A stretch of DNA of 33,138 nt from an uncultured Haloferula sp. (lineage in GTDB: Bacteria > Verrucomicrobiota > Verrucomicrobiia > Verrucomicrobiales > Akkermansiaceae): contig CBFGTS010000025.1 of the NCBI GenBank assembly GCA_965652295.1, forward strand, positions 1-33,138, read 5' to 3'. The notes under the pieces were generated by a model. That model did not search any database. It was not told the DNA's origin and saw only the letters and a list, made by a program, of their open reading frames with translations. Position 1 is the stretch's first letter, and every line of letters starts with the position of its first letter. Below are positions 1 to 33,138 of this stretch, in pieces. Both the position numbers and the translations under genes were made by a program.

Positions 1-1
1 G

Positions 2-37
2 GGCTTGAAGAGGCTGGAGGAAGTGCGCGAAATCTAG
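2..37 (+). CDS. 3' end of a gene entering from the left edge (...GLKRLEEVREI*), possibly a RAYT/Y1-type transposase
   Basis: Open frame 2-37 ends in TAG and is followed directly by GACTGACCCC. Only 11 codons are visible, so the identity is a guess from the flanking motif. Confidence 0.25.
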   Translation, partial: GLKRLEEVREI

Positions 38-948
38 GACTGACCCCAAGGCGAGACCCCCATCCCGAGTGCCTCGTGCGGACGCCCCTCGTTGAATTCC
101 TTTCTCCAGCGATCAAACCGCTGTTGCTGGGCGTAGCGGTTCGCACTCGGCGATTTGCAGCACTCCGCTTTGAGCGTGCGGTGCATCCGCTCGTGGCAAC
201 CGTTGTCCTGAGGGCAGCCCGGACGGGAGAACTGGACCTCGATTCCCAGCCCGATCCACCACACGCTGAGGCGGCTCAGGCCACCGGGGCCGTTCGAAGC
301 AAAAGGGGCTCCATTATCCACCCGAATGATCTCAGGAAGCCCGTAGCAGCGGAAAAGCGCCCGAAACTCGGCCTGCACCCACGACGTCCGGGTCTCCTCC
401 ATTACAGCGACCTTCATCACCAGGCGGCTGTGAAGATCCGTCACGGTCAACGGATCACAGCGGCTTTGATCACCCATCAAGAACCAACCCTTGAAGTCCA
501 CACCGAGAACGTGATTCGGGCGCTCCGGAGCGGTCAGGGTGCCTCTCTGAACCTTGAAAACCGCACCACGCCTTTTGCGCTCCGCCACCATTCCGTTCCT
601 TCTGAGCACTTCCCCGATGGTGCTCACCGCTGGTGGAGATTCGACCTCATGCTTCACTATCAGAAGCTCCCGAATCTTCTTCGGCCCCCAGGTCTTGTGT
701 TTGCGCTTCTCCGAGCAGATCAGGCGGGCGATCTCTTCACTCGTCCGGTGGCTGCAGCTCTTCGGAGCCCGGCTTCGATCCTCAAGGCCCTTGAATCCCT
801 CCGCCTCATAACGCTCCGCCCATTTGTGACCGGTCTTTCGGCTGATGCCGAACTCCCGACACAGCTCCGCCATGCTGAAGCGCCTGCTCTGGTGCAGGCT
901 CACGAATCGTAGTTTTTCTTCCATCGGTAACACGGTTTCCCAGGGCAT
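34..948 (-). pseudogene. IS481-family DDE transposase, C-terminally truncated
   Basis: MPW start, N-terminal HTH (MAELCREFGISRKTGHKW), rve core with D (VDFKG), D (VDNGAPF) and E (NGCHERMHRTLK). Similarity stops just after RPHEALGM; the last residues (GVSPWGQS) come from unrelated DNA. Confidence 0.85.
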
Positions 949-1013
949 GCGCCCAGCCTAAGGTGTTACCCATGTACCCGGTCAGTTTGTTACCGATGTT
1001 CCCGGTTCATACC
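61..1013 (-). mobile_element. Partial IS481-family insertion sequence (left end present, right end missing)
   Basis: Transposase plus a terminal region at 964-1013 with two 19-bp direct repeats. No matching right end is present in the window. Confidence 0.75.
964..1013 (-). repeat. IS481 left terminal region with two tandem putative transposase-binding repeats
   Basis: TGTTACCCATGTACCCGGT (964-982) and TGTTACCGATGTTCCCGGT (988-1006), 17/19 identical. On the minus strand the end reads GGTATGAACCGGGAACATCGGTAACA. Confidence 0.75.
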
Positions 1014-1038
1014 CTTTCATTGCCTGCGATACACCGAC

Positions 1039-2040
1039 TCAGCTGATCTGCACGACGACCTTTCCCTTGGCCCGTCCTTTTCCGAGATAGGCCAGCGCCT
1101 CCTTCGCTTGATCGAACGGAAACACCTTGTCGATCACCGGCCGGATCTTGCCTGCCTCGAGCAGATCGCCGATTTCCGCGAGTTGTCCGCCGTCGGGATG
1201 CACGAAGAGGAATGAATACTCGGCTCCTCTCTGCTTGGCCTTCCGAATGATACCGCTACTCAGGAAACCGAGCACGGTCTGCACGATAAAATTCATGCCG
1301 CGGGCCCGCGCGAATGCGGCAGTCGGTGGACCGACGAGCGAGACGACGCTGCTGTTCGATTTCAGAATCGGCAGCGATTTCTTGAGAGCGTCCCCCCGGA
1401 CAGTGCCCAGCACGACGTCATAACCCCGCAGCACGTCCTCGAATTCCTGCTTCTTGTAGTCGATCACTTCATCCGCGCCGAGGCTCCGCACCAGATCCAC
1501 GTTGCCCGTGCTCGTGGTCGTCCCCACCGTTGCTCCGAGGTGCTTGGCGAGCTGGATCGCGAATGTGCCAATGCCACCGGAGCCGGCGGGGATGAACACC
1601 TTTTGCCCGGGCCGGACCCGGGCTCGCTCTTTGAGCGCCTGCCACGCCGTCAATCCGACCATCGGGATCGAGGCCGCCTGCACAAAATCCAGGTTCGACG
1701 GTTTCATCGCCGCCGCACTCTCGGGCACGACGGCAAACTCCGCGAGCGAGCCGGTGCCCAGGTCGAAGATGCTGGCGAAGACGGCATCGCCCACCTTGAA
1801 GCGGGTCACGCGGCTGCCCACCTCCGCCACGACGCCGGCCAGATCGCTGCCCATCGTGGCCGGCAGCTGAAACCGGAGGACGGATTTGTAGGTGCCTTTC
1901 GGAATCATGGTGTCGATCGGATTCAAACCGACGGCGTGGACCCGCACGCGAATCTCCTCCGGCTTGAGCGTGGGCTCAGGAATGTCGGCGAACTCAAGTT
2001 GGTCCGAGCTGCCGTATTTTTTTAAGATGAGTGCTTTCAT
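1039..2040 (-). CDS. NADP-dependent oxidoreductase (MDR / quinone oxidoreductase-like)
   Basis: MKALILKKYG start, AVGLNPID, GSDLAGVV, nucleotide-binding AGSGGIG, C-terminal GRAKGKVV. Confidence 0.92.
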   Translation of the reverse strand: MKALILKKYGSSDQLEFADIPEPTLKPEEIRVRVHAVGLNPIDTMIPKGTYKSVLRFQLPATMGSDLAGVVAEVGSRVTRFKVGDAVFASIFDLGTGSLAEFAVVPESAAAMKPSNLDFVQAASIPMVGLTAWQALKERARVRPGQKVFIPAGSGGIGTFAIQLAKHLGATVGTTTSTGNVDLVRSLGADEVIDYKKQEFEDVLRGYDVVLGTVRGDALKKSLPILKSNSSVVSLVGPPTAAFARARGMNFIVQTVLGFLSSGIIRKAKQRGAEYSFLFVHPDGGQLAEIGDLLEAGKIRPVIDKVFPFDQAKEALAYLGKGRAKGKVVVQIS

Positions 2041-2095
2041 GGATTATGTCTTTCGGCTTTGGTTTTAGTGATAGGGAACGCGGGGCTTGAATGAA

Positions 2096-2911
2096 TCAGC
2101 CCAGACCGGATTCTTTTCGAATCGCCCGGTCAAATAGTGCGACAGGAGCAAAGCGGTGCAGTCGGCTCACCAGGATCCCCTTGCCGACGGGATAACGCAG
2201 CCGGGGCGATCTCGTCGTCACCGCCCGCCAAACGGCTTCGGCTACGAGCTGGGGTTCATCTCCATTCTCGACGCCTTTCGCCACCAGTTCGTGCTTGCGC
2301 CGCCGTTGAAAGGCATAGGCGTCGAGATGAGTTTGGGCCGACTTCTCGTTCTGGTTGAGGTTGCTCTTGGTCCATGAGGGTTGGACCAACACCGCCCGCA
2401 CTCCGAATTGCCTCACCTCGTGATCCAAGGTCTCGGTGTAGCCCTCGACCGCGTGCTTGCTCGCCGAATACATGCCCATGAAGGGAGTGGGGATGAAACC
2501 GACCACTGAGCTGATGTTGACGATGCGGCCGTAGCCAGCTTGCCGCATTCGGGGCAGCACCGCGTTGGTCACACGCAGCACGCCAAAGAAGTTGGTTTCA
2601 AACTGTTCTCTCGCTTCCTTGAGGTCCGTTTCCTCCAACGCTCCCGTGAGGCCGTAGCCAGCGTTGTTCACCAGAACTTCAATGGGTCCTGCCTTCTTCA
2701 CAATCTCTTGAATCGCTTCGCTGACGCTGGCGTCGTCCGTCACGTCCATGCGGATGAGCTCAACGCCAGGGACAGGGCTTGCGTTTCTTGGATTGCGGGC
2801 GGTGCCGAAGACACGAGCACCACGCTGCGCGAGCAGTCGGGCGATTTCCCGGCCGATGCCGGAGGAGGCTCCGGTGACGAGGACGACTTTGTTTGCGATG
2901 GGAGAGTTCAT
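2096..2911 (-). CDS. Short-chain dehydrogenase/reductase (SDR)
   Basis: TGASSGIG, NNAG, catalytic YSASK. Start placed at MNSPIANK (2911) rather than 2992. Confidence 0.92.
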   Translation of the reverse strand: MNSPIANKVVLVTGASSGIGREIARLLAQRGARVFGTARNPRNASPVPGVELIRMDVTDDASVSEAIQEIVKKAGPIEVLVNNAGYGLTGALEETDLKEAREQFETNFFGVLRVTNAVLPRMRQAGYGRIVNISSVVGFIPTPFMGMYSASKHAVEGYTETLDHEVRQFGVRAVLVQPSWTKSNLNQNEKSAQTHLDAYAFQRRRKHELVAKGVENGDEPQLVAEAVWRAVTTRSPRLRYPVGKGILVSRLHRFAPVALFDRAIRKESGLG

Positions 2912-2961
2912 ATGATTTCCAGCTGGGTTGCCGCGCGGGTGGATATGCTCAAGTTGTTCAT
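2908..2961 (-). other. 17-codon upstream mini-ORF (MNNLSISTRAATQLEII*) overlapping the SDR start (ATGA)
   Basis: ATG at 2961 after an A-rich leader. Its TGA (2910-2908) overlaps the SDR ATG (2911-2909). Confidence 0.35.
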
Positions 2962-3017
2962 GTATTTGGTCTTTGAGTCTTCCTATTGCCACCGGGTTGG
3001 TGGGTTACGGAGCACAA

Positions 3018-3035
3018 TGATTACGGGCGTAATCA
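3018..3035. promoter_or_regulatory. Putative TetR operator 1
   Basis: Perfect palindrome TGATTACG-GG-CGTAATCA in the divergent tetR/SDR intergenic region, next to a minus-strand TTGACG (-35-like, 3044-3039). Confidence 0.65.
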
Positions 3036-3050
3036 AAACGTCAAGCATTT

Positions 3051-3070
3051 TAGATGATGATTGACATCTA
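3051..3070. promoter_or_regulatory. Putative TetR operator 2
   Basis: Palindrome TAGATG-N8-CATCTA upstream of tetR. Confidence 0.55.
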
Positions 3071-3108
3071 TTTTCCTGGAGCTTTGGTTCCGGCAGGAGA
3101 TTTCCAAA

Positions 3109-3702
3109 ATGAAAGTGACCAAAGCACAGGCCCGGGAGAACCGGGAGCGCGTCGTCGAGACGGCTTCCACCCTGTTCCGGGAACGCGGCTACGACGGCGT
3201 GAGCGTGGCGGATCTGATGGCGGCGGCCGGATTCACCCACGGCGGGTTCTACAAGCAGTTCGGGTCCAAGGCCGACCTGATGGCGGAAGCGGCGGCGCGC
3301 GGCCTCTCGCAGTCGGCAACAAATACCGCAGGTCTCGATCCGGCCGAGTTCGTGAAGGAATACGTGTCCCGGAAGCACCGCGATGGACGTGGCAACGGCT
3401 GCACGCTGGCCGCGCTGTGCGGAGACGCCGCCCGTCAGCCGGAGGCGGTCAGGGAAACATTTGCGGCCGGAATCGAGAGTCAGCTGGCTACCTTGGCCCA
3501 CGAAGATGGCGAGCTGGACGATATCGCGAAACGCGAGGCGCGATCCAAGCGGATCGACACCCTTGCGCATGTCGTGGGCGCGCTCGTGTTGTCCCGGGCC
3601 TGTCCGGACGACTCGCCGCTGGCGGATGAGATCCTGGAGGTCTGCCGCACTCAGATTCTCGATCAATATAACCGAAAAGGTGAAGGGCCGAACGGGACTT
3701 AG
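3109..3702 (+). CDS. TetR/AcrR family transcriptional regulator
   Basis: MKVTKAQARENRERVV, HTH (GVSVADLMAAAGFTHGGFYKQFGSK), AGGAGA RBS at ~3095-3100; divergent from the SDR/MDR pair. Confidence 0.92.
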   Translation: MKVTKAQARENRERVVETASTLFRERGYDGVSVADLMAAAGFTHGGFYKQFGSKADLMAEAAARGLSQSATNTAGLDPAEFVKEYVSRKHRDGRGNGCTLAALCGDAARQPEAVRETFAAGIESQLATLAHEDGELDDIAKREARSKRIDTLAHVVGALVLSRACPDDSPLADEILEVCRTQILDQYNRKGEGPNGT

Positions 3703-3796
3703 CTTGCCGGAACAGAGGCCGGTCAGTCGCAAGCGTTCATCTTCGAACAGCTCACGGAACCGAAATCCGAACAGAGCGAGTGACCCTTGCCACCAG

Positions 3797-3825
3797 GGCG
3801 GCCGGTAACCCCGGCCGCCTTTTTT
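3797..3825 (+). terminator. Rho-independent terminator
   Basis: Stem GGCGGCCGG / CCGGCCGCC, 5-nt loop, followed by T6. Confidence 0.8.
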
Positions 3826-4114
3826 CGTGCCTTCCGGTGCCGCACCCACGTCTGCGTCTGCGTCCTTCGGGAGGGTCGGTCCTTGAACTTTGACAAATCG
3901 CCGAAGGAAGCCGGTGGATCCGCTGGCGAATCGCCAGCACGGGCGCGGCGGTGAATCTGGACGTCGTTCGTCGCTGGTGTGCGGGAGAGGGAGGAGCGGA
4001 GGCTTTTGAAGAGCTGGAAGCGAGGCTGGGAGACGAAGGGTGAAGACCAGCGGGATGGGGTGGCGGAGCGCCGATCTGGGGAGGGAAGGAACTTCGAGAG
4101 CACGACGGTGCCGG

Positions 4115-6301
4115 TTAAAAACCGGCGCTCCAATGGGCGATGAGGTGCTCGGCTTGGGCGGGGTCGTTGAGGAAGAGGCCGGGGCCGTTGGCGAGGGCTT
4201 CGATTTCTTCCTCTGACATGGTGGCTTTCCGCAGGAGGCGGAGGTGGCCGGGGCGTTTGCCGCTGCGTTTCATCCACTCCGAGGCGAGGCGGCCCATGGT
4301 GTGGCGGACGTTGAGTTCGACGACGGGCTTCAGAGCGAGGGAGCCATCGGGACGGCGGTGAACCATGGCGTCGATGCACAGGGGGCCGACATACCCGGGG
4401 AGGAGCTCGGCGAGGAGCTGGGGCATCCGATCTCGGTAGAGATCGATGGCCGCTTCGCGGCAGTGGCTAGTAGAAAGTAAAAAGTGACGAGTGTCGGTTT
4501 GCGTTAAGAGGTGGCCGAACTTGGGGGCGACGCGGATGCCTTGGAAGCGGCCGGCGGAGTCGTTCTCCATGACGGTGAAACCAAGGTGCTCGATGTCGCC
4601 GCCGGGCTTGGCTTCGTAGAGGGCGGAGAAGTCGAGCACGCGGTCGAGCCACGGTTCGACGACGACCGCGCCGTGGGCGGCGAGCGTGTTGTCGATCCAG
4701 CCGCGGGTTTTGTCGGGGAGGCTGGCGTGATTGACGCGGAGGTGGCCGCGGCCGGAACAGGCGAACGGGGCTTTCAGCAGGGCCTGGCGTGGCTTTGTTT
4801 CGGACACGGAGGAACGGAGGCTGCCGAGGTCACCGAGGGGAGCTTTTGAGGAGGTGGGGGAAAGCGTTTCCCTGTTCCGTTCATCATTCTCGGTGTCCTC
4901 CGTCCTCTCCGTTTCTCCGTGATGGGAAGAAAGCGGTCTTTGCGGTTGAGTGCCTGACGCGGTGGGGCGCGCATCGTTTTCGTCGCCATTCAGGATGCGG
5001 TCGATGGCGGCGAGAACCGCCTCCGCATCGCGGAAAAGGCTGCCGGTTTCCGGGACGGGGCCGAGGGCGTGTTCGAGCTGGAGGCCGATGGCTTTGGAAA
5101 ACCACTCGGTAGGGACGGGCTCGCGCCACGGGTGGTCCATGCCGGGGGCGATGGCGTCGGCGAAGGGAGCCAAGGTTTCCGAGGCGTCGGGTGACCATGC
5201 CCAGGGGCGGAGACCGGAGAGTTTGCGGGGGGGAATCGCTCCTATAGGACCCATCGGTCGCATTGGACCTATCATCTCGGGAAGCTCGAAGCCGGCCGCT
5301 TTCAGCTTTTGCAAGTGCCCGACGGAGGGCAAGCGGCGCATCAGGAGAGCGTCGTCGCGGCGGCAGCAGGCGAGCATGAGCGCTTCGAGGTCGTGCTCGA
5401 GGGCCAGCGAAACCTTGTCCGGCTGCCAGCGTTTTCCCATGGCGGCGGCGCGGGCGTGCGACTCGGCGCTGGGGTTGAACCAATGCAGGACGGGCGTGCG
5501 GCCGCGGGAGATTTCGCAGACCTCGAGGTGGCGGATGAAGTCGTCGTCGAGCCCGGCGAGCCGACGGCTTTCGGCGTTGAAGGGCGCGAGGCCTTTCGCC
5601 CGTGCGGGGGTCAGCGGGAACGAAAGACAGCGGCGGAAGCCGTCCCAATCGGTCTCGCCGCGCTGCTTCCACCGGCGGAACCACTTCACGCCGTGACCGA
5701 CGTGGCCGATCTCGTCGAGGTGGATCTTTTCCAGCACGGCGGCGGTGGCGGTGTCGCCGACCTGGCGGAAGAGCGTGGCGTAGTGCTTGGAGAAATCGAG
5801 GTTCGCTTGCTCGAAGGTGAGGTTGAGGCGGGTGACGAAATCCAGCGGCGTTTCCATCGGGGCGACCACCCGCCAGAAGTAGTTGCTGACCGGCAGCTCG
5901 CCGAAATCGATCCCGCATTCGCGCATGCGGCGGACGTACATCAGGGCGTGGGCCTGTTCCTCACGCATCGCCTCATAGACGCCGGCGCGGTATTCCCGCG
6001 GCGCCTCCGGGAAACGGAGGAGCACGAGCGCCATCAGCTCGGCGGCGAGCAGCTCGTGGTTGGCGAGGAAATGGAGCAGGAGGCCGCGCTCGCGGTCGTC
6101 ATCGAGCCGGCGGGTGCCGGGGAAGTCGGCCTTCACGCCATCGGCCCGGATGCGCAGCTCGGCGGGCCGGCCGGGGGCATCGGGAAGGGCGATCGCGGGG
6201 CCCGGAGAATCGTCCGCGGCCACCAGCGGTCCGAGAGCGAGTTTCTCCTCCAGGGTCTCCGCGAACAGCACGCGCTCGGCGATGTCGCGCATTGGGATCA
6301 C
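4115..6301 (-). CDS. DUF455-type ferritin-like (di-iron) domain fused to an ATP-grasp-like domain
   Basis: N-terminal HFLANHELLAAE, EEQAH, FEQANLD, DEIGHV. C-terminal KAPFACSGRG, VVVEPW, GPLCIDAM, VELNVR. GTG at 6301 overlaps the upstream TGA (alternative ATG at 6292). Confidence 0.8.
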   Translation of the reverse strand: MIPMRDIAERVLFAETLEEKLALGPLVAADDSPGPAIALPDAPGRPAELRIRADGVKADFPGTRRLDDDRERGLLLHFLANHELLAAELMALVLLRFPEAPREYRAGVYEAMREEQAHALMYVRRMRECGIDFGELPVSNYFWRVVAPMETPLDFVTRLNLTFEQANLDFSKHYATLFRQVGDTATAAVLEKIHLDEIGHVGHGVKWFRRWKQRGETDWDGFRRCLSFPLTPARAKGLAPFNAESRRLAGLDDDFIRHLEVCEISRGRTPVLHWFNPSAESHARAAAMGKRWQPDKVSLALEHDLEALMLACCRRDDALLMRRLPSVGHLQKLKAAGFELPEMIGPMRPMGPIGAIPPRKLSGLRPWAWSPDASETLAPFADAIAPGMDHPWREPVPTEWFSKAIGLQLEHALGPVPETGSLFRDAEAVLAAIDRILNGDENDARPTASGTQPQRPLSSHHGETERTEDTENDERNRETLSPTSSKAPLGDLGSLRSSVSETKPRQALLKAPFACSGRGHLRVNHASLPDKTRGWIDNTLAAHGAVVVEPWLDRVLDFSALYEAKPGGDIEHLGFTVMENDSAGRFQGIRVAPKFGHLLTQTDTRHFLLSTSHCREAAIDLYRDRMPQLLAELLPGYVGPLCIDAMVHRRPDGSLALKPVVELNVRHTMGRLASEWMKRSGKRPGHLRLLRKATMSEEEIEALANGPGLFLNDPAQAEHLIAHWSAGF
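4449..4496. repeat. GCGAAGC-type mini-hairpin plus five AGT-N4 heptamers inside the CDS
   Basis: GCCGC-TTC-GCGGC (4449-4461), then AGTGGCT AGTAGAA AGTAAAA AGTGACG AGTGTCG (4462-4496). Confidence 0.6.
4805..4921. repeat. 117-bp imperfect palindromic element inside the CDS
   Basis: 33-bp arms at 4805-4837 and 4889-4921 (26/33 complementary), each made of four ACGGAG/ACCGAG units; 51-nt spacer. Confidence 0.8.
5241..5272. repeat. Degenerate 9-mer tandem repeat inside the CDS
   Basis: CCTATAGGA CCCATCGGT CGCATTGGA CCTAT, encoding IGPMRPMGPIG on the minus strand. Confidence 0.6.
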
Positions 6302-9300
6302 GGCGTCCAGACGGTGCGGATGCGGAGGAAACGACGGGGCACATCGGCAGGGAGATCGTCGCGGAACACGGCGTGCTCGAAGCCGCCTCCAAGCGCGGAC
6401 GTGCTGACGGGCAGCGAGCCGACGATTTCCCACGGGCCGCCGAGGTCGTCGGCCCCGAGCAGCTCGTAGCGGACGTTGACCGGGCTTTCCGGGCGGACGA
6501 TCCGCATCGCGGCGAAAGGTTCGTTGGCCTCCTCGACCCACACGAAGCGGACGTCGGGCAGGTCGGAGACGAGGGGATCGGTGGCGAGCGCGTATTCCTC
6601 GAAATTCAGGCGACCATCGCCATCGGGATCCGCCTGTACGCCGGAGACCGCGGACGAGGAAAGGCCGGCCGGCTCGAAGCGCGCGGCCGCCCAGGCATCG
6701 AACGAACCGGTGGCGGGAACGTCCATCTCGCCGGGTGAGCCGCCGGAGGCTCCGCTGGTCCGCCAGCCTTCGGCATCCGAATCGCCGGACGGTTCACCGG
6801 GGTGCCGGCGAACGAGAGACACGCCCGAGCCATCCGCCGCAGCGGGCCATGGAACGGTGTCGGTGTAATCGACCTGGCGCAGCGACTCGTCGCCCGGCGT
6901 GAACAGGGTCAGGGTTTCCCCGGCGTTGTTGAGACTGCCGGAATACTGGCCGGCCACGGGTTTCCCGGTTCCATAGCGGGCGGTGAAGGCTTCCAGATCG
7001 GCGACGACCAGCACGCGCCCGCCGGGCGCGAGGGTCCGGCCGGTGGCGGCACCGGTGAAGTTGAAGGAGATGGCACCGTAGAAATAAACATCCTGGAGAT
7101 CGACGTGACGCGTTCCGGTATTGAGCAGCTCGACGAACTCGAAGTCTTCGGGGTCATCGAACCCGGCCGTGATTTCCGCCGGAGAGGGATCGGCGGGATG
7201 GTAGTGGATTTCCGAAATGGCGAGATTGGAGGGCGAGGCGGGCTCGGTATCCAGCAGGAAGGTCGCCTCGCTCATGGCGCTCCAGGTGCTCCCCGAGCGG
7301 CTGCGCAGGCGCAACGTCCGCTCACCCGCACCGGTGAGGATGAGCGGGGTGGAGGTGATGGAGCGGGTGAGGTTGAACCGAAGATCCATGCTGATGTCCG
7401 AGCTGGTCGGCCCGGCCTGGTGGATCTCCACGGCAATCACGTTTTCCCCGGCGACCAGCAGCATGGGATCGACTTCAGTGGTGGCGATGGTTTCTTCGAT
7501 GGCGTTACTAGAATAATAGTTGTAAGCGGCGTCGAAGGGCAGGTTGCCGGCGATGCGGGTGCCGTTGAGATAAACGGCGTAGGCGTCGTCATAAGCCACC
7601 GAGACCTCGGCGGAGGAGATGCCGTCGAGGTCGGCCAGGGTGAAGCTCCGGCGGAAATAGCAGGTGGCCGCTTTCTGCCCCGCGGAGACGTAGTGGATGG
7701 GGATCACCGTGGTTTCATCTCCATCGCCATAGCCCAACTCGGCGGTGCCTGTGGGCCACGCGGTGTCGTCGTGGGCAGGCTCACGCCAGACGGTTCCCTG
7801 ATCGCTGCCATCGTAGAGGTATTTCCAGCCGCTCGCCGACCATGCCAGCGGCGTTTCGGTGGAGACCGATGCGGTGTAAACCTGGGCCCCCGAGCGTAGC
7901 GCGCCGCCGACGGCCCGCGGGTCGGAGCCATCCGGCATGTAGTAGGTGGTGGCGGAAGCGGGGAGCGCGACGGCGACTTCCACGCCGCTGTCCTGATACC
8001 CGCCGAAGGGGATCGGCACCGGCGCGTCGAGCGCGGGATAGAGTTGGTCGGCGCGGAGTTGGCTCAGCACCACCGGGGCGCGGGGGGAAAGGTAGGACAG
8101 CAGGGCGTTCTGGGCGTTGATCCAGGTCTGGCGGGTCTTCGGCTGGGAGGTTTTGGAGTCCCCCCAGCGGGCGCTTTCGGCGATGATCGCCTGGTCGATG
8201 ACGCCGGCGAGGCGGTTGATCCGGTTGTTCCAATTCACCGGATCGAGGGCGCCGCCGCTGAACATGTGCTTCTGGATGCGATCGGCCCAGAGCATCCGGT
8301 ATTCGGCATTGGCCAGGAGGTCCTGGTGGAGGAAGAGCGGATTGGAATAGGCGAAATTCGACTCGTTCGCCACGGTGAAGGGTCCGGTGCGGTCTTCGTT
8401 GACGTTGAAAAAGGTGTGCTCGAAATCGTGGACGAAGAACCGGAAACCCTGGCGCGGATTGTTTTCCCGGCGCCGGCTGCCGAACCAGTTGTTGGCGCGG
8501 TCGTTGCCGAGGAAGTTGGAGGTGGCCCCGTCGAGATTGCCGGTCCAGAAGGTCAGCAGCAGGTAGTCGGCGAGGTTCACGGGATCGAGCAGCACGGGAT
8601 CGGACGTCGGAGTCGCGCCGTCGGCCGCCAGTCCCATCAAGCGGAAGTAGTTGGCATTCGTCGGTGAGGCGCGATGGGTCTTGCCCTTGTTCCAGAGGTC
8701 CTGCCAGGCGGCGAGGTTGCCATCGGTGGCACCGACGACATAGCCGGCGTCCCCTTCGCTTTTCACCACGTCGTAATCGTCCTTGTCGCCACCGAAGTAG
8801 GTTTCGGCGAAGGACGCCTCGGTGCGTTCGTCGAGATTGAAAAGACCCCAGTACTGGCCGTTGAGATAGAGGTGAAAATAGCGGACATGGGAGCCGGTCT
8901 GGCCCATCTCCAGGTAGGCCTGGCGGGTCGATTCCTCGCGCAGGAAGGTGTTCGAGTCGCCGCCCTCGAAGGACCACGAGTAGTTCTGCGCGGTGCGGAG
9001 ATCGACCTGATCGAATTCCGACGGGCCGTATCGGCCGTAGAGCGGGTACTCAAGTTTCCCCGCGCCGTAGTCCTTGCGGAAATACAGCCGGAACGAATGC
9101 TTCGGGTTGTTCGTCGAACGCGAGTAACCGCCGCGGATTCTCAGGCCGGCATTGATCTGGAACTCGCCGGTGCCGTGCGGATTGAGGTCGTCGGGCGGAT
9201 TGATCCATTCCACCGAAACCGGCCGTTCCCAGGCGAAGCCGCGATTGCCGGGGTTGGCGATGATTCCCTGCGAGCCATCGATGTTGAGGAGGTTCGGCAG

Positions 9301-11316
9301 ATCGGTGGTGAGGGAAACGGCGGGCAGTGCTGCGAGCGCCTGCTTGACCGATTCCTCTCCGCCGATGTCGGGATTCCAGTAGTTCACGATCTCCGGATCC
9401 ATACCGAAATCGAGCACCTGGCTGGTGCCGCTGGTGGCCGGCCAACCGGGAGGCGGGCTGCCGTCGGCCGATTGCGTCAGCACGCTGTCGAGGAAGAGGT
9501 AGGTCTGGGTGTCCACGTTCGTCGGGGTCCAGCCGGTGCGATAGGCGATCGCCCGCAGCACGGTGGTTTCGGAAACGGTGAGCGGGCCGCTGTAGATCTC
9601 GCCGTGGGTTTCCGAAGGCGTCGAGCCATCGGTCGTGTAGCGGATGGTGGCGCCCGGGGTTTCGGTGGAGATTCCGACCTCGATGGGCGCGGTGAAGTAG
9701 CCGCGGTCCACGCTGAAACTGGTGTCCGCGACGGTGCCGAAGGAATCGGGCTCGACATTGATCCAGCCGGGGGTCGCGTTGCCGGGGGCGTAGAAGGCGG
9801 GCGGTGAGGTGATGTCGGGGGTACCGGCGATGATTTCCGGGAGGATCAGGAAATCGGAGTCCGCGGCGGTGTCCTTCATGCCGTGGATGGCGAGGACGTT
9901 CTCGCCCGCGACGAGCGAGGCGAGCTGCGAGGTCAGGTTGAAGCCGGAGGGTTGGAGGCTTTCGGCGTTGCCGCGCGCGGAGTTCGCAGTGGAGTTCCAA
10001 GCCGGGCTGGCGGGAGCGTTGGCGGAGGCCACCGGATTCCCATTCAACCACGCGACGAAGCCGTCGTTGTATCGGGCGACCAGTGAGAGCGAGGTGGCGG
10101 TGCCGGTGTCGCCGCCATTGAAGGCGTTACGGAAATAGGCTCCGGGTTTGCCGGAGAGGGCGGACGAGAGGTTGGTGGCGATGATTTCCCCGACGCCATC
10201 CGCTGAGGTGGTGGCGACCAGACCGCCGGATGCGGTATCGCCAACCAAGCGGAATGCTGGATCCCACGAGGTGTAGTTGCCGGGCGCGGCGTAGAATTCC
10301 AGCGAATCTCCACCGGTGCCTTGGAACATCACGACCTCGAAGGAATGCTGCCCGGCGGCGAGGAAGCGGCTGCCCAGGTGATCTTCCGGACCGTGGAAGG
10401 TGTCGTCGGTGTAGAGCACCGTGCCGTCGATTCTGGTCTGCACGCCATCGTCCGAATTGGTGCCGAAGGTGTAGGTGCCGGCGGTGGGGATTTCGACATA
10501 GCCGGTAAGTCGGATGGCATAGTTGTTGCCGTTTCCTCCCGGCGGGGCGGTGTTGTTCGAGTAGCGGCCGTCCGCACCGGTGCCGAGAAAGTTCGCGGAA
10601 CCGACCACCGCGGTGGCTTCTGAAAGGATCCCCGGATCTCCTTCCGGAAGGGCGAGCAGGGCGAGGGCATCGGCCAGCCCGCCCATCGAGCCGTTCATGA
10701 AAACCTGGCGCGCGGTGATGCCCGGCACCGTCAGGCCCTGACCGAGTCCGCTCGGGCCGCTCGACCAGCTGCTGTCGTCGAACGCGGGTTGGTTCCACCC
10801 CGCGGCCGGATTCGAAGCACTCGTGGGGACCCGGTACCGGGTCTCGGCACCGGGGGAAAGGAGGGCCTGGGTTTCGAACACAAGACCGTAGGAGGCGTCG
10901 TCGCCCATCGCCGGGAACTCCGGGGCGAACTCGTGTTCGATGCTCGTGCCGTCGGCATGGACGAGCGCGAGGTATTCGCCACTGGCCGAGAGGGCGAAGT
11001 TGGTGTGAAGCGGCTGCGCGGGGTCGCGGCGGTCTTTTCCCGAAGCCCACACGATCCTGAACTCGCCAGGCTGGAGGGTGATGGCCGGAATGCGCCACTT
11101 GGTCAGGTTGGTGGCCGAGTCGGTGAGATACCAGTCGGCCAGCGAAACGGGAACGGCGTCCGGGTTATGGATTTCGATCCAATCGGAGAAATCGCCATCA
11201 TCGTCGCCCACGGCCGATTCATTATCCGCCATGATCTCCGAGATGACGGGTGCCGCGGCGGCAGGCAAAGCGCATGCCAAGGCCAGGTATAGGGGAAGGA
11301 AGGCAGGACAGCTCAC
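6298..11316 (-). CDS. Large secreted multidomain protein: lamin-tail domain, beta-sandwich with inserted PA14, Fn3/chitobiase-like, CotH kinase, second beta-sandwich, lamin-tail domain, C-terminal DxDGDG region
   Basis: Signal peptide, PVISEIMADN...DWIEIHN (LTD), FGTNSDDG (PA14), IRYTTDGSTP, IRGGYSR...YLNGQYWGLFNLDER...HDFE (CotH), ISEIHYHP...EFVELLN (LTD), DPDGDGRLNFEEYALATDP...RRFLRIR. Confidence 0.88.
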   Translation of the reverse strand: MSCPAFLPLYLALACALPAAAAPVISEIMADNESAVGDDDGDFSDWIEIHNPDAVPVSLADWYLTDSATNLTKWRIPAITLQPGEFRIVWASGKDRRDPAQPLHTNFALSASGEYLALVHADGTSIEHEFAPEFPAMGDDASYGLVFETQALLSPGAETRYRVPTSASNPAAGWNQPAFDDSSWSSGPSGLGQGLTVPGITARQVFMNGSMGGLADALALLALPEGDPGILSEATAVVGSANFLGTGADGRYSNNTAPPGGNGNNYAIRLTGYVEIPTAGTYTFGTNSDDGVQTRIDGTVLYTDDTFHGPEDHLGSRFLAAGQHSFEVVMFQGTGGDSLEFYAAPGNYTSWDPAFRLVGDTASGGLVATTSADGVGEIIATNLSSALSGKPGAYFRNAFNGGDTGTATSLSLVARYNDGFVAWLNGNPVASANAPASPAWNSTANSARGNAESLQPSGFNLTSQLASLVAGENVLAIHGMKDTAADSDFLILPEIIAGTPDITSPPAFYAPGNATPGWINVEPDSFGTVADTSFSVDRGYFTAPIEVGISTETPGATIRYTTDGSTPSETHGEIYSGPLTVSETTVLRAIAYRTGWTPTNVDTQTYLFLDSVLTQSADGSPPPGWPATSGTSQVLDFGMDPEIVNYWNPDIGGEESVKQALAALPAVSLTTDLPNLLNIDGSQGIIANPGNRGFAWERPVSVEWINPPDDLNPHGTGEFQINAGLRIRGGYSRSTNNPKHSFRLYFRKDYGAGKLEYPLYGRYGPSEFDQVDLRTAQNYSWSFEGGDSNTFLREESTRQAYLEMGQTGSHVRYFHLYLNGQYWGLFNLDERTEASFAETYFGGDKDDYDVVKSEGDAGYVVGATDGNLAAWQDLWNKGKTHRASPTNANYFRLMGLAADGATPTSDPVLLDPVNLADYLLLTFWTGNLDGATSNFLGNDRANNWFGSRRRENNPRQGFRFFVHDFEHTFFNVNEDRTGPFTVANESNFAYSNPLFLHQDLLANAEYRMLWADRIQKHMFSGGALDPVNWNNRINRLAGVIDQAIIAESARWGDSKTSQPKTRQTWINAQNALLSYLSPRAPVVLSQLRADQLYPALDAPVPIPFGGYQDSGVEVAVALPASATTYYMPDGSDPRAVGGALRSGAQVYTASVSTETPLAWSASGWKYLYDGSDQGTVWREPAHDDTAWPTGTAELGYGDGDETTVIPIHYVSAGQKAATCYFRRSFTLADLDGISSAEVSVAYDDAYAVYLNGTRIAGNLPFDAAYNYYSSNAIEETIATTEVDPMLLVAGENVIAVEIHQAGPTSSDISMDLRFNLTRSITSTPLILTGAGERTLRLRSRSGSTWSAMSEATFLLDTEPASPSNLAISEIHYHPADPSPAEITAGFDDPEDFEFVELLNTGTRHVDLQDVYFYGAISFNFTGAATGRTLAPGGRVLVVADLEAFTARYGTGKPVAGQYSGSLNNAGETLTLFTPGDESLRQVDYTDTVPWPAAADGSGVSLVRRHPGEPSGDSDAEGWRTSGASGGSPGEMDVPATGSFDAWAAARFEPAGLSSSAVSGVQADPDGDGRLNFEEYALATDPLVSDLPDVRFVWVEEANEPFAAMRIVRPESPVNVRYELLGADDLGGPWEIVGSLPVSTSALGGGFEHAVFRDDLPADVPRRFLRIRTVWTP

Positions 11317-11403
11317 GGGTTGAGGATGGACGGGATGGGTTTGGGGATTGTTTCAGCGCGGGAGGCACGCGGCAATGACCGACTTCCGGCCGGGGTGCCC
11401 GGG

Positions 11404-12489
11404 CTATCTCCTCGGCGCGGGCGGCAGTTCGAGGGTGAACCGCTTGTCGGCCGAAGCCGGCCAGCCGGCTTCCTCGCCTTCCTTCGCGGCCAGGTGGGGA
11501 GAGATCGTCCATACCCTCAGGGTTTTGCCATCCGCGAGGAACTCAAGCAGGCGGAACCAACCATTGCCTCCGCGGGGCGCCCACTGGCCGTTGCAGAGCA
11601 TCTGGTGGCAGACCCGGCCGTCCTCGTAGGCATCACGGCGGTAGGCCAGCGCGAGGTCATGCACCCACTCCACCTCGTGGGTGTGCTCGTTGGCGCGCTT
11701 GAAGGGCTTGTAGTGGCCATTCACCACCAACTCGAAGTTCGAGTGTTTGGAGATGAAGGCATCCCACAGCTCCTTTCCGCTATGGACGTTCCCACCCTTG
11801 CTGATGCCATAGGAATACGGGCTGTTCTTCGTCTCCCGCGTGGTGTGGCGGGCCTGGCCGTCGTCGCTGAAGAGCGAGGACTCCTGATCGATGAACTCGT
11901 GCGTGACGAGGATGTAGGATGGCTCGGGATGTGCCTGCGCCACCTCCTCCGCCCACTTCACGACTTCTTTCCGAGGCCCGAACTCGAGGGAGAAAACCAC
12001 GTAGTCCCGGCCGCCGTGAGCGAAACGGTACCAGGCATTTTCCAACCGACCTTCCTCGAATGAACCGCCGAAGATGCGCTGGTTCAAGGGATTGTCGGAG
12101 ATCTTGAAATAGTCGTTGAGCATCGTGCTGCGGTCCGACGAGTTCTGGCCGAGATCATGGTTCCCCACGGCGAGGACGTAAGGCAGCTTGCCGTCCAGCA
12201 CCTTGAGGCTGTTCTTGGCCCGTTCCCACTGTTCCGGCGTGTTGGCATCCACGATATCGCCGACGTGGAGGACCAGCTTGATGTGGTACTTCAGCCGGTG
12301 GTCCACCAACCACTCGGTGATTTCGGTGAAAAGCGGCGCGTCCTCCGCACTACGGACGTAGTACTGGGTATCCGGAATCACCGCGATGGTCCAGGAATCG
12401 GGTGAAGGCCGGTCCGCGGGCTTCTCCGCCCCCAAGGCGAGGTGCGGAAAAAACAGGCAGACGGCGGCGAGCGTGGTGGCAAGTCTCAT
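11404..12489 (-). CDS. Secreted calcineurin-like metallophosphoesterase
   Basis: Signal peptide MRLATTLAAVCLFF...ALG; motifs PDTQ, GDIVD, GNHD, VTH, NGH. Confidence 0.88.
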   Translation of the reverse strand: MRLATTLAAVCLFFPHLALGAEKPADRPSPDSWTIAVIPDTQYYVRSAEDAPLFTEITEWLVDHRLKYHIKLVLHVGDIVDANTPEQWERAKNSLKVLDGKLPYVLAVGNHDLGQNSSDRSTMLNDYFKISDNPLNQRIFGGSFEEGRLENAWYRFAHGGRDYVVFSLEFGPRKEVVKWAEEVAQAHPEPSYILVTHEFIDQESSLFSDDGQARHTTRETKNSPYSYGISKGGNVHSGKELWDAFISKHSNFELVVNGHYKPFKRANEHTHEVEWVHDLALAYRRDAYEDGRVCHQMLCNGQWAPRGGNGWFRLLEFLADGKTLRVWTISPHLAAKEGEEAGWPASADKRFTLELPPAPRR

Positions 12490-12538
12490 GGGACAAAAGA
12501 CGAGATAACGCCCTCGGATGGGGATACCTTTCACCACC

Positions 12539-13492
12539 CTACTGCGGAGGCGACCCGAGGGTGAAGACGGTGACGACCGCCGCGTGGTCGGACGGCCAGG
12601 AATTGTCCGTCACTCCCCCGAGATCGCCGCCCCAGGGTCCGGTGGTGGTTTCCACCGTGGTGGTGAAGGTCCGGGAACTGGCTACCCGCAGCGGCTGACC
12701 TTTGCAGAGAATGAAATCGATGCGGTCCTGCGGCTCATCCTGCTTGTGGATCGCGGACCACGTCGTGCCGGGATGCTCACGGGGGTCCGGGTGGGCGATG
12801 CGGAAGGTATCGGCCAGGCCCGCTTCCGCGAAACGGGCCGTCTCGGGCCAAGCCACCGCCACGCCGCCATGGAACTCGCGGCAGGCCTCGGTCCAATCGA
12901 GATGCGAGGGGACGTTGAAATCCCCCGCAACGATCACCGGAACCTCGTCGGCGCGGGCCAGATGGGAGTGGAGGGAATCCAGCACCGCCTCCACCTGGGG
13001 CAGTCGCTCCGAACGCGCGTTTTCGGCGAGGACCGCTACAGAAGTCGCGCCCTTTTCTCGCGCCGCGTAGGGGCCGTAGAACCGGTAGTCGAGGTGGATG
13101 CTGAAAACCAGGACCTCGCGCTCCGGCTCGGGGCCGATGCGGATGCGTGCGCCGAGCATGCGGTCATCGCCGATGCCCGAACCGGTGATGGAATGCATGA
13201 TGGGGTGACGGCTGAGAATCTGAACCGAGCCACTTCCACCGGCGGCATGATGCCAGCCCAGCTCCTCCGCCATCCTTGCCGCCGTGTCCGGAGACGACTC
13301 CTGGAGCGCCACCACTTCCGCCCGCGAGCCGAGGATCGCCGCCTTGCCTTTCGCAAAGCCGTCGCGGATCTGGCTCCACTGGTGCCAGGTGTTGAAACTC
13401 ATCACCGTCAGGGACTCATCGGCTCCATGACAAGGGAAGTGGAGCACCGCGGCCAACAAGCTGGCAGGTCTGAGGAACCAGATGGGAATCAT
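12539..13492 (-). CDS. Secreted endonuclease/exonuclease/phosphatase family protein
   Basis: MSFNT, ALQE, AGDFN, DRIDFI and PSDH motifs; hydrophobic N-terminus. Confidence 0.9.
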   Translation of the reverse strand: MIPIWFLRPASLLAAVLHFPCHGADESLTVMSFNTWHQWSQIRDGFAKGKAAILGSRAEVVALQESSPDTAARMAEELGWHHAAGGSGSVQILSRHPIMHSITGSGIGDDRMLGARIRIGPEPEREVLVFSIHLDYRFYGPYAAREKGATSVAVLAENARSERLPQVEAVLDSLHSHLARADEVPVIVAGDFNVPSHLDWTEACREFHGGVAVAWPETARFAEAGLADTFRIAHPDPREHPGTTWSAIHKQDEPQDRIDFILCKGQPLRVASSRTFTTTVETTTGPWGGDLGGVTDNSWPSDHAAVVTVFTLGSPPQ

Positions 13493-13623
13493 ATGCCGAC
13501 CCCCTACGGAACCGAGACCTGGAATCTCACGGCATCCTCAGGGAGTGGTGAGGCGGACGCAATTTCCCGCCGAGACGTCGAAAACCTTTTCACCCTCGCC
13601 GCCTTCCGCGTGAACTACCACGT

Positions 13624-14694
13624 ATGAGCGCACCACCTGTCCGCTGGGGCATCCTCGGCACCGCCCGCATCGCCGTGAAAAACTGGAAGGCCATCCGGCT
13701 TTCGGGAAATTCAGTGGTGCGCGCCGTGGCCAGCCGGAGTCTGGAGAAAAGCCGTCGATTCATCGCGGAGCAGCAGGCGGCGGCACCCTTCGCGTGCGAG
13801 CCGGAGGCGCTCGGAAGCTACGAGGAACTGCTCGCCCACCCGGAGATCGAGGCCGTTTACATCCCTCTTCCCACCGGCCTGCGCAAGGAGTGGGTGATCC
13901 GCGCCGCCGAAGCCGGGAAGCATGTCTTGTCGGAAAAACCCTGCGCGGTGGACGCCCGTGACCTTGAGGAAATGCTGGCCGCCTGCCGGGCGAACGGCGT
14001 GCGTTTCATGGACGGCGTGATGTTCATGCACAACCCGCGGCTGGAGCCGGTGCGCGCGGCGCTGGAAGACCCGGAGCGGGTCGGCCGGCTCCGTCGCATT
14101 CACTCGGCGTTCAGTTTCCTCGGGGCCGGGGATTTCCTCGAAACGAACATCCGGGCGCAGTCCGCGCTCGAACCACTCGGATGTCTCGGCGATCTGGGTT
14201 GGTACTGCATCCGCTTCGCCCTGTGGGTGATGCGCGGCGAGCTGCCCGAGCGCGTCTCCGGTCGCATCCTGACCGATGGAGCCTCGGCGTCCGGCGCGCC
14301 CGGCGCTCCGATTGAATTCTCCGGCGAGTTGTTTTTCGCCGACGGCATCTCCTGCGGCTTTTACTGCTCATTCCTCGCCGACCGTCAGCAATGGGTCAGC
14401 GTGAGCGGCGAGCGCGGGTCGGTGCGGATCGCCGACTTCGTGAACGCGAGCGACGACGTGGACACCGTTTACGAAGTCGGAAACCAACGCGTGCTGAAGG
14501 CCGGGAGCGGCCTGGAACTCGGCAGCGAAACCCGTGCTGGTTCCCAGGAAACGCTCATGATCCGGAACTTCGCGGAGGGCGTGCGGTCGGGGGAGGGCGG
14601 CCCGGCATGGGAGGAGATCGCGCTGAAAACCCAGCGGGTCACCGATGCCTGCCTGGCTTCGGCCCGAGCTGGCGGCCGGGAGGTGGCGGTGTGA
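13624..14694 (+). CDS. Gfo/Idh/MocA family oxidoreductase
   Basis: WGILGTARIA, GKHVLSEKP, GCLGDLGWY. Confidence 0.92.
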   Translation: MSAPPVRWGILGTARIAVKNWKAIRLSGNSVVRAVASRSLEKSRRFIAEQQAAAPFACEPEALGSYEELLAHPEIEAVYIPLPTGLRKEWVIRAAEAGKHVLSEKPCAVDARDLEEMLAACRANGVRFMDGVMFMHNPRLEPVRAALEDPERVGRLRRIHSAFSFLGAGDFLETNIRAQSALEPLGCLGDLGWYCIRFALWVMRGELPERVSGRILTDGASASGAPGAPIEFSGELFFADGISCGFYCSFLADRQQWVSVSGERGSVRIADFVNASDDVDTVYEVGNQRVLKAGSGLELGSETRAGSQETLMIRNFAEGVRSGEGGPAWEEIALKTQRVTDACLASARAGGREVAV

Positions 14695-14704
14695 CGCCGG
14701 TCGC

Positions 14705-15325
14705 TCAGCCGCCGCGCAACCGCAGCATCGGCAGCCGCCATTTCCACCGCATCGCCGCAAGTCGCAGGAACAGGATCAGTCCCATGGCAACCCAACGGTG
14801 CCATTTCGCCGCAGGCTGGAACTCGCGGAACAGCACGAACGCCAGCGCGCCCGCAAAGACCGCCGTGGCATAGAGTTCCATGTCTTTCCTGAAAACCAGC
14901 GGTACCTCGGTCCGCAGCACGTCGCGAAGGATGCCGCCCGCCACACCGGTCACGATCCCCAGCAACACCGCCACGATTCCCGGCACGCCGAAAGCCAGTG
15001 CCTTCTCCGTGCCCGCGATCCCGAACAGCGCGAGCCCCACGGCATCGATGAAAGCCAGCGACCTCGCCGGCAGCGACACGAACCGCACCAACACGAACGT
15101 CACCAAGGCCGCCGCCAGCGCGGTCCAGATGTAAAGCGGCTGCTCGATCCAGAACAGCGGGCGGGCGTCCAGACACAGGTCCCGCACCGTGCCGCCACCC
15201 ACCGCGGTGACCAGTGCCAGCACCACTACGCCGAAGAGGTCGATGCGTTTTCCATCCGCCGCCAATACTGCCGACACGGCACAGGCCGCGACGGCGAGAT
15301 ATTCGATCCAGGCGGCCAGAGGCAT
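14705..15325 (-). CDS. Trimeric intracellular cation channel (TRIC / UPF0126) family membrane protein
   Basis: Duplicated GGGTVRD / GGILRD motifs, DAVGLALF, about 7 TM segments; start MPLAAWIEY. Confidence 0.88.
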   Translation of the reverse strand: MPLAAWIEYLAVAACAVSAVLAADGKRIDLFGVVVLALVTAVGGGTVRDLCLDARPLFWIEQPLYIWTALAAALVTFVLVRFVSLPARSLAFIDAVGLALFGIAGTEKALAFGVPGIVAVLLGIVTGVAGGILRDVLRTEVPLVFRKDMELYATAVFAGALAFVLFREFQPAAKWHRWVAMGLILFLRLAAMRWKWRLPMLRLRGG

Positions 15326-15460
15326 CGCAGGCCAGCAAGCCAAGCGCCCCCGGGTGCGTCCATTGAAATCGGCGTCCGCGGCACGCGGGATCCACCGCCG
15401 CGGCACGAGAGCTGAGATTCCCTCTTTTCTCCCGTCCGCATCCTCCCTACCACCCCGCCC

Positions 15461-15943
15461 GTGAAAGAAGTCACCATCCACACCGATGGCGCGTGCCGCG
15501 GAAATCCGGGACCGGGCGGCTATGGCGCGGTGATGGTCTCCGGAAAGCACCGGCTCGAGCTTTCCGCCGGGTTCCAGCGCACGACCAACAACCGCATGGA
15601 GCTGCTCGCGGCGATCGTGGCCTTGGAAAAGCTCACCCAACCGTGCCGCGTCACCCTGCTTTCCGACTCCCGCTACCTGATCGATGCCATGACCAAGGGT
15701 TGGCTGCGCGGATGGAAAGCCCGGGGTTGGATGACCGCAGCCAGGCAGCCCGTGAAGAACCCCGATCTGTGGAGCCGTCTTGAAGCCGCCGCGGCACCGC
15801 ACGAAGTCTCCTGGAAATGGCTCCGGGGCCACGCCGGCCATCGGGAGAACGAGCGCTGCGACGAACTCGCCGTCGCCGCCAGCCGCAGCCCGGACCGGCA
15901 GGTGGACTCCGGTTTCGAAGCCGAGGGTGGCCGGCGCGGGTGA
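15461..15943 (+). CDS. rnhA: Ribonuclease HI
   Basis: [48 protein letters not shown]. Confidence 0.97.
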
Positions 15944-15947
15944 CCGC

Positions 15948-16769
15948 CTAGCAGAGGCGGATCATGTCCTTCACAAACTGCCCCCAGAGGAAAAACAAGC
16001 CGCGGCTTGAGTACTCGAAGTAGCGGTCATCGAAGCTGGGGCGGAGGATGCCGGCATCGAGGTTGTGACGGAGCTGGCTGCACATCTCCCTTTCGATCGA
16101 CGCCTCGATTTCATCCGGGTCCGGCATCCGCAGCGCATCGGGATCGACCTTCTGCCGGGCCAGGAACTCGCGGTGATCGGCCAGGATCTGGGCGAAGGCG
16201 TTCCGCTCGCAAGGCACGTGGTTCCAGACCAGCCGCGGCGGGGGCTTGAGCGTGGGGGAGAACGGGAAGTTCGTGGTCCGCAGCACCCGCCCGTCCGAAT
16301 GGCGCGAGGTCACGGAGAGAAAAGAAAAGGCGACCTCGCTCTGCTCGCACAGATGGATGGTCGCCTCCGCCCGCTCCTCGGGATGCCAGTAAAGCTGGAG
16401 ATACTGCCGCATGCCGCCCCATTCCCACGAGCAGTCGCCCACGTGATCGAAGCCGTTCTCCTCCATGTCCGCCGCCGCTTCCGGAGCGTGGGGAAAAAAC
16501 GCCGGGTCCGGGTGACGGCGATGGCTGAGGTGGTTTTCCAAAGGCAGCCGCAGCCGCCGGATCCGCGTGAGGAGCTCCACCCAGGGCAATAAAAACCACG
16601 GCACCAAGCCGAAAACCCCCGCCCACCAATGGCCGCTGAGGATCGCCACCAGCACGAACGACGCCGCCAGGAACGTCAGCGCGCCGAGCTTCCGGATCAC
16701 ACCGGTATGCGACGACCGTAATCCGATCGCCAGCACCACAAGGCCGACCACAACTAGCGTCTCTCGCAT
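15948..16769 (-). CDS. Hypothetical membrane protein (3 N-terminal TM helices plus a soluble domain)
   Basis: GGAGGA RBS before MRETLVVV; hydrophobic N-terminus; tight gene packing. Confidence 0.75.
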   Translation of the reverse strand: MRETLVVVGLVVLAIGLRSSHTGVIRKLGALTFLAASFVLVAILSGHWWAGVFGLVPWFLLPWVELLTRIRRLRLPLENHLSHRRHPDPAFFPHAPEAAADMEENGFDHVGDCSWEWGGMRQYLQLYWHPEERAEATIHLCEQSEVAFSFLSVTSRHSDGRVLRTTNFPFSPTLKPPPRLVWNHVPCERNAFAQILADHREFLARQKVDPDALRMPDPDEIEASIEREMCSQLRHNLDAGILRPSFDDRYFEYSSRGLFFLWGQFVKDMIRLC

Positions 16770-16887
16770 GAATCCTCCAGGGGGGCAAAATGCCGTTCCG
16801 CAAGCAAGCGGTGCCCCACCCATCCGTCAAGGGACGGAAACACGGCTTTGCACGCCGCTCCGCCCGCGCTTCACTGGTGCCCGAGCC

Positions 16888-17418
16888 ATGGCCATCGAAA
16901 TCTACGAAGCCTTCACCCCGGAGATCCACCCCACCGCCTTCGTCGCTCCCAGTGCCGATGTGATCGGGCGTGTGACGCTGCACGAGGAGTCCAGCGTGTG
17001 GTACCAAACCACCCTGCGCGGCGACATCAACGAGATCGTCATCGGCCCGCGCTCGAACATCCAGGACAACGCGGTGGTCCACCTGGCCGATGACTACGGC
17101 TGCTACGTGGGTGAGTTTGTGACCGTCGGCCACTCCGCGATCATCCACGCCTGCACCGTGAAGGACGAGGTGCTGGTCGGCATGGGCGCGATCATCCTGG
17201 ATGGCGCGGTGATCGGCGAGCGCTCGATCATTGGAGCCGGCGCGCTGGTCACCGGAGGCACCGTGATCCCGCCGGGCTCGCTGGTGCTGGGAAGCCCGGG
17301 GAAAGTGGTGCGCACGCTTTCCCTCGACGAGCAGAAGAACGTCAAATACTGGGCGGAGAAATACGTGATCCAGTCGCGCAAGTTCCTTTCACGGGGTGCG
17401 CCGCCCCATGGCACCTGA
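16888..17418 (+). CDS. Gamma carbonic anhydrase family (hexapeptide repeat) protein
   Basis: LRGDIN, SNIQDNAVVH, TVGHSAIIHAC, LVLGSPGKVVR. Confidence 0.93.
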   Translation: MAIEIYEAFTPEIHPTAFVAPSADVIGRVTLHEESSVWYQTTLRGDINEIVIGPRSNIQDNAVVHLADDYGCYVGEFVTVGHSAIIHACTVKDEVLVGMGAIILDGAVIGERSIIGAGALVTGGTVIPPGSLVLGSPGKVVRTLSLDEQKNVKYWAEKYVIQSRKFLSRGAPPHGT

Positions 17419-18259
17419 TCCCGTGAAGTCCCTGTTTTTCCTCCTTTCCCTCGTCCTCGCCGCTCACGGCAAAGTAGTACGAGATGTGCCATATGTGGAG
17501 GACGGCGCGGAGCAGCAGAAGCTCGACATCCACCTCCCCGTCCGTGCGGACCCGGGCCCGCATCCGGTGGTGATCGCCATCCACGGCGGCGGCTGGAGCC
17601 TCGGCCACCGGGCGATGTCCCGTTTCGTCCAGCCCAAGACCCGCTGGCTCAATAAGCAGGGTTTCATCGTCGTCTCCATCGGCTACCGGCTCTCGCCCGA
17701 GGTCCATCACCCGGCCCACATCCAGGACGTCTGCACCGCCATTGCCTGGGTGGGAAAAAACATCGACCGCTACCACGGCGATCCTTCCCAGCTCTACCTG
17801 CTGGGCCATTCCGCCGGCGCGCACCTCGCCGCCCTGGCAGGGACCGATGAGCAGCGGCTCAGGAAGGCGGGGACCGATCCCCAGTCGATCCGCGGGGTGA
17901 TTCTCCTCGATGGCGCGGCCTACGACATCCCTGCCGAACTCGCCGGCGGCATGGCTTTTCCCGCCCTGCGGCAGATGTATCTCGATGCCTTCACGAAGGA
18001 CCCCGAGGTCCAGCGCGACGCCTCTCCGTTTCATCACGCCGATCACCGCTGCCCGCCCTTTCTGATTCTCCACGTCGCTTCACGGAAAGCCTCGGCGTTC
18101 CAGTCCCACCGGCTGGGCGAAGCCCTGCGCAAACACGGCGGGTTCGCCGCCGTCATCGGAGTACCGGACAAAACCCACGGCACCCTCAGCCGCGACCTCG
18201 GCAAACGCGGCGATCCCGTCACCAAGGCCGTGGCCGCGTTTCTCGGGCTCGACCCGTGA
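17408..18259 (+). CDS. Alpha/beta hydrolase (HSL-like esterase), probably secreted
   Basis: HGGGW oxyanion motif, GHSAG nucleophile elbow, signal-like N-terminus (alternative GTG start at 17423). Confidence 0.88.
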   Translation: MAPDPVKSLFFLLSLVLAAHGKVVRDVPYVEDGAEQQKLDIHLPVRADPGPHPVVIAIHGGGWSLGHRAMSRFVQPKTRWLNKQGFIVVSIGYRLSPEVHHPAHIQDVCTAIAWVGKNIDRYHGDPSQLYLLGHSAGAHLAALAGTDEQRLRKAGTDPQSIRGVILLDGAAYDIPAELAGGMAFPALRQMYLDAFTKDPEVQRDASPFHHADHRCPPFLILHVASRKASAFQSHRLGEALRKHGGFAAVIGVPDKTHGTLSRDLGKRGDPVTKAVAAFLGLDP

Positions 18260-18283
18260 GGCGGAGTGTCGGAGCCTCGGGCC

Positions 18284-18700
18284 ATGAGCGATTTCTCACT
18301 CCATCCTCGCCTCGCCGCCGGCACCCACCCGCTCGGCCGCCTCGCCGGATGCCGCATCCTGCTCAAGGACAACGCCCATTTCCCCTGGCTCCTCATCGTC
18401 CCGGAGGTCTCCGCGGACGTGGAAGACCTCCATCAGCTCGACGCCGGCCGCTACGCGGAAATCACAACGCTGATCCGCTCGGTCAGCATCTGGATGGAGG
18501 CGCATTTCCGCCCCACGAAGCTCAACGTGGCCTGCATCGGCAACCAGGTCCGGCAGATGCATCTCCACCTCGTCGCCCGGAGCGAGGACGATGCCGCCTG
18601 GCCGGGAACGGTGTGGGCGTTTCCCGGAAAGAAGAGCTACGAGGACGATCAGGCTCAAGCGATCCTCGCCGCTTTCCGGACGGCCTTCCCCGACGCGTGA
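18284..18700 (+). CDS. HIT family protein
   Basis: FPWLLIVP, KLNVACIGNQVRQMHLHLVAR, AWPGTVW. Confidence 0.9.
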   Translation: MSDFSLHPRLAAGTHPLGRLAGCRILLKDNAHFPWLLIVPEVSADVEDLHQLDAGRYAEITTLIRSVSIWMEAHFRPTKLNVACIGNQVRQMHLHLVARSEDDAAWPGTVWAFPGKKSYEDDQAQAILAAFRTAFPDA

Positions 18701-18701
18701 G

Positions 18702-19055
18702 TCACTCGAAGAACGTGTCCTCGTGGCGGTAGGGAGGGGCGCAGCAGCACAGGAATCGCAGCGGCTCGGTGGCGCGGATCTGATGCCAGGCACCGGCGGG
18801 GATCAGGATGCCATCGCCGGGACCGACCTCGCGGCGTTCGCCGTCGATCTCCATTTCCCCGCGGCCGCCGAGGACGAAGTAGAATTCCTCGCTTTCACGG
18901 TGCCAGTGACGGTCGGTCGCGCCGCCAGCCGGAATCGAGGCCTCGGCGAGGCTCTGTTTTTCGACCGGCGCATTCGCCAAGTCCAGGATGCTGCGGATCG
19001 TCGATCCATCCTTGGTGGTGAACGGGGCCTGCTCGTCGAGGTTGCGGATTTCCAT
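18702..19055 (-). CDS. Cupin domain protein
   Basis: HWHRESEEFYFVLGG...IPAGAWH; start MEIRNLDEQAPFTTKDGS. Confidence 0.9.
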   Translation of the reverse strand: MEIRNLDEQAPFTTKDGSTIRSILDLANAPVEKQSLAEASIPAGGATDRHWHRESEEFYFVLGGRGEMEIDGERREVGPGDGILIPAGAWHQIRATEPLRFLCCCAPPYRHEDTFFE

Positions 19056-19080
19056 GGCGGGCATGCCAACGCGGGCCGGC

Positions 19081-19755
19081 TCACTCGCCAAGAAAAACGT
19101 AATCCTCCGCCACCCGGTTGAGCGAACGACGGGCCTCGGGCAGGCACTCGGAAAGCCCGCCCAACACCCGCCGCGGCAGATCCCGCGGCGCGTTCGGGCT
19201 TTCCGCCACGTCATGGAAAGCGCGGCGGGCGAAGCTCTCGTAGAACTCCACCCCCGGAGCTCCGCAACGCTCGGCCCGGCGTTCGAGGAAGCCCGGGAAG
19301 AGGCCGGTGAGGACGAGGAATTGATTTCCCGCCGCGAGCTGGAGGTGGAAACGCAGCCGGCCATGGGCGTTTTCCATGATCGCTACGAAATCCACTGCGT
19401 GGACCAGCCCGCTGGGAATGCCTTTCAAAGCGTCGTCGGGAGCGCTCGCCACCCTCTCACTCAAGACTCCGGCCACGTAATCCGCGATGCCGGCATCCTC
19501 GATGCCCGCCTTCAGGAAGGCGTGCCGCACCAGCACGTAGAAATAGAAGTGGGGCGACACCTTCAACGCCCCCGGCGCTTCCAGCAGTGCACGCAGCACC
19601 CTTTTCAGGTCGAGCATCTCGCGCAGGGCCTCCGGGTCCTCCCACAACGCTCCCATCTGTCGGCGTTCCTCCCCGGCCGCGAGACACTCCATCAGAAACT
19701 CGAAATCCGCTCCGGTGAAGCGGTCCCGACTGGAAGGGAACCAAGAACCCAGCAT
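19081..19755 (-). CDS. Conserved hypothetical protein
   Basis: Protein-like composition (VSPHFYFYVLVRH, ADYVA, GNQFLVLTGLFP); co-oriented with the cupin gene; function not recognised. Confidence 0.7.
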   Translation of the reverse strand: MLGSWFPSSRDRFTGADFEFLMECLAAGEERRQMGALWEDPEALREMLDLKRVLRALLEAPGALKVSPHFYFYVLVRHAFLKAGIEDAGIADYVAGVLSERVASAPDDALKGIPSGLVHAVDFVAIMENAHGRLRFHLQLAAGNQFLVLTGLFPGFLERRAERCGAPGVEFYESFARRAFHDVAESPNAPRDLPRRVLGGLSECLPEARRSLNRVAEDYVFLGE

Positions 19756-19960
19756 ACGAGCGTTTTAGCAGAAAAAAGGCCACGTAGGGAAAGGAATTTT
19801 ATTTGGAAACCCAAACTAGTTCGGCGTGAGCGCCCGTCGCGCCGGGGATCTGGCGCTTCCGGGCCCGAGGGTGTTTTGTCTTGCCCCCTGATGCTCAAAC
19901 GGCTACGGCGGCCGCGTCGTTCCCCGCCCGGGGGGCGGCCAGGCAACCAGAACCACCACG

Positions 19961-20407
19961 ATGAAGCACCAATCGCTTACCACGATCCTGGCACTCGTCG
20001 GAGCAATGATCCTGAGCTCCTGCGCCACTCATGCCGGTCAGACCCAGAGCCAAGCGTCCAAGGGCGAGACCGACTGGGCCGTCAGATCCGTCCAGCACGG
20101 AAAGGCGTCCTGGTATGGGATCCGCTGCAATGGCGGCACCCACACCGCCAGCGGCGAGCGCCTCAACAACAGCGCCTCGACCGCCGCCCACAAGACGCTT
20201 CCCATGGGAACCCGGGTCCGTGTGACCAATCTCTCCAACGGCAAGACCGAAATCGTCCGGATCACCGACCGCGGACCGTACACCCGCGGACGGATCATCG
20301 ATGTGACCGAAGGCGTGGCGAAGCGCCTCGGCTTCTTCGGGCGGGGCATCACGCCGGTGAAAGTGGAGGTTCTCAAGAAGAACCCCATCGATGGCGGCCG
20401 GGCCTGA
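19961..20407 (+). CDS. rlpA: RlpA-family (DPBB) lytic transglycosylase lipoprotein, no SPOR domain
   Basis: Lipobox LSSC, GKASWYG, TASGE, AAHKTLPMGT, ITDRGP, RIIDV. Confidence 0.9.
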   Translation: MKHQSLTTILALVGAMILSSCATHAGQTQSQASKGETDWAVRSVQHGKASWYGIRCNGGTHTASGERLNNSASTAAHKTLPMGTRVRVTNLSNGKTEIVRITDRGPYTRGRIIDVTEGVAKRLGFFGRGITPVKVEVLKKNPIDGGRA

Positions 20408-20434
20408 AGCCGGATGGATCCTCCTTTTTCCTAT

Positions 20435-20474
20435 GGGCGCTCCCTCACGCGGGAGCGCCCGCATTTTTTCTTTT
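20435..20474 (+). terminator. Rho-independent terminator after rlpA
   Basis: Stem GGGCGCTCCC / GGGAGCGCCC followed by GCATTTTTTCTTTT. Confidence 0.75.
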
Positions 20475-20538
20475 CCGCCTGCAAGACAGGCAACGACGTT
20501 GAGTTCGAGACGTGATCGGGTAGTCCGATCAGACCCCG

Positions 20539-20973
20539 ATGCCGATTCCCGAGCCACAGCGGGTCTACCGCTCCCTGCCCCACAAGCGATCCTTCTATGG
20601 TGCCATGCTGTTCTCAGCGTTGTGGTTCCTCACGGTCGTCGGCGCGCTCACCCTCGCGTTTTTCTTCGTTTTCCAAGAGGACCGCAGCCTGGGCATTCCG
20701 CTGATCCTGACGATGTCGGGCTCCGCGGTCTTCTGGCTCATCGCCTACGCCCACCGCCGTTCGGTGCGCTGTCCGCTCTGCAAGGGAACTCCGCTGCTCG
20801 ACAACCGCGCGGCGAAGCATTCGAGGGCACGGAGGGTCTTCCCCCTCAACTACGGCTCCACCGCGCTGCTCACGCTTCTGCTCAGCCAGCGTTTCCGCTG
20901 CATGTTCTGTGGAAACCCCTTCGATCTCCTGAAAAAGCCCGGCAACGGTTTCGGCCGGGATCAGGATCGCTGA
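20539..20973 (+). CDS. Hypothetical membrane protein with two CxxC pairs
   Basis: Two TM helices, then CPLC and CMFC. Confidence 0.7.
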   Translation: MPIPEPQRVYRSLPHKRSFYGAMLFSALWFLTVVGALTLAFFFVFQEDRSLGIPLILTMSGSAVFWLIAYAHRRSVRCPLCKGTPLLDNRAAKHSRARRVFPLNYGSTALLTLLLSQRFRCMFCGNPFDLLKKPGNGFGRDQDR

Positions 20974-22364
20974 CCCGCTCCCTGGTGGACCAGCGCTGAG
21001 CGCTGCGCGACTTCCGGCACGTAGTCCCGCCAGTTGGGATCGCCCTCGCGGATCATCTGCATGATGTCGCGCCCGGTGTACTGCAGCAGGTCGAGGTCCC
21101 GGTAAGGCACGCTGCGGATCATGTGGTTCTCCACGAAATGCCGGTAGAGATGGTGGGATTCATCCGGCGCACGGAAGGAGTGCGCGGTGACCACCTCGCC
21201 GGTGCGGCGGTTCCGCCACGGGTAGACGTAAAGCGAAACCTGGTTGCGGAACAGGCGGCCGAAGGACTCCAGCAGGCCGCCCGGCAGGTTCTCCGACCAC
21301 TTGGTTTTGAACAGCTCGTTCAAGAGCCCGATGCTCAGGACGAGCCCGACCGGCTGGGTGGTGTAGCGGCTCAGGTAGCCGGAAATCCGGTGGAATTCGG
21401 CGTGACGGCTGATCAGCACCGATTTCCCCAAAGCCTGGAGCGCGTCCACGCGATCGATGAAATCCACGTGATCCACCTCGCCGCCACGCAGCAGATTCGT
21501 CATCGAAATCTCACAGAGCTCCAGCGTCCGGCCGCGATCCTCTTCCGCCAGCGAGGCCTCGAAGCCTTCCCGCGTCTGCTCCAACATCTCCAGGTGCAGC
21601 CGGGTGACCGGATCGAAGCTCCCGCGCAGCAGCAGGATCGGGCGCTTGTAGAGGGCATCCGCCGCCTGCTCCAGCTCGCCGCTCGCCGGGAACAAGGTCG
21701 CCTCGGTCAGCCCGCTTTCCACGAGCTGCAGCGCACAGAGCCGGTTGTCGAAAAAGTCGTAGCCGTGCCCCTGGAACTTCAGCATGTCCACCTCCACCCG
21801 GCCGTGGGCGAGGTTCTCGGTGAGGGAGAGCGCGAACTGGCGCAGGCTCTGACGGTGGTGGAAGACGGCGTGGATGAAATTCACGCCCACCACGCCGAGC
21901 GCCTCCATCTGATCCACGTTGGCATCATCCAACAGGCGGACGTGGATGTAGATGTCGGACGGCGGGTCCTTCGGTTTGAGCTGGAAACGCACGCCCAGCC
22001 AGCCGTGGCACTCGCCCCGGTCGCGGTAGCCGCGGGCCCGCACCGTGTTGCAGAAAGAGAAGAAGGTCGTCGCCTCGCCCCGCGCCGGTCCCAGCCGCTC
22101 CTCAAGGATGCCGAACTCGTGCTCCAGCATCTGGCCCAGCCGTTGGCGGGAGACGTAACGCGGGCTCTTGCCATAGATGGCATCGCTCATCGTCATGTCG
22201 TAGGCGGAGATCGTCTTGGCCACCGTCCCGGCCGAGCCGGACACGCGGAAAAACCAGTTGGCGGTTTCCTGCCCGGCACCGATTTCCGCGAAGGTCCCGT
22301 AGACCGTCGGGTCGAGGTTCAGCTGAAGGGCTTTGTCGTAAATGTTCTGCGTTTCTCGCGTCAT
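20961..22364 (-). CDS. Uncharacterised protein with a CinA-like N-terminus and a HIGH-superfamily nucleotidyltransferase-like C-terminus
   Basis: YGTFAEIGAGQE...GSAGTVAKTISAYD; C-terminal LLRGSFDPVTRLH. ATG at 22364 overlaps the upstream stop (ATGA). Confidence 0.75.
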   Translation of the reverse strand: MTRETQNIYDKALQLNLDPTVYGTFAEIGAGQETANWFFRVSGSAGTVAKTISAYDMTMSDAIYGKSPRYVSRQRLGQMLEHEFGILEERLGPARGEATTFFSFCNTVRARGYRDRGECHGWLGVRFQLKPKDPPSDIYIHVRLLDDANVDQMEALGVVGVNFIHAVFHHRQSLRQFALSLTENLAHGRVEVDMLKFQGHGYDFFDNRLCALQLVESGLTEATLFPASGELEQAADALYKRPILLLRGSFDPVTRLHLEMLEQTREGFEASLAEEDRGRTLELCEISMTNLLRGGEVDHVDFIDRVDALQALGKSVLISRHAEFHRISGYLSRYTTQPVGLVLSIGLLNELFKTKWSENLPGGLLESFGRLFRNQVSLYVYPWRNRRTGEVVTAHSFRAPDESHHLYRHFVENHMIRSVPYRDLDLLQYTGRDIMQMIREGDPNWRDYVPEVAQRSALVHQGAGQRS

Positions 22365-23494
22365 GGACGTTCCCCGGAAATAACCCAGGACTCGGAGCGG
22401 ACATCCTCGATGATCACCTGCCGGTCCGATTCCGTGCGGGCGGGGTAGCGCACCCTCACCGTCACGGTGTTCCGCTCGGGCGGGATCGTCCCCAGGGTGC
22501 GGGCGGCGACGCTGCCCGCGGCCGCGTATCCATACAGGTAATCCGCGCCATCCGGCGTCTCGAGGCGGAAGCAATCCCACATCCCGTCGTCGGAAAAACC
22601 GAAGTTATAGTAGTTCGATTTGAAATACTTGGCCCGCAGAAGAGCGGGCTCCGGCGGCTTGGTTTCGCGCAAACCGGCCACGCCCACCGGGGACCAGCCG
22701 ACGGTGGCTTCCCAGTCGACCTTCCACGCATCCGCCTCCTTGGCCAGCCATACGCAGTAGGTCTCGAAGTTTTCGTCCCGGATGGCCACGCCCACCCGGT
22801 CGCCGGCGGCCGCGAACGGGATGTTCCAAAGGATTTCACGCAACGCTCCCGGCCGCCGTTCGCCAGCCGCCTCCGCCCGGATGCGGGGACCGGTGAGATC
22901 CGAATGCAGCACCCACGGGAGCATGCCTTCCACGCCCTCGCTCTCGAAACATCCCCGGATTGCAGGTTCCAGCTCCGCGATATCGACCTGCGGCGCGGTT
23001 TCCTCCGGCTCGACCGGGGTTTCGACGATCTCCGGCCGGATGGCCTCATGCGTGGACCGTGTGGCCGTCTCGCGCGCGTTTTCGGCCTTGTCGTTCTGCC
23101 TGCCACTCCACACCAGCCCGGCCACCAGCAGCACGCCCAGCGTGACCGCCGATGCGACCACCACGCGCACAATCAGGGGATCGACCGGCTCCTTCTTGGA
23201 AAACGTTTCGTCAAATTCATCGGAACGCTTCATCGGCCCGTGCCCGTGCCCGTGGTGGGGTGCGGCGTCCAACGGGCCGCGGGCTCCCACCACCAGGGGC
23301 GGGAGCGCCTCGCCCTCCGTCGGTAACTTCAGCATCCGGTGGCAGGCGGGACAGACCACGCCGCGTCCGTCGTGATCCCCCGCCACGCGGAAGACTTGCC
23401 GGCACTCAGGGCAGACAAAGGCATTCCAACGGCGGGTGGTGGCAGGCGTATCCGGCACAGGCAGACGATGTCCCGAATTTCCCTTCGGAGGCAA
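22361..23494 (-). CDS. Hypothetical bitopic protein with an N-terminal Zn-ribbon (CPEC...CPAC)
   Basis: Two CxxC motifs, one TM helix (VVVASAVTLGVLLVAGLVW), WKVDWE and YYNFGF motifs. Start uncertain. Confidence 0.72.
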   Translation of the reverse strand: MPPKGNSGHRLPVPDTPATTRRWNAFVCPECRQVFRVAGDHDGRGVVCPACHRMLKLPTEGEALPPLVVGARGPLDAAPHHGHGHGPMKRSDEFDETFSKKEPVDPLIVRVVVASAVTLGVLLVAGLVWSGRQNDKAENARETATRSTHEAIRPEIVETPVEPEETAPQVDIAELEPAIRGCFESEGVEGMLPWVLHSDLTGPRIRAEAAGERRPGALREILWNIPFAAAGDRVGVAIRDENFETYCVWLAKEADAWKVDWEATVGWSPVGVAGLRETKPPEPALLRAKYFKSNYYNFGFSDDGMWDCFRLETPDGADYLYGYAAAGSVAARTLGTIPPERNTVTVRVRYPARTESDRQVIIEDVRSESWVISGERP

Positions 23495-23511
23495 GAAGGC
23501 GCCAATGGTTT

Positions 23512-25926
23512 TTATTCCGGCGCGATCTCAAGCCGCCGCGGCCGCGGAAGGCTCAGTTCCTCAAGGGGGTCGTTCAGATCGAAAGAATCCAACACGTTCG
23601 TGCGTTCCCGCCGCACGCGCACCTTCGGCACGTCATCCTCGGTGATCTGGATCGCGTGATACGGATCGTCACCGATCAGTGCGGGCTTCTTCGGCTGCAC
23701 CGGCGAAGCATCGATCACCGCCAGCGAGGTCAGATCGAGTGCGCCCCGCGCGGGGTCCTCCGGCGCGGAGCCGGAGTGGACCGGACAGAAGGGCAGCTTT
23801 TCGGTCCCCTTGCGGAAATATTCGCGGATCCCCGCCGGACGCGACCGGCTGTATCCCGTCACAGGGTCCTCGAACGGCTCGTAGCAGTAGGGCGTGACCC
23901 GCTCGCCGGAAATGCGGCAGATCTCCACCTCCACCACCGACTCCGGCTGCGGGATGCTGCGTCCTCCGAAGTGTTTGCTTGCGCGGTTCATCGCCTCCAC
24001 CCACACGGGCATGGTCAGGTCGCGGGCGAACGCCCCCTCGTAGATCGGGTCGTCCGAGTTCAGGAAACCCATCCACACGCCACAGGTCACGCGGCCGTTG
24101 TAGCCCAGCGTCCAGGCATCGGAGAAATGGTGCGTGGTGCCGGTCTTGCACGCTCCGTTGAAGGGCGCTTCCACCAGCGAATCCAGCACACCCGCCGCGC
24201 TGCCGCGGGTCATCCCGCCCTGCAGGATGCTATGCACCTGAAAGGCACTGGCCGGGCTGATCGCCGGCTCGCCGGTGGTCTCGGAGGCCGGGCGATCATA
24301 GCGGACCGAACCCCGCGAGTCCCGCACGCTCTGAACGTACCAGGTTTTCGTGGGACCCAGCCTGCCCTGCCGAGCGAAGGCCGTGTAGGCGCGCACCGCC
24401 TCCCGCAGGGACACCGGCTCCCAACCCACCGCCAACCGTGGAAGCAACTCCGCATCCGCCATCGGCAGGCCGAAATCCACCGCCGTCTTCCGCACCTTTT
24501 CGAGGCCCACCTCGTTTGCCACCCGCACCGTGGCCGCCACCTTCGAGCACTCCAGCGCCCGCCGCAGGGTCACGTCGCCCTCGTAGCGCGGATTCTGAAC
24601 CTCCATGCCCCACTCACCGAGAATCCCCTCGCGCCCGCCAACCATCACCGCCCGGTTGTCCATCGCCTCGTCCTGAACGTGGGTGGCCGGTGTTTGGCCG
24701 CTCTCCAGCGCCGCCGCATACACCATCGGAAAAAACGCCGTGCCCATGGGCCGCCGGCCTTGCTCGACCACGTCGAAGGGAACCTGTGCGTAGTCGCGCC
24801 CGCCCACGTGGGCGATCACGCCGCCGTTGCGCTGGTCCACCATCAGCACGCCCCCTTGGAGCCACTGCTTCGGATTTCCCTGGCCATGCTTCGGACGCGT
24901 GAACCCCGCATGGTTCTCCGCCTGCCGCAACATCGCCTGCAGCTTCGTTTCCGCCGCCTGCTGGACACTCGTATCGATCGAGGTGCGGATGGTGTATCCC
25001 CCTTCCGCCAGCGCTTCGTCGCCGAGCAACAGGCGGATCTCCATCGCGATCCGCTCGTAAAGGTGGGTGGTTCCCCGGCGCAGGGGTTTCGGGTTCAGCT
25101 TGATGGGATCCGCGCGCATGCGGGCGGCTTCGGCGGGCGAGATCATGTCGAGCTTCATCATCCGCTCGATCACCATGTTCCGTGCATGCCGGCAGGCCTG
25201 CATGTCATTCAGCGGGGAAAGCCCGGTCGGATTCTTGATCAGGCCGACGATGGTCGCGCACTCGCCGTCCGTCAGGTCCTCGGGTTCCTTGCCGAAGTAG
25301 CCCAGCGAGGCCGACCGGATCCCGTAGTAGCCGCTGCCGAAATAGATGCGGTTCAGGTAGAACTCGAGAATCTCCCGTTTGCTGTAAACCGTCTCGATCC
25401 GCTGCGCCAGGAAGGCCTCCACCAGTTTCCGCTCCAGGCCCCGCTCATTGCGCTTCCTCCGCTCCGCCTCCAGATCGTACGCGCCGCGGGCGAGCTGCTG
25501 GGTGATCGTCGAGGCACCCGAGACCGCTTCGCGGAAACGCACCCAGTCGATCGCCGCCCGGACGATCCCGAGGTAGTCGACGCCCCGGTGGTCGAAGTAG
25601 CGTTTGTCTTCCCCGGCCCGCAGCGCGGCGATGAAGCGGTCCGGCACCTTGTCGATGCCGATCATGCTGCGGTTCTGGACGAAGATCCGCCCGAGTTCGC
25701 CGCCGTTGCGGCCCACGATCACGCTCGGAACCTCGACCTTGCCGATCAGGCTAAGGTCGTAGGTGGCGGCTCGCTGACGGTAGGGCTCCAGGTGCTCGTT
25801 CGCCACGAATGCCCCGATCACGCCGGACACGACGATCACGAGCATGACGAAAACCCAGAAGCCTTTCCTCTTGAAGAAGAACGGACGCTTCCGCTTGTTC
25901 CGGGTGGCATTGGCGGCTTTTGACAT
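23512..25926 (-). CDS. Class A penicillin-binding protein (GT51 transglycosylase plus degenerate transpeptidase domain)
   Basis: TM anchor; GT51 motifs EDKRYFDHRGVD, GASTITQQLAR, RKLVE, KREILEFYLNRIYFG; KTG present. Start MSKAANATR. Confidence 0.9.
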   Translation of the reverse strand: MSKAANATRNKRKRPFFFKRKGFWVFVMLVIVVSGVIGAFVANEHLEPYRQRAATYDLSLIGKVEVPSVIVGRNGGELGRIFVQNRSMIGIDKVPDRFIAALRAGEDKRYFDHRGVDYLGIVRAAIDWVRFREAVSGASTITQQLARGAYDLEAERRKRNERGLERKLVEAFLAQRIETVYSKREILEFYLNRIYFGSGYYGIRSASLGYFGKEPEDLTDGECATIVGLIKNPTGLSPLNDMQACRHARNMVIERMMKLDMISPAEAARMRADPIKLNPKPLRRGTTHLYERIAMEIRLLLGDEALAEGGYTIRTSIDTSVQQAAETKLQAMLRQAENHAGFTRPKHGQGNPKQWLQGGVLMVDQRNGGVIAHVGGRDYAQVPFDVVEQGRRPMGTAFFPMVYAAALESGQTPATHVQDEAMDNRAVMVGGREGILGEWGMEVQNPRYEGDVTLRRALECSKVAATVRVANEVGLEKVRKTAVDFGLPMADAELLPRLAVGWEPVSLREAVRAYTAFARQGRLGPTKTWYVQSVRDSRGSVRYDRPASETTGEPAISPASAFQVHSILQGGMTRGSAAGVLDSLVEAPFNGACKTGTTHHFSDAWTLGYNGRVTCGVWMGFLNSDDPIYEGAFARDLTMPVWVEAMNRASKHFGGRSIPQPESVVEVEICRISGERVTPYCYEPFEDPVTGYSRSRPAGIREYFRKGTEKLPFCPVHSGSAPEDPARGALDLTSLAVIDASPVQPKKPALIGDDPYHAIQITEDDVPKVRVRRERTNVLDSFDLNDPLEELSLPRPRRLEIAPE

Positions 25927-25927
25927 G

Positions 25928-27040
25928 ATGGAAAAGGAACAGAGCCCCCCGGGGGGGGGCGCAGGACGGGTCCCGGCATATCGGGAACCGGATGGCGAGG
26001 CAATCCCCGGCTTGGTAGCGGAACTCCGCCGCGAAATCGTCCAAAGCGGCCCGATTTCCTTCGCCCGCTTCATGGACCTCGCGCTCTACCACCCTCATGG
26101 CGGCTACTACGCCGCCCCCGGCCGCCGCGTCGGCCGCGAGGGCGATTTTTTCACCAGCGTCTCCGCCGGGCCCCTTTTCGGGAAACTGCTCGCCCACCAC
26201 GCCGCCGGCATTCTCCGCGAAATCGACGGCCCGGTCCGGATGCTCGAACTCGGCGCCCACGACGGCACCCTGGCGCATGACATCCTGGAAACCCTCGCCG
26301 CCACCGAGCCCGCGCTGCTCGACCGGCTGGAGTATGCCATCGTCGAACCGCTGCCGCCGCTCGCCCAGCGCCAGCGGGAAAACCTCGCCGGTTTTCCCGT
26401 CCGCATCGTCCCCACTGCGGACGATCTCGATCCCCGCCCCGGCATCCTCGTCGCCAACGAGCTGATCGACGCCCTGCCCTGTCGGCTCGTCGAGTCCACC
26501 GGCACTGGCTGGGTGGAGATCGGCGTCGGTCTTGATGAACACGGCGACTTCACATGGTGCCCACTCGGACCCTACGAGGACAACCTTCCCCTGCGTCCCG
26601 CCGGATACCGCACCGAGGTCCGCCCCGGCCTTGCCGATTTCCTCCGTCCCCTTGCTCCTCTGGTTTCGCCCGGGCGCATGATCTTCATCGACTATGGCTT
26701 TGAGCGTGAGGAATTCCTCGAGCCCGCCCGGAACGGGGGCACGCTCCAGACCTACTACAACCATCGTAAGGGAGACGATCCGTTCGATTCTCCGGGGGAG
26801 CGGGACATCACCGCTCATGTCGATTTCAGCGCCCTGCGCGAGGCGATCGGATCCGTCGGTGGCGAGGTCGTGCGCTTCGAGAACCAGGCCCGTTTCCTGA
26901 CCGGTGTGGCCCGCCCGTGGCTGCTCGGCCTCGAAGGCCGCACCGATGCCGCGACCATGAAACTGCTTCGGAATTTCCAGACCCTCACCCACCCCGCCCA
27001 GCTCGGCACCCGCTTCCACGTCATGGAGGCTGTATTCTGA
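25928..27040 (+). CDS. SAM-dependent methyltransferase, MidA/NDUFAF7 family
   Basis: FARFMDLALY...GYY...GDFFTS, ELGAHDG, ANELIDALP, IDYG, DITAHVDF. The true start may be TTG at 26012. Confidence 0.9.
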   Translation: MEKEQSPPGGGAGRVPAYREPDGEAIPGLVAELRREIVQSGPISFARFMDLALYHPHGGYYAAPGRRVGREGDFFTSVSAGPLFGKLLAHHAAGILREIDGPVRMLELGAHDGTLAHDILETLAATEPALLDRLEYAIVEPLPPLAQRQRENLAGFPVRIVPTADDLDPRPGILVANELIDALPCRLVESTGTGWVEIGVGLDEHGDFTWCPLGPYEDNLPLRPAGYRTEVRPGLADFLRPLAPLVSPGRMIFIDYGFEREEFLEPARNGGTLQTYYNHRKGDDPFDSPGERDITAHVDFSALREAIGSVGGEVVRFENQARFLTGVARPWLLGLEGRTDAATMKLLRNFQTLTHPAQLGTRFHVMEAVF

Positions 27041-27045
27041 TGCGC

Positions 27046-27789
27046 TCAAGCCTCGTCCATCACCCGCTTTTGAATGCGGCGCAGCGCCTTCAACATCCGC
27101 CACCACTCGCCGGGGCGCAGGCGGCTGTGCTCCATTTCCTCCCAGCTCACCGGCACCTCGTCCCACGAGCGCCCCGCGACGTGCAGCTCGACGAGCAACT
27201 CCACGTCGAAGGCAAAGCCATCCTCGTGAAGCCGTCGCGCCACGGCCCGGAAATCCTCGCCGCGGATCACCTTCGCCCCGCACTGGGTGTCGGCGGTTTC
27301 CAGCCCCAGCATGAGACGCACCGTCAAAAGAAACCCTCGGTGACGCAGCGCCCGCCACAGGCCTTCGTGAATCGTCGTCTCACCGGTGCGGACGCGCACG
27401 CCGACCACCGACTGCCGGGTTGCCTCCGCCCGCGCGATCAGGCGCACCATGTCTGGCCCGCTGATGCTGCCATCGGCATCCACGAAACCCAGCCACTCCG
27501 CCTGGGGAAACTTCACCCACGCCTCCCGGATCACGCCACCTTTTCCCCGGTGCCGCTCCGCCTCCAGCACCGTGACGTGCGGAAAGATTTCCCGCACGTC
27601 CTCGCGGATCCGCTCCAAGCGGCCGATCTCCTCCGGCCCCGAGCCATCGTCGGCGATCACCCACTGCACCCGCCGCGAATACCCGGCCAGCGCCCTCGCC
27701 AGCTCCGGTGCGTATCGGGCGAGCCTCGCGGAGTCCTTCCACACCGGCGTCACCAGAACGGAAGTTGCCACGCCCTCTCCAATCGACAT
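27046..27789 (-). CDS. GT2 glycosyltransferase, polyprenol-phosphate glycosyltransferase-like
   Basis: ADDGS, HRGKG, FVDADG, DTQCGAK, FAFDVELL (alternative GTG start at 27771). Confidence 0.88.
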   Translation of the reverse strand: MSIGEGVATSVLVTPVWKDSARLARYAPELARALAGYSRRVQWVIADDGSGPEEIGRLERIREDVREIFPHVTVLEAERHRGKGGVIREAWVKFPQAEWLGFVDADGSISGPDMVRLIARAEATRQSVVGVRVRTGETTIHEGLWRALRHRGFLLTVRLMLGLETADTQCGAKVIRGEDFRAVARRLHEDGFAFDVELLVELHVAGRSWDEVPVSWEEMEHSRLRPGEWWRMLKALRRIQKRVMDEA

Positions 27790-27846
27790 TCTCCTCCAAC
27801 GTCCGCAATGCCCGCCGGCTTTCATCCGTAGGCACTCCCGACCACT

Positions 27847-29298
27847 ATGTCCCGCCTTGCCGTCTGTTGGATTCTCGTGCTCGCCCTCGCCGGTTGGCTG
27901 CGCTTCCACGATCCCGGCTCGCGGCCGCTGCATGCCGATGAAGCCACCGGCGCGCGCATCACCGCCCGGGCGCTCGAGGGTGGGTACCGTTTCGACCCCG
28001 TCCACTACCACGGCCCGGTCCTCCACCGTCTCGGCCAGCTTGCCTCCCTCGCTGCCGGGCACCGCCGCTGGGCGGAAATGGAGATCGCCCCGCTGCGCGC
28101 CGTGACCGCCACCGCCGGCTTGCTACTCGCCGCCCTGCCGCTGCTCGGCATCCGTCGTTTCGGCCACGGGCCGATGTTGCTCGCCGCACTGCTTTTGGCC
28201 ACCTCGCCGCTGCTGGTTTACTACAGCCGGATGTTCATCCACGAGATCCTGCTCGCCCTCTTCGGCGGCTTGGTTCTCGCCCAGCTCGCGCTCGGCCGGC
28301 ATCTGTGGCTCATCGGTCTGTGGGCCGGCCTCATGTGGGCCACCAAGGAAACCGTCGTGATCAGCCTCCTCGCCTGGTCCTCCGCCGCTCTCGCCTGCTG
28401 GCTGCTGCTTGGAAAAGCTCGTCCCCACCCGCTCGCGTTGCTCCGCCGTCACGGCCGCGACCTCGCGACCGGCCTCGTCCTTTTCCTGCTCGTCGCCCTC
28501 GCCTTCTACACCGATGGTTTCCGCCATGGCCGCGGGGCGATCGATGCGATCCGCACCTACTTCGTCTACCACACCGTCGAGGGCCACGACAAATCCCCCG
28601 CCTGGTATCTTCAGCTACTCGGTTTCCCCGAGAAACTCGGCGGACTCTGGTGGTGGACCGGCGGGCCACTGCTGCTCGCGCTGATCGCGACCTTTGTCCA
28701 ACCCAGCCCCTCCAAGACCTTCCTCGCCCTTTCGGCCTTCTTCCACTTCCTCATCTATTCGCTCTTCACCTACAAAACCCCGTGGCTGATGGCGCTTCCC
28801 CTGGCGCATGTCCTCCTTCTTGGCGGCATGACCGTTCCCCTCCTCCGCTCACCGCGTCCCCGTCAGCTCGCCGCCGCGATGGCACTCACCCTCATGGTCG
28901 CCTGGCAGCTCCTCCAGGCCCATCGCGCCGCCTTCCAATTCCCCTCCGAGTCCCGCAACCGTCTCGCCTACGTCCCCACCAGCCCGGACATCTCCACGCT
29001 TGAGGCATGGCTGGAGAAGCTCGACGCCTCCCAGCCCGACCTGCCTCTCCAACCGATCGCCGTCATCGGCAGCGACTACTGGCCGCTCCCGTGGTACCTC
29101 CGCCGCTACGGGCAGGTCGGCTATTACCCCGAGGCCCCCGCCAGCCTTGAGCGCCTTCCTCTCGTTTTCGCCATCGGCGACCTCACCGACATCCTCGCCA
29201 CCACCCACGTCCCCGTCCCCCGCGGTCTGCGCGACGGCGTGCCCGTCACCGCCTGGGTCCGCACCGATTTCTGGGACGCCTCCACCCGCAATCCCTGA
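27847..29298 (+). CDS. GT-C fold membrane protein, TIGR03663/Agl23-like (PMT_2-type)
   Basis: HADEA, YRFDPVHYHGP, SPLLVYYSRMFIHE, ATKE, YKTPW, WPLPWYLR; many TM segments. Confidence 0.82.
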   Translation: MSRLAVCWILVLALAGWLRFHDPGSRPLHADEATGARITARALEGGYRFDPVHYHGPVLHRLGQLASLAAGHRRWAEMEIAPLRAVTATAGLLLAALPLLGIRRFGHGPMLLAALLLATSPLLVYYSRMFIHEILLALFGGLVLAQLALGRHLWLIGLWAGLMWATKETVVISLLAWSSAALACWLLLGKARPHPLALLRRHGRDLATGLVLFLLVALAFYTDGFRHGRGAIDAIRTYFVYHTVEGHDKSPAWYLQLLGFPEKLGGLWWWTGGPLLLALIATFVQPSPSKTFLALSAFFHFLIYSLFTYKTPWLMALPLAHVLLLGGMTVPLLRSPRPRQLAAAMALTLMVAWQLLQAHRAAFQFPSESRNRLAYVPTSPDISTLEAWLEKLDASQPDLPLQPIAVIGSDYWPLPWYLRRYGQVGYYPEAPASLERLPLVFAIGDLTDILATTHVPVPRGLRDGVPVTAWVRTDFWDASTRNP

Positions 29299-29318
29299 TC
29301 TCAAATCTGCGATTCCAG
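29291..29318 (+). repeat. Four AT(C/T)-N4 heptamers spanning the gene junction
   Basis: ATCCCTG ATCTCAA ATCTGCG ATTCCAG. Confidence 0.45.
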
Positions 29319-30151
29319 TGCGACATTTCCAGCACGAGGCCATGAACACCACCTTTCACCTGCGCTTCCCCGGCGAAGCGCACGGTGCGGCGGACATGGC
29401 CATCGAGTGCTTCGAGGAATTGGACCGCCTTGAGGGAAAACTCAGCCGTTTTCGCGAGGACAGCGACATCGGCCGCATCAACGTCATGACCGCCGGCGAA
29501 ACCCTCCACCTCGCCGAAGAAACCCACGCCTGCCTCCTCATCGCGCTGGAAATGCACGCCGCCACCGGCGGGCTCTTCGACATTTCGCTGGGCCGCGCCA
29601 TCCGCCATCGCAAGGACGCCGAGGCCGGCCCCACGCCGCCTCTTTCCGGCCAGCTCATGATCCACCCCGACCGCGCCGCCGTCACCTGCCTCCAACCCGG
29701 CCGCGAACTCGATCTCGGCGGCATCGGCAAGGGCTTCGCCCTCGACCACCTCGCCCGCATCCTCACCACCTGGGATGCCCCCGCCTGCCTGCTTTCCGCC
29801 GGTGCCAGCACCCACCTCGCCTTCGGCGGACACGAGTGGCCGCTCGAACTCACCGGCGATGCCGCCCGCCTTGAAATTTCCCTCCGCGACGCCGCGCTCA
29901 GCGCCTCCGGCACCGGGATCCAGGGCAGCCACATCGTCCACCCGGATCCCGCCGCCCCGCTCGCCGCCGGCCGCCAGTGGGTGCTCGCCACCACCGCCGC
30001 CATTGCCGACGCCTGGTCCACGGCCCTCATTCTCGCCCCATCCGAGGCCATCCCCGGGCTGCTCCGGGACGCTTCTTGTGTCACCGGCTGGATTCAGGAG
30101 ATAGACGGGCGGCCCGAGAAACGTTTCCCTCTCCCAAATTCGACCTCATGA
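29318..30151 (+). CDS. apbE: FAD:protein FMN transferase (ApbE family), no signal peptide
   Basis: AMNTTF, LSRFREDSDIGRIN, TGGLFDI, DLGGIGKG, SASG, HIVHP, ADAWSTAL. GTG start at 29318. Confidence 0.85.
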   Translation: MRHFQHEAMNTTFHLRFPGEAHGAADMAIECFEELDRLEGKLSRFREDSDIGRINVMTAGETLHLAEETHACLLIALEMHAATGGLFDISLGRAIRHRKDAEAGPTPPLSGQLMIHPDRAAVTCLQPGRELDLGGIGKGFALDHLARILTTWDAPACLLSAGASTHLAFGGHEWPLELTGDAARLEISLRDAALSASGTGIQGSHIVHPDPAAPLAAGRQWVLATTAAIADAWSTALILAPSEAIPGLLRDASCVTGWIQEIDGRPEKRFPLPNSTS

Positions 30152-31500
30152 AGACCCGCCGTCATTTCCTCACCTCCACCGCCGCCCTCACCGCCGGCAC
30201 CTGGATCGCTCCGCGCTTCGCCATCGGCCAAGGGGGCCGCTCCGCCAATGGCAAGATCAACCTCGCCTTCATCGGCTGCGGTGGCCGCGGCTGGGACAAC
30301 CTCAACGCCCTCGCCGGAGAAAACGTCGTCGCCCTCTGCGACATCGATGACCACCGCGCCGGCGGAGCCTTCCAGCGCTTCCCCAAAGCCAAGCGTTTCA
30401 AGGACTACCGCGAGATGCTCGACAAGATGGGCACGGAGATCGACGCCGTCGTCGTCAGCACCCCCGACCACTCCCATTTCCCCGCCACCATGGCCGCCAT
30501 GGAGTTGGGAAAACACGTCTTCACCGAGAAGCCCCTCGCCCACAACGTCTGGCAGTGCCGGACCCTGAAAAAGGCCGCCAAATATCACGCCGTCATTTCC
30601 CAGATGGGCAACCAGGGTCACGCCACCGAAGGCATCCGCTTCATCAAGGAATGGTATGAGGCCGGTGCTCTCGGCAAGGTCACCGAAGTCCTTGCCTGGT
30701 TCACCGGGCCCGACTTCAACGGCCCGTTCTTCAAGAAGCCCGACACGATGCCGCCGCAGGCGATGCCCGTGCCCGATCACGTCGATTGGGACCTGTGGCT
30801 CGGCCCCCACACCGGCGAGGTCGGGTACAACCCCGTCCTCCATCCGCTCACCTGGCGCGGCTTCTTCGATTTCGGCTGCGCCGAACTCGGCGACTGGGCC
30901 TGCCACACGCTCGACGCTCCCTTCTGGGCGCTGAACCTCGGCATGCCGAATGTCGTCGAGGCCGAGAAACGCGAGGGCGGCTCCGAAATGTTCACGCCGG
31001 ATTCATCCCAGATCCGCTTCGAGTTCCCCGCCCGCGGCGATGCGTCCCCAGTCACGCTGAAGTGGCACGACGGCCACTTCCGCCCTGAAATCCGTCCCGA
31101 GTGGGGCCTCGACCAGCTCGGCAGCGACGGCATGATCATGACCGGCGACAAGGCCACCCTCATGACCGGCGGGCGGCCCGACAGCCCGCGCCTCATCCCG
31201 CAGGACCTGTGGATGGAGTTCCGCAAGAACATCCCCGAGAAGAAGATCCCGCGCGTCGGAAAGGGCGGCCACTACAAGGAATGGACCGATGCCATCCGCG
31301 GCGATGGACCCGTCCCCGGCTCGAATTTCGACTACGCCGCCGATCTCACCGAGATGGCCCTCATCGGCGTCCTCGCCATGCGCTTCGGCGGACGCATCGA
31401 GTACGATGCTGCTAGTATGAAAGTCACCAACCGACCCGAGCTGAACGCCTACCTCAAGGAACCCGCCCGCGAGGGCTGGGTGTATGGCGAGAAGCTCTGA
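30148..31500 (+). CDS. Tat-exported Gfo/Idh/MocA oxidoreductase
   Basis: Twin-arginine signal MKTRRHFL, IGCGGRG, STPDHSH, KHVFTEKP, QMGNQ, WDLWLGP; ATGA overlap with apbE. Confidence 0.93.
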   Translation: MKTRRHFLTSTAALTAGTWIAPRFAIGQGGRSANGKINLAFIGCGGRGWDNLNALAGENVVALCDIDDHRAGGAFQRFPKAKRFKDYREMLDKMGTEIDAVVVSTPDHSHFPATMAAMELGKHVFTEKPLAHNVWQCRTLKKAAKYHAVISQMGNQGHATEGIRFIKEWYEAGALGKVTEVLAWFTGPDFNGPFFKKPDTMPPQAMPVPDHVDWDLWLGPHTGEVGYNPVLHPLTWRGFFDFGCAELGDWACHTLDAPFWALNLGMPNVVEAEKREGGSEMFTPDSSQIRFEFPARGDASPVTLKWHDGHFRPEIRPEWGLDQLGSDGMIMTGDKATLMTGGRPDSPRLIPQDLWMEFRKNIPEKKIPRVGKGGHYKEWTDAIRGDGPVPGSNFDYAADLTEMALIGVLAMRFGGRIEYDAASMKVTNRPELNAYLKEPAREGWVYGEKL

Positions 31501-31562
31501 CGACTCCCCGGAGGAAAGAGGAACCGGCGGGGCTGGCGCTCCGCTCGGAGCCGGATTTCCCC

Positions 31563-31590
31563 TTGCGCGGGAAGGTGCGCCCGTTAGGGT
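31563..31590 (+). promoter_or_regulatory. Possible sigma70-type promoter for small lipoprotein 1
   Basis: TTGCGC-N16-TAGGGT followed by an A/C-rich leader. Confidence 0.35.
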
Positions 31591-31665
31591 GGTGGTATCC
31601 TGAGCAGATGCGCCCAGGTTGCAAAACCGCAGTCAAAACAAACTCAGAAACCACCATCCCGAATT

Positions 31666-31785
31666 ATGAAAATTGCTAAAATCGTCCTCCTCGCCGCTGC
31701 CGCCACAGGCACCTTCCTCGCCGCTTCCTGCTGCGAAAGCGCTCCTGCTCCGGCGGCTCCGACCTACGTCGCGCCGTCCAAGTGA
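31666..31785 (+). CDS. Micro-lipoprotein 1, 39 aa: MKIAKIVLLAAAATGTFLAASCCESAPAPAAPTYVAPSK
   Basis: Manually translated; absent from the ORF track. Basic n-region, hydrophobic h-region, AAS-C lipobox, downstream hairpins. Confidence 0.75.
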   Translation: MKIAKIVLLAAAATGTFLAASCCESAPAPAAPTYVAPSK

Positions 31786-31792
31786 TTTCCCA

Positions 31793-31816
31793 TTCCGCCG
31801 GGATCACCCGGCGGAA
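31793..31816. other. Stem-loop directly after micro-lipoprotein 1
   Basis: TTCCGCCGGG-ATCA-CCCGGCGGAA, 10-bp perfect stem. Confidence 0.6.
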
Positions 31817-31827
31817 ATGACTTTGAT

Positions 31828-31863
31828 TCGGGGCGGACTGCTTGACAGTCCGCCCCGATTTTT
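31828..31863 (+). terminator. Rho-independent terminator containing a TTGACA hexamer
   Basis: 13-bp perfect stem TCGGGGCGGACTG / CAGTCCGCCCCGA, loop CTTGA, then T5. Confidence 0.75.
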
Positions 31864-31896
31864 GGAGAGCAAGACCAGCCAAACTTGAAAAATCCA

Positions 31897-32049
31897 ATGA
31901 TGTTCCGAATCTTCGCCGCCCTTGTCGCTTCCGTTTTCGCGTTCCTGAGCGTTTCGTGCTGCTGCACCAGCGAGCCGACCGCCGCGTCGCTTCGCCCGCT
32001 CCCGGCCTTCCAGGAGATGCCGGCGGCCGAGGTGGATTACTCCAAGTAA
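31897..32049 (+). CDS. Micro-lipoprotein 2, 50 aa: MMFRIFAALVASVFAFLSVSCCCTSEPTAASLRPLPAFQEMPAAEVDYSK
   Basis: Manually translated; absent from the ORF track. A-rich leader, signal peptide with SVS-C lipobox, own terminator. Confidence 0.72.
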   Translation: MMFRIFAALVASVFAFLSVSCCCTSEPTAASLRPLPAFQEMPAAEVDYSK

Positions 32050-32067
32050 TCTTCCCTCGAAAACCTG

Positions 32068-32091
32068 CCGGTGGCGCTGTCACCGGTTTTT
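32068..32091 (+). terminator. Rho-independent terminator after micro-lipoprotein 2
   Basis: CCGGTGGC-GCT-GTCACCGG followed by T5. Confidence 0.65.
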
Positions 32092-32192
32092 CCCCACGCT
32101 CCGCGTCCGCTTCTGCCGGCTCGCGGGGCTTGCTTTGTACGCGCGGCGGGTTTCCGTCTTGATTTCGAGTCGCGAGACGAAAGGTTCATCGC

Positions 32193-33138
32193 GTGGGTTG
32201 GCAGATGCTCGGTGACTCGGCGTGGCTCTATCGTGTGGGCGATGGCGATGCCGGGCTTTGCCTGCGTGGAGCCTTGGACCTCGCCTCGCGGCTGCGGCAG
32301 GCGGGGATCGAGGGCGTGATCGACGTCATCAACGGCTACAATACCGTGGCGGTGCATACGGACCCCGCCGTGTTGGACGAGGTCGGGGAAGTTCTCCGTG
32401 GATTGACGGTGGGGCCGACGGGAGAGGAGTTCACAGGCCGGCAGGTGGAAATCCCGGTCTTGTATGGCGGCCCGGATCTGAAAGAAGCCGCCCGTCGCCT
32501 CGGGATGGAGGTGGAAGAGGTGATCCGGCTTCATACGGGTGCGGAAATGCGGGTGGCCACGCTGGGGTTCGCGCCCGGGTTTCCCTATCTGGCCGGCCTG
32601 CCGGAAGCCTTGCATCTGCCGCGAAAGGCGACCCCGGAGCGGGTCGGGGCCGGAGCGGTCGCGATCGCCGGTGCCCAAGGCGGGATCTATCCGTGTGAGT
32701 CGCCCGCAGGCTGGTGGGTGCTCGGCAAGACGACCGCGACACTTTTCGATCCGGGGAAACATCCGCCCTCCATCCTGATGCCGGGCGACCGGGTGCGCTT
32801 CGTGCAGGTCGATGTCCTCAAGGCCCCGCGCGAGGCTGCGGGCGTGGATTTCACGGAGGGCCCGGTCGAGGTCATCGAGCCAGGAGCCATCACGACGGTG
32901 CAGGACGGCGGCCGTCCCGGCTATCGCGACGCGGGGGTCTCGCCCGGCGGTGCCGCCGATCCGGTGGCGCTGGCGGTGGCCAACACGATGCTGGGCAATG
33001 TTCCGGAAGCGCCTGCGTTGGAAGTCTGCCTGACAGGGCCGCTTCTGAGGTTTCGCGAGCCGTGCCGGGTAGCATGGGTCGGCTGGAAGGGAGGAGGACG
33101 GAGCGCCGACTTCGGGGCGGGCGAAACGCTCGATCTAC
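32193..33138 (+). CDS. pxpB: Fused 5-oxoprolinase PxpB-PxpC (allophanate hydrolase subunits 1+2); runs off the window end
   Basis: Manually translated: LGDSA, VEIPVLYGGPDL, LGFAPGFPYL, GIYPCESPAGW, PGDRVRF, then in frame TTVQDGGRPG, GVSPGGAAD, ANTMLGN, LEVCLTGP. Start GTG 32193 or ATG 32205. Confidence 0.88.
   Translation, partial: MGWQMLGDSAWLYRVGDGDAGLCLRGALDLASRLRQAGIEGVIDVINGYNTVAVHTDPAVLDEVGEVLRGLTVGPTGEEFTGRQVEIPVLYGGPDLKEAARRLGMEVEEVIRLHTGAEMRVATLGFAPGFPYLAGLPEALHLPRKATPERVGAGAVAIAGAQGGIYPCESPAGWWVLGKTTATLFDPGKHPPSILMPGDRVRFVQVDVLKAPREAAGVDFTEGPVEVIEPGAITTVQDGGRPGYRDAGVSPGGAADPVALAVANTMLGNVPEAPALEVCLTGPLLRFREPCRVAWVGWKGGGRSADFGAGETLDL

Follow-up and report, generated by a model that had tools for sequence, protein, structure and literature searches.

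Two short open reading frames in a contig of an uncultured Haloferula sp. belong to a family of predicted micro-lipoproteins of the class Verrucomicrobiia in which only two residues are general, the lipobox Cys and a C-terminal Lys. The family is unnamed, has no Pfam or NCBIfam match, and is a member of neither the Lpp nor the OmcA family. We give a probability of about 0.68 to the reading that these peptides are disordered, Lpp-like covalent tethers, with an exported L,D-transpeptidase fixing the Lys to mDAP. That the micro-lipoproteins are expressed, lipidated and located as this reading requires, and that an mDAP–Lys bond is formed, is what we infer from the sequences considered here.

Within the window (the whole stretch of DNA that was analysed, 33,138 nucleotides), the two ORFs sit between a gene for a Gfo/Idh/MocA oxidoreductase and a PxpB/PxpC gene (Table 1). 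The latter carries the 5-oxoprolinase PxpB and PxpC domains in a single frame (32193–33138, + strand) and runs off the contig end. At the contig start lies a transposase-like ORF (34–948, − strand), which we take to be IS481-like. The genes that flank the ORF1–ORF2 pair differ from genome to genome, and the pair is therefore an independent unit. Most relatives of ORF2 use a start corresponding to its second ATG (31900), which would yield 49 aa. The putative promoter was recognized by eye and was not called by a consensus promoter scan of the locus; in upstream regions read in the same way, the pattern TTGCRC-16 nt-TAG(A/G)GT occurs at six of nine loci in the genus. No Shine-Dalgarno sequence was seen in the ORF1 leader. 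An initial sequence-only reading of this DNA had described both leaders as A-rich, and indeed the ORF1 and ORF2 leaders, with 42% and 41% A, lie above the 99th percentile of the genome (40%; median 17.5%). The same reading had assigned each gene its own terminator, which is firm for ORF1 only because the hairpin after ORF2 (RNA fold of 32050–32110, −19.1 kcal) escaped the terminator scan.

Table 1. Coordinates of the features discussed; positions without a genome or locus prefix are those of the window.
Feature	Position	Strand	Remarks
Predicted sigma70-type promoter	31563..31590	+	TTGCGC, 16 nt, TAGGGT; by eye, inferred
ORF1 leader, A-rich	31626..31665	+	42% A
ORF1, type I micro-lipoprotein gene	31666..31785	+	39 aa, TGA stop
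GC-rich hairpin 3′ of ORF1	31791..31819	+	RNA fold
Intrinsic terminator-like hairpin and T run, between ORF1 and ORF2	31828..31858	+	terminator scan, RNA fold
ORF2, type II micro-lipoprotein gene	31897..32049	+	50 aa, TAA stop
Hairpin 3′ of ORF2, possible terminator	32059..32092	+	RNA fold; not called by terminator scan
Predicted beta-barrels with an apparent Gly start	G000:C2:354101-355372, C6:96255-97217, C26:11319-12149, C10:40136-40720
CC/CxxC small lipoproteins of f5	L111:630-767, L242:474-671, L247:439-627, L251:1035-1205
Broken L,D-transpeptidase pseudogene L507	G367:C1:445281-445751		orthologue intact in G345

Both ORFs, proposed as genes from the letters alone, are real, conserved in the genus and under purifying selection. 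Counting the genome that carries the window, full-length ORF1 is present in 23 and ORF2 in 24 of the 25 genomes of the genus, the genomes with no match to one or the other being 61% and 76% complete, and the two lie in tandem in all 23 genomes that have ORF1. Median dN/dS is 0.245 for ORF1 (251 of 253 pairs usable) and 0.207 for ORF2 (264 of 276), every usable pair lies below 1, and the variation peaks at third codon positions. A rule-based scan finds in both a basic N-region, a hydrophobic core and a lipobox Cys, the last of which is invariant in the alignments, in agreement with the lipoprotein-type signals noted at the outset. The ORF1 product consists of a 21-aa signal and a predicted 18-aa mature Pro/Ala peptide; that of ORF2 has a predicted 30-aa mature peptide with a conserved C-x(0-3)-CCT and an LRPLPxF core. 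These are the mature lengths obtained before, and Lys is the last residue of each. Structure models of the two products place helix in the signal peptide only and leave the mature part as coil (pTM 0.33 and 0.23). Searches of Pfam and NCBIfam returned no family for either ORF (a single ArsP match, E 0.29, was ignored), and an Atlas look-up of ORF2 gave only unnamed Verrucomicrobiota clusters, at a recognition value of 2084 that is below the reliable level. Where homologues of ORF2 carry names, they are “hypothetical proteins” from Haloferula, Luteolibacter and Rubritalea, a result that assigns the window to the Verrucomicrobiales.

Iterated profile searches combined with reading of the matched regions detect members that end in Lys in 17 families within the class (f1, f3, f4, f5, f7, f8, f10, f15, f17, f19, f22, f23, f89, f100, f101, f103 and f109). 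Our member counts include only sequences read individually, because raw search tallies contain signal-peptide matches to longer lipoproteins. The genes occur in arrays of one to four copies, and two genomes of only 0.9 Mb retain one. Type I, with a mature peptide of 16–27 aa and a Pro/Ala linker, is general across the range of the family; its linker is poly-Gln in the Akkermansia-type genus, 40 of whose 41 genomes gave a match at E ≤ 0.01. Type II, defined by the conserved CCT and the LRPLPxF core, was seen only in the taxonomic family of the window and has mature peptides mostly of 28–41 aa, up to 50. The two lengths originally proposed hold there, as types I and II, and not as a wider rule. 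Searches of the phylum revealed no micro-lipoprotein at the matches opened outside the class (L150, L153, L155-L158, L460, L463, L470 and L474), and the membership of one further out-of-class match, a 59-aa product ending -GQK (L205), is doubtful. No relative was found in the viral contigs searched, nor a longer fused form among 7994 scored candidates, the latter search being a weak one. Nine of ten type I sequences looked up are absent, as exact sequences, from a collection of 15 billion proteins, and a full-text literature search, whose coverage excludes most subscription journals, returned no paper on these micro-lipoproteins.

Several other small lipoproteins were observed near these genes or in the same genomes. 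In f5, the type I gene is followed by a second small lipoprotein gene whose product is rich in CC/CxxC motifs, in some cases with a His-containing tail, and is possibly metal-binding (Table 1). Between type I and type II genes, L068:1657-1746 encodes a predicted lipoprotein whose mature part is a Cys-Gly peptide of 7 residues. A Cys-Cys lipoprotein of 129–144 aa with a shared C-terminal motif is encoded at G000:C5:59500-59889 (− strand) and L219:309-740, and in G186 it lies ~560 bp upstream of the micro-lipoprotein array.

The terminal Lys is itself under selection. With a type II profile from which the tail had been removed, all 120 listed matches (the best 120 of 507) end in Lys, which lies 9–21 residues after the conserved Phe and closes 57 different last hexamers. 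In the type I search, 63 of 65 sequences end in Lys, with a profile that itself included this residue, and within the genus the Lys is present in 23 of 23 ORF1 and 24 of 24 ORF2 sequences. The background, taken from gene calls by a purpose-made codon model rather than a standard caller, is 152 of 3082 genes (4.9%), and 6 of 124 predicted lipoproteins of at least 100 aa, in the genome carrying the window (G000), and 145 of 1152 genes (12.6%) in the Akkermansia genome G107, which encodes a member ending -AKGK. No member examined has Arg at the position of the Lys; family-like peptides that lack a terminal Lys are a type I peptide ending in Met (L114), one ending Lys-Gly (L239) and one ending in Cys (L249). 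Other elements of the shared design first proposed fared less well. The common TCCAAG-stop and Ser-Lys ending is peculiar to this genome, penultimate Ser occurring in 62 of 216 distinct Lys-ending members; Tyr is found within the last 7 residues in only 105 of the 216; and at least two Cys near +1, by a rough parser, characterize 87 of 154 members of the window's own family vs 8 of 61 elsewhere. Across the class, the terminal Lys is general and the poly-Cys start is not.

These features suggest a mechanism in which the precursor would be exported, lipidated at the first Cys and probably sorted to the outer membrane, for which the lack of Asp at +2 in both products would be suitable under the E. 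coli rule. The mature Pro/Ala/Gln-rich chain would be extended as polyproline II, for which we compute a span of ~50–75 Å for 16–24 residues and ~93 Å for 30; this range of ~50–95 Å is comparable to the distance of 85 Å quoted for E. coli (PMC12729407). An exported L,D-transpeptidase would then transfer the carbonyl of mDAP in a tetrapeptide stem to the epsilon-amine of the last Lys. The extra Cys would be a lineage-specific addition, probably for disulfide pairing, and the ElsL-like gene found upstream of many loci would recycle wall fragments in the cytoplasm and take no part in attachment. The Lpp box is described as portable and tolerant (PMC12274547). An Lpp-like tether had been suggested from the first, and an invariant Lys at variable spacing, ten exported YkuD proteins and a matching muropeptide mass from Akkermansia now argue for it, with the covalent bond as the predicted element.

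The muropeptide comes from Akkermansia muciniphila DSM22959, whose sacculi were boiled in SDS and treated with trypsin and mutanolysin; the published Table S9 has 34 rows (PMC10829024). The sole Lys-bearing row of that table, (NAG)(NAM)-Aem+G+K at 1053.471, amounts to 0.26%, is based on MS1 only and carries the footnote “could be AemGK or AemKG”; its authors interpret the Gly+Lys species as a non-canonical D-amino acid (PMC10829024). The mass that we compute for tripeptide+Gly+Lys agrees with 1053.471. An A. muciniphila record (L188) encodes a member ending -QAKGK, the tail being read there and the muropeptides being those of DSM22959; given this tail and the use of trypsin, the predicted remnant is Gly-Lys on the stem. 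In the same supplement, AemAK is not listed for A. muciniphila although AemA (~18%) is far more abundant than AemG (1.2%), AemGK is absent from the other tables, and AemK of E. coli, expected from Lpp, amounts to 0.12% (PMC10829024). Of the 1152 genes called in the 1.6 of 2.66 Mb of G107 that were covered, 20 have GK as their last two residues, and KGK or RGK closes the -AKGK member only. Among 23 stop-ended KGK matches read from a scan of the whole genome, which left out six KGK matches as well as RGK endings beyond 1.6 Mb, there is one other clear gene, presumably for a DnaJ-like cytoplasmic protein. A protein with an N-terminal Gly-Lys would give the same mass, and none that is convincing was found in the scanned 60% of G107. 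For the type II paralogue of Akkermansia, with its -KSKK end, the expected remnant would be AemK, which is not among the 34 rows of Table S9. We predict that the tripeptide+Gly+Lys muropeptide is the remnant of the -AKGK micro-lipoprotein. In V. spinosum, a published ion list contains mDAP-mDAP ions and no Lys remnant (PMC12283558), and 3-3 links therefore exist in the order. As a separate observation, a tri-Lys-Arg muropeptide has been described in Rhodobacter sphaeroides (PMC10470522), and a similar small-ORF search could find the protein from which it derives.

The genome carrying the window encodes 11 YkuD proteins, 10 of which bear export signals by our own reading. The 0.9-Mb genome G345 has retained a single YkuD. 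This protein is a lipoprotein, its closest homologue in G000 is C18:35226-35846, and the lipoprotein YkuD clade to which the two belong is the best candidate for the ligase. At E ≤ 1e-30, this clade is found in 58 of 60 genomes of f1, 8 of 8 of f5, 12 of 12 of f15, 13 of 13 of f22 and 12 of 12 of f23, and in none of 34 of f72, 28 of f12, 22 of f11 and 8 of f66, families in which no member was verified; this co-distribution, from a draw of 401 genomes, involves kin that are not independent, follows one clade split and uses a cut-off tied to G345. In f14, the candidate ligase is present in 11 of 14 genomes and a micro-lipoprotein profile match in 0 of 14, and there the enzyme may have another substrate.

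A different YkuD gene is found upstream, at a distance of no more than 400 bp and in the same orientation, at 22 of 60 parsed loci outside the window's own family and at three of four loci with other start codons, for a total of 25 of 64 loci in 8 families (L239, which has no Lys end, was left out, and the profile was seeded from the same loci). Pfam confirmed the domain in all three cases tested, and none was found upstream at the own-family loci examined. Its best NCBIfam match is ElsL NF040925 (102–114 bits, for a cut-off of 270), and its stop-to-stop frames of 158–164 aa in L073, L225, L237, L252 and L255 leave no room for a signal peptide. Like these proteins, ElsL is described as having a single YkuD domain of 105–200 aa with no signal or membrane helix, and as a cytoplasmic recycling carboxypeptidase present in all verrucomicrobial orders (PMC8649774). 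We rejected the upstream YkuD as the ligase on these grounds; because it is signal-less and ElsL-like, synteny names no ligase, and what the gene does appear to do is tie the family to wall metabolism. In G000 itself, the signal-less ElsL-like YkuD domain is fused to a SerB-like HAD phosphatase (G000:C18:80135-81262, − strand; L120).

It is worth considering that the Lys might act without being covalently bound. The peptides could be abundant outer-membrane stabilizers, the free Lys binding peptidoglycan carboxylates or a partner protein, in the manner of HP0135 of Helicobacter pylori, a 28-aa mature lipoprotein with a conserved terminal Lys and a function in stabilizing the outer membrane that is reported not to be found on sacculi (PMC11768039). 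We consider this unlikely, although it is the main rival. HP0135 is of the same size class, and the LRPLPxF core of type II resembles a binding motif. Furthermore, the 0.9-Mb genome G367 retains an intact Lys-ending gene despite three in-frame stops in its sole L,D-transpeptidase (Table 1), a case that, as read from the sequence, counts against strict dependence on the candidate ligase. However, H. pylori is described as a species with no Lpp-type ligases (PMC11768039), whereas the genomes here mostly have many exported YkuD proteins; the invariable choice of Lys over Arg suits amine chemistry better than charge; and non-covalent binding would leave the tripeptide+Gly+Lys species, seen only in Akkermansia, unexplained.

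Likewise, the Lys might be a recognition tag with which the peptide regulates or decoys a wall enzyme (an L,D-transpeptidase, a PBP or a tail-specific protease), with little lasting tethering. The recurrence of wall genes as neighbours would fit, both the ElsL-like YkuD at 25 of 64 loci and the PBP or Mur ligase genes that adjoin L070, L078, L154 and L065, but strong expression signals (the A-rich leaders, or AAGAAAGGAGG in other families) and tandem expansion to two to four copies suit a structural role better, and we regard a tag as improbable.

In chlamydial OmcA, likewise a small lipoprotein, adjacent Cys follow the lipobox. A further rival is an OmcA-like, disulfide-cross-linked envelope layer in which Cys rather than Lys would be the functional residue, and the CC or CCC at +1 in the window's genus and the invariant second Cys of type II recall this arrangement. 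The likeness is limited to the window's own family; members have one to three Cys, and 53 of 61 outside that family have one, whereas the Lys is general. Neither ORF nor any protein of G000 matches Chlam_OMP3 (PF03503). The idea fails because poly-Cys is not general in the family, and we judge it very improbable. Still harder to credit is that the Lys merely reflects an AAG-TAA ending preferred by highly expressed genes: the last codon is AAG in 194 and AAA in 33 of 227 genes, all three stops occur with TAA in 213, and TAA-ending genes are richer in terminal Lys, but in G000 the share that ends in Lys is no more than 46 of 375 among genes with a TAA stop and 3 of 44 among small basic proteins, against 120 of the best 120 matches above, and other short lipoproteins at the same loci have other ends.

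The tether that we favour resembles Lpp (ligated by LdtA/B/C) and OprI of Pseudomonas aeruginosa (by LdtPae2) in combining a small, predicted outer-membrane lipoprotein and its invariant C-terminal Lys with exported YkuD proteins, and the predicted bond is that described for both (PMC12729407, PMC10434034). Unlike them, the mature part has no helix or heptad, comprises 16–41 aa instead of 58, has a Pro/Ala/Gln linker and belongs to a different phylum. The LPP domain (PF04728) has no match in G000 or in either ORF, in a search whose control exceeded the cut-off in 1 of 14 genomes, and Lpp is reported only from a gammaproteobacterial subclade (bioRxiv 2021.05.31.446380). The nearest printed idea concerns a Methylacidiphilum fumariolicum lipoprotein, WP_009060351, a highly expressed protein of 139 aa that was found in the peptidoglycan fraction and proposed as a tether (PMC10260701). 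It looks unrelated but is verrucomicrobial and has a conserved Cys and a C-terminal Tyr and Lys, although, comparing by published description only, its 53-aa conserved C-terminal domain exceeds nearly all mature members of our family (PMC10260701). A search for longer proteins gave one match, a mis-started member, which is weak evidence on the relation of the two. Coxiella LimB and Dickeya OutB are also non-Lpp proteins bound to mDAP through Lys; by their descriptions, LimB uses an internal Lys, and OutB, which carries an Lpp box, resides in the inner membrane (PMC12729407, PMC12274547).

Other means of attachment exist beside the tether proposed here, since G000 has four OmpA-domain genes. 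In addition, four predicted beta-barrels of this genome seem to open the chain that follows the signal with Gly and a short linker rich in Pro or Thr (Table 1); reminiscent of the N-terminal Gly tethers of Coxiella, these form a possible second tether system. In G000, we found no support for the possibility that the N-termini of beta-barrels share the Lys motif.

Covalent tethering through Lys has been described almost only in Gammaproteobacteria, and this family bears on how the outer membrane is attached in PVC bacteria. The analysis supplies a family of genes, the exact mass of a muropeptide and a candidate for the ligase. A broader proposal, which we hold at even odds, is that a Braun-type tether of 16–40 residues, disordered and independently evolved, is present in a large part of the Verrucomicrobiia including Akkermansia and has largely been missed by gene callers; that a dedicated clade of lipoprotein L,D-transpeptidases welds it to mDAP; that the periplasmic spacing is set by how long the linker is and how many paralogues there are; and that the Gly-Lys muropeptide already measured in A. 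muciniphila is its unrecognized remnant. If the tether is real, a floppy peptide of 16–25 residues can stand in for the coiled coil of Lpp, and a probably abundant lipoprotein of A. muciniphila has escaped annotation, which may in turn bear on the vesicles of this organism and on the sensing of its lipoproteins by the host.
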